Shown here: piece by piece, positions 1 to 9,710 of the stretch | Layout of the letters: the number at the start of each line of letters is the position of its first letter | Position numbering within the stretch: the stretch's first letter is position 1 | IMG/VR virus record: IMGVR_UViG_2531839663_000002 | Reading direction: 5' to 3' (one strand) | Source of the DNA: a virus | Lineage: Duplodnaviria > Heunggongvirae > Uroviricota > Caudoviricetes | Length of the DNA stretch: 9,710 bases | Notes under the pieces: model-generated | The model's input: only the letters and a program-made list of their open reading frames with translations | Databases searched by the model: none | Told to the model about the DNA's origin: nothing | Position numbers and translations under genes: made by a program

Positions 1-156
1 TTGCATCAAGAACAGCAGTGTCAGCCCTAGGCTCTCGGACTTTGTACCGCTTATCTTGTCTTCAAAAATCAGCTCGCCTCCTGCACAGTTCAACGCATTA
101 CGTTGTAGATCGATTTTCTGGTCATTTGTTGATACGAAAACATAGCCAATAAGCAT
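1..156 (-). CDS. Serine DNA invertase (Pin/Gin/Hin family), 5' portion only; gene runs off the left window edge; carries the same Arg-to-Phe change as the right copy
   Basis: Minus strand of 1..156 is identical to 2203..2358, so it encodes MLIGYVFVSTNDQKIDLQRNALNCAGGELIFEDKISGTKSE...; start codon at 156..154 preceded by a GAGGGAG Shine-Dalgarno. Not in the ORF track because it is open at the edge. Confidence 0.7.
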   Translation of the reverse strand, partial: MLIGYVFVSTNDQKIDLQRNALNCAGGELIFEDKISGTKSESLGLTLLFLMQ

Positions 157-182
157 GGTAGCTCCCTCTGACAAAAGCAGGA

Positions 183-725
183 ATGATGCCATTTTCTCGT
201 TATTTCTGCATTTTCATAAACGTTGGTTTGGGAGAAGGCTCTGCATTACCGGTTGGGGTGCCTGTTCCGTGGCCTTCAGCCACTCCGCCAACAGGCTGGC
301 TGAAATGCAACGGTGCCGCTTTTTCTGCTGAAGAATACCCGGAACTGGCAAAGGCTTATCCGACAAATAAATTGCCTGATTTACGTGGTGAGTTTATTCG
401 TGGCTGGGATGACGGGCGTGGTATTGATGCTGTACGTGCCTTGCTAAGTCTTCAGAATGGAGGAGTGGAATCACACACCCACCAAGGGCAGCTCTTCAGA
501 GTTAGTGATTATCGTACAAAAGAAATACCAGCATCAGAAGTTATGGGAAGAGGATATATTGCAAGCCTGACGCCGGGTGCTGATAGCCCACTTGATTTTG
601 ATGATTATTCTGTATCTTCTAATCCAAATGGATATTTTGTCGGGAATCAGAGAACAACAGCATATGGGATAAATGAAACCCGTCCACGGAATATTGCATT
701 TAACTATATCGTGAGGGCTGCCTGA
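183..725 (+). CDS. Phage tail-fibre C-terminal (variable, receptor-binding) module; orphan segment with no constant N-terminal part upstream
   Basis: 180-aa ORF with tail-collar-like PVPWPSATPPTGWLKCNGAAFSAEEYPELAKAYP...DLRGEFIRGWDDGRG and terminal NIAFNYIVRAA typical of tail-fibre C-termini. First 18 codons lie in the repeat; in-frame stop at 159..161, so no upstream fusion is possible. Stop overlaps next start (TGATG at 723..727). Confidence 0.7.
   Translation: MMPFSRYFCIFINVGLGEGSALPVGVPVPWPSATPPTGWLKCNGAAFSAEEYPELAKAYPTNKLPDLRGEFIRGWDDGRGIDAVRALLSLQNGGVESHTHQGQLFRVSDYRTKEIPASEVMGRGYIASLTPGADSPLDFDDYSVSSNPNGYFVGNQRTTAYGINETRPRNIAFNYIVRAA
211..236. other. Putative invertase crossover site (hix/gix/pix-like), left copy
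   Basis: Reverse complement reads TTCTCCCAAACCAACGTTTATGAAAA, resembling remembered 26-bp sites hixL TTCTTGAAAACCAAGGTTTTTGATAA and gix TTCCTGTAAACCGAGGTTTTGGATAA (shared TTC..AAACC.A.GTTT..GA.AA). Sits at the inner end of the long repeat. Confidence 0.6.
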
Positions 726-1327
726 TGAATAAAGCCGTATTAAATAACGAACTCATTGCCATAAAAGCGGGAGACATTACCATTTATAATTATGATGGTG
801 AAACGCGGGAATATATTTCCACATCAACTGAATATCTTGCGGTTGGCGTCGGTATCCCGGCATGTTCTTGTTTAGATGCACCAGTTACACATAAAGCTGG
901 TTATGCAATCTGCCGTTCTGCAGATTTTAACTCATGGGAATATGTGCCAGACCATCGCGGTGAAATCATCTATAGCACCGAAACAGGAGAATCGAAAGAA
1001 ATCACAGCTCCGGGTGATTACCCTGAAAATACAACCACTATCGCCCCGTTAACGCCATATGATAAATGGGATGGTGAGAAATGGGTGACGGATACTGAGG
1101 CACAGCATAGTGCCGCAGTAGACGCGGCAGAAGCACAGCGCCAGTCACTGATTGATGCAGCAATGGCTTCCATTAGTCTGATTCAGCTGAAATTACAGGC
1201 CGGACGGAAGTTGACGCAGGCAGAAACAACCCGACTTAACGCCGTGCTGGATTACATTGACGCGGTGGCGGCAACAGATACCAGCACCGCGCCGGATGTC
1301 ATCTGGCCTGAACTGCCGGAGGCGTAG
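725..1327 (+). CDS. Tail fibre assembly protein (Tfa/U-like chaperone)
   Basis: 200-aa ORF translationally coupled to the upstream fibre module; C-terminal LDYIDAVAATDTSTAPDVIWPELP matches the conserved Tfa C-terminal motif and is shared with the convergent paralog. Confidence 0.8.
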   Translation: MNKAVLNNELIAIKAGDITIYNYDGETREYISTSTEYLAVGVGIPACSCLDAPVTHKAGYAICRSADFNSWEYVPDHRGEIIYSTETGESKEITAPGDYPENTTTIAPLTPYDKWDGEKWVTDTEAQHSAAVDAAEAQRQSLIDAAMASISLIQLKLQAGRKLTQAETTRLNAVLDYIDAVAATDTSTAPDVIWPELPEA

Positions 1328-1742
1328 GCCATTCAATATCTGGCGCACTGGAGGAATCAACCAGTTCCAGTGCGTCCAGATAATCCAGCCACAAATTATA
1401 TTGCGCCAGTTCATCATCTTTCAGACGACCAATAGCGGCTTTACCGGGCCATTGCTTACTGTTCATGTATTCGTTGGCCTGGTTAATTAGTAGCTGTCTT
1501 TCTGATTCAGTAATTTCAATAAGTTCTTCATGCGTGGGTGGAGGAATATCTGCCCACGCAGGCAGCCCATCATCTCCGGCAATACGGATTTTTCCTTGTG
1601 GCGGTTCAGCCATAAACTCACTGATAATATTTTGATTTACTTCCTTAGCGTCTGATAAATCCCATCCCTCTGATTTATATTTATCAATCATATCCACAGG
1701 GAAAAAAGCATTATGCCTTGCGCTATAAACATATTCGTTCAT
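1299..1742 (-). CDS. Tail fibre assembly protein (Tfa'/U'-like), second allele
   Basis: Minus-strand ORF; probable start is ATG at 1742..1740 (MNEYVYSARH...) with a GGGTGA Shine-Dalgarno about 7 nt upstream (the ORF track begins at an upstream GTG, 1751). C-terminus LWLDYLDALELVDSSSAPDIEWPTPP parallels the other Tfa. 3' ends overlap the + strand tfa by 29 nt. Confidence 0.8.
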   Translation of the reverse strand: MNEYVYSARHNAFFPVDMIDKYKSEGWDLSDAKEVNQNIISEFMAEPPQGKIRIAGDDGLPAWADIPPPTHEELIEITESERQLLINQANEYMNSKQWPGKAAIGRLKDDELAQYNLWLDYLDALELVDSSSAPDIEWPTPPAVQAR

Positions 1743-1762
1743 ATAAATCACCCTGAATAAAA

Positions 1763-2176
1763 TTACTCACCAACAGCCCACCAACTGTAATTCATCGATA
1801 CCGTGTCGCTGGTTGATGACGTCCTGTAAGCAGAATTAAAGCCGGTTAACGTTGGGCCTTCTGCAGTCATCACGAACCCTCGCCCAGCGCCTAAAGGCGC
1901 ACCGCCATCACCAGAATGAGTAAGCATGGCGCAGTCCGCTTTTTTGGGGAAAGGGATGCTGAATGTAATTCTCATTGTTTGCGTCGATAATGTCGGCGTA
2001 ACCGCACCACTACCATATTGCAGGATTTTCCCGTTGGGTAATTTCATCCATCCATCACCACTGGCAAAAGAGGCCATGTCCGGTATCTGATTTTCCCCTG
2101 TCCCTACATCCCGTTTTGCCGCTTCTCCCAAACCAACGTTTATGAAAATGCAGAAATAACGAGAAAATGGCATCAT
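1763..2176 (-). CDS. Phage tail-fibre C-terminal (variable) module, alternative allele
   Basis: 137-aa ORF starting with the same 18 residues (MMPFSRYFCIFINVGLGE) as 183..725 because both begin in the repeat, then diverging; followed 20 nt downstream by its own tfa gene. Confidence 0.7.
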   Translation of the reverse strand: MMPFSRYFCIFINVGLGEAAKRDVGTGENQIPDMASFASGDGWMKLPNGKILQYGSGAVTPTLSTQTMRITFSIPFPKKADCAMLTHSGDGGAPLGAGRGFVMTAEGPTLTGFNSAYRTSSTSDTVSMNYSWWAVGE

Positions 2177-2358
2177 TCCTGCTTTTGTCAGAGGGAGCTA
2201 CCATGCTTATTGGCTATGTTTTCGTATCAACAAATGACCAGAAAATCGATCTACAACGTAATGCGTTGAACTGTGCAGGAGGCGAGCTGATTTTTGAAGA
2301 CAAGATAAGCGGTACAAAGTCCGAGAGCCTAGGGCTGACACTGCTGTTCTTGATGCAA
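2122..2358. repeat. Right copy of the inverted repeat (IR-R)
   Basis: Exact reverse complement of 1..237. Confidence 0.9.
2123..2148. other. Putative invertase crossover site (hix/gix/pix-like), right copy
   Basis: TTCTCCCAAACCAACGTTTATGAAAA on the + strand; exact inverted partner of 211..236. Confidence 0.6.
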
Positions 2359-2394
2359 ATTAAAGGATTTAATAGTGAGTTGTGGCCTTACTAA
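2203..2394 (+). pseudogene. Serine DNA invertase (Pin/Gin/Hin family) remnant: N-terminal ~40 codons recognisable, then divergent and terminated
   Basis: MLIGYVFVSTNDQKIDLQRNALNCAGGELIFEDKISGTKSE closely matches remembered Gin/Pin N-termini (MLIGYVRVSTNDQ..DLQRNAL..IFEDK.SG). The conserved Arg before the catalytic Ser is Phe (TTC). Frame stops at 2392..2394 after about 64 codons, against roughly 190 aa for an intact invertase. GAGGGAG Shine-Dalgarno precedes ATG 2203. Confidence 0.8.
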
Positions 2395-2403
2395 TGTAAG
2401 GCC
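2384..2403. terminator. Hairpin between the convergent invertase remnant and the GmrSD-like gene; possible terminator
   Basis: 8-bp stem GGCCTTAC / GTAAGGCC with 4-nt loop TAAT, then a moderately T-rich stretch on the + strand (gctataatcattttatt). Lies between the stop at 2392..2394 and the minus-strand stop at 2428..2430. Confidence 0.35.
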
Positions 2404-2427
2404 GCTATAATCATTTTATTAATTGCA

Positions 2428-4317
2428 TTAATCGTGTTTTGGCCATACTTTCAATGCAATTTCCCCCAACTTTTTACCCCGCTCCAGGATTTCACCCTCA
2501 TCCCATTTATCCTTAAGTATAAGTGGTATGTTCAGTCGTAGATTGGTGTGGACGATGAGAGCATCACGTTTTTTCAGAAATACAGCATTCTGAACAGAAC
2601 GGTTTACGCTAAGGTTAAGCAAAGTTAGATTTCCCAACGTAGCTATCGCTTGTTGCCGTTTCCTTACCAGTAGCTGCTCAGGGGTAAGATCTGTTCCAGA
2701 CAGAACAATTTGGTTCAATACCGTTGCATCTGAATTTGTCACCATATGACCATTTTCGAGAGGCCAACAGGAATACCAACTTTGAGGCATAAGATGATCG
2801 ATATCGAGATTGGAAAGATTTGGAACATCAGGCTTCTCTGTCTTCACTTGGCGACAAAGTTCTCTTTCAAGTTCCGTTAACATTGAGCGCATTTTCGGTG
2901 CGTCGAGCCTGCCAGGATAAAGTGGAGCATTGATGCAAGCATTGAGAAATTCTGAGTCACCAGGCCAACGTGAGGCTTCGCCATTTAAGCTATTGAGGAT
3001 ATTACGTAACTCAACACTGGAAATTTCCGTTTTAGACAAGTGCCGCAATACATTCATAAATACATTGTTGTAATTCTTTGGCGTCAGGCCACATACGGCT
3101 CTTCGTACTACGTAGGAGACAAGATCATTATACATGGCTGCTTTCTCATCATCGGCGATATTAGCTATCGAAATGAACAAAGCAAGCGGATAAAGTGTCG
3201 TCACATCATAGGCTGCGATGCGATGTCCAAAGTGTGAGATGGGGGTTGTGCCAAAACCACCAACTAATTCTTTATATTGTGATGCATATTGTTTGAGGCG
3301 CTTTACTTGCAGATCAGCTCGTTGTGAAGGCAAGTCCTTACTTACATAATCACGATACTCATTGTAAAGACGAGACAGATCAATTTCACGTTGCCTTTCT
3401 GATTGCAATGTCGCATGCACTAGCCACTCCATGCGTGGTTTATTAATACGTCCACGGCGTTGCCTTTCCGACCAGTATGTATCTTCAAAGCTCTTCCACT
3501 CATTTTCATATAATTCAATAGCATTAATATTTTCATGCTCAGCGCACATAAAGATGTAGTTGCGAATAAGATCCGTGGCATGAAGTTCCGCCCCTCGGCC
3601 ATTTAATGTTTCAAAAATTATTTGGGCATCATCTTCAGCTTCGAGAAATATGCTTACCAGTTTCAGATCCGTCAAGACAGCCTCAATTAGTGCTACAGCA
3701 TTTTCATGTGGTGAGTACTGTTCTATTTTAATCCATTTTATAAAGGCTTCAGTAAAAAACCATAATGCCTCTAGTGACGGCGGGTGGTTGAAATGTTTAC
3801 GTAACGTACCATGTTGCGTGAAGCTATCAGAAAATACATCACGGAGATCGTCAATGTTTTCAACATTAAAACTTTGAATAAAATGAGTTTGGTCTCGAAA
3901 AGTTGGCCACAGTTTGAAGCATTCTACCTTTTTATTTCGCATAGTTGCTTCGTTTGTATTTTTCAAGCAAGTCAATACTAACCCTTCCAAATCAGAAAGG
4001 CCTGTAGCACGCAATGATAATCGAATGGATGCCAGAATATATTGAAGAGTGGTTAAACGTTGCTGGCCGTCAATAATATGTATGGTATCTACACCTAACA
4101 AGCTGTTTTTGAGTTGAGGTTCCAGCACCACCGCGCCAAGGAAATGGGGAGTTGGTTTTGTTCCCAAAAGTCGGCTATGTGCTTTTTCGAAGATATCCTC
4201 CAGCAAAGCTGACCATTGGTTTTGTTGCGTCCATACGTAGGCACGTTGATAGAATGGAACACGATATTGTCGTTGATTTTGGAAAAGTTGCTGGATGGTT
4301 AGCGTTTCGGATTTCAT
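2428..4317 (-). CDS. GmrSD-family type IV (modification-dependent) restriction endonuclease, DUF262 + DUF1524 architecture
   Basis: 629-aa ORF. N-terminal region has the DUF262 hallmark DGQQR (aa 83-87, ...IHIIDGQQRLTTL) with upstream YRVPFYQRAYVW; C-terminal region has an HNH/His-Me-like DIDHLMPQSW ... NLTLLNLSVNRSVQN pattern typical of DUF1524. Confidence 0.8.
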   Translation of the reverse strand: MKSETLTIQQLFQNQRQYRVPFYQRAYVWTQQNQWSALLEDIFEKAHSRLLGTKPTPHFLGAVVLEPQLKNSLLGVDTIHIIDGQQRLTTLQYILASIRLSLRATGLSDLEGLVLTCLKNTNEATMRNKKVECFKLWPTFRDQTHFIQSFNVENIDDLRDVFSDSFTQHGTLRKHFNHPPSLEALWFFTEAFIKWIKIEQYSPHENAVALIEAVLTDLKLVSIFLEAEDDAQIIFETLNGRGAELHATDLIRNYIFMCAEHENINAIELYENEWKSFEDTYWSERQRRGRINKPRMEWLVHATLQSERQREIDLSRLYNEYRDYVSKDLPSQRADLQVKRLKQYASQYKELVGGFGTTPISHFGHRIAAYDVTTLYPLALFISIANIADDEKAAMYNDLVSYVVRRAVCGLTPKNYNNVFMNVLRHLSKTEISSVELRNILNSLNGEASRWPGDSEFLNACINAPLYPGRLDAPKMRSMLTELERELCRQVKTEKPDVPNLSNLDIDHLMPQSWYSCWPLENGHMVTNSDATVLNQIVLSGTDLTPEQLLVRKRQQAIATLGNLTLLNLSVNRSVQNAVFLKKRDALIVHTNLRLNIPLILKDKWDEGEILERGKKLGEIALKVWPKHD

Positions 4318-4874
4318 TGTTTACCTATAAGTGACATTCCACAAGAGTAAGAAATTCATCTGAGTCAGAATAATCATTTTTATGTAGTCATGATACAGTG
4401 TATTTGTTGCTGGTGAAGTAAAAACGAGAAATCCCGCTTTTGAATGCTGACGTGCTACGGTTTCATTGGATATTCTCTTTTGTCTGTTCTCCATTGCGTC
4501 GGTGTTTTTTCGAGATTGTTAGCACATTGTTGCTGCTGTTTTTTTATCCAAGCGCTGCTAAATCATTGTAGATGGCACTATCGGGTATTGAAGCTGCAGA
4601 CATGTCGTATACAATAGTCAGCTGCGACTGGCTGGTGAACTTCCGATAGTGCGAGTATTGAATGATTTCCAACTGTTATCGATTTTGCGTATTTTTTGCA
4701 TGAGAGGATTTTTACCTCCTCCCACCGATCCTCCATGGCTTTACGCCAGTGTCTCTGGTCTGCTATGTACCAGAAGCGGAAGTTGTGTCTGTTAGTATGA
4801 TATTATAATTACACTCGCTTATAATAAGCCCACAATACAGATATAAAAATATCTCAACGCTTGGGAGTTAACAA

Positions 4875-5336
4875 ATGATTAACTTTACTGAAATTGATAG
4901 TGACGGTGAAGCCTGGGAGTCATTTGCCCGTGATTTTCTTGAAGAACTTGGCTTTTATATTGAATCCGCGCCAGATAGAGGTGCAGATGGAGGTAAAGAT
5001 CTTTTAATCACAGAGCAATTGCAAGGTCAGTTAAATAAATATAAATTTCGTTGGCTTGTTAGCTGTAAACATTATGCAACAAGTAAAAAATCAGTTTCAG
5101 AAAAGGATGAGATTAATATACAAGAACGTATTGATGGATTCAATGCCGACGGATTTATTGGATTTTACTCAACACTGCCAAGTAGTGGTTTAAATTCAAG
5201 AATGACGCAATTAAAAGAGAATGGAAAAATAAAGGACTTTCGATTCTTTGATGGTAAATTAATTGAAAATCACTTAGTCAGAATTGGTTACTCAAAACTA
5301 CTCCTTAGATACTTTCCTGAGAGCTATAAAAAATAA
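4875..5336 (+). CDS. Small stand-alone Mrr-cat-like (PD-(D/E)xK fold) restriction-endonuclease domain protein
   Basis: 153-aa ORF with GGGAG Shine-Dalgarno about 8 nt before the ATG. Motifs GADGGKDLL (4980..5006) and FRWLVSCKHY resemble the Mrr catalytic core (GDGGIDL ... QCKRY). No N-terminal DNA-binding domain. Confidence 0.65.
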   Translation: MINFTEIDSDGEAWESFARDFLEELGFYIESAPDRGADGGKDLLITEQLQGQLNKYKFRWLVSCKHYATSKKSVSEKDEINIQERIDGFNADGFIGFYSTLPSSGLNSRMTQLKENGKIKDFRFFDGKLIENHLVRIGYSKLLLRYFPESYKK

Positions 5337-5347
5337 AACCCAAGCAT

Positions 5348-5785
5348 TTGATTTTTGATAAGTACTTACCTATAAAATGTGATCGTTGTGGAAAGGACTT
5401 AATAGAAAACCATCATGAAGAAAATTATGATGGCATTGTGTGCAATGCAGAGATCATACACGATGACAAACCAAATGAGGTGATAGCGGTTTATTATGCG
5501 TGTAAAGGTGATTGTGATAAGCATTTTGAGGATTATTTTTGGAATGAATATAAAGCGATTACGAGATGGCAGGATATAAGTGATCTAGCCATCCCATTAT
5601 TCTATCTCAAATGGATTATGGGGACATTTAATGAACTTGAGTATGGAAGGAAAACATATACCAAAGAAGCCTTCAATAAAACAAAGGAGATAACATTAGC
5701 GCTATCTCAAATTGTTATGAGAGAAATGACAGAAAAAGAAAGAGAAAGAGTGATGGCTTTGAATTCACTACCTGATTACATATAA
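5348..5785 (+). CDS. Cys-rich hypothetical protein (possible C4 zinc ribbon), likely co-transcribed with the upstream Mrr-cat gene
   Basis: 145-aa ORF starting 12 nt after the upstream stop, same strand. Only a TTG start is in frame and no clear Shine-Dalgarno is seen. CxxC (CDRC) plus CxxxC (CKGDC) could form a zinc ribbon; no recognisable family. Confidence 0.5.
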   Translation: MIFDKYLPIKCDRCGKDLIENHHEENYDGIVCNAEIIHDDKPNEVIAVYYACKGDCDKHFEDYFWNEYKAITRWQDISDLAIPLFYLKWIMGTFNELEYGRKTYTKEAFNKTKEITLALSQIVMREMTEKERERVMALNSLPDYI

Positions 5786-5958
5786 ATTATATTTACTAAC
5801 ATTTGAACTAGCGCATCTTTGGTGCAGAGACACCACCATCTTGGGGACACTGTGAGGCCACTGGCTTCCCAACTTATCGTTATACAGGATAATAAGGTGC
5901 TCCAGGGTAGCTATGAACTTGATGTTACGTCTGCGATTTGCTCATAAGGGACAACCAT

Positions 5959-5991
5959 ACTCAAATCTCCCACATTGCAGGAGATTTGAGT
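5959..5991 (+). promoter_or_regulatory. Hairpin sequestering the Shine-Dalgarno of the tyrosine recombinase gene
   Basis: Perfect 12-bp inverted repeat ACTCAAATCTCC (5959..5970) / GGAGATTTGAGT (5980..5991) with 9-nt loop; the right arm contains GGAG and ends one base before ATG 5992. Confidence 0.5.
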
Positions 5992-6594
5992 ATGAACACG
6001 TCACCGTGGAACAAAGACCGTATCATCGGCCAAAAAAGACCACTTCAGATATCTCATATCTGGGGGATCCGAATCCGGCTTGAACTGGAAGGTAAAACGC
6101 GCGATTTAGCTCAGTTCGATATGGCCCTGGACAGTAAGCTACGAGGCTGTGATCTGGTCAAACTCAAAGTATCTGATGTTGCATATGGTAGCTCTGCTTC
6201 AAGCAGAGCTACGGTGCTGCAACAGAAAACCGGTAGCCCTGTGCAGTTTGAGATAACCAAAGGGACAAGAGAAGCTGTTGCTGCATTGATAATGCTTGGC
6301 AATTTGCATAGTAAAGACTTCTTGTTTCGGTTTCTGGTCGGAACTAATTAGCTCATATCTACCCGGCAATACAACCGAATTTTTCATGGGTGGGTAGAAA
6401 AGCTTGGTCTCGAAGATTCGCTTTACAGCACTCATTCCATGAGAAGAACAAAACCTTACCTGATCTACAAGAAAACCAAGAATCTTCGGGTGATCCAACT
6501 TCTGTTGGGCCATAAGAAACTGGAAAGCACAGTCCGTTATCTGGGTATTGAAGTAGATGATGTGTTAGAGATCTCTGAATCGATTGAAGTCTAA
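5992..6594 (+). pseudogene. Compact (~200 aa) tyrosine recombinase/integrase (catalytic domain only) interrupted by an in-frame TAG at 6349..6351
   Basis: One frame runs 5992..6594 with a single TAG at 6349..6351. Before it: LRGCDLVKLKVSDV...QQKTGSPVQFEITKGTREAV (box I Arg). After it: HSMRRTKPYLIYKKTKNLRVIQLLLGHKKLESTVRYLGIEVDD (H-x-x-R, His, RY Tyr). The downstream part is missing from the ORF track only for lack of a start codon. Confidence 0.8.
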
Positions 6595-6600
6595 GGTTGT

Positions 6601-6622
6601 CAGGGCTGCAACAACAGCCCTG
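6601..6622 (+). other. GC-rich stem-loop just after the recombinase stop codon
   Basis: CAGGGCTG (6601..6608), loop CAACAA, CAGCCCTG (6615..6622); no following T-tract, so not a canonical intrinsic terminator. A TTGACA hexamer follows at 6633..6638. Confidence 0.35.
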
Positions 6623-6717
6623 TGCCAGGAGTTGACACTGTTAGCATCGCGCTATGTTAATTTATGTTGAGCAGTTAAAAATGATAATGTAGTTTATATG
6701 GATAATCAGTTTATAGA

Positions 6718-7599
6718 GTGGGTGAGATGGAACTAGATGAAACACTTGAAGTTATCAAAAATAATTTTAGTAATAATCAGAAGAAACTATTTAAAAGGAT
6801 TGAGCCAGCCACTAACCGTCAAGTAGCTATCGGTCTTATTAGTTTACAAGGAGTGGAAAAAACATCTCAGGCTGAGATAGAGGTAATTGCCGGCCTCATA
6901 TCTCAGTTTAGTCCATTGGAAATCGATAGTTTTCAAAATTCACCACGACGAATAACTCTGAAAGGTCAATTCCCAAACGGACATATTGTTTATATCGAGC
7001 CTCAGTATAAGGTTGGCAATATAAACCCAAAAGCCCAGCCTTGGGCAATAGACCTTGTCCTTAGACTAAATAGATGGATTGGTCAAGATTTGGTTGAGAT
7101 TGCTGCTATTGGCATCGAGTATGATGGCCACATAGCTCATTATGTGGAAAGTAAAATTAAGTCTACTTACAAGCGTGATGCAGTAATAACTAGTAACGAA
7201 GGATTTCAATCGATTAGGATCTCACCAGAACAATGGAAATCGTCTAAAGAGGATCTTAAGAAGGCAATTAAAAAGTATTTTGAACATCACATAAAAAAAA
7301 TTGAAAAAGTTCAACTAAGCACAATAAACGCCCAAAATTTCAACAATTTTATTTATGAAAATGAAAATGAAGTGATATCCACTGTAACTTGCCCTTTATG
7401 TAATGGAAAAGGCAGTTTAGCGGGAGAAGATTGTCCGATCTGTAATGGAATGGGATCCGTAAAAAGATATATTGCTGCAAAGGTGAATCTTTCTAATTAT
7501 GAAAAATTCACTTGTCCTGACTGCAGGAATATAAAATTAGATTGCAGAACCTGCAATGGTGAAGGATCAATTAGCAGAGAAAAAGCATTAGAAATGTAA
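6718..7599 (+). CDS. Fusion protein: DUF559/Vsr-like PD-(D/E)xK nuclease domain plus C-terminal DnaJ-type CxxCxGxG zinc finger
   Basis: 293-aa ORF (GTG 6718 or ATG 6727 start, ambiguous). Central AIDLVL...AIGIEYDGHIAHY...KRDAVITSNEGFQSIRIS matches the DUF559 pattern (IExDGxxH ... RDxx ... GxxxxR). C-terminus has CPLCNGKG, CPICNGMG, CPDCRN, CRTCNGEG (about 7390..7566), as in the DnaJ cysteine-rich domain. Confidence 0.7.
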   Translation: MGEMELDETLEVIKNNFSNNQKKLFKRIEPATNRQVAIGLISLQGVEKTSQAEIEVIAGLISQFSPLEIDSFQNSPRRITLKGQFPNGHIVYIEPQYKVGNINPKAQPWAIDLVLRLNRWIGQDLVEIAAIGIEYDGHIAHYVESKIKSTYKRDAVITSNEGFQSIRISPEQWKSSKEDLKKAIKKYFEHHIKKIEKVQLSTINAQNFNNFIYENENEVISTVTCPLCNGKGSLAGEDCPICNGMGSVKRYIAAKVNLSNYEKFTCPDCRNIKLDCRTCNGEGSISREKALEM

Positions 7600-7904
7600 T
7601 GATAAAAGTAAACCTAAATAATTTAGTGTAATGTCTGCTTTTCGCTCATAACAGACATAAACTTCAGTTATGGCATAAAGGTATGCATGCTGGGTGGGGA
7701 AAGTATGAAGGAAAAGAAGACTGCTGCGCCGTTTGTCGTCACGTTTATCTTCATTGGCTATGTAAGTCGTAATACAAGGTGGGACAAAACTGAGACACAT
7801 AAGGCCTCGCAATGGCTTGCAAGGCTTTACATGTTTTGATGTGGTGGGACGTGTGAGCGCAGTGTTGATGGGGTAATGCTTTGAATTAGAAGCGGATTCT
7901 TATA

Positions 7905-7950
7905 ATTCGTAATGCGAAGGTCGTAGGTTCGACTCCTATTATCGGCACCA
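7905..7950 (+). other. 3' fragment (~46 nt) of tRNA-Thr(CGU), thrW-like; attachment-site remnant marking the end of an integrated element
   Basis: ATTCGTAATGCGAAGGTCGTAGGTTCGACTCCTATTATCGGCACCA matches the 3' part of E. coli thrW as remembered (anticodon-loop CGT, T-arm GGTTCGACTCC, acceptor end with CCA). Sequence upstream of 7905 does not match the tRNA 5' half, so this is not an intact gene. Confidence 0.75.
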
Positions 7951-8403
7951 TCTTTTATAATAAAATCATCAAGTTATTATTGCATTGTTTTGCTTTGTTC
8001 AACACTAATGTGCAATTCTGCGCGTTGTAGATGTGGCAAAATTGTGGCAAGTACAGTGAGATTGTTTGTGGCTCAATGCAAGGGTATGCTAACGGCACGT
8101 GTTACCTTGTAGCTCCCGTCGATCTTGTCTTTTGAGCAATATTACTACTTTGATGGTTTCTGGTTACGGATGTTGTCAGTCCAGTTCGCAGCCAGCACGG
8201 TTTGACCTAAAGGATGTTATTACAATAACCTACGCAGGCATTCAAACACGTTTAGTCTGCCATTTAGGTTATTGCATTCACTTGACGACCCATTTGCATT
8301 TCACTTAGTCATATCTAACAAAAAAATGCATCCGATACCCTACTATTGACAGGCAGCTTTGAGCGATCTGCTGACATTACCAGCATAGTGGCGTATTAAT
8401 CAT

Positions 8404-8637
8404 CTAGGAGCAGGTCACAATCTCAGCCATCAAGCTCTGGACTAACCCAACTGCGAAACGCTGCAGACTAACAAGACCATCTTCGTCGTCCTCGCCGTAG
8501 AAACGTGTGAAGGCAACCGATCGCACCTTCTCATAGTCTTCACCATGTTCATCGCCTCCAAAACGCTTGGCGAGCGCCGCCAGCACGTACTTCAAAGACT
8601 CTTGGTCCTCCTCTGAACGAATAGAGCTATGACTTCG
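8404..8637 (-). pseudogene. Orphan 3' gene fragment of unknown function
   Basis: Minus-strand frame open from a stop at 8638..8640 to the stop at 8404, with no ATG or Shine-Dalgarno at its 5' end (the ORF track starts at a TTG). Acidic sequence ...GGDEHGEDYEKVRSVAFTRFYGEDDEDG...; no family recognised. Could be spurious. Confidence 0.25.
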
Positions 8638-8804
8638 CTAGAGACAAAGTCGCTTACTTAGCTTCCCTGTTTCGATGTTGCAACTCACATATTTTTAACT
8701 TTCAGAATGTGTTACCCAATAGTTCGTGCTAATGCTACTATTTGTATTCAATCGGATTAATGATGTTGTTACGCGAGTCCATTGAACTAAACATAAGGGA
8801 GTAT

Positions 8805-9330
8805 ATGGGGTTAGCTGAAACATTAGTTAGTATTCCGCAGTCTGAAAGAGGCGGTGAGATTGCTCAACGTGGGTTTGACTATCAAACTTGCTGGGCTTTA
8901 TCTCAAATGCTGGAATATGAACTAGATGAAAAGAACTATGTGTTTATCTTCGAATATCATGATGATGTTCTTATTCTTGATGACGAAGTTTCTCCAACAC
9001 AACTCACATTTGCTCAAGTAAAAACAAGAGAGAAACACTGGACTGCATCCACTCTTAGTAATAGCACCAAGAAGAACCCAATATCTATCATCGGTAAGTT
9101 ATTTATTCATCAAAAGAATTTCGCCGAATATTCACCCAAGCTCCTTTTTGTTACTAATGCTTCTTTCAATCTATGTGAGGAAAACGGTGGTAAGTCTTGT
9201 TTTGGTGCAAATGAAGTCAAAGTGGAGTATCAGACGAGCTTTAAGAAAGCAATCAAAGATCAAGTAAAGCTTGATGACTCCAGTATCGATCTTTCTGTTA
9301 TGCGTTTCGTTCAATCCTCATTAAGCCTAG
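8805..9330 (+). pseudogene. PD-(D/E)xK-like nuclease-domain gene (resembles DUF4297-type domains of defence proteins), 3'-truncated by IS5
   Basis: ATG at 8805 with AAGGGA Shine-Dalgarno at 8795..8800. Motifs GFDYQTCWAL, EYHDDVLILDD and FAQVKT fit a D...(E/Q)xK core. The frame continues into the IS5 terminus from 9331; the last residues GKVRTSP are IS-encoded, so the native C-terminus is missing. Confidence 0.6.

Positions 9331-9710
<380 letters not shown>

Follow-up and report, generated by a model that had tools for sequence, protein, structure and literature searches.

Two pixR crossover sites in a viral contig probably represent one e14-type invertible P segment in two orientations

The viral DNA analysed here, a stretch of 9,710 nt from an IMG/VR Caudoviricetes record (hereafter the window), opens with two convergent pairs of fibre-tip and tail-fibre assembly (tfa) genes enclosed by an inverted repeat. 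The first-pass annotation of this DNA had placed a Hin/Gin-type 26-bp crossover site at the inner end of each repeat arm and had proposed that inversion between them would exchange the two fibre/tfa pairs. The locus raises the question of what these two sites are, whether they are partners in recombination and how the second copy, together with its flank, came to lie on the other side of the segment.

The 26-mer TTCTCCCAAACCAACGTTTATGAAAA occurs exactly twice in the window, at 211-236 on the minus strand and at 2123-2148 on the plus strand (Table 1), and the number of chance matches expected with up to three mismatches was 0.00 (200 shuffles). Both positions fit the degenerate pattern TTCNNNNAAACCNNNGTTTNNGANAA with 0 mismatches (0.01 matches expected even at two or fewer mismatches), and the annotation of Hin/Gin-type sites at these positions was borne out. 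On alignment to curated sites, the 26-mer was identical at 26/26 positions to pixR (PMC3241671 Table 3), in a table of Din-family sites that covers hix, gix, cix, mix and bix besides pix and that marks the two core residues as the breakage site. The same 26/26 identity was found with the site directly upstream of pinE in the K-12 prophage e14 (L014 4606-4631). The site has a 12 + 2 + 12 layout with inner half TTCTCCCAAACC, core AA and outer half CGTTTATGAAAA, and by direct reading 8/12 positions of the half-sites are symmetrical; the AA core and the half-sites fit the family, both in layout and in sequence. The sites compared all have this layout, and in a common register their inner halves resemble one another closely. 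In the P1 record, the crossover is annotated within the central dinucleotide of cixL and cixR. These two identities indicate a genuine and already known site of the Hin/Gin/Cin/Pin family. Judged from its sequence, the 26-mer is almost certainly pixR, which in an e14-type invertible P segment is the crossover site nearer to the invertase gene. The pixR/pixL pair and PinE of this segment in E. coli K-12 were reportedly described by Plasterk & van de Putte in 1985 (GenBank X01805).

Table 1. Positions of the crossover sites, repeat arms, invertible segment and invertase remnant in the window
Feature	Position	Strand	Remarks
Left repeat arm	1..237	-	Reverse complement of pixR, pin upstream region and first 156 nt of pin remnant (1-156)
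Second identical pixR, with the same pin-side outer flank	211..236	-	Sv segment end adjoins; flip state A
Sv, variable fibre C-terminal module, phage tail collar domain	225..725	+	PF07484, E = 6.4e-16; program ORF 183-725
Unique body of invertible P-type segment	238..2121		Two convergent fibre-tip + chaperone pairs; 100 % identical to L006
tfa, tail-fibre assembly chaperone for Sv	725..1327	+	PF02413, E = 3.1e-32
tfa', tail-fibre assembly chaperone for Sv'	1299..1751	-	PF02413, E = 7.9e-31
Sv', variable fibre C-terminal module, gp53-like C type	1763..2134	-	PF21882, E = 1.3e-12; program ORF to 2176
Right repeat arm	2122..2358	+	Runs on into remaining flank (GmrSD and beyond), as in natural loci
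pixR	2123..2148	+	Native context beside pin remnant; Sv' segment end adjoins; flip state B
Central AA, putative strand-exchange point	2135..2136	+	Mirror at 223-224 (TT on + strand)
pin', 63-aa remnant of Pin-family serine invertase gene	2203..2394	+	Partial Resolvase match
Stretch homologous to annotated Cin recombinational enhancer	2221..2292	+	Inside pin'; mirror at 67-138 (-)

The 237-nt repeat arms (1-237 and 2122-2358) are 100 % complementary. In each arm, pixR takes up all but one of the 27 inner bases, namely the innermost 26, and both copies are thus found where the annotation had put them, at the point where repeat meets unique cassette DNA. The repeat itself lies outside the crossover points and consists of flank DNA. 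Its left arm stops at base 1 of the window, which is the contig end, and the position of its outer end (2358) relative to the pin truncation is approximate, as homology to intact pin fades at ~2340-2358. The sites were also said to encode the first shared fibre residues, and this agrees with the reading frame: the inner half-site at 225-236 (GGT TTG GGA GAA) codes for G-L-G-E, the first residues common to both variable modules. Both fibre ORFs begin with MMPFSRYFCIFINV, which is a fortuitous opposite-strand translation of the pin upstream region and not fibre sequence. Neither pixL, the partner site known from e14, nor Sc, the constant part of the fibre gene, is present in the window. In this state neither fibre module has a head, and a flip between the two window copies would alter nothing expressed.

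Natural loci were obtained by look-up of the exact 180-aa ORF, which gave 10 loci from 24 contigs, including one contig of 4.7 Mb. These loci were 97.3–100 % identical to the window over the aligned stretches (at least 99.95 % in 7/10), and the pin remnant with its site was single-copy in 10/10, as was the repeat-arm DNA. The far side of the segment was reached in 8/10 loci, and in 8/8 of these it carried Sc together with Mu-type baseplate and tail genes (Gp48, baseplate J, Gp46, Gp45 and others), giving a natural layout of Sc-pixL-segment-pixR-pin'. The site that adjoins Sc, TTCTCCCAAACCAAGGTTTTCGAGAG, is made up of TTCTCCCAAACC, AA and GGTTTTCGAGAG and is identical at 26/26 positions to curated pixL (PMC3241671); it was found on the Sc side in L001, L003-L010 and e14. 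Natural relatives have this inverted pixL, with the same core, as the partner of pixR, whereas the second inverted copy in the window is another pixR. The proposed swap of fibre/tfa pairs holds for the natural locus, in which inversion would change the pair that is fused to the constant part. It fails for the two window copies as partners, both of which are pixR with an identical pin flank, in DNA from which pixL and Sc are absent.

Comparison with L006, a state-A locus of this set, located the change of partner. Window 1-2141 aligned forward to L006 9819-11959, and window 2122-9710 aligned to the reverse complement of L006 10055-2465. Positions 1-2136 are 100 % identical to L006 9819-11954, the first difference falls at 2137, directly after the central AA, and from 2137 on the outer half of pixR stands where L006 has the outer half of pixL. 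Aligned in this way over 9.7 kb, window and L006 differ only by two 1-nt homopolymer deletions. The window thus follows L006 into the segment and, from AA on, continues with the same flank in reverse complement, so that it has one junction per flip state. The left junction (pin flank-pixR-Sv) is that of state A, as in L006, and the right junction (Sv'-pixR-pin flank) is that of state B, as in SFE8. The two window copies most likely represent one site and one flank in two flip states, not a partner pair.

The fibre genes of the two orientations differ accordingly in their tips. In L006, Sc...ALENLGLGE is followed by the same gp53-like tip (Sv') in a fibre of 220 aa, and in SFE8, with the opposite orientation, the same Sc...ALENLGLGE is followed by a collar-type tip from a homologous Sv allele in a fibre of 241 aa; window 218-418 is 95 % identical to the start of this SFE8 allele. 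At the four junctions provided by L006 and SFE8, TTCTCCCAAACC with AA remains on the segment ends, Sc retains GGTTTTCGAGAG and pin retains CGTTTATGAAAA, and the partner switch between orientation states falls within the 15-16-nt core shared by pixL and pixR. This pattern is the predicted signature of exchange in the shared core around AA, and the differences between genomes of opposite orientation are exactly those expected from a crossover there. Inversion points in e14 have been reported at the same 16-bp core, CCTTCTCCCAAACCAA (PMC12529663). The comparison of orientations points to strand exchange at the central dinucleotide, in agreement with the crossover annotated in P1.

Both orientations were found among complete E. 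coli genomes with the same truncated pin-GmrSD junction, with 6 records in state B and at least 30 in state A. For the allele itself, public assemblies contained 24 contigs in state A versus 1 in state B. The exact 137-aa state-B ORF was present in only one other contig, L013, a 1,954-nt scaffold from an ENA metagenome. Exact-pattern scans for the state-B junction gave no match in species-representative genomes, none in JGI metagenomes and five in IMG/VR, all of them in relatives of 92–94 % identity. L013 (1-1954) is the segment alone, beginning 40 nt into the pixR flank and ending exactly at the central AA, which is the expected outcome of an assembly that breaks at a two-orientation fork. 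A search for both arms in one complete E. coli genome found none: the maximum coverage of window 1-2450 was 86 % (n=5,426), which indicates that no complete E. coli genome has both.

In the Hin/Gin/Cin/Pin family, an invertase dimer binds each 26-bp site, and the sites meet with a Fis-bound enhancer contained in the initial ~90 nt of the invertase gene. Each site is then cut with a 2-bp stagger at the central dinucleotide, a pair of half-sites rotates and the strands are resealed. The invertase gene beside the site in the window is present only as the 63-aa remnant pin', which covers positions 2-52 of 145 of the Resolvase profile and in which a Pfam profile search found no HTH_7 domain. Homology of pin' to PinE, Gin and Cin fades after about residue 50, Phe stands for the conserved Arg in YVRVS, and in complete genomes the gene is annotated as an incomplete recombinase pseudogene. 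An intact pin homologue is found at the same position in e14, in an O157 prophage and in L017, a related locus from IMG/VR. The presence of the remnant indicates that the locus descends from a complete system, activity of which would need an invertase in trans. The enhancer of P1 is annotated at cin nt 19-90, and the homologous stretch of pin' is identical to e14 pinE at 65/72 positions and to P1 cin at 51/72. It is enhancer-like, and its function, which is Fis-dependent in the family, is putative here.

On this basis, the locus would be an e14-like prophage remnant with Mu-type tail and baseplate genes, in which dimers of a Pin-type invertase on pixL and pixR would be joined with the Fis-bound enhancer and would cut at AA. 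A flip of the ~1.9-kb segment would fuse the other variable C-terminus, accompanied by its own chaperone, in frame (...ALENL-GLGE...) to Sc. As the resident pin is a 63-aa stub, any flipping in this lineage would have to be driven in trans by the invertase of another prophage. Inversion of the e14 P segment at one and the same 16-bp core is carried out by each of PinQ, PinR and PinE, which are invertases of different prophages (PMC12529663), and both e14 orientations coexist in clonal K-12 cultures (PMC4272514). The occurrence of both orientations with the same truncated pin-GmrSD junction would fit flipping by an outside invertase after the truncation, and there are hints that such activity in trans is current. 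The truncated pin-GmrSD module lies beside different tail modules in different strains, and part of the orientation diversity could therefore stem from prophage recombination and not from flipping after the truncation.

Taken as a whole, it is quite probable that the site is the pixR of an e14-type P segment seen in two flip states, that the repeat is a product of draft assembly and that the segment is flipped in trans. For the repeat by itself, an origin in the assembly appears likely: pixL and Sc are missing and the window combines two junctions of one locus, which argues that the 237-nt repeat would be a draft-assembly product of DNA holding both orientations, its left arm cut by the contig end. 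A left arm at base 1, a right end 380 nt inside an IS5 element and two homopolymer deletions suggest a draft contig bounded by repeats. Since the shared core is only 15-16 nt long, the assembler needed reads for each junction, and by our reasoning both junction types were in the sample.

Several points weigh against an assembly origin. By our own reasoning, a k-mer assembly of a simple mixture of orientations would usually be expected to stop at the forks or to settle on a single orientation, not to place the pin flank at both ends of the segment. The exact allele is also rarely found with a state-B junction in public data. An assembler that breaks at forks should stop at the site, as it does in L013, and the assembly origin is therefore less certain than the identity of the site. 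The window ends 237 nt past the last segment-specific base on the left and ~238-240 nt past a 1-nt deletion in IS5 on the right. Overhangs of such similar length would fit, if weakly, a contig with an effective word or read length near 240, as the two homopolymer deletions may be sequencing errors and weaken any deduction of word length from them.

The alternative that survives best, although we regard it as unlikely, is that the inverted repeat is real, 237 nt or longer, with the pixR-enhancer-pin' flank on both sides of the segment in the source chromosome. Snap-back replication at the 15-16-nt inverted cores might produce such a repeat, as might an invertase-mediated exchange involving two element copies. 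Each of the two sites would in that case be a true pixR, and the segment would still be flippable in trans, with no constant part to fuse to. A real duplication would account for a contig that passes unbroken through both segment ends into the pin flank and for two exact junctions, each of which required its own reads given the short shared core. It would also agree with L017, an independent IMG/VR contig that ends in a 52-nt perfect inverted copy of pixR and the region upstream of pin. However, both arms were found in no complete E. coli genome, near-identical loci show the normal order of Sc, pixL, segment, pixR and pin', and the left arm is cut by the contig end, with the arm of L017 likewise at a contig end. 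The simplest route, pixL x pixR exchange between sister chromosomes, would by our reasoning give an inverted dimer, which should be inviable. It is distinctly unlikely that the window represents an orphan fibre-cassette segment at the edge of a defence island (GmrSD, Lamassu remnant), with pixR and an enhancer-bearing pin stub on both sides and no fibre gene, that is flippable in trans.

L017 has an intact 196-aa invertase, and its inverted copies lie at 2323-2374 and 6440-6491. Between its pixR and the baseplate gene there is a third fibre-tip fragment, cut by an IS3-family element. L017 was considered as a second example of such a repeat and was found not to be decisive between artefact and real duplication; the IS3 insertion and the third cassette fragment complicate its layout.

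Very unlikely, in our view, is the alternative that the sites are relics locked by the loss of pin. On that view, mixed strains, or two copies of the prophage each fixed in a different orientation, would have supplied the two junction types, and the orientation diversity would be older than the truncation or would result from prophage recombination. The 63-aa stub is consistent with this, as are the predominance of state A in public assemblies of the allele (24 contigs versus 1) and the mosaic combination of the pin'-GmrSD module with different tail modules. Locked relics are harder to reconcile with two sites that are unmutated relative to the active e14 sites, with an enhancer-like stretch kept at 65/72 positions and with the published trans-inversion of the e14 segment by PinQ and PinR (PMC12529663). 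Moreover, the DNA that holds the state-B junction shows no substitution against state-A strains across 9.7 kb, as would be expected if the switch was very recent. A chance look-alike, or simply a part of the pin promoter, was discarded as next to impossible, its only support being the position upstream of pin', against zero matches expected by chance, 26/26 identity to a curated and experimentally defined site and a junction swap that falls exactly at the core of the 26-mer.

Read as the pixR of a P segment in two flip states, the locus shares with e14 the site itself (pixR, 26/26), the partner in natural relatives (pixL, 26/26) and the CCTTCTCCCAAACCAA core reported as the inversion point (PMC12529663). 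Gene order is also shared, from the Gp48/YmfQ baseplate gene through the constant fibre part, a site and two convergent fibre-tip and tfa pairs to the second site, pin and then a type IV restriction gene. The differences are that the resident invertase is here cut to 63 aa, that the cassette alleles are not the same (414-nt tfaP in K-12, 150-aa tfa' here), that GmrSD is found downstream where e14 has McrA and that the window has a mirror pixR side where e14 has pixL and Sc. The G segment of Mu (gix, Gin) resembles the locus in the 12 + 2 + 12 layout, in an invertase-proximal site just upstream of the invertase gene and in Sc/Sv fibre switching, but the gix core is GA, not AA, with half-sites TTCCTGTAAACC GA GGTTTTGGATAA; both 26-bp sites read identically in the Mu record.

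The C segment of P1 (cix, Cin) has the AA core, an inner half-site, TTCTCTTAAACC, that differs at 2/12 positions, a crossover annotated in the central dinucleotide and an enhancer in the first ~90 nt of the invertase gene. The annotated P1 crossovers bound the whole 4.2-kb segment, and the long inverted repeats of P1 lie inside them as part of the invertible DNA, whereas the 237-nt repeat of the window lies outside; P1 also differs in that the 3' end of cin adjoins cixL. A P1-like architecture, with the sites at the outer ends of the repeat, was rejected because the window sites are at the inner ends of the 237-nt repeat, which places the repeat outside the crossover points. The H segment of Salmonella (hix, Hin) has 26-bp sites with an AA core and the Din consensus (hixL, TTCTTGAAAACC AA GGTTTTTGATAA), but its half-sites differ and it controls a promoter, not fibre C-termini.

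The biological gain from this locus is small, as the site, its partner, the mechanism and cross-activation by other prophage invertases have all been described already; what might still be new is confined to the unlikely case of a real mirrored flank. A perfect inverted repeat at a contig end beside an invertible segment should be read as one locus in two states and not as a pair of sites or a new architecture. The occurrence of one junction per orientation in DNA that otherwise equals that of state-A strains hints that a P segment with a dead pin is still flipped in trans, in line with PinQ and PinR driving e14 inversion (PMC12529663).

The DNA to the right of the segment carries several genes related to defence. 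Directly downstream of pin', 2428-4317 (-) encodes a full-length GmrSD-type (DUF262/DUF1524) type IV modification-dependent restriction enzyme, with a PADLOC mREase_IV match over 1-629 of 629 positions. In K-12 e14, the corresponding slot after pinE holds mcrA, and the post-invertase position thus looks like one at which type IV restriction genes are exchanged. Rightward of GmrSD, the cargo is a mosaic: SFE8 departs from the window after ~4670, and retron Ec67 or IS5 is found there in other strains. A gene for a 303-aa protein with an Mrr_cat nuclease domain (4875-5786, +) is intact in L006. In the window, an A7 run has lost 1 nt (A-run 5328-5333), which leaves two ORFs, 4875-5336 and 5348-5785; either the gene is a pseudogene or the missing base is a sequencing error in the homopolymer. 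The DNA that separates the Mrr-like gene from the ORFs after it contains, at 5956-5994, a perfect inverted repeat of 15 nt around a 9-nt loop (CATACTCAAATCTCC ... GGAGATTTGAGTATG).

The product of 6718-7599 (+), 293 aa long, combines a zinc-finger region of the DnaJ type (CXXCXGXG) with a weak match to REase_MTES_1575, and it also matches the PADLOC candidate PDC-M01B at the latter's C-terminal end (E = 6e-15); it is possibly encoded by an uncharacterised defence gene of the island. Relatives diverge after ~7951 (7951-7963) into an integrase, xanthine dehydrogenase genes or, as in the window, LmuA and IS5. Of a Lamassu LmuA / Cap4-nuclease protein, 8742-9353 (+) encodes the N-terminal half, which is interrupted by an IS5 that starts at 9331 (GGAAGGTGCGAA). 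The window ends at 9710, 380 nt into this IS5, which has a 1-nt deletion at 9471 relative to L006.

Follow-up and report, generated by a model that had tools for sequence, protein, structure and literature searches.

The stretch of DNA analysed here (the window, 9,710 bp) is identical to the entire contig AFAD02000006.1 of assembly GCA_000194555.2 and carries pin', the decayed remnant of a PinE-type serine DNA invertase gene, next to a tail-fibre segment. With a probability of roughly 0.78, we consider this segment to be still flipped in trans and the mirrored copy of the remnant at the left end of the contig to be a product of this flipping. The stub would once have been a PinE-type invertase serving the adjacent invertible tail-fibre segment of an e14/Mu-like prophage. 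The loss of the remainder of the gene would have spared two 26-bp crossover sites and a 5' segment homologous to a mapped Fis enhancer, so that invertases encoded elsewhere could still flip the segment.

The window consists of the tail end of an E. coli prophage followed by a defence island (Table 1). Its left end falls within an inverted repeat and the right one within IS5, as is typical of breaks in draft assemblies. A perfect inverted repeat of 237 nt (1–237 and 2122–2358) brackets a block of 1.9 kb. Rightwards of this block, the 63-codon open reading frame is followed by a DUF262/GmrSD gene, an Mrr-like gene, a small integrase gene, a 293-aa zinc-finger/REase-like gene, a fragment of a Cap4 nuclease gene and the start of IS5.

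Table 1. Features of the window and the evidence on which they were assigned (strand:., unstranded).
Feature	Position	Strand	Basis or remark
Mirror of 2142–2358: pin' 5' region, codons 1–52 at 1–156	1..217	-	100% inverted repeat
Left 26-bp crossover site, as assembled	211..236	.	outer half pin' side, inner half Sv side; central TT 223–224
Invertible P-type segment	238..2121	.	Pfam; flipped as one block between near-identical genomes
Sv collar-type fibre tip	to 725	+	Pfam Collar
Tail fibre assembly gene	725–1327	+	Pfam Caudo_TAP
Tail fibre assembly gene	1299–1751	-	Pfam Caudo_TAP
S'v gp53-like fibre tip	1763–2121	-	Pfam Gp53-like_C
Right 26-bp crossover site (pix)	2123..2148	.	TTCTCCCAAACC-AA-CGTTTATGAAAA; central dinucleotide 2135–2136; gix/cix pattern
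pin', 63-codon remnant of a PinE-type serine DNA invertase	2203..2394	+	Pfam Resolvase, pinE comparison, PGAP
TTC (Phe7) replacing catalytic Arg (CGC/CGT)	2221..2223	+	comparison with pinE alleles
Stretch homologous to the P1 cin Fis-dependent recombinational enhancer	2221..2292	.	cin nt 19–90; retained whole
Breakpoint interval, pinE homology to DUF262 cassette	2338..2353	+	approximately codon 46–50; intact alleles align to 2338
DUF262/GmrSD-type restriction gene	2428..4317	-	Pfam GmrSD_N and GmrSD_C
Mrr-like restriction endonuclease gene	4875–5785		split in the window
Small tyrosine integrase gene	5938–6594		interrupted at 6349
Gene of the 293-aa protein	6718–7599		weak sub-threshold matches
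Cap4-type dsDNA endonuclease domain	8742–9353		profile positions 1–162 of 200
IS5-like transposase start	9363–9710		adjoins the Cap4-type domain

The pin' remnant and its truncation

The open frame of pin' begins with an ATG at 2203, and its first nine codons (ATG CTT ATT GGC TAT GTT TTC GTA TCA) encode MLIGYVFVS. An earlier note on this DNA had pointed out that this sequence stands where members of the family have an arginine. This was confirmed, as intact PinE, Mu Gin and P1 Cin all read MLIGYVRVS. Together with base 2220, the TTC codon represents a change of three nucleotides, from GTA CGC to GTT TTC. Within the YxRVS motif Ser9 is thus kept and the catalytic Arg7 is replaced by phenylalanine. 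The replaced arginine aligns with R8 of the Tn3/γδ resolvase, and R8 of Tn3 resolvase belongs to a set of six residues at which mutation strongly impairs both cleavage and recombination (PMC2794168).

Descent of the stub from the invertase family was borne out by its match to Gin structures (E = 7e-15, residues 1–61 aligned) and by ungapped, in-frame DNA comparison with three intact pinE alleles, in which 113 of 120 positions were identical over 2203–2322. Identity fell to approximately 22/32 over 2323–2354 and then to chance level. By BLAST, homology to any intact pinE allele ends at 2338, and weak in-frame similarity to pinE continues to approximately 2352. The Pfam Resolvase match in the stub is restricted to residues 3–45, corresponding to profile positions 2–52 of 145. 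The remaining bases (2353–2394) are an unrelated read-through tail, which contributes the last 13–17 residues of the peptide and ends in a TAA stop codon at 2392–2394, after 63 codons. This agrees with the earlier description of a copy that diverges after about 40 codons and stops near codon 64, the homology ending at about codon 46–50.

The stub is without about 134 of the 184 codons of the intact gene, which encode the remainder of the catalytic domain as well as the E-helix and the helix-turn-helix domain. Hence, neither a complete catalytic domain of approximately 140 aa with the second arginine cluster and the E-helix nor an HTH_7 domain is present; the latter occurs together with the Resolvase domain in an intact neighbour (L020, 8139–8693). 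Because most of the codons and the catalytic arginine are missing, the resident invertase is predicted to be non-functional and the stub to be non-catalytic, which supports the earlier view that the gene is inactivated. PGAP annotates the locus as 'recombinase family protein, incomplete, missing C-terminus'. The stub is a widespread, already annotated invertase pseudogene, and the finding as such is real but ordinary and of low novelty.

The junction between pin' and the DUF262 gene was found in 289 of 5,426 complete E. coli genomes. The exact 63-aa peptide of the window occurs on 116 public contigs and a 75-aa form on 65. Among proteins comprising the 63-aa frame plus read-through tail, the Cys7 form (P0123) occurs on at least 1,000 contigs, and the Phe7 form comprises P0124, on 202 contigs, beside the exact peptide of the window. 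As the exact peptide is present on 116 public contigs and the TTC allele in many complete genomes, a sequencing error at this codon, a point on which the earlier note had been cautious, was ruled out. The arginine was replaced or the YxRVS motif disrupted in 12 of 120 database matches listed, all of them fragments of 105 aa or less. A full-length invertase with Phe7 was sought but not found, as none of these 120 matches is full-length, which is a weak result since the word-indexed search returned only short proteins.

The truncation junction occurs with Arg7 (strain YF-1, L015), Cys7 and Phe7 alleles. In YF-1, the junction is accompanied by GTA CGC, encoding arginine, and by the ancestral N14/T15 codons, plus a 1-bp deletion resulting in a frameshift. 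As CGC to TGC to TTC is a path of single steps and the junction is shared by the R, C and F alleles, the truncation is older and R7F followed. Judged from the alleles, the truncation is ancestral and R7F fits a later decay of an already dead gene. The order implied by the earlier note, Arg-to-Phe and then truncation, proved wrong, given that one and the same junction goes with all three alleles. After the truncation, the stub would have gathered its substitutions, namely the change of R7 to C and then F, N14K and T15I, to which the window strain adds C27G. These changes relative to pinE, with S36 or N35 found elsewhere, are mostly non-synonymous and are therefore consistent with an unconstrained remnant.

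The intact pinE of APEC 102026 has a GIY-YIG gene behind it, after which come the Mrr-like, integrase and 293-aa genes also present in the window. Since either a GIY-YIG or a DUF262 gene may follow pin, the position downstream of pin is a variable cargo site. A single cargo exchange probably cost the invertase gene its 3' two-thirds, with everything beyond approximately codon 46–50 replaced by a cassette of defence genes (DUF262/GmrSD and its neighbours). A stem-loop at 2384–2403 (−13.9 kcal/mol, z = −3.6, no U-tract) lies under the stub tail and 3' of the DUF262 gene. Scans of 2050–2500 for canonical terminators and promoters found nothing.

The Mrr-like restriction endonuclease of the island has 303 aa and is intact in L010 and in APEC 102026. 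In the window its gene is split into ORFs of 153 and 145 aa by the loss of one A from an A7 run (A-run at 5327–5332). As the split allele was also met with on at least 20 public contigs, it is a real variant, possibly prone to slippage. The gene of the 200-aa tyrosine integrase is interrupted by a change of CAG to TAG at 6349, and an intact copy is present in L020. The 293-aa protein encoded beside the integrase gave weak, sub-threshold matches to a DnaJ-type CXXCXGXG zinc finger and to a REase-like domain (MTES_1575), and its gene is conserved at this place in several island variants. Similarity to related E. coli loci stops at 7951, and 7952–9710 represents different cargo. The last 47 bp before this point (7905–7951) recur at L011 18612–18658 and resemble an attachment-site repeat. 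The match to the Cap4-type dsDNA endonuclease ends abruptly next to the start of the IS5-like transposase, and the gene looks like a CBASS-type effector that was cut by the insertion sequence.

Crossover sites and inversion of the tail-fibre segment

The segment is flanked by two inverted 26-bp sites with an AAACC-NN-GGTTT core. The corresponding repeat of the K-12 e14 P segment has been given as CCTTCTCCCAAACCAA (PMC12529663). In related genomes, the outer half of the left site is CTCTCGAAAACC, which stems from the constant part of the tail fibre (L021). Between the sites lie two opposed sets, each consisting of a fibre C-terminal part and an assembly chaperone (Collar plus Caudo_TAP and Gp53-like_C plus Caudo_TAP). 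The constant 5' fibre part is absent from the contig, where the mirrored pin' flank is found instead, and is present in relatives (98.8% identity in L021/L022, 99.95–99.98% in L010). The ORFs at 183–725 and 1763–2176 share the start MMPFSRYFCIFINVGLGE (window 183–237 and 2122–2176). This shared start is due to read-through across the crossover site into the upstream region of pin' and does not represent genuine coding sequence; the actual starts of the fibre genes are in the constant part, which lies on another contig.

Strains TST3 and TBE6, which come from the same survey, both carry the TTC stub and are 100% identical in their flanks over 11,036 and 14,271 bp. Between the sites, the two strains differ by an inversion of the 3,167-bp segment, with one mismatch. 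The exchange took place at the central dinucleotide of the 26-bp site (CTCTCGAAAACC-TT-GGTTT... and, at the opposite end, ...AAACC-AA-CATTTATGAAAA), which is the signature of a Gin/Pin-type enzyme. The same inversion separates CP184819 from CP184822 and OZ041005 from CATKLP01, with segments of 1,586 and 1,924 bp and the TTC codon in all four. Opposite orientations thus occur among near-identical genomes carrying the stub, and both junction types are present in the contig itself. As three TTC-stub pairs are inverted at the sites, inversion has happened repeatedly after the resident gene died. With the resident gene dead, the flipping has to be the work of an invertase that acts in trans, and we know of no other route to such an inversion. 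An ISVsa5 element resides inside the collar-type fibre tip within the segment of both TST3 and TBE6 (L008 12215–13423 and L009 12779–13987); carried along by the inversion, it is a convenient natural marker of recent flipping.

The claim that the cassette is locked in its current orientation was contradicted by these three pairs, in which the segment is inverted exactly at the 26-bp sites. The exception allowed by the earlier note, an intact paralog acting in trans, is favoured by the inversions as far as action in trans is concerned, and the paralog itself is a candidate deduced from them. PinQ and PinR, encoded by other cryptic prophages, as well as PinE have been reported to invert the e14 P segment (PMC12529663). 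On the chromosomes of both TST3 and TBE6 there is a second place that matches the invertase N-terminus, and those of PK8276 and TUM17668 show only one such place. None of the stub genomes yielded a located, demonstrably intact trans invertase or a located PinQ/PinR homologue, and enzymes like those of K-12 are candidates for the role.

The 5' end that remains of pin' includes a putative enhancer. The P1 record AF234172.1 annotates the Cin enhancer at cin nt 19–90, and the homologous stretch lies wholly inside the retained fragment, at 85–157 bp from the centre of the site. The Hin enhancer spans 65 bp with a Fis site at each end and is located about 100 bp from hix (PMC3798978). A scan for G-N13-C identified Fis-core-like 15-mers at 2224–2238 and 2273–2287, and the stretch carries several substitutions. 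No signal of purifying selection was seen on it, all seven substitutions of 2203–2322 being in or beside the stretch. If the stretch is retained on truncation, the switch might remain operable in trans; deletion of the whole ORF, as in the Keio allele, removes the stretch. In K-12, the P segment of the Keio pinE deletion was reported to be locked despite pinQ and pinR (PMC12529663). Keeping the enhancer in the stub and losing it in the Keio allele would reconcile this locking with the natural inversions. A considerably more tentative proposal, which we rate as rather doubtful, is that the stub persists as a cis-acting Fis-dependent enhancer of an orphan P-type switch run by PinQ/PinR-like invertases of other prophages. 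At the edge of the defence island, such a switch may even have been co-opted by the host as a recombinase-activated anti-phage device like StfE2.

It is improbable that the tail-fibre cassette is instead frozen, with a dead invertase and no other enzyme servicing the sites. The three near-identical TTC-stub pairs differ by a precise site-specific inversion, TST3 and TBE6 alone already contradicting a frozen state; moreover, the contig carries both junction types and Logan contigs break exactly at the edge of the site. What speaks for a frozen cassette, apart from a stub that cannot be catalytic, is the orientation of most complete genomes with the junction, in which Sv adjoins pin', and the locking reported for K-12 deleted for pinE. 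The predominance of one orientation suggests that flipping may be rare or conditional, and the Keio result is ambiguous because the deletion also takes out the putative enhancer.

The mirrored left end and the open frame of the remnant

The left arm of the inverted repeat is cut by the start of the contig and contains a GAA at 136–138, the mirrored TTC. The earlier note had described a left copy on the minus strand (1–156) that shares the phenylalanine. This holds for the sequence, which is 100% identical. As evidence for an independent second gene the copy did not hold up, since this end of the draft contig repeats the sequence of the right copy, and relatives carry the constant part of the tail fibre in this place rather than a second inactivated invertase.

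For complete genomes that have the constant fibre part, the match to the window does not begin before 218. Those of opposite orientation match 1–420 continuously, and the collar-type tip adjoins pin' there. One related locus (L010, 99.95–99.98% identical to the window) is collinear with window 1–2141, and four others (L011, L014, L021 and L022) are collinear with the right-hand junction. L010 and L011 are 99.98% identical to the window and have opposite orientations. From the L010-type and L011-type matches, it follows that the contig holds both mutually exclusive junctions of one single-copy flank. A mis-join by the assembler at a long repeat was ruled out, as the natural repeat between the two sites comprises only 20 nt with one mismatch. 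Since a repeat of this length is too short to mislead an assembler, pin'-pix-Sv reads must have existed beside S'v-pix-pin' reads. This is supported by independent Logan contigs (k=31): those from SRR064713, with 100% identity to the window, and from SRR10915008 have their first base precisely at 2122, which is the inner edge of the site and the first base common to both orientation states. A Logan contig from SRR28208687 runs unbroken through both sites. With moderate confidence, we regard the left arm as chimeric, the sequenced culture then containing the segment in both orientations: reads of either kind together would have joined the one pin' flank to each end of the segment. The structure of the contig thus points to mixed orientation in the AFAD02 culture.

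No complete genome that was inspected is organised as the deposited contig reads, namely with two physical copies of pin' (perhaps also of the DUF262 arm) inverted around the segment. All have one pin' and the constant fibre part on the other side, and genomes 99.98% identical to the window show this normal layout. The left arm, in addition, stops after 217 nt at the contig end, and kilobase-scale palindromes are unstable in E. coli. Thus, a real mirror, for which an inverted duplication would have to have replaced the constant part of the tail fibre, is quite unlikely, even if an assembler would break a large palindrome near the left end of the contig too and branching of the graph at 2122 would be expected as well.

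We see hardly any chance that the 63-aa peptide is a maintained small protein, e.g. a regulator of other invertases, with an adaptive Phe7: start codon and open frame are kept in more than 1,000 contigs and the upstream region is conserved, but the alleles differ by scattered non-synonymous changes (positions 7, 14, 15, 27, 35, 36 and 61), YF-1 has a frameshift within the frame, the fragment is without the E-helix dimer interface and the DNA-binding domain, and the last 13–17 residues are read-through of unrelated DNA.

Comparison with known systems

A decayed stub next to a segment still flipped in trans, the reading we favour, bears on annotation in two ways. The switch need not be frozen where the resident invertase is dead, and a contig that ends as a palindrome at an invertible segment bears the mark of flipping, not of a gene present twice. 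It also leads to a testable idea, i.e. that 3' truncation sparing the enhancer leaves the switch operable and deletion of the whole gene locks it.

The closest counterpart is the P segment of e14 with PinE in E. coli K-12, which shares with the window the order of tip, assembly gene, opposed assembly gene, opposed tip, 26-bp site and pin. The first 120 nt of the stub are about 94% identical to pinE alleles. Unlike in e14, pin of the window is cut at codon 46–50, encodes Phe7 and is followed by a DUF262/GmrSD gene; the neighbour of pinE in K-12 is presumably mcrA. In the window, the inner repeat reads TTGGTTTGGGAGAAGG, exactly as published for e14 (PMC12529663).

Flipping of a cryptic-prophage tail-fibre segment by invertases encoded elsewhere has a precedent in the action of PinQ and PinR on the e14 P segment (Kirigo et al., NAR 2025, PMC12529663), and trans inversion of this kind is the mechanism needed to explain TST3 and TBE6. 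In contrast to K-12, where the resident PinE is intact, the resident gene of the window is predicted to be dead with its 5' end kept. The genomes described here would add natural examples of trans-serviced tail-fibre switches to the published PinQ/e14 case.

The G segment of Mu with Gin and the C segment of P1 with Cin have 26-bp sites of the same AAACC-NN-GGTTT architecture, and the N-terminal 40 residues of their invertases are nearly identical to those of the stub. As in P1 Cin, an enhancer-homologous stretch is located within the 5' coding region. However, while Gin and Cin are complete and act on cis-linked segments, the window keeps only the enhancer-homologous DNA and the sites.

Follow-up and report, generated by a model that had tools for sequence, protein, structure and literature searches.

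A gmrSD restriction gene beside a truncated pin invertase in e14/SfII-like prophages and the alternative occupants of its position

Genes and features of the locus

The stretch of DNA analysed here (the window, 9,710 nucleotides of IMG/VR record IMGVR_UViG_2531839663_000002) carries an intact gmrSD gene between a remnant of the tail-fibre invertase gene pin and the right end of a prophage. Table 1 summarizes the features of the locus. The sequence-only reading had proposed a GmrSD enzyme with DUF262 and DUF1524 domains, to be checked by HMM searches, and this family call was right. Both domains were found far above the Pfam cutoffs, namely GmrSD_N (PF03235, formerly DUF262) at residues 8-256 (E 8.2e-34, 117.9 bits against a cutoff of 33.2, profile positions 1-199 of 199) and GmrSD_C (PF07510, formerly DUF1524) at residues 451-619 (E 1.6e-18, 67.3 bits against a cutoff of 23). 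The PADLOC model mREase_IV (PDLC03655) matched the protein end to end (1481 bits). The DGQQR motif of the DUF262 domain occupies residues 83-87, and the (D/E)H..N signature of the DUF1524 His-Me/HNH finger is kept as D507, H508 and N522. The PADLOC model SspE reached E ~1e-14 over the first ~100 residues only, and a PDB sequence search returned weak DUF262 matches only (9jfl_B, E 1.5e-6), the BrxU chain being absent among them. The exact protein is present on 249 contigs and is identical to WP_000834398.1 of AH65, whose RefSeq name is merely 'DUF262 domain-containing protein'. About 5.5% of complete Escherichia coli genomes have gmrSD.

Table 1. Features of the gmrSD locus, with positions counted from the first letter of the window.
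Feature	Position	Strand	Description
Left crossover site	223..238	+	TTGGTTTGGGAGAAGG, exact match to e14 site
Invertible tail-fibre segment	239..2120		Pfam Collar, Caudo_TAP (twice), Gp53-like_C
Collar-type fibre C-terminus	to 725	+	Pfam Collar
Tail-fibre assembly gene	725-1327	+	Pfam Caudo_TAP
Second assembly gene	1299-1751	-	Pfam Caudo_TAP
gp53-like fibre C-terminus	1763-2176	-	Pfam Gp53-like_C
Right crossover site	2121..2136	-	TTGGTTTGGGAGAAGC, 1 mismatch to e14 site
pin' remnant, Pin/Gin-family serine invertase	2203..2394	+	Resolvase N-terminal match and pinE alignment
Hairpin	2384..2403		GGCCTTAC-TAAT-GTAAGGCC, 8-bp stem, 4-nt loop
gmrSD ORF	2428..4317	-	629 aa, ATG start, no internal stop codon
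Upstream region	4318..4506	-	accompanies gmrSD in all loci compared
Small 57-aa ORF	4321-4494	-	abuts gmrSD start
Sigma-70-like promoter match	-35 TTCACC 4417-4412, -10 TATCAT 4395-4390	-	consensus match only
Mrr-like endonuclease	4875-5785		frameshifted
att core, 47 bp	7905..7951		partial copy of tRNA-Thr thrW 3' end; prophage right end

The left part of the window has the same layout as the stfP-tfaP-tfaE-stfE segment of e14. A search with the crossover pattern, the site sequence being taken from PMC12529663, gave two matches where 0.01 were expected. The left end of the window shows the junction expected for the other orientation of the tail-fibre segment, and positions 1-2500 were found intact in none of the complete genomes (best coverage 84%). 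An inverted duplication in ET201, in which two gmrSD places were flagged, was considered as the cause of this left end and rejected, the second copy not lying within 12 kb.

The invertase remnant that had been noticed beside gmrSD was confirmed. The ORF at 2167-2394 (+) matches the Resolvase N-terminal domain with E 1.2e-05 over profile positions 2-52 of 145 only, and from the ATG at 2203 it aligns to codons 1 to ~50 of pinE (2203 to ~2353), the intact references being those of K-12 and APEC 102026. Past ~2353 the ORF runs into unrelated sequence and then a stop codon; most of the catalytic domain and the entire DNA-binding domain are missing. In AH65, UM146 and SW4848 the same remnant is annotated 'recombinase family protein, missing C-terminus'.

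A hairpin had also been said to mark the junction. It is real and its position exact: the 71 nt around it fold with -15.2 kcal/mol (z = -3.4; 1 of 200 shuffles folds equally well), and four loci from three integration sites share it. It is not the breakpoint itself, however, lying ~30 bp beyond the last pin-homologous base. Within the 75-bp spacer from the pin remnant to the gmrSD stop codon, it stands 24 nt downstream of that stop (minus strand), and its loop contains the stop codon of the pin' pseudo-ORF. The hairpin is thus part of the 3' flank of the gmrSD cassette and not a breakpoint marker. A Rho-independent terminator was rejected, there being no U-tract (the minus-strand tail reads ACAACUCACU) and no call by the consensus scan on either strand. 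On the other side of the gene, an AGGT Shine-Dalgarno sequence lies ~7 nt 5' of the ATG, and colinear homology to AH65, UM146 and SW4848 extends to at least 4506.

At the right, the 47 bp of the att core recur in a second locus (L015) beside an integrase, where they overlap a tRNA-Thr(CGT); no complete tRNA was found in the window. Homology to related prophages stops at 7951. The att core thus marks the right end of the prophage, and the cargo region runs from pin' to att (~2354-7904). Between gmrSD and att lie ~3.6 kb of further cargo (the Mrr-like REase gene with its frameshift, the remnant of an integrase and a protein of 290 aa), so that gmrSD is not the final gene ahead of att. Taken together, the prophage would be of the e14/SfII-like kind with a Mu-type tail, inserted at thrW, and gmrSD would be a solo cargo gene at its right, pin-proximal end.

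Comparison with characterised GmrSD enzymes

The closest characterised enzymes are Eco94GmrSD (WP_000834395, E. coli STEC_94C) and CT596 GmrSD, with which the family was founded; the sequences of both were taken from Fig. S1 of PMC4437046. Over the full length, each is 97.0% identical to the window protein (19/629 residues differ), with equal length, the same domain order, the DGQQR motif and the D507-H508-N522 triad. These three residues are essential by mutagenesis in Eco94GmrSD (PMC4437046) and have the same numbering in the window allele. Both enzymes cut T4 and T4gt DNA with stimulation by ATP/dNTP, restrict T4 delta-ip1 more than 10^6-fold, are relieved by IPI*, and restrict phage when cloned singly (PMC4437046). 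The characterised enzymes are likewise prophage-borne, 'immediately downstream' of tail-fibre genes in an SfII-like prophage, and for CT596 the location beside a phage invertase and tail-fibre genes has already been reported (PMC4437046; Bair & Black 2007 as cited there); no mention of the truncation of the invertase or of the e14/mcrA equivalence was found in the papers on these enzymes (He et al. 2015, PMC4437046). Judged by sequence, the window gene is a near-identical copy of a characterised E. coli GmrSD; the enzyme is not new and the finding is largely known. That the gene is essentially the prototype had been missed by the sequence-only reading.

By analogy with these 97%-identical enzymes, the N-terminal DUF262/ParB-like domain with its DGQQR motif would use NTP or dNTP, and the C-terminal DUF1524 His-Me finger would cut DNA containing 5-hydroxymethylcytosine or glucosyl-5hmC, cleavage being NTP-stimulated. 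A resident prophage with such a gene may shield its host from T-even phages, which in turn may escape by injecting a matching inhibitor such as T4 IPI*, to which the window allele is likewise expected to be sensitive. More distant relatives share the combination of DUF262 with DUF1524 and the NTP-stimulated nuclease activity. BrxU (the GmrSD homologue of an E. fergusonii BREX island) and SspE are only distantly similar and are located in BREX or phosphorothioate islands, whereas the window GmrSD lies in a prophage; the substrate range of BrxU is broader.

A closer allele, UTI89_C2960 (the UT enzyme), shared with UM146, is 93.5% identical (41/629 differ); its prophage, at ssrA, has the same junction of pin' with gmrSD, hairpin included. 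Over the first ~210 codons of this allele dS is ~0.6, against ~0.08 for the remainder, which indicates a more distant donor for the N-terminus. UTI89 GmrSD was inactive in vitro and is reported to be IPI*-insensitive, and strain UTI89 restricts neither T4 nor IPI-deficient T4. Therefore, close alleles can differ in phage range and inhibitor sensitivity. It is conceivable, though rather unlikely, that the window allele also departs from Eco94 and CT596 in these respects while keeping the family chemistry, for instance by escaping IPI* or by not restricting T4. It sides with UTI89 at 10 of the 44 positions that separate Eco94 from UTI89, and the changes Q47H, S51L, N200Q, H201Y, Q204H, K280T and K285R are unique to it. 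Among its 19 substitutions relative to Eco94, K280T touches a residue that was mutated in the Eco94 study as E278A/K280A (PMC4437046). Each GmrSD variant is blocked by one cognate T4 internal protein only, Ip1, Ip2 or Ip3 (PMC12373910). Compared with the SW4848 allele, the N-terminal 210 codons give a dN/dS of 0.41 (a ratio resting on small counts, 12 nonsynonymous and 8 synonymous) against 0.06-0.08 elsewhere. Nevertheless, the overall identity to IPI*-sensitive enzymes is 97%, and every tested catalytic residue is conserved.

It is highly improbable that gmrSD is an inactive relic or depends on a partner, be it the 57-aa ORF or the Mrr-like endonuclease. The small ORF does adjoin the gmrSD start and is open in AH65, ET201 and SW4848, and an E. 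coli GmrSD system requiring two genes is known from ECOR17 (PMC12373910). As a partner gene, however, it was rejected, having no PADLOC match and being unannotated in all the RefSeq records inspected. The window copy of the Mrr-like gene carries a frameshift, the genes past the ~190 bp conserved upstream of gmrSD vary from locus to locus, and Eco94GmrSD and CT596 GmrSD are active against phage as sole cloned genes. Purifying selection on gmrSD (dN/dS 0.09-0.17) speaks against relic status, and the gene is intact although the REase and integrase genes beside it are decayed.

The pin'-gmrSD junction and its possible origin

A total of 303 complete E. coli genomes share the breakpoint and hairpin, which lie at no fewer than three chromosomal sites and are identical at thrW/pao, ssrA and icd; against these 303 genomes with the complete junction stand 300-306 with the gene. 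In one ancestral event, a gmrSD cassette consisting of the hairpin, the gene and a ~190-bp promoter region would have replaced the 3' two-thirds of pin together with whatever lay downstream. The earlier suggestion that insertion of gmrSD may have truncated the invertase fits the invariant single breakpoint, with a two-step history as a less probable alternative. The single-event origin is favoured by parsimony only.

In such a two-step history, an unrelated deletion during prophage decay would have truncated pin, and gmrSD would have arrived beside the stump later. This appears rather unlikely, and the evidence is mixed. Truncation of pinE in the absence of gmrSD exists: in strain JNU the gene was independently truncated at nucleotide 201, and a DinI-like gene adjoins the remnant. 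The last ~20 pin-homologous bases (~2335-2353) are far more diverged than the rest and could be an older scar. A species-level genome scan found just two further loci with relatives of gmrSD. One, 46% identical, is in a Nitrospira MAG; the other, 79% identical, is in a mutY-mltC island of an Enterobacteriaceae bacterium with pin absent nearby, which indicates that gmrSD moves on its own. On the other hand, all 303 junction-bearing genomes have one breakpoint, and a pin stump ending at this position was found in none of the examined loci that lack gmrSD.

Under the single replacement that is preferred here, the fixed pin'-gmrSD module would later have spread among related prophages through homologous recombination, in which the conserved 5' end of pin and the tail-fibre module probably served as the left arm. 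A search of a phage genome collection found no gmrSD cassette; the pin 5' end alone was matched, in four Escherichia myophages. Transfer of the cassette by an active phage is therefore not documented among deposited phage genomes. The first ~150 bp of pin may have been kept by selection rather than by accident. On this reading, the stretch would hold the crossover site and, by analogy with gin, hin and cin, a putative Fis-dependent enhancer, so that invertases from other prophages could keep flipping the tail-fibre segment. The other-orientation junction at the left end of the window would fit such inversion in trans.

An exchangeable position beside pin

The order pinE-mcrA in e14, to which the position of gmrSD had been likened, was confirmed in the K-12 record. 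McrA (EcoKMcrA of the cryptic prophage e14) is a Type IV modification-dependent HNH nuclease that likewise lies directly after the tail-fibre invertase at the right end of its prophage, but it has 277 aa and an unrelated N-terminal recognition domain, and it stands next to an intact pinE. Furthermore, mcrA runs in the same direction as pinE, whereas gmrSD and pin' converge. The positional equivalence is borne out by the proposed synteny comparison. The icd-site prophage of SW4848 equals K-12 e14 up to pinE nucleotide 136 (L003 position 6821), continues with a 2.8-kb gmrSD cassette in place of the 3' part of pinE and mcrA, and rejoins e14 at 8406, 8 bp before the prophage end at 8413, beside icdC-iraM. 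This nucleotide-level replacement was seen in a sister genome and not in the thrW-site prophage of the window itself.

The idea of a conserved defence slot with swapped cargo is strengthened by a third occupant. Intact pinE is followed by McrA in 329 genomes and by PD-T4-3 in 577, which makes the latter the commonest. PD-T4-3 is CMoRE, a Type IV enzyme that is encoded by one gene and breaks down 5hmC/5ghmC DNA (PMC12923530). It is encoded on the minus strand like gmrSD and differs from it in its GIY-YIG nuclease fold, its length of 257 aa and the intact pinE beside it; its annotation reads 'LEM-3-like GIY-YIG domain-containing protein'. In the window, the invertase directly before gmrSD belongs to the Pin family and borders an invertible stf/tfa segment whose crossover sites are of the e14 type. 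Since the same position in sister prophages is filled by McrA or PD-T4-3/CMoRE, it would be a slot in which Type IV restriction genes are exchanged. Altogether, McrA, CMoRE/PD-T4-3 or GmrSD lies beside pin in ~1,200 of the ~1,430-1,480 E. coli genomes that have pin of this type, and the remaining loci may therefore be mined for unrecognised anti-T-even genes. The papers searched contained nothing specific on a defence hotspot next to pin or the tail-fibre genes. The account as a whole, with gmrSD as solo cargo, a single replacement of the pin 3' part, spread of the module and an exchangeable Type IV slot, is considered very probable. A stronger version can be put forward only tentatively, namely that e14/SfII-like prophages have at their pin-proximal end a dedicated slot, exchangeable by recombination, for Type IV restriction genes directed at modified cytosine, with retention of ~150 bp of pin perhaps under selection.

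These results leave the understanding of the GmrSD mechanism unchanged and provide a correct, ready-made annotation for a protein of the founding-enzyme type. The comparison of the slot adds a modest but useful point, in that three unrelated Type IV nucleases, McrA, CMoRE and GmrSD, replace one another at a single prophage position. Carriage of gmrSD matters for predicting resistance to T-even therapeutic phages and bears on the injected inhibitor (Ip1-like) that a phage needs. The slot is a natural case in which defence genes are exchanged with a conserved phage gene as the anchor, and a small, well-delimited site in which to seek more anti-T-even genes.

The slot after pin at the prophage right end

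In the K-12 record, e14 runs ymfQ-stfP-tfaP-tfaE-stfE-pinE-mcrA-prophage end, the invertase-then-mcrA order given in the sequence-only reading; that reading's observations of the gene, its domains, the invertase remnant, the hairpin and the e14 order are borne out in full by ORF, Pfam, PADLOC, folding and K-12 record data. Its proposal that gmrSD stands in the mcrA position finds its strongest sequence evidence in strain SW4848, whose e14-like prophage occupies the icd site and, like that of K-12, is followed by icdC, iraM and ymgK. When this prophage is aligned with K-12 e14, homology extends up to nucleotide 136 of pinE, is interrupted by 2,779 bp containing gmrSD and returns 8 bp before the annotated e14 end. 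Thus, the cassette substitutes exactly for the 3' part of pinE and mcrA. The same breakpoint between the truncated invertase gene (pin') and gmrSD, together with the hairpin, is found in the window at a prophage end with a thrW-derived att core, in AH65 adjoining the pao genes, in UM146 at the ssrA site and in SW4848 at the icd site.

Among the loci inspected, intact pinE is followed by mcrA in K-12 and by a minus-strand 'LEM-3-like GIY-YIG' gene in APEC 102026, E54, MS 69-1 and strain 120. Over its whole length, the protein of this gene fits PADLOC PD-T4-3 (E 2.4e-140), which has since been characterised as CMoRE, a Type IV endonuclease with specificity for 5hmC/5ghmC DNA (PMC12923530). The suggestion of swapped cargo is upheld by counts at this position: the pinE-PD-T4-3 junction occurs in 577 complete genomes, pinE-mcrA in 329 (many of them K-12 derivatives) and pin'-gmrSD in 303. 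Combined, these make up about 1,200 genomes out of some 1,430-1,480 that match this pin type; the slot is thus mostly taken by three enzymes that are unrelated yet belong to one functional class. Exceptions were also seen. In JNU (NZ_CP083263.1; 4454-5015 of the comparison locus), at a prophage end beside prfC, pinE has been cut short independently at nucleotide 201, with a DinI-like gene next in line; like pin' of the window, the remnant preserves the invertase gene's 5' end. Other prophage types at that chromosomal locus have PD-T4-3 accompanied by a type II R-M system.

Origin of the pin truncation and the hairpin

A 251-bp probe spanning the pin'-gmrSD boundary was searched in complete E. 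coli genomes and found complete in 303, the number carrying gmrSD; in intact-pinE genomes the match stops at window position 2324-2338. That the breakpoint is the same in 303 genomes and at no fewer than three integration sites favours one ancestral replacement, later spread by recombination. The earlier idea that insertion of gmrSD truncated the invertase fits this invariance, yet the data do not separate a single event from deletion within pin followed by later insertion of gmrSD, and independent truncation of pin does occur elsewhere, in JNU. A 79%-identical gmrSD in Enterobacteriaceae bacterium B14 (3399-8644 of the comparison locus) lies in a mutY-mltC genomic island; alongside are an integrase fragment and a 494-aa protein without Pfam match, type VI secretion genes are adjacent, and no pin or tail-fibre genes occur within 6 kb. 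DNA homology between B14 and the window stops inside the 3' end of gmrSD, ahead of the hairpin, so that hairpin and pin stump are elements of the E. coli prophage cassette rather than of gmrSD itself.

The hairpin lies exactly where it had been read, and the region around it is more stable when folded than 199 of 200 shuffles (z = -3.4). As a marker of the junction it is displaced, lying 24 nt past the gmrSD stop and about 30 bp from where pin-like sequence ends. Candidate roles for it are to supply the gmrSD transcript with its 3' end or to stop read-through from the tail-fibre operon. It has no U-tract, and the terminator scan called no terminator there.

Features of the window
Feature	Position	Strand	Details
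e14 crossover sequence	223-238		TTGGTTTGGGAGAAGG; pattern search
e14 crossover sequence	2121-2136		TTGGTTTGGGAGAAGG, 1 mismatch; pattern search
pin' ORF adjoining gmrSD	2167-2394	+	Resolvase N-terminal domain, first ~50 positions alone matched
Hairpin	2384-2403		8-bp stem GGCCTTAC/GTAAGGCC, 4-nt loop
gmrSD ORF	2428-4317	-	629 codons, uninterrupted
Mrr_cat restriction endonuclease	4875-5785	+	Two ORFs; frameshift by 1-nt deletion near 5328
Tyrosine-recombinase remnant	5992-6594	+	200 aa; C-to-T at 6349, Gln120 to stop vs APEC 102026
290-aa protein	6727-7599	+	Intact; identical to APEC 102026 WP_000417871.1
Prophage att core	7905-7951		47-bp partial copy of tRNA-Thr(CGT) thrW 3' end
Lamassu LmuA (DUF4297)	8742-9353	+	Past att; model positions 1-175 of 361, about half; interrupted by IS5
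IS5-family element	9363-9710		Cuts LmuA; transposase gene extends to window end

Tail-fibre module and neighbouring cargo

Pfam content and crossover sequences (site sequence from PMC12529663) identify the left part of the window as an e14-type invertible tail-fibre module, comprising a collar-type fibre C-terminus, two tail-fibre assembly genes and a gp53-like fibre C-terminus, and followed by the pin remnant. Window 1-237 is a perfect inverted copy of 2122-2358 (237 nt), clipped by the window start. Compared with strain L014 (99.95% and 99.98% identity), the window reads reverse-complemented pin', invertible segment, pin' and gmrSD; normal genomes have a tail-fibre constant region left of the segment, where the window has the reverse copy of pin'. 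No complete genome shows this arrangement for this tail-fibre segment. On one reading, a culture in which both segment orientations were present gave rise to a chimeric contig end here, which would imply inversion in trans despite the dead pin'; PinQ and PinR do invert the e14 segment in trans (PMC12529663). On the other reading, pin' genuinely flanks the segment on both sides, similar to strain E54. There (NZ_CM180513.1; 2019-4972 of the comparison locus), pinE stands at each end of the invertible segment in opposite orientations, with an Avs2 defence gene past the left copy, in what looks like a recombination product of two pin-bearing prophages.

A second copy of the att core stands next to the integrase in L015; in the window the core shows where the prophage ends on the right, and three genes lie between it and gmrSD. 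The Mrr_cat endonuclease is intact (303 aa) in APEC 102026 and several other genomes, and this unbroken protein gave no PADLOC match; its split form in the window reflects either pseudogene formation or a sequencing error. The 290-aa protein, with a weak REase_MTES_1575-like middle region, a C-terminal array of four CxxC pairs (a DnaJ-type zinc finger that scores under the Pfam threshold) and, also C-terminal, a match to PADLOC candidate PDC-M01B (E 6e-15), may be an uncharacterised defence gene of the same cargo region. Strain LR-17-1 and several others share the truncated LmuA/IS5 arrangement at 100% identity.

The GmrSD allele and its expected action

Both domains named from sequence were recovered well over curated cutoffs, GmrSD_N (PF03235, formerly DUF262) at residues 8-256 (E 8.2e-34) and GmrSD_C (PF07510, formerly DUF1524) at residues 451-619 (E 1.6e-18), and PADLOC mREase_IV (PDLC03655) covers residues 1 to 629 (1481 bits). 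Eco94GmrSD (WP_000834395, 629 aa) was characterised, and CT596 GmrSD re-described as a single chain, by He et al. 2015 (PMC4437046). Compared with the sequences in Fig. S1 of that paper, the window protein differs from each at 19/629 positions (97.0% identity); it differs from the UTI89 enzyme at 41. The DGQQR motif lies at residues 83-87, and D507, H508 and N522, numbered as in Eco94GmrSD, are kept; alanine substitutions there abolished cleavage (He et al. 2015, PMC4437046). The window gene is an allele of the family-defining enzyme, more than a mere family member. The exact protein, identical to AH65 WP_000834398.1 (0 amino-acid differences), occurs in 249 contigs in public databases, labelled just 'DUF262 domain-containing protein'. 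In a set of 5,426 complete E. coli genomes, about 300 have the gene, chromosomal in every case. Its pairwise dN/dS (0.09-0.17) indicates purifying selection. A 57-codon ORF (4321-4494, minus strand), containing the predicted gmrSD promoter, stops 4 nt ahead of the gmrSD start codon; it is open in AH65 and ET201 and also in SW4848, whose copy has an apparent in-frame one-codon deletion; it has no PADLOC match and is absent from the annotation of the RefSeq records compared.

With Mg2+, Eco94GmrSD cuts T4 (glc-5hmC) and T4gt (5hmC) DNA and spares lambda DNA, cleaving between two modified cytosines on opposite strands 17-23 bp apart, with strong stimulation by ATP and dNTPs and none by gamma-S-ATP (PMC4437046). 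In vivo, it restricts T4 delta-ip1 >10^6-fold and wild-type T4 just 15-20-fold owing to the inhibitor IPI* that T4 injects; the over-expressed enzyme is toxic to RecA-deficient cells (PMC4437046). The window allele would act like these 97%-identical relatives, by NTP-stimulated cutting of 5hmC/glc-5hmC DNA and restriction of T4. GmrSD variants are each inhibited by one alone of the T4 internal proteins Ip1-3 (PMC12373910); therefore the 19 substitutions, which include K280T (residue 280 was mutated in the Eco94 study; PMC4437046) and several positions matching UTI89, may shift phage range or inhibitor sensitivity, the main functional uncertainty. The UTI89/UM146-type gene (6984-8891 of the UM146 locus, against window 2428-4317) is a mosaic, with dS of about 0.6 in the first ~210 codons vs about 0.08 in the remainder, a sign of recombination within the gene, the donor being more distant; this exchanged N-terminal region may explain why the UT enzyme is reported to be insensitive to IPI*. 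In the UM146 copy, a 1-nt insertion alters the final residues.

The Eco94 gene itself lies directly 3' of tail-fibre genes in an SfII-like prophage (He et al. 2015, PMC4437046). The e14/mcrA equivalence, the pin truncation and the alternation of three enzymes, not found in the literature searched, are incremental comparative points that fit the well-known carriage of defence cargo at prophage ends.

Follow-up and report, generated by a model that had tools for sequence, protein, structure and literature searches.

A conserved hairpin over the Shine-Dalgarno sequence and start codon of a small tyrosine recombinase gene, a probable translational silencer beside exchangeable cargo

In this work we have analysed a stretch of 9,710 nucleotides of viral DNA (Caudoviricetes, IMG/VR record IMGVR_UViG_2531839663_000002), called here the window, the middle of which carries a gene for a small tyrosine recombinase with a hairpin at its start, cargo genes on either side, and recombination half-sites between them. 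The features of this region, in their order along the + strand, are the following.

4758..4784, + strand: lone right half-site (R-half), GTCTGCT-ATGTACCAGA-AGCGGAA-GTT, left border of a variable slot in E. coli
4785..5926, + strand: cargo cassette A, Mrr-like restriction endonuclease, co-directional with the recombinase gene and split by a 1-nt deletion at about 5334
5927..5952, + strand: left half-site (L-half), ACGTCTGCGATTTGCTCATAAGGGAC, consensus ACGTCCGCT-yyTCGCTCAyA-AGGGAC, found with an nhmmer site model
5956..5970, + strand: hairpin 5' arm, CATACTCAAATCTCC, found by inverted-repeat search, its first six bases (CATACT) resembling a -10 hexamer
5971..5979, + strand: hairpin loop, CACATTGCA, 9 nt, variable among homologues
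5980..5994, + strand: hairpin 3' arm, GGAGATTTGAGTATG, with the GGAG Shine-Dalgarno at 5980-5983, an 8-nt spacer and the ATG at 5992-5994
5992..6594, + strand: tyrosine recombinase gene, 200 aa, catalytic domain only, a pseudogene in the window (PF00589; alignment with strain 30EVA1)
6601..6622, + strand: second conserved hairpin, CAGGGCTG-caacaa-CAGCCCTG, just after the recombinase stop and abutting the R-half
6615..6639, + strand: R-half, degenerate, ..GTGCCAGG-AGTTGAC-ACT, consensus GTGCCAGA-AGCGGAC-GTT
6640..7630, + strand: cargo cassette B, 293-aa protein with a DnaJ-type zinc finger and a weak REase_MTES_1575 match
7631..7658, + strand: lone L-half, ATGTCTGCT-TTTCGCTCATA-ACAGACAT, right border of the variable slot

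Some features of the remainder of the window are mentioned here briefly. At its left end a perfect 237-bp inverted repeat (1-237 and 2122-2358) encloses 1.9 kb with alternative tail-fibre and tail-fibre-assembly genes, to all appearances an invertible segment of the Mu G / e14 P type, and adjoining it is a truncated Pin-like serine invertase gene (2167-2394), of which 75 codons remain and which is changed close to the catalytic serine (YVFVST). A gene on the - strand (2428-4317) codes for a 629-aa type IV restriction enzyme of the GmrSD type (DUF262/DUF1524), and replaces the 3' end of pinE and the GIY-YIG gene present there in strain 30EVA1. To the right of the recombinase region, positions 7915-7950 hold the 3' part of a tRNA-Thr gene; this fragment is likely the copy of the attachment site that marks one end of a CP4-6-like prophage, and no complete tRNA gene was found in the window. 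A gene for a Cap4-type dsDNA endonuclease (8742-9353), the effector domain of CBASS systems, is interrupted at its 3' end by a copy of IS5 (9331-9710), whose terminal repeat begins at 9331.

The open reading frame that starts at the ATG at 5992 is ended by an amber codon at 6349-6351 (CAG to TAG, Q120*), as seen by comparison with E. coli 30EVA1, whose DNA is 99.7% identical. The orthologue of this strain is intact, its RefSeq-annotated 603-nt CDS has the same start codon, and its product matches Pfam family PF00589 (Phage_integrase) over residues 34-184. The search for homologues gave 7,997 proteins at E<=1e-10, and the best 120 of these 7,997, which are 74-93% identical, come from Escherichia, Proteus, Pantoea, Idiomarina, Pseudoalteromonas and Cycloclasticus; judged by eye, the alignment retains the catalytic R..K..HxxR..H..Y pattern. 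Matches in NCBIfam were weak and generic, to Xer and invertase families (invertase family NF007371, E = 0.008), a PDB sequence search with the recombinase returned no relative, and the AlphaFold2 model of the protein, made with 21 close homologues, had a pLDDT of 38 and was unusable. The deletion in the Mrr-like endonuclease gene lies in an A-run, and in strain 30EVA1 the enzyme is an intact 303-aa protein encoded by a single CDS. Since the recombinase gene, its R-half (the outer arm of which is mutated, 6630-6639) and the neighbouring endonuclease gene are all damaged, the window copy is a relic.

The arms of the hairpin at the start of this gene (5956-5970 and 5980-5994) are 15 bp each and 100% complementary, and the ATG at 5992-5994 is paired with the CAT at 5956-5958, inside the stem. 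The initial annotation had placed at this point a perfect 12-bp hairpin whose right arm holds the GGAG Shine-Dalgarno and ends one base before the ATG. The place and the Shine-Dalgarno were right; the stem is longer than described there, 12 of its 15 pairs having been seen, and its 3' arm takes in the start codon itself. The folding energy, one of the checks proposed with that annotation, speaks for a real structure, with -25.1 kcal/mol for the RNA of 5945-6005 against -8.1 +/- 2.6 kcal/mol for shuffled sequences (z = -6.6; 0 of 200 shuffles as good), and the region folds as DNA with -14.3 kcal/mol (z = -6.3). By our own calculation, about 2e-4 perfect 15-bp repeats of this kind, inverted and with at most 20 nt of loop, are expected in 9.7 kb. 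An intrinsic (Rho-independent) terminator was considered and rejected: the stem is A+T-rich and is followed by AACACGTCACC, with no T-run, and a terminator scan made no call. An RNA thermometer of the ROSE or fourU type was also discarded, the stem having 15 perfect pairs and -25 kcal/mol at 37 C, and the Rfam search at the hairpin found no known regulatory RNA family.

To follow the hairpin through the family, 80 loci were taken, one genome per species, and the sequence upstream of each recombinase start was extracted. From about 80 loci, 45 distinct hairpin variants were aligned, ranging from Enterobacterales to Alteromonadales, two gammaproteobacterial orders. The stem is present in every full copy retrieved of the 5' region of the recombinase gene, and is kept with compensatory changes throughout the 45 variants, in agreement with the conservation that the initial annotation had named as a further check. 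In all 45 the base of the stem is CAU/AUG and its top CUCC/GGAG, which tells us that pairing to the start codon and to the Shine-Dalgarno is what is conserved; between these ends the arm sequences drift and the pairing is maintained. The strength of the stem is not uniform, with energies from -7.4 to -26.8 kcal/mol: in the copies of group B the stem is interrupted by a bulge and by an internal loop (-10 to -13 kcal/mol), and pair 4 is an A·C mismatch in 17 of the 45 variants. RNAalifold on a MAFFT alignment retained the top 6 pairs only, owing to gaps in the lower stem, and the stated 15-pair structure was used instead. On this structure 90.9% of the cells are paired, versus 17-49% when the partner is slid by 1-3 columns; changes on both sides occur at four pairs (C-G to A-U or U-A; A-U to G-C or U-A), and the observed covariation score was reached by none of 500 shuffles.

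The direction of these changes is informative about which molecule folds. Sense and antisense fold energies are dominated by loop and end effects, and we used event counts instead, mapping pair changes by parsimony on a neighbour-joining tree built from 50 genes with hairpins in the 15/9/15 register. Watson-Crick pairs changed to G·U 13 times and to A·C three times, with two Watson-Crick to Watson-Crick double changes and two other events. A transition in duplex DNA yields both types of mismatch equally, so the excess of 13 over 3 (two-sided binomial p of about 0.02 by our own arithmetic, a bias that rests on 16 events) points to pairing of the + strand as a single strand, and indicates, as far as substitution patterns can, that this pairing is under selection. 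Given that the Shine-Dalgarno and the AUG fall within the stem every time, the mRNA is the natural candidate for the folded strand; G·T is also tolerated in a folded + strand of single-stranded DNA, and the substitution bias does not strictly separate the two. A search with the hairpin motif on both strands found it at recombinase starts only (128 matches), apart from truncated start remnants at two loci (L028 and L043) and two unrelated look-alikes. One locus of Escherichia whittamii (L050, 4940-5600) has a full-length recombinase ORF in which the L-half and the 5' hairpin arm are replaced by unrelated DNA, leaving no stem; judging by its sequence this is a natural 'unlocked' variant of the gene.

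The hairpin lies at the border of a larger conserved unit. On its left the recombinase module ends sharply with the L-half, which stops 3 nt short of the hairpin: conservation begins abruptly about 29 nt before the hairpin, with the consensus AACGTCCGCTyyTCGCTCAyAAGGGAC, and among 72 loci a step in information content, from about 0 to above 1 bit, falls at -29..-25 relative to it. On the other side conservation stops about 45 nt after the stop codon (…CAGGGCTGCAACAGCAGCCCTGTGCCAGAAGCGGACGTT), and for about 13 nt the left end, AACGTCCGCTTCT, returns as its reverse complement in the consensus right end, AGAAGCGGACGTT. Each half-site is a 7-bp inverted repeat around a spacer of about 10 bp, GTCCGCT-N10-AGCGGAC, and the two types are told apart by the spacer, TCGCTCA in L and GTGCCAG in R. 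The second hairpin, at 6601-6622, has no T-run behind it and shows, by eye, compensatory variants in the copies from Colwellia, Idiomarina and Alteromonas; it may be an RNA 3' end or part of the site. Between the arms of the first hairpin and the GTCCGCT arms of the recombination sites there is no resemblance. A core site of the loxP/FRT/dif type was rejected on these grounds: the arms are unrelated to GTCCGCT/AGCGGAC, the motif lies at recombinase starts, and the breakpoints lie at half-sites.

The two module ends also occur joined by about 24 variable bases, as double sites of about 72 bp (ACGTCCGCT-ccTCGCTCAc-AGCGGAC…GTCCGCT-tcGTGCCAgg-AGCGGACGT) that are scattered through the loci. A site profile built from 13 copies and run over the loci found 188 non-overlapping sites with a median spacing of about 2 kb, 181 of them in the orientation of the recombinase gene and 7 opposite, and in several loci two recombinase copies stand in tandem. 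Covariation of the site arms within and between halves was uninformative, the regular expression having taken in many false sites and the deviations being too few. We set aside the reading of the module as a minimal IS with MITEs, given that the sites are co-oriented 181:7 and that lone R-half...L-half pairs bracket variable DNA, the latter at one E. coli locus.

The DNA between the sites is diverse. It includes genes for GNAT acetyltransferases (9 of 75), AraC regulators, dehydrogenases, hydrolases and transporters, and, as defence cargo, GmrSD and other type IV restriction enzymes, HNH proteins, a CBASS cyclase, a dGTPase and NsnA, the cargo genes having no strand preference (64:46). The same 1.9-kb cassette stands directly after the recombinase gene in Leclercia and Pantoea and one cassette further on in Yersinia. 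At the E. coli locus, a prophage end by yagP/paoD, the window and the strains 2017.03.02CC and 5735 share their flanks, the common left flank running up to the lone R-half at 4758-4784 and the common right flank beginning at the lone L-half at 7631-7658. Between these two half-sites they hold unrelated inserts, of 2.8 kb in the window, 2.0 kb in 2017.03.02CC and 1.1 kb in 5735, and among the three only the window-type insert has the recombinase. In about 170 E. coli genomes the match to the window stops at that lone R-half, and in about 140 it starts at that lone L-half. The same half-sites stand on either side of fun(Z) in phage P2 (R-half at 334-362 and L-half at 2429-2472 of the P2 locus, L087), as they do around the cargo at the P2 Z/fun position of Yersinia phage vB_YpM_22 (L085; 2648-2673 and 3988-4072), where this cargo is followed by the L-half, the hairpin and the first seven recombinase codons, which run into the phage terminator. 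The module is matched by 565 Klebsiella plasmid records, typically through this same 75-bp remnant. Taken at the level of sequence, these borders are evidence that the half-sites are exchange points for cassettes. Independent truncations of the recombinase gene just after codons 7-11 were seen at three loci (L028, 5362-5450; L043, 4144-4240; L085, 3988-4072), each adjoined by a small coding palindrome, CACGTCACCGTG, and this spot may be another breakpoint-prone site.

The best explanation of the hairpin is, in our judgement, that it is a cis-acting translational silencer which hides the ribosome-binding site and the start codon, probably of the IS10/IS50 type, directed against read-through transcripts; we hold this to be probable. 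As in leaders that sequester the ribosome-binding site, Shine-Dalgarno and start codon both lie inside the stem (GGAG and ATG in the 3' arm), and the structure has been kept with compensatory or wobble changes of the sense strand. Any transcript containing both arms would fold into the 15-bp stem, with about -22 to -25 kcal/mol, and the folded stem would bury the Shine-Dalgarno and the AUG of the recombinase gene, leaving 30S subunits unable to start. The predicted probabilities of being unpaired agree with this, at 0.001 for the Shine-Dalgarno and 0.006 for the AUG in read-through RNA (5860-6060, or from 5927), and at 0.24-0.35 and 0.42-0.64, respectively, for an RNA whose 5' end is at 5968-5972. 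The initial annotation had proposed that the fold blocks translation initiation of the recombinase, and the conserved pairing of Shine-Dalgarno and AUG, the G·U bias and the predicted occlusion argue for such an effect; its other suggestion, a binding site for a regulator, gains no support, a bias towards G·U being unlike a palindrome bound by protein as duplex DNA.

The purpose would most likely be insulation from read-through out of the exchangeable upstream cargo, which often points at the recombinase gene. This gene sits at the edge of the recombining unit, open to read-through, as the flank is unrelated between loci; in the window the upstream cargo gene (4875-5785) is co-directional with it, no + strand terminator is predicted before the hairpin, and transcripts from a promoter-like site in the variable flank (5866-5893) would hold both arms. 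To escape the fold and be translated, a transcript would have to begin within the 5' arm and so be without it. Here the hexamer CATAMT (CATACT in the window; CATAAT in other clades) is suggestive: its A2, T3, A4 and T6 are invariant in all 72 distinct upstream regions, A4 being kept also in those 17 of the 45 variants in which the base opposite it has become C. Used as a -10 element, CATAMT at 5956-5961 would put the transcription start near 5967-5969, and the L-half would then overlap the -35/spacer region, which could allow autoregulation. Around the stem, inspection by eye for sigma-70, sigma-E and sigma-54 motifs brought out only this -10-like hexamer, at 16-18 bp upstream of CATACT there is no acceptable -35 hexamer, and the site was not among the calls of the promoter scan; because there is neither a -35 element nor a promoter call, the internal start in the 5' arm is put forward as a conjecture. 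Alternatively, the hairpin might simply hold recombinase expression very low at all times.

Other readings of the hairpin have to be weighed against the silencing of read-through transcripts. One of them is a regulated switch, in which all transcripts carry the stem and translation needs its opening or cleavage, by RNase III, a small RNA, a helicase or a ribosome on an upstream frame. That we found no convincing internal promoter, and that the stem is too stable to open spontaneously, fit such a switch; against it, the 5' arm is not entered by any conserved reading frame from upstream, the flank being unrelated between loci and its information content about 0 upstream of -30, and the Rfam search found no known regulatory RNA at the hairpin and we identified no partner. 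We regard it as rather unlikely. A duplex-DNA operator, whose 15-bp arms would be bound by a dimeric regulator or by the recombinase so as to repress transcription, the overlap with Shine-Dalgarno and ATG being incidental, could account for a 15-9-15 geometry like that of protein-binding palindromes and simple tyrosine-recombinase sites, and for the position of the palindrome, which is 3 nt away from a recombinase half-site and covers a -10-like hexamer. Duplex DNA would, however, not distinguish G·U from A·C, for which we counted 13 and 3 events, the arms are unlike the GTCCGCT/AGCGGAC arms that mark every recombination site, and arm sequences that drift under maintained pairing, in a stem that in all variants ends exactly at the ATG and tops at the GGAG, are hard to reconcile with an operator, which is an unlikely explanation.

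It is also conceivable that the + strand folds as single-stranded DNA and that the hairpin is part of the recombination substrate, as integron attC sites fold, for example by bringing the distant L-half and R-half together with the help of the second hairpin at 6601-6622. Strong hairpins do abut both half-sites of the module, the DNA fold of the first is far below that of shuffles, the sites of about 72 bp are imperfect palindromes of attC-like layout, and the bias towards G·T fits such folding too. This reading nevertheless leaves unexplained why the stem constantly coincides with Shine-Dalgarno and ATG, the sites of about 72 bp that lack the recombinase gene have no such hairpin, and lone half-sites without a hairpin serve as breakpoints; we consider it improbable. 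That the palindrome is a product of chance, or a relic without function, could be argued from the dead recombinase gene of the window; its low expected frequency and its conservation with compensatory change, in 45 variants from two orders of Gammaproteobacteria, make this extremely improbable.

The silencing that we favour is of a known kind. In IS10 a mechanism called 'fold-back inhibition', with an equivalent in IS50, reportedly protects the transposase gene from external transcription. There, as in the module described here, an inverted repeat near the end of the element pairs with the initiation region of the enzyme's mRNA, so that read-through RNA is left untranslated, and the enzyme gene lies just inside the terminal recombination site. 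The differences are that IS10 and IS50 encode DDE transposases and this module a tyrosine recombinase, that the stem is here unusually long and perfect, and that the native promoter of IS10, pIN, has been mapped and gives a transcript lacking the 5' arm, whereas we infer the internal start from a -10-like hexamer.

The arrays resemble integrons in several respects: diverse cargo, promoter-less or self-contained, is separated by imperfect palindromes of about 72 bp in one orientation (181 + versus 7 -), these have the layout outer arm, spacer, inner arm and variable centre, and a tyrosine recombinase gene lies within the array. In contrast to integrons, the recombinase has 200 aa, has no IntI-specific insertion and found no integron-integrase family match in NCBIfam, its gene is inside a split site instead of beside an attI, and the cargo, which has no orientation bias, forms cassettes bounded by inverted half-sites. 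We rejected an identity with integrons on the absence of the IntI-type extra domain, PF00589 covering residues 34-184 of the 200 aa. The integron integrase is controlled by LexA, and is not known to be controlled by a hairpin over the ribosome-binding site. The shufflon of R64 (Rci and its sfx repeats) and the fim switch (FimB/FimE) likewise use small or simple tyrosine recombinases, of about 200 aa in the case of FimB and FimE, and short inverted sites that bracket segments. There, alternative gene ends or a promoter are switched, whereas here whole unrelated genes are exchanged between replicons, and the sequence similarity of our recombinase to the invertase family is negligible.

A known counterpart of these sites is found in P2-like phages, in which inverted repeats flank fun(Z) (Nilsson, Karlsson & Haggard-Ljungquist 2004, as reported in PMC8987985). 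Going by that secondary account, the inverted repeats around fun have thus been known since they were noted in 2004. The half-sites that bracket the cassettes of the window are the same as those bracketing fun(Z), with the difference that the window has a full-length recombinase gene, with one stop codon in it, between L-half and R-half. In the literature, in which the work of Nilsson et al. (2004) was consulted through a review, we found no paper linking the recombinase or the arrays to these repeats, and none on the enzyme, the double sites of about 72 bp, the arrays or the hairpin control themselves.

Putting the two lines together, we propose tentatively, as a possibility somewhat short of an even chance, that the hairpin is the expression lock of the enzyme which drives an integron-independent platform for cassette exchange, acting on GTCCGCT-N10-AGCGGAC half-sites across the Gammaproteobacteria. 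In such a platform the 200-aa recombinase would invert or swap whole cassettes (defence genes, GNAT acetyltransferases, regulators), and the exchange would take place among chromosomal arrays, prophage ends, plasmids and the P2 Z/fun hotspot.

What does the hairpin mean for these elements? Taken alone, it would add another example to the mobile-DNA enzymes whose silencing acts at translation initiation, of use to annotators and to those who wish to express the recombinase, and it tags the 5' end of a very widespread and highly conserved small recombinase gene. Where defence and accessory cassettes have been swapped, the classical P2 Z/fun anti-phage hotspot included, their borders fall on the half-sites that flank this gene. 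Should the recombinase act on these sites, this would provide a mechanism for the exchange of immunity genes at phage and chromosomal hotspots, and the hairpin, if the proposal is true, would explain how the enzyme stays quiet beside strongly expressed cargo.

What the first reader, a model, noticed from the sequence alone, without database searches (positions are those of the whole stretch)
5992..6594. Otherwise intact small tyrosine recombinase inactivated by a single in-frame TAG
The reading frame is continuous except for the TAG at 6349..6351, and the box I Arg, H-x-x-R, His and RY Tyr are all present. This looks like a recent nonsense mutation or a sequencing error. The size and catalytic-domain-only layout resemble FimB/FimE-type switch recombinases, so it may once have controlled a local inversion or excision.
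Basis: partly seen in the sequence, partly recalled or inferred. Interest (0 to 1): 0.5.

Follow-up and report, generated by a model that had tools for sequence, protein, structure and literature searches.

The report
Dead recombinase in a gene-cassette slot
The gene is a truly broken copy (a real, inherited stop codon) of a small recombinase, and it sits inside a previously little-noticed system of paired 30-bp sites at which E. coli prophages swap anti-phage gene cassettes.

Summary
ORF 5992..6594 is a 200-codon tyrosine-recombinase gene with one in-frame TAG at 6349..6351. A sister allele has CAG (Gln) there. The TAG is real, not a sequencing error: the exact 119-aa truncated product is on record on 121 contigs. 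"Otherwise intact" is only partly right, because this lineage also carries changes at five family-conserved residues, including R115L.

It is not a FimB/FimE-type switch. The gene belongs to a very large family of ~200-aa, catalytic-domain-only recombinases. Each copy lies between two 30-bp sites (11-bp arm, 8-bp spacer, 11-bp arm) of two spacer classes: L (YTCGCTCA) and R (TGTGCCAR). The same sites bracket the neighbouring accessory genes.

Across prophages, one backbone carries up to 10 different cargos between R and L, many of them anti-phage genes. The breakpoints fall inside the 8-bp spacers, which is the signature of site-specific cassette exchange.

In the window the slot runs from R (4755..4784) to L (7630..7659). 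That this recombinase family is the enzyme is inferred from position only. The window's copy is dead, so its cassettes are probably frozen unless another copy acts in trans.

The parts
5992..6594 (+). Pseudogene of a ~200-aa, catalytic-domain-only tyrosine recombinase (Q120* allele)
   Evidence: Translation. Pfam PF00589, 53.4 bits. Intact 200-aa sister allele WP_053903522.1. Family alignment A2.
6349..6351 (+). In-frame TAG (codon 120). The sister allele has CAG, a C>T change at 6349
   Evidence: The same allele is in 10 of 10 fetched loci and on 121 contigs.
5926..5955 (+). L-type site of the recombinase unit: TACGTCTGCGA-TTTGCTCA-TAAGGGACAAC. The outer arm is good; the inner arm is degenerate, as in all copies
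   Evidence: Junction comparison. PWM score 29.0. Similarity between contexts starts inside this spacer. Coordinates.
5956..5994 (+). Perfect 15-9-15 hairpin whose 3' arm holds the Shine-Dalgarno GGAG and the ATG
   Evidence: Unique in the window, 0 of 200 shuffles. RNA fold -28.5 kcal/mol, z -4.4. Family-wide: SD paired in 59% of leaders vs 23% of control ORFs, p=6e-11.
6601..6622 (+). 3' hairpin CAGGGCTG-CAACAA-CAGCCCTG after the stop codon, overlapping the inner arm of the R site
   Evidence: Read from the sequence. Conserved in all enterobacterial copies.
6610..6639 (+). R-type site of the recombinase unit: AACAACAGCCC-TGTGCCAG-GAGTTGACACT. The outer arm is degenerate here (consensus AAGCGGACATT)
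   Evidence: (score 18.4 vs 28-34 in other copies). Similarity between contexts ends at 6628, the last base of the spacer.
4755..4784 (+). R-type site at the left edge of the cargo slot: CTGGTCTGCTA-TGTACCAG-AAGCGGAAGTT (one spacer mismatch)
   Evidence: PWM 19.5. The backbone-side arm and left flank are shared with L005/L006, while the cargo-side arm differs. Equivalent to the 'left inverted repeat' of the P2-EC67 Z-region.
4875..5785 (+). Cargo 1: Mrr-like restriction endonuclease, 91% identical in DNA to P2-EC67 ORF1. Split in the window by an A6-for-A7 run at 5328..5333
   Evidence: Pfam Mrr_cat. Intact 303-aa gene in L001 and in all 10 TAG-allele loci. Homology to AJ512685 positions 92..1259.
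6718..7599 (+). Cargo 2: 293-aa protein with a DnaJ-type zinc finger and a weak REase-like match
   Evidence: Lies between the R site at 6610 and the L site at 7630.
7630..7659 (+). Canonical L-type site at the right edge of the cargo slot: AATGTCTGCTT-TTCGCTCA-TAACAGACATA
   Evidence: Found by the arm-spacer-arm model. Backbone shared with L005/L007 resumes at 7642, inside this spacer.

Best explanation
The ORF is a genuinely inactivated copy of a small, catalytic-domain-only tyrosine recombinase. It carries an inherited amber mutation, Q120*, on top of earlier substitutions at conserved residues. It sits in the accessory-gene slot at the thrW-distal end of a defective Mu/e14-like prophage of E. 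coli.

The family it belongs to is always placed between two 30-bp core-type sites (11-bp inverted arms around an 8-bp spacer). The spacers fall into two non-interchangeable classes: L (YTCGCTCA) upstream and R (TGTGCCAR) downstream. The same sites bracket neighbouring cargo genes as R-cargo-L, and they occur fused as ~75-bp L-linker-R doublets between cassettes.

Shown here: the sites exist far above chance and only at 8-bp spacing. At prophage hotspots the same backbone holds many alternative cargos, and backbone-to-cargo breakpoints fall inside the 7-bp spacer cores. The recombinase unit itself has the same kind of boundaries.

Inferred: the recombinase catalyses L x L and R x R exchange. 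This would insert or delete circular cassettes and, because the two site classes are heterospecific, would swap cassettes between replicons in the manner of recombinase-mediated cassette exchange. A family-wide hairpin that buries the ribosome-binding site probably blocks translation from read-through transcripts.

In the window the truncated 119-aa product lacks H-x-x-R, His and Tyr, so it cannot catalyse anything. The local cassettes (Mrr-like gene, zinc-finger gene) are therefore probably frozen unless another copy acts in trans.
For: Pseudogene: CAG>TAG; 121 contigs, 10 of 10 loci with TAG; five conserved residues changed; catalytic residues downstream of the stop.

Family: about 8000 homologues at E<=1e-3, 74-93% identical among the top 120. 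543 loci in GTDB species across Gamma- and Betaproteobacteria and beyond. No conserved neighbour gene.

Sites: terminal inverted repeats at every unit junction. PWM hits 263 vs 21 in shuffles. The arm-8-arm model finds 64 sites vs 0.45 expected, with spacers in two classes although they were not modelled. Only the 8-bp spacing is enriched, 64 vs at most 2. Distant lineages have analogous flanking sites.

Exchange: at least 120 phage contigs for each site type. 107 cassettes comprise 65 cargo types; one backbone has 10 cargos and the P2 Z/fun backbone has 9; 3 cargos occur in 2 backbones. The backbone-side arm is constant and the cargo-side arm travels with the cargo. Identity steps between spacer positions 7 and 8 at R, and between positions 1 and 2 at L.

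Link to the gene: the unit's boundaries lie in the L and R spacers, and L088 equals L189 plus [recombinase-R-cargoB] inserted exactly at the L site.

Window slot: breakpoints at 4755..4784 and 7642, with retron Ec67 or other cargo in sister strains.

Hairpin.
Against: No experiment or binding data links this protein family to the sites; the link is positional only. In 225 phage loci with sites, only one has a near-full-length recombinase gene, so most sites would need the enzyme in trans, or another enzyme. Only 909 of 5426 complete E. coli genomes hold the gene. The pairs used for the breakpoint profile are phylogenetically related and dominated by two backbones. The viral loci were seeded with patterns that include the spacers. 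The AlphaFold model was too poor to use (pLDDT 48). Part of this (inverted repeats flanking P2 Z-region inserts, site-specific recombination proposed) was apparently reported in 2004, but I could not read that paper.
Confidence: 0.7

Rival explanations
1. The TAG is a sequencing or assembly error and the gene is intact in the organism.
For: The window does contain two probable assembly-type errors relative to its closest relative L112. Both are single-base homopolymer length changes: A6 vs A7 at 5328..5333 and T4 vs T5 near 9470.
Against: The TAG is a substitution, not a homopolymer indel. The exact truncated 119-aa product is called on 121 contigs from isolates and metagenomes, and 10 of 10 fetched loci carry TAG.
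Confidence: 0.02
2. It is, or was, a FimB/FimE-type invertase that flips a nearby promoter-bearing or tail-fibre segment as a phase-variation switch.
For: Similar size and catalytic-domain-only layout. There is a weak hit to the NCBIfam tyrosine-type DNA invertase model (E 0.0077). An invertible segment exists 3.6 kb upstream and is found in both orientations in near-identical genomes. L and R sites are roughly inverted copies of each other.
Against: The hit scores 15.8 bits against a cut-off of 222, and Xer models and XerD structures score better. The tail-fibre segment has 237-bp inverted repeats and its own truncated Pin-type serine invertase gene at 2167..2394. L and R spacers differ at 2 of 8 positions in either orientation, hybrid spacers are not seen, and 58 of 64 sites keep one orientation. 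The comparative signature is replacement and insertion of cargo, not inversion.
Confidence: 0.05
3. The L/R sites are real recombination sites, but they are used by another enzyme (a phage integrase, host XerCD or an unknown protein). The small recombinase is just another passenger that happens to occupy the L-to-R position.
For: Most phage loci with sites lack the gene (1 of 225). The gene is absent from 83% of complete E. coli genomes. No biochemical evidence exists.
Against: Every examined copy of the gene, from E. coli to Pseudomonas and Burkholderiales at 57-60% protein identity, is flanked by the same kind of inverted sites. That is hard to explain for a mere passenger. The site geometry (11-8-11 with a 7-bp core) is that of a tyrosine recombinase. 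The arms do not resemble E. coli dif as I recall its XerC/XerD arm sequences; this rests on memory and was not tested here. No other conserved gene accompanies the sites.
Confidence: 0.2
4. Cargo replacement happens by homologous or microhomology-mediated recombination between short conserved repeats that serve another purpose, such as transcription terminators or RNA hairpins, and not by site-specific recombination.
For: L-linker-R doublets are long imperfect palindromes that could act as terminators or RNA-stabilising hairpins between genes. Phage recombinases can use short homologies.
Against: The sites hold three identical 7-bp blocks (arm core, spacer core, arm core), yet breakpoints always fall in the middle one. 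At R sites, arm1 position 11 is 100% backbone-linked and spacer position 8 is cargo-linked, and L sites show the mirror image. The strict 8-bp spacing and the conserved arm sequence, as opposed to mere complementarity, point to protein recognition.
Confidence: 0.08

Closest known systems
Integrons (IntI with attI/attC gene cassettes)
   Same: A tyrosine recombinase is associated with arrays of single-gene cassettes separated by imperfect-palindrome sites. Site clusters often occur without the recombinase gene (compare CALINs). The cargo includes anti-phage genes.
   Different: The recombinase is about 200 aa with no core-binding domain and no room for the IntI-specific insertion. The NCBIfam model labelled 'site-specific tyrosine recombinase/integron integrase' scores 44 bits vs a cut-off of 220. 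The sites are conventional 11-8-11 double-strand-type cores of two heterospecific spacer classes, not attC hairpins with R/L boxes. Cargo lies in both orientations (44 + vs 21 -). The recombinase gene sits inside a site doublet, not beside an attI.
Acinetobacter pdif modules (XerC/XerD-site-flanked modules on plasmids). Comparison from my own knowledge of that literature
   Same: Discrete accessory-gene modules are bounded by inversely oriented Xer-type core sites. The same module occurs in different replicons, with boundaries at the sites.
   Different: pdif sites are 11-6-11 XerC/XerD sites served by the host Xer proteins. The hosts are enterobacterial prophages and islands.
FimB/FimE (and HbiF, IpuA, MrpI) phase-switch recombinases
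   Same: About 200-aa tyrosine recombinases that lack a separate N-terminal core-binding domain.
   Different: Sequence membership fails (15.8 vs 222 bits). There is no invertible promoter element, and the comparative signature is cassette insertion and replacement.
XerC/XerD/XerA/XerH
   Same: Closest solved relatives by profile search: XerD 2.6e-6, XerC-like 1.7e-5, XerA 1.3e-4, XerH 6e-4. Same catalytic motif set and core-site geometry.
   Different: Lacks the N-terminal domain. Scores far below the Xer equivalog cut-offs (39 vs 335 bits). Accessory and mobile, not a housekeeping chromosome-dimer resolvase.
P2 Z/fun ('Z-region') hotspot with flanking inverted repeats (Nilsson, Karlsson & Haggard-Ljungquist 2004; GenBank AJ512685)
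   Same: The annotated 'left' and 'right inverted repeats' of P2-EC67 correspond to an R-type and an L-type site. The window's cargo 1 is 91% identical to P2-EC67 ORF1, with homology ending at the sites. The P2 Z/fun backbone shows 9 cargos in 11 instances.
   Different: I could not read the paper, so I cannot say whether it defined the 11-8-11 sites, the two spacer classes, the spacer-level breakpoints or the recombinase family. Recent hotspot papers held in the library do not mention a recombinase or repeats at these hotspots.
Engineered recombinase-mediated cassette exchange (Cre with heterospecific lox sites, Flp with FRT/F3). Comparison from general knowledge
   Same: Two site classes have incompatible spacers flanking a cassette, which allows clean replacement by double reciprocal exchange.
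   Different: Here the arrangement is natural, and the enzyme is unproven.

Membership tests
Tyrosine recombinase superfamily (Pfam PF00589) | Profile match above the curated threshold | tested here: met
   53.4 bits vs a cut-off of 27.1, residues 35-184, with the stop masked.
Tyrosine recombinase superfamily (Pfam PF00589) | Catalytic R...K...H-x-x-R...H/W...Y on one polypeptide | tested here: not met
   All residues are encoded in frame (R51, K79, H148, R151, H174, Y183). However, TAG at codon 120 separates R51/K79 from the rest, so the 119-aa product cannot be active.
FimB/FimE-type tyrosine DNA invertases (NCBIfam NF007371) | Profile match above the curated threshold | tested here: not met
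   15.8 bits vs a cut-off of 222, E 0.0077, residues 120-184 only.
FimB/FimE-type tyrosine DNA invertases (NCBIfam NF007371) | An adjacent invertible element bounded by identical short inverted repeats and seen in two orientations | tested here: not met
   The flanking L and R sites have different spacers. 58 of 64 sites keep one orientation. The only segment seen in both orientations is the Pin-type tail-fibre segment 1..2358.
Xer recombinases (XerC/XerD) | Equivalog-level profile match and an N-terminal core-binding domain | tested here: not met
   TIGR02224 scores 39.3 vs 335 and TIGR02225 scores 22.4 vs 330. The protein is 200 aa, with the catalytic-domain match starting at residue 35 and no second domain hit.
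Integron integrases (IntI) | IntI-level profile match, plus attC-type sites next to the gene | tested here: not met
   Best related model NF040815 scores 44.2 vs 220. The neighbouring sites are 11-8-11 cores of two spacer classes, not attC.
Small recombinase nested between L and R sites (the unnamed family described here) | About 200 aa and high identity to the family | tested here: met
   92-93% identical to the top clusters, and 57-64% to Pseudomonas and Burkholderiales members.
Small recombinase nested between L and R sites (the unnamed family described here) | Gene flanked by an L-type site upstream and an inverted R-type site downstream, with unit boundaries inside the spacers | tested here: met
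   Window sites at 5926..5955 and 6610..6639. Similarity to other contexts runs 5940..6628. The outer arm of the R site is degenerate in this lineage.
Small recombinase nested between L and R sites (the unnamed family described here) | Leader hairpin that pairs the Shine-Dalgarno sequence | tested here: met
   Perfect 15-9-15 hairpin at 5956..5994. Family-wide enrichment.
Small recombinase nested between L and R sites (the unnamed family described here) | The protein binds and recombines L/R sites | not testable with these tools
   Needs in vivo or in vitro recombination assays. Only positional association is available.

The most novel reading that the evidence does not exclude
A widespread family of ~200-aa, catalytic-domain-only tyrosine recombinases drives a natural cassette-exchange system. 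Two heterospecific 30-bp core sites (7-bp cores TCGCTCA and TGTGCCA) alternate along arrays of single-gene cassettes, many of them anti-phage genes, in prophage hotspots (including P2 Z/fun), genomic islands and plasmids. Cassettes could then be inserted, deleted and swapped between replicons. The system would be integron-like in outcome but use conventional double-strand core sites, a minimal enzyme, and a recombinase gene that is itself one of the exchangeable units.
Probability: 0.55. Interest if true: 0.8.

Novelty: new variant of a known kind. Interest (0 to 1): 0.62.

Why it matters
How anti-phage defence genes get shuffled so quickly at a few fixed "hotspots" of temperate phages and islands is an open question. 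The recent hotspot papers I could read describe the pattern but name no recombinase or site for it.

The sites defined here give a concrete, testable mechanism and a search key. An arm-8-arm pattern delimits cassettes to the base. It recovered 65 cargo types from 107 cassettes, many matching known defence proteins and many matching nothing.

If the small recombinase is the enzyme, it is also one of the smallest tyrosine recombinases with defined heterospecific sites, which is of practical interest for cassette-exchange engineering.

For the window itself the message is modest. The gene is dead and was already decaying, so it is a marker of a frozen slot, not an active switch.

Tried and rejected
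1. The 15-9-15 palindrome over the start codon as the recombination core site: rejected. Across the family the arms and the loop length (3-14 nt) vary while pairing with the SD is kept. That fits an RNA-level RBS-sequestering hairpin.

2. A REP/REPIN-RAYT-like dispersed repeat: rejected. A doublet variant occurs 1-3 times per genome, and in the cases compared it lies within about 2 kb of the recombinase.

3. An IS-like autonomous element multiplying in genomes: rejected. The median is one copy per genome and the maximum is three.

4. A conserved partner gene: none. The best neighbour cluster is in 15 of 78 loci and is a LysR regulator.

5. Structure prediction: mean pLDDT 48, so it was not used and no fold search was run.

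6. A single-sequence PDB search found nothing. Only the profile search reached the Xer proteins.

7. Literature: accession numbers, site sequences and descriptive terms found no description of the system. Nilsson et al. 2004 is not held. The tyrosine-recombinase classification paper does not describe such a group.

8. ARAGORN finds no tRNA in the window. The attR was identified instead by an exact 46-nt match to the thrW 3' end.

Full report
**Observation**

The frame 5992..6594 (+) reads 200 codons with one internal stop, TAG at 6349..6351, and ends at TAA. With the stop masked, Pfam Phage_integrase matches residues 35-184 (53.4 bits, cut-off 27.1). The catalytic residues R51, K79, H148-x-x-R151, H174 and Y183 are encoded in frame and are conserved in a 38-sequence family alignment. 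Only R51 and K79 precede the stop, so the 119-aa product cannot be active.

**What the stop is**

E. coli 30EVA1 carries DNA 99.85% identical to window 4621..7951. There the gene is an uninterrupted 200-aa CDS (WP_053903522.1) with CAG at codon 120, so the window has a single C>T change at 6349. The column is variable in the family (Q/R/E/D/N/P/H).

The exact truncated 119-aa product is on record on 121 contigs in 177 blocks, from NCBI isolates, ENA/MGnify gut metagenomes and Logan. All ten fetched loci have TAG in the same prophage context. The stop is therefore a real, inherited allele and not a sequencing error.

The two indels that separate the window from its closest relative (L112, 0 mismatches over 7.6 kb) are different in kind. 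Both are one-base homopolymer changes: A6 vs A7 at 5328..5333, which splits the upstream 303-aa gene, and T4 vs T5 near 9470. All ten other loci have A7. These look like assembly errors or private slips.

The gene is not "otherwise intact". Both the TAG allele and its uninterrupted sister differ from the family at five invariant or near-invariant positions: N43D, S114F, R115L (R in 38/38), H121L and A191V. The outer arm of its right-hand site is also degenerate. Decay seems to have begun before the stop arose.

**Context**

The window is E. coli chromosome, at the thrW-distal end of a defective Mu/e14-like prophage. It contains, in order:
- a tail-fibre invertible segment (1..2358, with 237-bp perfect inverted repeats);
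- a truncated Pin-type invertase gene (2167..2394);
- a GmrSD gene (2428..4317, minus strand);
- an accessory slot that holds an Mrr-like endonuclease, the recombinase and a zinc-finger protein;
- a 46-nt copy of the thrW 3' end (7905..7950, attR);
- a second island with a Cap4-nuclease/DUF4297 gene next to an IS5.

The tail-fibre segment is inverted in the window relative to L112 and L109, and colinear with L104, L107, L108, L111 and L113. So a local inversion does occur, but it belongs to the Pin-type system and not to this gene.

**The family**

The repaired protein has about 8000 homologues at E<=1e-3. The top 120 clusters are 74-93% identical and nearly all are 194-203 aa. In one-genome-per-species data, 543 loci encode a relative, from Enterobacterales through Pseudomonas, Burkholderiales and methylotrophs to a few Flavobacteria, Acidobacteria and Chloroflexota, at 57-64% identity.

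No source gives the proteins a functional name. NCBIfam Xer, XerA and FimB-type models all score far below their cut-offs. The nearest solved proteins by profile search are XerD (2.6e-6), a XerC-like protein, XerA and XerH, and they align to the catalytic domain only. No neighbouring gene is conserved: the best neighbour cluster is in 15 of 78 loci.

About 17% of complete E. coli genomes (909 of 5426) hold the gene. It is usually present once, and it occurs in at least five unrelated places: the thrW prophage, a Qin-like prophage, the ypjA region, a dynamin island and plasmids.

**A leader hairpin**

Directly upstream of the ATG lies a perfect 15-9-15 palindrome (5956..5994). Its 3' arm contains the GGAG and the ATG. 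Across the family the arms and the loop (3-14 nt) differ, but the Shine-Dalgarno window stays paired. It is mostly paired in 59% of 81 leaders against 23% of 718 control ORF starts from the same loci (Fisher p=6e-11), and the leaders fold more stably (p=1.5e-8).

This is the pattern of an RBS-sequestering RNA hairpin. By analogy with insertion-sequence transposase genes, it probably blocks translation from read-through transcripts. That is inference. The consensus scan found no promoter inside it.

**The sites**

DNA similarity between copies in different contexts begins at window 5940 and ends at 6628. Just outside these points the flanks carry GTC(C/T)GC on the left and GCGGAC on the right. 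Aligned, the two ends are imperfect inverted repeats.

Position weight matrices of the two ends gave 263 hits in 467 kb of enterobacterial and phage loci, against 21 in block-shuffled controls. Many left-type hits are followed 47-50 nt later by a right-type hit, forming ~75-bp doublets between accessory genes.

Each end resolves into two 11-bp inverted arms (consensus AAYGTCCGCTY) around an 8-bp spacer. A model that used only the arms at a fixed spacing found 64 sites in 312 kb, against 0.45 expected. Only the 8-bp spacing is enriched (64 vs at most 2 at any spacing from 4 to 12). The unmodelled spacers fall into two classes, L = (C/T)TCGCTCA and R = TGTGCCA(G/A), and 58 of 64 sites share one orientation.

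Distant members carry analogous flanking sites, for example GTCCGCTT-CTGGCCGGT-TAGCGAC about 70-97 nt upstream and 29-59 nt downstream in Pseudomonas. The enterobacterial arm model is still enriched in their loci: 17 vs 2.4 at 8 bp and 10 vs 0.8 at 9 bp. The doublets are not a genome-wide repeat: they occur 1-3 times per genome, and in the cases compared within about 2 kb of the recombinase.

**Cassette exchange**

In the 225 loci fetched there are 397 sites and 114 R...L pairs with 0.5-4 kb of cargo. Of 107 cassettes with both flanks, there are 65 cargo types and 50 backbones. One backbone (Qin-like) occurs 29 times with 10 cargos. The P2 Z/fun backbone occurs 11 times with 9 cargos. Three cargos occur in two backbones.

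Within a backbone, the backbone-side arm of each site is constant while the cargo-side arm changes with the cargo. Where one cargo sits in two backbones, the cargo-side arms travel with it.

Position by position, over 118 and 124 pairs, identity at R sites is at least 0.97 through spacer position 7 and falls to 0.42 at position 8. At L sites, position 1 is cargo-linked (0.35) and positions 2-8 plus the distal arm are backbone-linked. Breakpoints therefore lie in the 7-bp cores TGTGCCA and TCGCTCA. They never fall in the equally identical arm cores. This argues for site-specific strand exchange and against homologous recombination.

The largest cargo ORFs include many PADLOC matches (PD-T7-1, PD-T7-5, PD-T4-2, ThsB, DarT/DarG, Tmn, PDC-S31/S33/S35, GmrSD), three RelA/SpoT-type proteins and HEPN proteins. 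There are also ArsB, APH and MFS genes, and many ORFs with no match.

**Link between gene and sites**

The recombinase unit behaves like a cassette in the opposite phase. Its boundaries in 12-14 contexts step inside the L spacer and at the last base of the R spacer.

L189 has backbone-R-cargoA-L-backbone. L088 has the same plus a 2.2-kb segment [recombinase-R-cargoB] inserted exactly at the L site, with a 16-bp overlap. It also has an extra cassette at the R site. That is what integration of circular molecules by L x L and R x R exchange would produce.

Only one of the 225 phage loci has a near-full-length gene, so the enzyme would mostly have to act in trans. This is the weakest link in the argument, and it is inference.

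**The window's slot**

The slot has an R-type site at 4755..4784 and an L-type site at 7630..7659. Sister strains with the same prophage hold a retron Ec67, a hypothetical gene or a ParA cluster there. The left flank and backbone-side arm are shared up to the R spacer, and the shared backbone resumes at 7642, inside the L spacer.

Cargo 1 (the Mrr-like gene) is 91% identical to ORF1 of the P2-EC67 Z-region, with homology running 4758..5933, that is, from site to site. The "left" and "right inverted repeats" annotated in that 2003 GenBank record are an R-type and an L-type site.

P2-like Yersinia phages keep an L site plus the first 72 nt of the recombinase unit at the right edge of their Z/fun cargo. 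Five of 12 phage-contig copies are similar remnants, and one carries a K8* nonsense change. Decay of this gene is therefore common.

**Verdict**

It is right about a recent nonsense mutation in a small recombinase with nearby repeat targets. It is wrong about a possible sequencing error, about "otherwise intact", and about FimB/FimE-type switching.

The gene is an ordinary pseudogene. It is of interest because it exposes a well-supported system of heterospecific core sites for cassette exchange at prophage hotspots. The assignment of the enzyme is plausible but unproven. Part of this was probably noted in 2004 for P2, but I could not read that paper. The recent hotspot literature available to me does not mention it.

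Noticed in passing
window 1..2358 (inverted-repeat arms 1..237 and 2122..2358): Tail-fibre invertible segment with 237-bp, 100% complementary inverted repeats. The left arm runs to the window edge. The segment is inverted in the window relative to the otherwise identical L112 and L109, and colinear with L104, L107, L108, L111 and L113. It therefore flips in nature even though the adjacent Pin-type invertase gene is truncated.
   Followed up: partly
window 2167..2394: Truncated Pin/Hin-type serine invertase gene (75 codons, MLIGYVFVSTNDQ...). It is cut off next to the GmrSD gene and is annotated 'recombinase family protein, missing C-terminus' in sister strains.
   Followed up: partly
window 5328..5333 and about 9470: The only two indels relative to the nearest relative L112 are homopolymer length changes: A6 vs A7, which splits the 303-aa Mrr-like gene into 4875..5336 and 5348..5785, and T4 vs T5. 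Ten of ten related loci have A7. These are probably assembly errors or private slips.
   Followed up: yes
window 7905..7950: Exact 46-nt copy of the 3' end of tRNA-Thr (thrW). It marks the prophage attR, and DNA shared with other thrW prophages stops at 7951. ARAGORN reports no tRNA because only the 3' part is present.
   Followed up: yes
window 7952..9710: A second accessory island follows the attR. It has a DUF4297/Cap4-nuclease-domain gene (8742..9353) next to an IS5 element. Only 7 complete E. coli genomes hold the whole stretch.
   Followed up: partly
window about 6001..6012; L004 3501..3572; L093; L098: Remnants of the recombinase unit end repeatedly near window 6011, after ...GTCACCGTGGA(A). 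This is seen in P2-like Yersinia phages, a metagenomic phage contig and several E. coli genomes, next to a small palindrome CACGTCACCGTG. The cause of the recurrent breakpoint is unknown.
   Followed up: partly
window 8337..8366 (minus strand): An L-like motif (GTCAGCAGATCGCTCAAAGCTG) lies on the minus strand, just after the minus-strand ORF 8404..8595. It resembles the P2-EC67 'right inverted repeat' and may be a relic of a cassette in the neighbouring island.
   Followed up: no
window 6718..7599: The 293-aa cargo protein combines a C-terminal DnaJ-type CXXCXGXG zinc finger with a weak REase_MTES_1575-like match. It has no family assignment above threshold and is a candidate defence gene of unknown type.
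   Followed up: no
L019-L087 (for example L034 and L036 at 7895): In Pseudomonas, Burkholderiales and other distant hosts, the recombinase is flanked by a variant site with 9-bp spacing (GTCCGCTT-CTGGCCGGT-TAGCGAC). Whether cassettes are exchanged there too was not examined.
   Followed up: partly
L-linker-R doublets, for example L002 7442..7513 and L088 3004..3075: The ~18-nt linker between the L and R sites of solo doublets is itself conserved and palindromic (CTTCAGCTCAGTGAGCTT-like), so the whole doublet is a ~75-nt imperfect hairpin. Its role is unknown; it could be a terminator, an RNA element or a synapsis aid.
   Followed up: no

What the first reader, a model, noticed from the sequence alone, without database searches (positions are those of the whole stretch)
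6718..7599. Unusual fusion of a DUF559/Vsr-like nuclease domain to a DnaJ-type four-repeat zinc finger
The IEYDGH...KRDA...GFQSIRIS core is characteristic of the DUF559 restriction-endonuclease-like fold, while the C-terminus has the CxxCxGxG repeats normally seen in DnaJ-family chaperone zinc fingers. It is a stand-alone gene with its own candidate promoter (TTGACA at 6633..6638), the last gene before the island boundary. I do not recognise this combination; it could be a single-protein defence effector or a DNA-damage or protein-sensing nuclease.
Basis: inference. Interest (0 to 1): 0.75.

Follow-up and report, generated by a model that had tools for sequence, protein, structure and literature searches.

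The report
Vsr-like nuclease with DnaJ-type zinc module
A small, intact gene in an E. coli prophage encodes a DNA-cutting enzyme core joined to a two-zinc module of the kind found in the DnaJ chaperone; its relatives sit alone in integron cassettes, prophage defence slots and defence islands, so it is most likely an undescribed and untested single-gene anti-phage nuclease.

Summary

- **Zinc module.** Residues ~219-290 resemble the DnaJ cysteine-rich domain. All eight Cys are invariant among the 21 close homologs. Three of the four motifs are canonical CxxCxGxG.
- **Thresholds.** Neither half reaches Pfam's curated cut-off, and no Pfam, NCBIfam or PADLOC model covers the protein.
There is also an N-terminal helical extension and a 45-residue basic linker helix.

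The family is rare: about 40 clusters in the representative library and 8 of 5426 complete E. coli genomes. It has no conserved partner gene. It occurs as a single-gene Vibrio integron cassette, as the first cassette beside an integron integrase, in a P2-like prophage slot, in a P1/P7-like element, between Gabija and AbiGi, and here in a prophage-end slot that other strains fill with restriction-modification genes, a retron or AbiTii. The same zinc module is fused to HNH nucleases.

Best reading: a stand-alone defence nuclease whose zinc module is a shared input or regulatory domain. The function is untested and I found no literature on it. The proposed promoter is not supported.

The parts
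6727..7599 (+). Coding sequence, 290 aa plus stop (the longest ORF starts at GTG 6718)
   Evidence: ORF list. RefSeq CDS of the 99.9% identical copy starts at the ATG. Homolog N-termini align to MELD. GC is about 35-39%, lower than the window's tail-fibre end at about 43-50%.
6727..6852 (+). N-terminal helical extension (aa 1-42, three helices), specific to this family
   Evidence: Model helices 6-15, 19-28 and 34-41 with pLDDT above 90. Conserved FSNxQKKLF...AIGLISLQG. No profile hit.
6853..7224 (+). Vsr/DUF559-type PD-(D/E)xK nuclease core (aa 43-166). Candidate catalytic residues E50, D109, E131, D133, H138 and R150/D151 (ATG numbering; add 3 for GTG numbering)
7225..7368 (+). Long lysine-rich helix (aa 167-214) joining the nuclease core to the zinc module
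   Evidence: Model helix 170-214 in GTG numbering. It is the most basic segment of the protein, mean net charge +3.3 across the family.
7381..7596 (+). DnaJ cysteine-rich-domain-like two-zinc module (aa 219-290). CxxC motifs start at aa 222, 236, 263 and 273. Conserved C-terminal tail ISREKALE
   Evidence: Pfam DnaJ_CXXCXGXG covers profile positions 1-65 of 65, E 2e-6. NCBIfam DnaJ models hit this region only. PDB DnaJ 1exk E 4.8e-5 and Anti-TRAP. Eight invariant Cys. 18 of 38 relatives hit PF00684.
6601..6622 (+). GC-rich hairpin (CAGGGCTG-6 nt-CAGCCCTG) after the stop of the upstream recombinase remnant; separates the two genes
   Evidence: Sequence. It is the only element kept in the centroid structure. 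It has no T-run, so it is not a canonical terminator.
6632..6637 (+).
   Evidence: Exact position. No -10 at 16-18 nt spacing; the promoter scan found nothing here.
7629..7700 (+). Start of the flank shared with about 140 E. coli genomes that lack the gene; the right edge of the variable cargo block
   Evidence: Megablast: 8 genomes carry the whole query and 141 more match only query 1025/1030-1101, which is window 7624/7629-7700.

Best explanation
The gene encodes a stand-alone, horizontally mobile anti-phage nuclease. Shown: the protein has (i) an N-terminal helical extension; (ii) a Vsr/DUF559-type PD-(D/E)xK core with its acidic/histidine motif set conserved across the family; (iii) a long basic helix; (iv) a C-terminal DnaJ-CR-like module with four CxxC pairs, enough to bind two zinc ions. 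It has no conserved partner gene, and it travels as single-gene cargo of integrons, prophage hotspots and defence islands. Inferred: the nuclease core is the effector and cuts nucleic acid, most likely DNA, in a metal-dependent way. The zinc module is an exchangeable input or regulatory domain, because the same module is fused to unrelated HNH nucleases and is missing from about a quarter of the wider relatives aligned. In DnaJ and Anti-TRAP this module binds proteins, and here it is not basic. I therefore favour a model in which it binds a phage-derived or infection-induced protein ligand and so licenses or targets the nuclease. The long helix may mediate dimerisation, DNA contact, or both. 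Whether cutting is aimed at phage DNA or also kills the host (abortive infection) is unknown.
For: Solitary and mobile: a single-gene cassette between roughly 125-nt attC-like repeats in a 17-23-copy Vibrio parahaemolyticus array; the first cassette beside a bona fide integron integrase, TIGR02249 at 467 bits; neighbours differ in every locus.
Defence context: a P2-like prophage slot between gpA/Ogr and the portal gene; between full-length GajA/GajB and AbiGi; beside a SIR2 protein; in a P1/P7-like element; between BrnT and HEPN genes in P. aeruginosa. In E. coli it sits in a prophage-end slot with GmrSD, Mrr-type and GIY-YIG nucleases, a slot that holds Dcm plus a type II restriction enzyme plus AbiTii, or a retron Ec67, in other strains.
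Module exchange: the zinc module is also found on HNH_2 proteins with 1-6 copies and on one PDC-M01B sub-model. One such HNH protein lies directly downstream of an OLD-TOPRIM/UvrD (Gabija-like) pair. Eight or more relatives keep the nuclease but lack the module. The zinc module has near-neutral charge.
Confidence: 0.55

Rival explanations
1. It is a Type IV-like or structure-specific restriction nuclease. The protein recognises modified, mismatched or otherwise unusual phage DNA directly, and the zinc module plus the basic helix are DNA-binding or dimerisation elements, not a protein sensor. This is still defence, but with a different input logic.
For: It is a solitary nuclease with no methyltransferase in any locus. 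In the window it sits beside GmrSD and an Mrr-type gene, both Type IV classes. Its closest solved relative by name, Vsr, reads a DNA lesion. The linker helix is basic. Relatives without the zinc module exist, so the core may be self-sufficient.
Against: No known modified-base reader domain was detected. The zinc module is near neutral in charge, and its characterised homologs (DnaJ CR, Anti-TRAP) bind proteins. The reuse of the module on HNH nucleases in up to six tandem copies looks more like a ligand-binding array than a DNA-reading head.
Confidence: 0.2
2. It is a toxin or addiction gene. The nuclease is a growth-inhibiting toxin that stabilises integron arrays or prophages, or acts in inter-bacterial conflict, with phage defence incidental or absent.
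For: Vibrio superintegrons are rich in toxin-antitoxin and toxin/immunity cassettes. Neighbouring cassettes include Tse2-like ADP-ribosyltransferase, deaminase and Tdi1 immunity genes. BrnT and HEPN genes flank the P. aeruginosa copy.
Against: No conserved adjacent small antitoxin or immunity gene: the Vibrio cassette holds this gene alone. There is no secretion or delivery domain. The gene is intact in 8 E. coli genomes at 99.4-99.9% identity, and in this window it stays intact while two upstream genes are disrupted.
Confidence: 0.1
3. It is a selfish homing-type endonuclease. Like I-Bth0305I, a Vsr-fold 'EDxHD' enzyme, it would cut a specific target site to promote its own spread, with the zinc module acting as a DNA-binding or linker element.
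Against: It is never inserted in, or next to, a conserved target gene, intron or intein, and its contexts are unrelated. No homolog exists in 50,697 phage records. In Vibrio its mobility is explained by attC-type cassette sites.
Confidence: 0.05
4. It has a non-catalytic or housekeeping role. It would be a degenerate nuclease fold used for nucleic-acid binding (RAP-like RNA binding) or a Vsr-like repair activity, with no role in conflict.
For: RAP domains, which are RNA-binding, are close structural neighbours. Sequence similarity to active nucleases is weak.
Against: The acidic/histidine motif set is invariant across relatives of about 20% identity, which argues for catalysis. The gene is rare and patchy (8 of 5426 E. 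coli genomes), AT-rich and carried on mobile elements. No Dcm-type partner is adjacent, as Vsr would have.
Confidence: 0.05

Closest known systems
Vsr / DUF559 branch of the PD-(D/E)xK nucleases (E. coli Vsr 1cw0; NGO0050 3hrl; E. coli YcjD, PF04480/PF18741; I-Bth0305I 3r3p)
   Different: No PF04480 hit, and the MTES_1575 score is below threshold. It has a longer hairpin between the D and ExD strands, an added N-terminal three-helix extension, a long C-terminal helix and a zinc module. It has no Dcm partner and is not intron- or intein-borne.
DnaJ cysteine-rich (CR) domain, PF00684 (E. coli DnaJ 1exk), and its small relatives such as Anti-TRAP
   Same: Four CxxC pairs with DnaJ-like spacing and order. 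The profile is covered end to end. PDB sequence hits to 1exk and Anti-TRAP.
   Different: No J domain and no DnaJ C-terminal domains; DnaJ NCBIfam models score about 30 bits against cut-offs of 338-619. The third motif lacks GxG. It has shorter inter-motif loops and a conserved ISREKALE tail. It is attached to a nuclease.
HNH nucleases carrying the same zinc module (HNH_2 + 1-6 x DnaJ_CXXCXGXG, 400-560 aa), including one sub-model (PDLC04253) of the PADLOC candidate protein PDC-M01B
   Same: The C-terminal zinc module is homologous: E 6e-15 to PDLC04253 positions 269-362, with many hits. The logic is the same, a nuclease followed by zinc module(s). The contexts are also mobile or defence-related, e.g. 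downstream of an OLD-TOPRIM/UvrD (Gabija-like) pair, or next to an integrase and a 1573-aa AAA_22-domain (weak Pfam hit) protein.
   Different: The nuclease is of an unrelated fold (His-Me finger against PD-(D/E)xK). Those proteins often have several tandem modules. PDC-M01 is defined as a two-gene candidate, whereas this gene is solitary. None is experimentally characterised as far as I could find.
Single-gene integron-cassette defence proteins built from a nuclease fused to another domain (Epona, Divona, Damona, Sirona, Nemetona; Darracq et al., bioRxiv 10.1101/2024.07.02.601686)
   Same: Compact single-gene size, location in Vibrio chromosomal integron cassettes, and the nuclease-plus-accessory-domain design.
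   Different: Different nuclease families and different partner domains. That paper does not mention a zinc or DnaJ-type module. Those systems have phage-resistance data and this one has none.
Type IV (modification-dependent) restriction enzymes such as GmrSD and Mrr
   Same: A solitary nuclease without a methyltransferase. It shares the same prophage slot with a GmrSD and an Mrr-type gene.
   Different: No recognisable modified-DNA reader domain, and no evidence of modification dependence.

Membership tests
DUF559 / Vsr-like endonuclease (PF04480, PF18741) | Profile match at or above the curated Pfam score | tested here: not met
   No PF04480 hit at E <= 1. PF18741 MTES_1575 scores 21.4 bits against a cut-off of 38.2. 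Only 4 of 38 relatives hit MTES_1575 at E <= 0.01. True DUF559 proteins hit both models.
DUF559 / Vsr-like endonuclease (PF04480, PF18741) | Vsr-type PD-(D/E)xK core fold | tested here: met
DUF559 / Vsr-like endonuclease (PF04480, PF18741) | Conserved motif set D ... ExDG..H ... R...G...R in the right order | tested here: met
   Invariant D109, E131, H138 and nearly invariant D133, G134, R150, D151. These align with D49, E60, D62, G63, H66 and R76 of a YcjD-family profile. The statistics are weak: E 0.009 / 0.004, probability 4-9%.
DUF559 / Vsr-like endonuclease (PF04480, PF18741) | Metal-dependent endonuclease activity | not testable with these tools
   Needs purified protein and cleavage assays.
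DnaJ cysteine-rich domain (PF00684 DnaJ_CXXCXGXG) | Profile match at or above the curated Pfam score | tested here: not met
   28.3 bits against 32.7, E 2.2e-6, with profile positions 1-65 of 65 covered. 18 of 38 relatives hit at E <= 0.01. One 88%-identical homolog has PF00684 precomputed.
DnaJ cysteine-rich domain (PF00684 DnaJ_CXXCXGXG) | Four CxxC pairs (eight zinc-ligand cysteines) | tested here: met
   C222/225, C236/239, C263/266 and C273/276 (ATG numbering), all invariant in 21 homologs. 25 of 38 wider relatives have four motifs.
DnaJ cysteine-rich domain (PF00684 DnaJ_CXXCXGXG) | All four repeats of the full CxxCxGxG form | tested here: not met
   Motif 3 is CPDCRNIK in the window and lacks GxG across the family. 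Motifs 2 and 4 are canonical and motif 1 is usually CxxCxG.
DnaJ cysteine-rich domain (PF00684 DnaJ_CXXCXGXG) | Binding of two zinc ions, with motifs 1+4 and 2+3 paired | not testable with these tools
Needs metal analysis or a solved structure.
DnaJ/Hsp40 chaperone | J domain plus C-terminal client-binding domains | tested here: not met
   DnaJ NCBIfam models match only aa 215-292 with 17-31 bits, against cut-offs of 338-619. No J domain in Pfam.
PADLOC candidate PDC-M01 (protein B) | Full-length match to a PDC-M01B model, which has an HNH core of about 280 aa | tested here: not met
   Only aa 179-292 match positions 269-362 of one sub-model, PDLC04253. True members P0113 and P0133 match end to end and hit about 25 sub-models.
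PADLOC candidate PDC-M01 (protein B) | Conserved partner gene (PDC-M01A) | tested here: not met
   Neighbours differ in every locus examined, and the Vibrio cassette contains this gene alone.
Integron gene cassette | A single ORF bounded by attC-type repeats, or lying next to an integron integrase | tested here: met
   Met for homologs: L003 repeats at 7806-7930 and 8857-8984 within a 17-23-copy array, and L007 beside TIGR02249 IntI with a hairpin after the stop codon. Not met for the E. coli window copy: the upstream recombinase is a generic 200-aa Xer-like remnant, and no attC was recognised.
Anti-phage defence gene | Recurrent co-location with known defence genes or hotspots | tested here: met
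   GmrSD, Mrr_cat and an LmuA remnant in the window. GajA/GajB plus AbiGi. SIR2. A P2 gpA/portal slot. The E. coli slot is alternatively filled by restriction-modification genes, AbiTii or a retron. This is a qualitative survey of about ten loci, not a statistical test.
Anti-phage defence gene | Measured protection against phage | not testable with these tools
   No experiment was found in the literature searched. Getz et al. 2025 (V. parahaemolyticus integron cassettes) is not held.
Type IV restriction enzyme | A modified-DNA reader domain and modification-dependent cleavage | tested here: inconclusive
   No SRA, YTH, DUF262-type or similar domain was detected. The N-terminal extension and zinc module have unknown ligands. 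Cleavage specificity is not testable here.

The most novel reading that the evidence does not exclude
The DnaJ-CR-like zinc module would be a previously unrecognised infection-sensing domain of bacterial immunity. On this reading it is a chaperone-derived decoy or client-binding module that recognises a phage protein, for example one that engages the host DnaK/DnaJ machinery or a non-native structural protein. It would switch on whichever nuclease it is fused to: the Vsr-like core here, HNH in over a hundred other protein clusters. That would define a new family of modular single-protein defence systems spread by integrons and prophage hotspots.
Probability: 0.12. Interest if true: 0.85.

Novelty: new variant of a known kind. 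Interest (0 to 1): 0.6.

Why it matters
If confirmed, this would be a compact 290-aa single-gene defence system with a domain combination in no current catalogue. It would also give a function to a zinc module that recurs on many HNH nucleases and on a branch of a PADLOC candidate system. Because DnaJ-type zinc modules are known as protein-binding devices, it offers a tractable test case for how a minimal nuclease is kept silent and then triggered by infection. It also shows the same small gene moving between three kinds of defence-carrying vehicle: integron cassettes, P2/P1-type prophage slots and an E. coli prophage-end hotspot. If it proves to be an ordinary Type IV-like nuclease or a toxin, the value drops to annotating a small family of hypothetical proteins.

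Tried and rejected
- **Direct DUF559 assignment by sequence.** No PF04480 hit. phmmer of the core against PDB sequences gave only noise. hhalign of the family profile against single YcjD or Vsr sequences was not significant. Only a profile-profile comparison with a YcjD-family alignment gave a weak, correctly registered match.
- **Membership in PDC-M01B.** Rejected: only the C-terminal zinc module matches.
- **PF27659 as a possible defence-specific domain.** It is CHP02642, the Pfam form of a phage zinc-finger family.
- **Full-length structural analogue.** None in the PDB (Foldseek) or BFVD. The AFDB library was unavailable.
- **Promoter at TTGACA.** Not supported. The 5' region shows no unusual RNA structure, z -0.46, and the window has no Rfam family.
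- **Integron origin of the E. coli copy.** The upstream recombinase is not an integron integrase, and no attC was recognised.
- **Homologs in sequenced phages or plasmids.** None in phages. In plasmids only zinc-module hits turned up, one of them DnaJ itself.
- **The 289-aa protein in the same last slot in strain LR-17-1.** Unrelated; it is AbiTii.
- **Literature.** Nothing on the accession, on PDC-M01 function, or on CXXCXGXG modules in defence. The three integron-defence preprints I could read mention no such protein. Getz et al. 2025 could not be read.
- **tRNA at the island edge.** None found in the window.
Full report
**1. The observation**

An uninterrupted ORF runs from GTG 6718 to the stop at 7597-7599 (293 aa). 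The real start is probably ATG 6727, giving 290 aa. RefSeq annotates the 99.9% identical gene of strain E275a from that codon, and the homologs begin at the corresponding Met. Residue numbers below count from this ATG; add 3 for the GTG frame.

The C-terminus has four CxxC pairs: CPLCNGKG, CPICNGMG, CPDCRNIK and CRTCNGEG. Three are full CxxCxGxG and the third is degenerate. It has no usable -10 partner, so the promoter claim is not supported. A GC-rich hairpin at 6601-6622 separates the gene from the recombinase remnant upstream.

**2. Domain content**

Library profiles see both halves only weakly.
- Pfam DnaJ_CXXCXGXG covers aa 225-283 over the whole model, at E 2e-6 but 28.3 bits against a cut-off of 32.7.
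- The restriction-endonuclease-like model MTES_1575 covers aa 107-184 at E 2.6e-4, 21.4 bits against 38.2.
- PF04480 (DUF559) itself gives nothing.
- NCBIfam DnaJ models hit only the zinc region, at a tenth or less of their cut-offs.

An AlphaFold model built on 21 homologs is confident (mean pLDDT 86.9). It shows three N-terminal helices, an alpha/beta core, a 45-residue helix and a C-terminal zinc-knuckle region.

In an alignment of 38 relatives reaching about 20% identity, the invariant positions are E50, D109, E131, Y132 and H138. D133, G134, R150 and D151 are nearly invariant.

As a membership test I built a DUF559 profile from relatives of E. coli YcjD. Those proteins carry both PF04480 and PF18741. 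hhalign gives a weak match (E 0.009, or 0.004 for the core alone), but the register is correct:
- Q93 with Q40
- D109 with D49
- E131 with E60
- D133 with D62
- G134 with G63
- H138 with H66
- followed by the R...G...R segment

The centre is therefore a distant Vsr/DUF559-type nuclease with a conserved catalytic motif set. It is not a member of PF04480 by Pfam's own threshold.

The zinc module is supported by several results:
- eight cysteines invariant in the 21 close homologs
- four CxxC motifs in 25 of 38 wider relatives
- PF00684 hits in 18 of 38 relatives
- PDB sequence hits to the DnaJ cysteine-rich domain 1exk (E 4.8e-5) and Anti-TRAP

There is no J domain, so this is not a DnaJ chaperone.

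**3. The family**

The word-indexed search found 31 full-length relatives of about 290 aa in E. coli, Vibrio, Photobacterium and Pseudomonas, nearly all named 'hypothetical protein'. The exhaustive profile search of 1.84 billion cluster representatives found 210 proteins at E <= 0.001. They fall into three groups:
- about 40 full-length clusters;
- a set of roughly 240-aa relatives that keep the N-terminal extension and the nuclease but lack the zinc module;
- more than a hundred proteins that match only the zinc module.

Those in the third group that I scanned are HNH nucleases (HNH_2 or HNH) followed by one to six DnaJ_CXXCXGXG modules. Some belong to a single sub-model (PDLC04253) of the PADLOC candidate protein PDC-M01B, whose other sub-models are plain HNH proteins of about 280 aa.

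The window protein hits PDLC04253 only over that C-terminal module (E 6e-15), so it is not a PDC-M01B member. PF27659, precomputed on two close homologs, is CHP02642, the Pfam form of a phage zinc-finger family.

The pattern is an exchangeable zinc module attached to two unrelated nuclease folds, and dispensable for the Vsr-like core.

**4. Genomic context**

No partner gene is conserved: the neighbours differ in every locus.
- **Vibrio parahaemolyticus.** The gene sits alone between two roughly 125-nt repeats (TAACAAAGC...GCGTTA) of a 17-23-copy array with about 1-kb spacing. That is a single-gene cassette of the chromosomal integron.
- **Photobacterium phosphoreum.** It is the first gene beside a divergent, bona fide integron integrase (TIGR02249, 467 bits against a cut-off of 265), with a hairpin after its stop codon.
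- **Vibrio splendidus.** It lies in a P2-like prophage between the gpA/Ogr genes and the portal gene. From my own knowledge, this is the position where P2-type phages carry variable anti-phage cargo.
- **Pseudomonas capsici.** It lies between a full-length Gabija pair (GajA 1330 bits, GajB 1092 bits) and an AbiGi protein.
- **Two metagenomic contigs.** It follows a ParA-like ATPase and a SIR2 protein related to ThsA/DSR.
- **A third contig.** It lies in a P1/P7-like element.
- **P. aeruginosa.** It lies between BrnT and HEPN genes in a variable region.

In E. coli it is present in 8 of 5426 complete genomes. It lies at the tail-fibre end of a prophage whose tail and baseplate genes are annotated (tape measure, DNA circularization protein, baseplate J/gp47), after GIY-YIG or GmrSD and Mrr-type nucleases. 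In other strains the same slot, defined by the shared flank that begins near 7629, holds either a Dcm methyltransferase, a type II restriction enzyme and AbiTii, or a retron Ec67.

The gene is AT-rich at about 35-39% GC. There is no homolog in 50,697 phage records, and only zinc-module hits in plasmids.

The HNH + zinc-module proteins also lie in such places. One is directly downstream of an OLD-TOPRIM/UvrD (Gabija-like) pair. Another is next to an integrase and a 1573-aa protein with a weak AAA_22 hit.

**5. Mechanism**

Shown:
- the architecture;
- the conserved motif set;
- the eight zinc-ligand cysteines;
- the solitary, mobile lifestyle;
- the company of defence genes;
- the reuse of the zinc module on other nucleases.

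Inferred:
- The Vsr-like core is an active, metal-dependent endonuclease that acts as the effector.
- The zinc module is an input or regulatory domain.
- This module binds proteins in its characterised homologs (DnaJ, Anti-TRAP) and is close to neutral in charge here, while the linker helix is the basic element. So it more likely recognises a protein ligand produced during infection than DNA.
- The long helix may serve dimerisation or DNA contact.

I put about 0.55 on 'stand-alone defence nuclease with the zinc module as input domain'. I put about 0.2 on the variant in which the protein reads unusual DNA directly, like a Type IV enzyme. Smaller weights go to a toxin, a homing endonuclease, and a non-catalytic or housekeeping role.

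The main weaknesses:
- There is no experiment.
- The context survey is small and qualitative.
- Sequence statistics for the nuclease assignment are weak.
- Nothing explains how a solitary nuclease spares its host.

**6. Comparison with what is known, and novelty**

The protein works like the single-gene 'nuclease plus accessory domain' defence proteins recently found in integron cassettes and like solitary restriction nucleases. It is not a member of any named family among them.

It fails the curated thresholds of PF04480/PF18741 and PF00684. It is not a DnaJ and not a PDC-M01B. It has no model in Pfam, NCBIfam or PADLOC 2.0. I found no paper on it, or on DnaJ-type zinc modules in defence. One directly relevant paper (Getz et al. 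2025) could not be read, so prior experimental testing of the Vibrio cassette cannot be excluded.

I rate it a new variant of a known kind, with interest 0.6. It is a clean, testable candidate with an unusual and recurrent sensor-like module, but it is unvalidated and belongs to a crowded class.

Noticed in passing
window 2428-4317 (-): Full-length GmrSD-type Type IV restriction enzyme: GmrSD_N + GmrSD_C, and PADLOC mREase_IV at 1481 bits end to end. It occupies the position after the truncated pin invertase where other strains carry a GIY-YIG protein.
   Followed up: partly
window 4875-5785 (+): An Mrr_cat-type restriction endonuclease gene is split into two ORFs by a 1-nt deletion in an A-run (A7 to A6, near 5327-5333), relative to the intact 303-aa gene of strain E275a. 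This could be a pseudogene, a slippage-prone tract or a sequencing error.
   Followed up: partly
window 5992-6594 (+): A small (200-aa) Xer-like tyrosine recombinase gene carries an in-frame stop at 6349-6351. It is intact in E275a, is below all NCBIfam cut-offs, and is not an integron integrase. Its role next to the defence cargo is unknown.
   Followed up: partly
window 8742-9353 (+) and 9363-9710: The N-terminal half of a Lamassu LmuA (Cap4_nuclease/DUF4297; PADLOC LmuA 347 bits, model positions 1-175 of 361) is cut off by an IS5-family element. Strain LR-17-1 has the same arrangement.
   Followed up: partly
window 1-237 and 2122-2358: A perfect 237-nt inverted repeat brackets two oppositely oriented sets of tail-fibre tip and assembly genes, next to a truncated pin-type invertase ORF (2167-2394). 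This is an invertible host-range segment. The left arm touches the window edge, so it may be longer.
   Followed up: no
L009 2804-6411 and L015/L016 3295-6833: Two different zinc-module nucleases, the Vsr-like P0027 and the HNH-type P0068, each lie immediately next to an OLD-TOPRIM ATPase + UvrD-helicase pair. In L009 PADLOC confirms full-length GajA/GajB. The L015/L016 pair is called Gabija-like from Pfam domains only and was not scanned with PADLOC. This could be defence-island chance or a functional link; I did not test it statistically.
   Followed up: partly
P0047, P0049, P0068, P0091 and others: A sizeable, apparently uncharacterised group of 400-560-aa proteins combines an N-terminal HNH_2 nuclease with up to six tandem DnaJ_CXXCXGXG/Anti-TRAP-like zinc modules.
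   Followed up: partly
L021 1-6818 (E. coli LR-17-1) and hits H19-H23: The prophage-end slot upstream of the shared flank is a variable defence hotspot. Its cargo alternates between GIY-YIG, Dcm + type II restriction enzyme, DUF6650, AbiTii, DUF262/GmrSD, retron Ec67 and the gene studied here.
   Followed up: partly
L003 3476-4285 and neighbouring cassettes: The same V. parahaemolyticus integron array carries an SRA_ScoMcrA + HNH cassette, plus Tse2-like ADP-ribosyltransferase, deaminase and Tdi1-like immunity cassettes. The array therefore mixes defence and toxin/immunity cargo.
   Followed up: no

What the first reader, a model, noticed from the sequence alone, without database searches (positions are those of the whole stretch)
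7905..7950. Orphan 3' fragment of tRNA-Thr(CGU) marks an integrative-element boundary
A direct-repeat copy of a tRNA 3' end is the classic footprint of a tRNA-targeting integrase. The fragment is in + orientation, so the intact tRNA and the integrase end should lie to the left, beyond this window. Everything from the tail-fibre cassette to the DUF559 fusion would then be cargo at the distal end of a thrW-integrated island; thrW is a known phage integration target.
Basis: partly seen in the sequence, partly recalled or inferred. Interest (0 to 1): 0.5.

Follow-up and report, generated by a model that had tools for sequence, protein, structure and literature searches.

The report
Prophage right end (attR) at thrW

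Summary
Window 7905..7950 is identical (46/46) to positions 31-76 of E. coli thrW, tRNA-Thr(CGU). No complete tRNA is present. The same 46 bases are the published attP/attL/attR core of Shigella phage SfI. They are also carried unchanged by 108 phage records, including P22, SfII, SfX, ES18 and HK542.

The junction is a textbook attR:
- The 125 bases to the left are 96-98% identical to the attP left arm of SfI, SfII, SfIV and SfV.
- The 1,521 bases to the right are 100% identical to what directly follows an intact thrW in an empty-site strain (proB, proA, thrW, then this flank).

Four comparator genomes have the reciprocal attL 12-47 kb to the left, on the same strand. It consists of proA, intact thrW, an integrase gene and an xis-like gene (integrase 99% identical to SfI Int where compared).

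The window is an entire 9,710-bp draft contig, so this genome's own attL cannot be seen.

Between the tail-fibre genes and attR lies a cargo slot that holds gtrABC in SfI and P22. Here it holds a GmrSD type IV restriction enzyme and several decayed genes.

Verdict: observation confirmed, interpretation supported, already known, low interest.

The parts
7905..7951 (+). att core (O): the last 46 nt of thrW plus one shared base. This is the stretch common to attP and attB, within which strand exchange took place.
   Evidence: 46/46 identical to thrW positions 31-76. Identical to the annotated 46-bp attP core of SfI, to the published SfI core, and to 108 phage records including P22. Identity with both attP and attB extends to 7951.
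7780..7904 (+). Phage-derived left arm of attR (by analogy to lambda, the P arm).
   Evidence: 96.5-98.2% identical to the sequence immediately left of the core in SfIV, SfII, SfI and SfV, annotated attP in the SfII and SfI records. No similarity to the 5' half of thrW or to the proA-thrW spacer.
7631..7839 (-). Conserved block that lies downstream of int in the circular phage form. It contains a strong hairpin at 7795..7834 and may be a terminator or sib-like element.
   Evidence: 87% identical to DNA about 460 bp downstream of int in phage 21 and to lambda-like phages. Terminator-like sites on the - strand. Hairpin energy -21.5 kcal/mol, z = -5.2. The function is inferred, not tested.
7952..9710 (+). 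Chromosomal right flank (B'): a small ORF, a Lamassu LmuA N-terminal fragment (8805..9353) and the start of IS5.
   Evidence: 7951..9471 is 100% identical, ungapped, to the DNA directly after intact thrW in strain 2017.06.04CC. 9251..9710 is 99.8% identical to the same locus with one indel. LmuA model positions 1-175 of 361, E = 4e-104. IS5 DUF772 domain at 9479..9710.
1..2394 (.). Prophage tail-fibre region: invertible segment with alternative tail-fibre C-termini, tail-fibre assembly genes, and a truncated Pin-type invertase.
   Evidence: Pfam Collar, Caudo_TAP (twice), Gp53-like_C, and only the N-terminal part of Resolvase. 89-94% identical to tail-fibre and invertase regions of P2-like phages. 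In L016-L018, Mu-type baseplate genes lie directly upstream. 1..237 is an exact inverted copy of 2122..2358.
2428..4317 (-). Cargo: GmrSD-family type IV (modification-dependent) restriction enzyme, 629 aa, intact.
   Evidence: Pfam GmrSD_N and GmrSD_C. PADLOC mREase_IV full length, 1481 bits.
4875..5785 (+). Cargo: Mrr-like restriction endonuclease, frameshifted into 153-aa and 145-aa ORFs.
   Evidence: Pfam Mrr_cat. 1-bp deletion near 5327 relative to L009, where the gene encodes 303 aa. The same allele is found in 20 contigs.
5992..6594 (+). Cargo: remnant of a tyrosine recombinase (catalytic domain only), further disrupted in this window.
   Evidence: The 200-aa homologue in L016 hits Phage_integrase and XerC/XerA catalytic regions below cutoff. 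The window differs at 6349 (T for C), where the ORF ends.
6718..7599 (+). Cargo: 290/293-aa protein of unknown function, the last gene before attR.
   Evidence: Only sub-threshold hits: DnaJ-type zinc finger, MTES_1575 REase-like, and the C-terminal part of PADLOC candidate PDC-M01B at 6e-15. It travels with the attR arm in many genomes.

Best explanation
The fragment is the core of attR, the right-hand junction of a temperate phage of the SfV/SfI type (HK97-type head, Mu-type contractile tail, P22-type integrase) that integrated into the chromosomal thrW gene next to proA.

How it works:
- The phage attP carries a 46-bp copy of the 3' part of thrW.
- A lambda-family tyrosine integrase recombines attP with thrW inside this shared stretch.
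- At the left end (attL), the host's 5' 30 nt are joined to the phage's 46 nt, so thrW stays intact, followed at once by int and xis.
- At the right end (attR), the host's original 46 nt are left behind the phage's left arm as an orphan 3' fragment, followed by the old thrW downstream flank.

Shown here: sequence identity of all three parts of the junction, and the reciprocal attL in comparator genomes.

Inferred: that this genome's own attL, int and xis lie on another contig; that the prophage is or is not still excisable; and where exactly in the 46 bp the strands were exchanged.
For: - Core: 46/46 identical to thrW positions 31-76. Identical to the SfI attP core feature, to the core printed in PMC3636060, and to 108 phage records including the P22 'attP core' and HK542 'similar to thrW tRNA gene and ptwF'. 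PMC3851460 reports the 46-bp site at both ends of the SfIV prophage.
- Four-way alignment: window = SfI left arm + core + empty-site right flank. APEC 102026 attL = thrW 5' part + core + SfI right arm + int.
- Empty site: proB, proA, thrW, then window 7951..9471 at 100%. The listed complete genomes H4-H13, H15 match only from 7905 onward, with an intact tRNA-Thr annotated.
- Comparators with thrW and an integrase gene on the left: APEC 102026, 34.1 kb, integrase 99% identical to SfI Int. L009, 12.2 kb, 99.98% identical to window 1539..7951. LR-17-1, 46.6 kb, same right flank as the window, integrase protein accession the same as in APEC 102026. TUM17668, 16.0 kb, same integrase accession.
- SfI Int is 90% identical to P22 Int.
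- Phage genes inside the boundary.
Against: - The window is a whole draft contig, so attL, int and xis of this genome were not seen.
- Several genes near attR are decayed: truncated pin, frameshifted REase, recombinase remnant. Close relatives carry heavily deleted versions (L009, TUM17668). The element here may therefore be a defective remnant rather than a live prophage.
- A 46-47 bp repeat could in principle be mis-joined by a short-read assembler. Against that, the same junction exists in the complete genome of LR-17-1.
Confidence: 0.93

Rival explanations
1. The junction is a relic. The prophage has been largely deleted, or has lost int/attL, so the 46-nt copy is a fossil boundary that can no longer take part in excision.
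For: Decay next to attR: pin truncated to 63-75 aa, REase frameshift, recombinase nonsense change. Near-identical relatives are deletion derivatives of 12-16 kb (L009, TUM17668). In XJ34 the same attR-proximal module sits behind an unrelated arsenic-resistance island.
Against: This is a sub-case of the main explanation, not a different origin. Contigs with the same alleles (L017, L018) carry a full Mu-type baseplate and tail-fibre set upstream. Even the deletion derivatives retain thrW and an integrase gene.
Confidence: 0.3
2. The fragment separates two tandem elements. The DNA to its right would be a second, older thrW-integrated island rather than chromosomal flank.
For: Tandem arrays at thrW exist. 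An integrase gene or integrase fragment follows the orphan copy in APEC 102026 (vat island), TUM17668 and L017. The right flank here carries a truncated Lamassu LmuA gene and IS5, typical of island debris.
Against: No integrase lies to the right within the window. The identical flank follows intact thrW directly in the listed complete genomes. No further thrW fragment occurs within 20 kb downstream in LR-17-1, or within 6.6 kb in 2017.06.04CC.
Confidence: 0.05
3. It is an assembly chimera. A short-read assembler joined the left half of a free attP to the right half of an unoccupied attB across the 47-bp repeat.
For: The window is a short draft contig ending in repeats on both sides. Its left end carries an odd 237-bp inverted duplication, which shows that repeat-driven path choices occurred.
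Against: The same P-arm/core/B' junction occurs in the complete genome LR-17-1, covering window 7627..8600 at 98.7%. The P-arm/core junction is found in many complete genomes.
Confidence: 0.02
4. It is a decayed duplicate tRNA gene (a pseudogene made by duplication and 5' deletion), unrelated to site-specific recombination.
For: No cloverleaf is present and the 5' half is missing.
Against: The break point coincides to the base with the attP core of characterised phages. The left flank is phage attP arm and the right flank is the native thrW flank. The 46 nt show no decay at all.
Confidence: 0.005

Closest known systems
attR of Shigella flexneri serotype-converting phages SfI, SfII, SfIV and SfV (integration into thrW next to proA)
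   Same: Identical 46-bp core. The 125-bp left arm is 96.5-98.2% identical. Gene order is the same: tail-fibre genes, cargo slot, attP, int, xis. The comparator integrase is 99% identical to SfI Int.
   Different: The cargo slot holds a GmrSD type IV restriction enzyme, a frameshifted Mrr-like REase, a recombinase remnant and a 290-aa protein, instead of gtrA-gtrB-gtr(type). The host is E. coli, with a different right flank (LmuA fragment and IS5, rather than yaiC as named in PMC3636060).
Salmonella phage P22 attP/attR at thrW
   Same: Identical 46-bp stretch. The 23-bp core marked in the P22 record corresponds to window 7912..7934. int and xis lie immediately right of the core, and gtr cargo lies to the left. 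P22 Int is 90% identical to SfI Int. The phage rebuilds an intact thrW at one prophage end (bioRxiv 10.1101/2020.10.05.325894).
   Different: P22 is a short-tailed phage with a tailspike. P22 was not among the listed arm matches, and its left arm was not aligned to the window.
ptwF, the orphan thrW copy at the end of cryptic prophage CP4-6 in E. coli K-12
   Same: The same 46 nt (49 nt identical to thrW) occur as a second copy at 297209..297254 in MG1655, just past the annotated end of CP4-6. Phage records name ptwF as the equivalent of this core.
   Different: The flanks are unrelated to the window. In K-12 the adjacent integrase (intF) lies to the left of the orphan copy, and the element is a 34-kb cryptic mosaic.
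Lambda attR (P-O-B') paradigm
   Same: Works the same way: a hybrid site made of a phage arm, a common core and a bacterial flank. It is the excision substrate together with attL, Int, Xis and host factors (established knowledge, not tested here).
   Different: The lambda core is 15 bp and does not lie in a tRNA gene. Here the common stretch is 46-47 bp because the phage must restore the tRNA 3' part.

Membership tests
attR junction of a P22/SfV-type thrW-integrating prophage | Core identical to the 3' part of thrW and to the phage attP core | tested here: met
   46/46 to thrW. Identical to the SfI attP core feature, to the published core, and to P22 and 107 other phage records.
attR junction of a P22/SfV-type thrW-integrating prophage | Sequence on one side of the core is the phage attP arm | tested here: met
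   7780..7904 is 96.5-98.2% identical to the attP left arm of SfI, SfII, SfIV and SfV.
attR junction of a P22/SfV-type thrW-integrating prophage | Sequence on the other side is the chromosomal flank found next to intact thrW in unoccupied genomes | tested here: met
   7951..9471 is 100% identical to the DNA after thrW in 2017.06.04CC, where proB-proA-thrW is directly upstream. The listed genomes H4-H13, H15 show the same pattern.
attR junction of a P22/SfV-type thrW-integrating prophage | Reciprocal attL (intact thrW followed by int and xis) at the other end, in the same orientation, in the same genome | not testable with these tools
   The window is the entire contig AFAD02000006.1, and other contigs of that assembly could not be fetched. 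The feature is met in four comparators: APEC 102026, L009, LR-17-1 and TUM17668.
attR junction of a P22/SfV-type thrW-integrating prophage | Phage genes lie inside the boundary | tested here: met
   Tail-fibre, tail-fibre assembly and invertase genes at 1..2394. Mu-type baseplate genes lie upstream in contigs with the same alleles.
attR junction of a P22/SfV-type thrW-integrating prophage | Int/Xis-dependent excision regenerates attP and attB | not testable with these tools
   Needs PCR on induced cultures. Shown experimentally for SfI in PMC3636060, not for this strain.
Functional tRNA gene or complete tRNA pseudogene | Cloverleaf with acceptor, D, anticodon and T arms | tested here: not met
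   ARAGORN finds 0 genes. No Rfam tRNA match at E<=1. The 5' 30 nt are absent at up to 3 mismatches.
P4-type genomic-island boundary at a tRNA gene | P4-family integrase transcribed away from the intact tRNA at the proximal end | tested here: not met
   In the comparators sharing this attR, the integrase next to thrW is of the SfI/P22 type (99% to SfI Int) and is transcribed towards the tRNA. A differently arranged integrase, in + orientation, is seen only in the unrelated arsenic island of XJ34.

The most novel reading that the evidence does not exclude
The attR-proximal block (about 4620..7904: Mrr-like REase, recombinase remnant, 290-aa zinc-finger/REase-like protein, plus the attP arm) may be a semi-autonomous defence cassette. 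It would persist and be exchanged between unrelated thrW-integrated elements by recombination through the shared att arm and core. The 290-aa protein would then be an undescribed anti-phage gene. The block is seen behind an SfV-like prophage, behind an arsenic-resistance island and in deletion derivatives. Part of it also occurs in a P2-like phage (H34).
Probability: 0.1. Interest if true: 0.35.

Novelty: already known. Interest (0 to 1): 0.08.

Why it matters
It matters little as a discovery. The 46-bp thrW-derived att core of P22 and the Shigella Sf phages has been described and tested experimentally, and orphan copies are very common in E. coli (7,550 chromosomal copies of the 46-mer in 5,017 complete genomes).

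Its practical value is for annotation:
- It fixes the right boundary of a prophage at window 7950/7951.
- It identifies the integrase type to look for on the other contig.
- It marks 2400..7600 as the phage's variable cargo slot, which here carries restriction-type defence genes instead of O-antigen modification genes.

Tried and rejected
- Rfam at E<=1 gave one hit, archaeal snoRNA sR41 at 3082..3156, inside the GmrSD gene. It scores 26 bits against a gathering score of 54 and is rejected as chance.
- I looked for ptwF in the K-12 RefSeq feature table. It is not listed there, but the second 46-mer copy is present at 297209..297254, and phage records name ptwF.
- I tried to reach this genome's own left end. 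The look-up of encoding contigs showed that the window is a complete 9.7-kb contig. Other contigs of GCA_000194555.2 cannot be fetched, and no complete E. coli genome covers 80% or more of the window.
- My first guess for the strand-exchange position was the 7-nt anticodon loop, because identity starts at tRNA position 31. The P22 record and the phage L paper instead mark a 23-bp site equal to window 7912..7934. I could not resolve this and leave the exact position open.
- The 'DUF559 fusion' label for ORF 6718..7599 is not supported: only sub-threshold MTES_1575 and DnaJ zinc-finger hits.
- One paper query failed on a term that was too short and was rerun.

Full report
**Observation**

Window 7905..7950 reads ATTCGTAATGCGAAGGTCGTAGGTTCGACTCCTATTATCGGCACCA. 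It is identical, 46 of 46, to positions 31-76 of the 76-nt tRNA-Thr annotated downstream of proA in E. coli 2017.06.04CC. That is thrW with anticodon CGT. The first mismatch is at 7904.

The 46-mer occurs once in the window even with three mismatches allowed, and none of 200 shuffles produced a match. The 5' 30 nt of thrW are absent. ARAGORN finds no tRNA in the window, and Rfam at E<=1 reports no tRNA match.

**What the junction is made of**

A search of 5,426 complete E. coli genomes with window 7400..8600 split the matches into two classes.
- Many genomes match only 7905..8600, at up to 100%, and annotate an intact tRNA-Thr there.
- Others match only 7400..7951.

In strain 2017.06.04CC the order is gpt, frsA, crl, phoE, proB, proA, thrW, followed at once by DNA identical to window 7951..9471. 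That is 1,521 bases, ungapped, with no mismatch. This is the unoccupied site.

On the other side, window 7780..7950 is 96.5-98.2% identical to Shigella phages SfIV, SfII, SfI and SfV. The SfII and SfI records annotate this stretch as attP. In the SfI record a 46-bp 'attP core' feature aligns base for base with 7905..7950. In that record int and xis lie immediately to the right, and a tail-fibre gene plus gtrI-gtrB-gtrA lie to the left.

A four-way alignment shows the classical pattern.
- The window equals the SfI left arm, plus the core, plus the empty-site right flank.
- The junction next to thrW in APEC 102026 equals the thrW 5' part, plus the core, plus the SfI right arm and int.
- Identity shared by attP and attB runs to 7951, which makes 47 bp.

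**Literature**

PMC3636060 prints exactly these 46 bases as the attP core of SfI. It states that they are identical to the attL/attR core and that the 261-bp attP region is split between the two prophage ends in lysogens. It also says the core is shared with SfII, SfV, SfX and P22. PMC3851460 reports the same 46-bp site at both ends of the SfIV prophage and integration into thrW. The phage L genome paper notes that the P22-type attP sits in a 'false tRNA gene' that rebuilds an intact thrW at one prophage end. The 46-mer is present at 100% in 108 phage records, including P22, ES18, SfX, HK542, HK446 and mEp213. The last three are annotated as similar to thrW and ptwF.

**Where the other end is**

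The window is identical to contig AFAD02000006.1 (9,710 bp) of draft assembly GCA_000194555.2. This genome's own left end is therefore out of reach. Four comparators that share this attR were examined.

| Comparator | Left end | Distance from thrW to orphan copy | Notes |
|---|---|---|---|
| APEC 102026 | proA, intact thrW, integrase 15 bp downstream on the opposite strand, xis-like gene | 34.1 kb | HK97-type head and Mu-type tail genes. Same tail-fibre-to-attR region as the window (97.5% over the aligned parts). Integrase 99% identical to SfI Int. |
| L009 | full 76-nt thrW next to an integrase gene and proA | 12.2 kb | 99.98% identical to window 1539..7951. Encodes the identical GmrSD protein. 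|
| LR-17-1 | thrW plus an integrase with the same protein accession as in APEC 102026 | 46.6 kb | The only complete genome that also shares the window's right flank. Lambda-like prophage. |
| TUM17668 | thrW plus the same integrase accession | 16.0 kb | Deleted prophage with GmrSD and a retron Ec67 in the cargo slot. |

SfI Int and P22 Int are 90% identical.

**Mechanism**

This rests on established knowledge of lambda-family integrases and on the SfI and P22 work cited above. Int recombines attP with thrW within the shared stretch. attL keeps a complete thrW because the phage supplies the 3' 46 nt. attR retains the host's original 46 nt behind the phage left arm.

The exact exchange point inside the 46 bp was not determined here. 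The P22 record marks a 23-bp site that corresponds to window 7912..7934.

**State of the element**

The DNA inside the boundary is phage DNA. It carries a tail-fibre C-terminal domain gene, two tail-fibre assembly genes, an alternative fibre tip, and the N-terminal stub of a Pin-type invertase. Contigs with the same alleles have Mu-type baseplate genes directly upstream.

Between the invertase stub and attR lies a variable cargo slot with these contents:
- An intact GmrSD type IV restriction enzyme (Pfam GmrSD_N and GmrSD_C; PADLOC mREase_IV, 1481 bits).
- A Mrr-like restriction endonuclease, broken by a 1-bp deletion near 5327.
- A tyrosine-recombinase catalytic-domain remnant with a further nonsense change.
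- A 290/293-aa protein with only sub-threshold domain hits.

Relatives hold other genes in the same slot: gtrABC in SfI and P22, retron Ec67 in TUM17668, and pinE plus a GIY-YIG gene in APEC 102026. The decay near attR and the existence of deletion derivatives leave open whether this copy is still an active prophage.

**How common it is**

The 46-mer has 7,550 chromosomal places in 5,017 complete E. coli genomes, with a median of 1 and a maximum of 4 per genome. That leaves roughly 2,500 copies beyond one per genome. K-12 MG1655 has its second copy at 297209..297254, just past the annotated end of CP4-6.

**Rivals**

- A fossil boundary of a deleted prophage is a sub-case of the main explanation and remains possible.
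- A boundary between two tandem elements is unlikely. No integrase follows the core, and the same flank follows intact thrW directly in other genomes.
- An assembly chimera is unlikely because the junction exists in a complete genome.
- A decayed tRNA duplicate is excluded by the base-exact coincidence with the phage att core.

**Verdict**

Two refinements apply: the element is an SfV/SfI-type prophage, and only about 2400..7600 is cargo. The feature is already known and its interest is low.

Noticed in passing
window 1-237 and 2122-2358: The contig's first 237 bases are an exact inverted copy of 2122..2358, which holds the truncated pin gene and a crossover repeat of about 20 bp (218..237 and 2122..2141). 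Either both orientations of the invertible tail-fibre segment were present in the sequenced culture, despite the truncated invertase, or the assembler took an ambiguous path.
   Followed up: partly
window 2167-2394 and 2428-4317: The Pin-type invertase is cut down to 63-75 aa. An intact 629-aa GmrSD type IV restriction gene replaces the 3' part of pin and the GIY-YIG gene seen in relatives L003 and L016.
   Followed up: partly
window 4875-5785: The Mrr-like restriction endonuclease is split by a 1-bp deletion near 5327; the intact gene encodes 303 aa in L009. The same allele occurs in 20 contigs, so it is a real allele and not a sequencing error. About 91% identical DNA occurs in the P2-like phage record P2-EC67.
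   Followed up: partly
window 6718-7599: This 290/293-aa protein is always found next to the attR arm. It has only sub-threshold hits: a DnaJ-type CXXCXGXG zinc finger, MTES_1575 REase-like, and the C-terminal part of PADLOC candidate PDC-M01B at 6e-15. Its function is unknown, and the 'DUF559 fusion' label is not confirmed.
   Followed up: partly
window 7631-7839 (hairpin 7795-7834, - strand): This block is 87% identical to DNA about 460 bp downstream of int in phage 21 and to lambda-like phages. It contains a hairpin with a 17-bp stem (-21.5 kcal/mol, z = -5.2). It may be a terminator or a sib-like element that integration separates from int.
   Followed up: partly
window 8805-9353 and 9479-9710: The right flank carries the N-terminal half of a Lamassu LmuA gene (model positions 1-175 of 361, E = 4e-104), cut off by IS5. 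The native thrW flank is itself debris of an older defence locus.
   Followed up: partly
L017 13031-14251; L003 20506-21041; L025 1-898: In several genomes the orphan copy is followed by another integrase gene or integrase fragment, for example the vat island in APEC 102026. This shows tandem accumulation of elements at thrW.
   Followed up: partly
L006 3710-3773 (K-12 MG1655 297209-297272): K-12's orphan thrW copy is followed by 18 nt resembling the SfI right arm: TTAAAATCAAAGAGTTAC against TTAAAATCAATAAGTTAC. This hints at a lost SfV/P22-type prophage to its right.
   Followed up: no
window 3082-3156 (- strand): Sub-threshold Rfam match to archaeal C/D-box snoRNA sR41 (26 bits against a gathering score of 54), inside the GmrSD coding sequence. 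Judged to be chance.
   Followed up: no

What the first reader, a model, noticed from the sequence alone, without database searches (positions are those of the whole stretch)
8805..9353. Nuclease-like gene to the right of the att remnant destroyed by IS5 insertion at a CTAG target
The PD-(D/E)xK-like ORF runs straight into the IS5 terminus at 9331, so its last residues are IS-encoded. The native protein was probably longer, perhaps a multidomain defence effector or sensor. It suggests a second, decayed defence locus tandem to the island, or IS-mediated inactivation of a costly defence gene.
Basis: partly seen in the sequence, partly recalled or inferred. Interest (0 to 1): 0.45.

Follow-up and report, generated by a model that had tools for sequence, protein, structure and literature searches.

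The report
IS5-truncated Lamassu nuclease gene (lmuA)
The ORF is the front half of a known E. coli anti-phage gene (lmuA, the nuclease of a two-gene Lamassu system), cut off by an IS5 element that in related strains is one arm of a transposon carrying tetrathionate-respiration genes, so it is an ordinary dead defence gene.

Summary
ORF 8805-9353 (+) encodes 175 native residues plus 7 residues (GKVRTSP) read from an IS5 end. That end starts at 9331, directly after a CTAG at 9327-9330.

The native part is the N-terminal Cap4/DUF4297 nuclease domain of LmuA, the effector of a type I (two-gene) Lamassu defence system. Evidence: Pfam PF14130 E 8e-43; PADLOC LmuA PDLC00243 E 3e-104, covering profile positions 1-175 of 361.

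Intact alleles in other E. coli are 361 aa and overlap by one base the start of a 550-aa SMC-like lmuB. They read ...AAGCCTAG|ATGACC... at the insertion point.

The truncation removes the C-terminal domain. In solved Lamassu complexes this domain docks LmuA on LmuB and tetramerises it for activation, so the remnant should be inert.

The window stops 380 bases into IS5. In the closest relative (99.97% identical) and in all 7 complete genomes sharing the junction, this IS5 is followed by CTAA-fumD-ttrRSBCA. In two genomes a second IS5 follows, then CTAG and the in-frame rest of lmuA plus lmuB. That makes an IS5-bounded composite element of 14.6-17.7 kb with a CTAG duplication.

Whether the gene was lost because it was costly is not shown. 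Known kind, low interest.

The parts
7905..7950 (+). attR remnant: the 3' 46 nt of tRNA-Thr (thrW). It marks the right boundary of the prophage that fills window 1-7951.
   Evidence: Window 7905-9710 aligns from position 11306 of L001, inside thrW (11276-11351). The prophage matches end at 7951. ARAGORN finds no complete tRNA in the window.
8404..8595 (-). Conserved small ORF (60-63 aa) between thrW and lmuA in every genome that carries this locus. No family match; function unknown.
   Evidence: Annotated as hypothetical WP_000878752.1. No Pfam or PADLOC hit.
8805..9329 (+). lmuA 5' fragment: codons 1-175 of 361. This is the Cap4/DUF4297 nuclease domain of the Lamassu effector. It keeps the conserved EYHDD (residues 50-54) and QVK (71-73) motifs.
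   Evidence: Pfam PF14130 E 7.9e-43, residues 15-178 on model positions 1-162 of 200. PADLOC LmuA PDLC00243 E 2.9e-104, 1-176 on 1-175 of 361. Conserved columns in the 21-sequence alignment. 100% DNA identity to 8 complete E. coli genomes.
9327..9330 (+). CTAG: the IS5 target tetranucleotide (YTAR class), present once in the uninterrupted gene at lmuA nt 523-526.
   Evidence: The YTAR target-site duplication of IS5 is documented in PMC5009759.
9330..9353 (+). Chimeric tail of the ORF: codon 176 (G from CTAG + GG from IS5), six IS5-encoded codons and a TGA stop (GKVRTSP*).
   Evidence: Translation; junction alignment.
9331..9710 (+). IS5, transposase-proximal end (first 380 of about 1195 bp), running off the window. 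The transposase ORF starts at 9399 and is frameshifted by a 1-bp deletion after 9470.
   Evidence: The same lmuA::IS5 junction occurs in 7 of 5426 complete E. coli genomes. The exact 182-aa product is listed in 83 blocks of the assembly collection.

Best explanation
The ORF is a dead remnant of lmuA, the Cap4-type nuclease effector of a type I (LmuA+LmuB, no LmuC) Lamassu anti-phage system that sits just downstream of tRNA-Thr thrW in a minority of E. coli.

Shown here: an IS5 end is joined to lmuA after the CTAG at nt 523-526. This leaves codons 1-175 plus 7 IS-encoded codons. It removes the last helices of the nuclease domain and the whole helical C-terminal domain.

Shown in relatives, inferred for this genome: the IS5 is the left arm of an IS5-bounded composite element of 14.6-17.7 kb. 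The element carries fumD, ttrRS-ttrBCA (tetrathionate respiration) and other cargo, and was probably derived from a plasmid. It inserted with a CTAG duplication. The downstream half of lmuA and lmuB were afterwards eroded to different extents in different lineages.

Inferred from published Lamassu structures: LmuA is held as an inactive monomer on the LmuB coiled coils through its C-terminal domain. After LmuB senses DNA ends, LmuA is released and tetramerises through that same domain, and only then do two nuclease domains form a cleavage site. A fragment without the C-terminal domain can neither dock on LmuB nor oligomerise, so the system is off and the remnant is expected to be harmless.
For: Identity of the fragment:
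- Pfam Cap4_nuclease E 7.9e-43.
- PADLOC LmuA PDLC00243 E 2.9e-104, covering only profile positions 1-175 of 361.

Full-length alleles:
- 361 aa in strains 600029, MS 115-1 and NCTC9064, matching PDLC00243 end to end (656 bits).
- 87 homologues, mostly 355-364 aa.

Partner gene:
- 550 aa, PADLOC LmuB PDLC00255 1010 bits end to end.
- Walker A motif GENDTGKS and a long central region rich in charged residues, which I read as coiled coil. RefSeq calls this protein 'coiled-coil domain-containing protein' in several genomes.
- Its start overlaps the lmuA stop (TAATG), which leaves no room for lmuC.

Fold:
- The AF2 model of the full-length protein has pLDDT 86.7.
- Its best PDB fold match is 9ux7_C, 'LmuAB-DNA complex', E 5.4e-9 over 359 columns. 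Hachiman HamA, CBASS Cap4, HerA-DUF4297 and Salmonella LmuA follow.

Junction:
-.

Composite element:
- E3 and C10 read lmuA5'-CTAG|IS5|CTAA-fumD-ttr...CTAT|IS5|CTAG-ATGACCACATT (lmuA 3').
- All 7 complete genomes with the junction have IS5-fumD-ttrR adjacent to it.
- The window's nearest relative, L014, is 99.97% identical over 2122-9710 and continues IS5-fumD-ttr.

Mechanistic roles of the C-terminal domain:
- PMC12663957, bioRxiv 10.1101/2025.06.23.660979 and 10.1101/2025.03.14.643221.
Against: The window ends 380 bases into IS5, so nothing beyond it is observed for this genome. One assembly (L015) has a single IS5 between lmuA' and an lmuB stump, with no ttr cargo.

No sequence-level match to any solved Lamassu protein was found. 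The link to characterised systems therefore rests on PADLOC profiles and on one fold match with a modest TM-score (0.46-0.55).

This particular E. coli lmuAB has not, to my knowledge, been tested for defence.

Inertness of the fragment is inferred. The catalytic motifs and every predicted beta-strand of the nuclease core are still present.
Confidence: 0.92

Rival explanations
1. In this particular genome the event is a lone IS5 insertion, or a composite collapsed to one IS5, with no tetrathionate cargo behind it.
For: The window shows only one IS5 end. Assembly L015 carries lmuA'-IS5-lmuB stump without ttr, so that state exists.
Against: L014, 99.97% identical to the window and sharing its prophage, continues IS5-CTAA-fumD-ttr. 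So do all 7 complete genomes with the junction.
Confidence: 0.1
2. The insertion was selected rather than accidental. Either Lamassu is costly or autotoxic, or it acts against plasmids, so that a plasmid-derived ttr transposon landing in lmuA both disarmed it and fixed the metabolic genes.
For: Lamassu systems are toxic at high expression or together with plasmids. The IS5|CTAA-fumD-ttr junction is on plasmids in 25 of 33 genomes. The locus was hit independently elsewhere: IS3 in lmuB of MS 115-1 and a shortened lmuB in FAM21845.
Against: lmuA and lmuB are AT-rich, with 21-24 YTAR sites per kb against 8.8 in the neighbouring core genes, so they are a large neutral target. All lmuA::IS5 copies share one identical junction, consistent with a single event that was then inherited. 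No fitness or plasmid-stability data exist for this system.
Confidence: 0.15
3. The 182-aa product is a functional stand-alone nuclease or a regulator or decoy, not a pseudogene.
For: It has an intact start, a plausible AGGGAG ribosome-binding site upstream, and the conserved EYHDD and QVK motifs. RefSeq annotates it as a normal CDS. The exact protein recurs in at least 83 blocks of the collection.
Against: It ends inside the Pfam domain, at model position 162 of 200, and lacks the oligomerisation domain. Engineered N-terminal LmuA fragments were toxic only when artificially dimerised. Its recurrence goes with one shared junction, so it reflects inheritance and not independent selection. Family members of 215-242 aa do occur among the homologues, but they are either labelled partial or come mostly from short contigs and are probably fragments. 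No promoter-like site was found on the + strand upstream.
Confidence: 0.03
4. It is a remnant of another DUF4297-containing system: a CBASS Cap4 effector, DUF4297-HerA, or Hachiman HamA.
For: The Cap4 nuclease domain is shared. There are weak PADLOC HamA hits (E about 1e-7), and the fold search finds HamA, Cap4 and HerA-DUF4297 structures.
Against: The 13 best PADLOC hits are Lamassu profiles (12 LmuA, 1 LmuB) and the top one covers the full length. The intact protein has no SAVED domain. The partner is an SMC-like LmuB, not HerA or a HamB helicase. The best fold match is LmuA in an LmuAB complex.
Confidence: 0.02

Closest known systems
Type I Lamassu (LmuA-LmuB, 'clade S' short Lamassu; e.g. 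Bacillus cellulasensis NIO-1130 BcLmuAB, PDB 9ux7)
   Same: The intact allele has the same two-gene layout and no LmuC. LmuA consists of an N-terminal Cap4 nuclease domain plus a helical C-terminal domain. LmuB is a 550-aa SMC/Rad50-like ATPase. The best structural match of the modelled LmuA is 9ux7_C.
   Different: About 15% identity in the structural alignment, and no detectable sequence match to any PDB chain. The gammaproteobacterial subfamily is untested experimentally as far as I know. The window copy is only the first 175 codons.
Type II Lamassu LmuACB / DdmABC of Vibrio cholerae and Salmonella (PDB 9hr5)
   Same: Cap4-type LmuA and SMC-like LmuB. The presumed logic is the same: the monomeric effector is sequestered through its C-terminal domain, then released and tetramerised after DNA ends are sensed.
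   Different: No lmuC gene. The C-terminal domain is of a different class. The fold match is weaker (E 8e-4).
IS-mediated inactivation of defence genes (e.g. IS insertions in cas genes, PMC10359306)
   Same: An IS with a YTAR target duplication interrupts an immune effector gene.
   Different: In relatives the IS is one arm of a cargo-carrying composite element, and no selective trade-off has been demonstrated.
Horizontally acquired ttr operon in E. coli/Shigella (PMC9638481)
   Same: The same fumD-ttrRS-ttrBCA-metQ' module flanked by mobile elements, seen directly behind the IS5 in relatives.
   Different: In the passages I searched, that paper reports variable flanks and nearby mobile elements, and the terms thrW, DUF4297 and IS1 did not occur. 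The IS5-bounded unit, its CTAG duplication and the lmuA target are read here from relatives and lie outside the window.

Membership tests
Lamassu LmuA (Cap4-nuclease effector) | N-terminal Cap4/DUF4297 PD-(D/E)xK-type nuclease domain with a catalytic (D/E/Q)xK lysine | tested here: met
   Pfam PF14130 E 7.9e-43. H52, D53, D54, Q71 and K73 are invariant (E50 nearly so) across 21 homologues and present in the window fragment.
Lamassu LmuA (Cap4-nuclease effector) | C-terminal domain that binds LmuB and mediates oligomerisation | tested here: not met
   The window copy stops at residue 175. Intact alleles have a further 186 residues, modelled as a helical bundle. The window gene is therefore a remnant of a member, not a functional member.
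Lamassu system (type I) | Adjacent SMC/Rad50-like ATPase LmuB in the same operon | tested here: inconclusive
   Not visible in the window, because IS5 runs off its end. It is present and overlaps lmuA by one base in the intact alleles; PADLOC LmuB 1010 bits, Walker A present. In genomes sharing the junction, lmuB is intact (E3), partial, or absent.
Lamassu system (type I) | No LmuC between lmuA and lmuB | tested here: met
   The lmuA stop and lmuB start overlap (TAATG) in strain 600029.
Lamassu system | Protection against phage or plasmids that depends on the nuclease lysine and the LmuB ATPase | not testable with these tools
   Requires experiments. Published only for other Lamassu systems.
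IS5 | Characteristic terminal inverted repeat and DDE transposase | tested here: met
   Bases 9331-9710 begin GGAAGGTGCGAACAAG and are 99.5-99.9% identical to annotated IS5 copies. The transposase start is at 9399. The window copy carries a 1-bp frameshift.
IS5 | 4-bp YTAR target-site duplication | tested here: inconclusive
   CTAG is present at the visible end; the other end lies outside the window. In relatives the matching CTAG sits at the outer end of a second IS5, while the inner flanks are CTAA and CTAT. The YTAR rule is from PMC5009759.
CBASS Cap4 effector | SAVED/CARF sensor domain fused to the nuclease, with a CD-NTase nearby | tested here: not met
   The full-length allele has only the Cap4_nuclease Pfam domain. 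No CD-NTase is annotated in the intact loci.
DUF4297-HerA | HerA-type hexameric ATPase partner | tested here: not met
   The partner matches LmuB profiles end to end, with weak AAA_15 and SMC_N hits and no HerA hit.

The most novel reading that the evidence does not exclude
A plasmid-derived, IS5-bounded tetrathionate-respiration transposon did not land in lmuA by chance. Lamassu systems can act against plasmids, so cells that received a ttr plasmid would have been selected for insertions that both knock out lmuAB and move the ttr cargo to the chromosome. That would be a direct trade of immunity for a gut-inflammation metabolic trait.
Probability: 0.08. Interest if true: 0.5.

Novelty: already known. 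Interest (0 to 1): 0.15.

Why it matters
There are three practical points.

First, an ORF that RefSeq annotates as an ordinary 'DUF4297 domain-containing protein' is a pseudogene stump of lmuA. It should not be counted as a defence system or as an orphan nuclease.

Second, it dates the layers of this thrW hotspot. An older Lamassu/Septu island was disrupted by a transposon, and a prophage with its own defence cargo integrated next to it.

Third, it gives a concrete case in relatives of a metabolic (ttr) composite transposon sitting inside an immune gene, with a series of decay states.

None of this changes what is known about Lamassu or IS5.

Tried and rejected
- Sequence searches of full-length LmuA, LmuB and a 21-sequence LmuA profile against PDB chains gave no meaningful hit. 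Only the fold search linked the protein to solved Lamassu structures.
- The promoter/terminator scan of 8350-9400 found no + strand promoter-like site upstream of the ORF and no terminator, which is uninformative.
- The tRNA scan of the window found nothing, as expected for a 46-nt attR remnant.
- A whole-window search found no complete E. coli genome covering at least 80% of it. The source-like contig turned up only through the exact-protein look-up (L014).
- I first read the mismatched IS5 flanks in strain 2017.06.04CC (CTAG on one side, CTAA on the other) as an IS5-mediated deletion. Strains E3 and C10 showed instead a two-IS5 composite with matching outer CTAG repeats.
- CBASS Cap4, DUF4297-HerA and Hachiman were considered and rejected on domain content and partner gene.
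- A first translation with start 8806 was out of frame; the ATG is at 8805.

Full report
**1. What is in the sequence**

An ORF begins with ATG at 8805, preceded by AGGGAG, and stops at 9351-9353, giving 182 codons. At 9331 the sequence becomes GGAAGGTGCGAACAAGTCCC..., the terminus of IS5. The remaining 380 bases of the window are 99.5-99.9% identical to IS5 copies in other E. coli. The four bases before it, 9327-9330, are CTAG.

Aligned with uninterrupted alleles from strains MS 115-1 and NCTC9064, the window is identical up to ...TTAAGCCTAG. The intact genes continue ATGACCA..., whereas the window continues with IS5. Residues 1-175 are therefore native. Codon 176 is built from the G of CTAG plus GG of IS5. 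The tail GKVRTSP and the stop are IS5 sequence.

**2. What the gene is**

- The fragment matches Pfam Cap4_nuclease (PF14130, formerly DUF4297) at E 7.9e-43. The match ends at model position 162 of 200.
- In PADLOC the best hit is LmuA model PDLC00243 (E 2.9e-104), covering only profile positions 1-175 of 361.
- In E. coli 600029, MS 115-1 and NCTC9064 the same gene is 361 aa and matches that profile end to end.
- A search of 5.8 billion proteins returned 87 homologues. Nearly all are 355-364 aa, from Vibrio, Shewanella, Aeromonas, Photorhabdus, Xenorhabdus and others.
- In their alignment H52, D53, D54, Q71 and K73 (native numbering) are invariant and E50 nearly so. All are present in the window fragment.

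The gene downstream of the intact alleles encodes a 550-aa protein. It matches PADLOC LmuB PDLC00255 over its full length (1010 bits). It has a Walker A motif (GENDTGKS) and a long central region rich in charged residues, which I read as coiled coil; RefSeq names the protein 'coiled-coil domain-containing protein' in several genomes. It gives weak AAA_15 and SMC_N hits. Its ATG overlaps the lmuA stop (TAATG), so there is no room for an lmuC gene.

An AlphaFold2 model of the full-length protein (pLDDT 86.7) finds as best PDB match 9ux7_C, 'LmuAB-DNA complex' (E 5.4e-9, 359 columns). Hachiman HamA, CBASS Cap4, HerA-DUF4297 and the Salmonella LmuA tetramer follow. Plain sequence searches against the PDB found nothing, so this subfamily is remote from the solved proteins.

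Taken together, the intact locus is a type I (two-gene) Lamassu system and the window holds the first 48% of its effector gene.

**3. What lies beyond the IS5**

The window cannot show this, so I used relatives.

- The exact lmuA::IS5 junction is present in 7 of 5426 complete E. coli genomes. The exact 182-aa product is listed in 83 blocks of the public assembly collection.
- The nearest relative of the window, L014 (GCA_029942945.1), is 99.97% identical over 2122-9710 and has the same prophage upstream.
- In L014 and in all seven complete genomes, the far end of this IS5 is followed by CTAA and then fumD, ttrRS and ttrBCA (tetrathionate respiration), a metQ fragment, IS1 copies, a formate dehydrogenase and a Dyp peroxidase, with an encapsulin in some. 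Immediately beyond this IS5 copy, the reading frame does not continue.
- In strains E3 and C10 a second IS5, in the same orientation, lies 14.6 or 17.7 kb further on. Its outer end is followed by CTAG-ATGACCACATTACACATC, which is the in-frame remainder of lmuA, and then lmuB.

The overall structure is lmuA5'-CTAG|IS5|CTAA...cargo...CTAT|IS5|CTAG-lmuA3'. This is an IS5-bounded composite element with a 4-bp CTAG direct repeat at its outer ends. IS5 makes YTAR duplications (PMC5009759).

Other lineages have decayed further:
- Only the last 590 or 255 bp of lmuB survive (2017.06.04CC, APEC_AN-25, USDA-51688).
- Nothing survives (LR-17-1, LR-64-1).
- The composite has collapsed to a single IS5 next to an lmuB stump (L015).
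- Two IS5 copies sit in tandem (L011).

The IS5|CTAA-fumD-ttrR junction occurs in 33 genomes, 25 of them on plasmids. One example is a P1-like plasmid. A plasmid origin of the cargo is therefore likely.

**4. Setting**

Window 7905-7950 is the 3' 46 nt of thrW, the attR of the prophage that fills 1-7951. In genomes without that prophage, the order is proA, thrW, a small conserved ORF, then lmuA.

In the intact locus of strain 600029, lmuAB is followed by a convergent PtuA/HNH (Septu-like) pair. The lmuA stump therefore belongs to an older defence island next to thrW, distinct from the prophage-borne defence genes.

**5. How it works, or no longer works**

- LmuA is held as an inactive monomer through its C-terminal domain on the LmuB coiled coils.
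- LmuB senses DNA ends.
- LmuA is then released and tetramerises through the same C-terminal domain, which brings two Cap4 domains together into a single cleavage site.
- Isolated N-terminal domains were toxic only when artificially dimerised.

In my model the cut falls directly after the last beta-strand of the nuclease core and before the next helix and the whole helical C-terminal domain. I infer that the fragment can neither dock on LmuB nor oligomerise. It is therefore inert, and the system is off whether or not lmuB survives downstream. This step is inference and was not tested.

**6. Was the inactivation selected?**

This is not shown. lmuA and lmuB have GC 0.35-0.38 and 21-24 YTAR sites per kb, against 8.8 in the flanking core genes, so they are a large neutral target. 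All copies share one identical junction, which fits a single event.

In favour of selection:
- Lamassu is toxic at high expression or together with plasmids.
- The locus was hit independently elsewhere: IS3 in lmuB of MS 115-1 and a shortened lmuB in FAM21845.
- The cargo is mostly plasmid-borne.

I rate a selected trade of immunity for ttr at roughly 0.1-0.15.

**7. Verdict**

The feature is real and correctly interpreted, but ordinary. It is an IS5-truncated pseudogene of a catalogued Lamassu effector. The only mildly new item, the ttr composite transposon sitting in lmuA, lies outside the window and is read from relatives.

Noticed in passing
window 1-2141 (with the stump ORF at 2167-2394): The tail-fibre and tail-fibre-assembly segment is inverted relative to L014, which is otherwise 99.97% identical. 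The two alignments overlap at 2122-2141, the likely crossover site. The adjacent Pin-type invertase gene is only a stump of about 50 codons, reading GYVFVS where Pin has GYVRVS (the Pin sequence is recalled from memory). The flip therefore needs an invertase acting in trans, or recombination between the inverted repeats.
   Followed up: partly
window about 5328 (ORFs 4875-5336 and 5348-5785): A 1-bp deletion in an A-run splits an ORF that is a single 303-aa Mrr_cat-type 'restriction endonuclease' in L014 (6070-6981). It is either a real frameshift or a homopolymer sequencing error.
   Followed up: partly
window after 9470 (IS5 transposase ORF from 9399): A 1-bp deletion (TTCTTGTCC to TTCTGTCC) relative to L014 and the other IS5 copies frameshifts the transposase after codon 24. 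It is either a dead IS5 copy or a sequencing error.
   Followed up: partly
window 2428-4317 (-): A 629-aa GmrSD-type type IV restriction enzyme (Pfam GmrSD_N + GmrSD_C; PADLOC mREase_IV 1478 bits) replaces most of the pin gene at the prophage end.
   Followed up: partly
window 6718-7599 (+): A 293-aa protein with a DnaJ-type CXXCXGXG zinc-finger region (below Pfam's cut-off) and a weak PADLOC PDC-M01B match in its C-terminus. RefSeq calls similar genes 'LEM-3-like GIY-YIG domain-containing protein'. Its function is not resolved.
   Followed up: no
window 5938-6351 and 6439-6594 (+): Two short ORFs lie where RefSeq annotates a 'tyrosine-type recombinase/integrase' in related genomes, so this is probably a broken integrase. 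Neither has a Pfam hit above threshold.
   Followed up: no
L005 4130-18757 (minus strand view), L007 20732-38461: An IS5-bounded composite element of 14.6-17.7 kb carries fumD, ttrRS-ttrBCA, metQ', IS1 copies, a formate dehydrogenase and a Dyp peroxidase with encapsulin. It has CTAG direct repeats in lmuA. The same IS5|CTAA-fumD-ttr junction is on plasmids in 25 of 33 genomes, including a P1-like plasmid (L019).
   Followed up: partly
L004 11245-13550 (-): In the intact locus, lmuAB is followed by a convergent Septu-like pair: PtuA AAA ATPase (773 bits) plus an HNH protein (PDC-M01B). The thrW-adjacent island therefore held at least two defence systems.
   Followed up: partly
L003 11264-14177: In E. 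coli MS 115-1, lmuA is intact but lmuB is split by an IS3 element. This is an independent inactivation of the same Lamassu locus.
   Followed up: no
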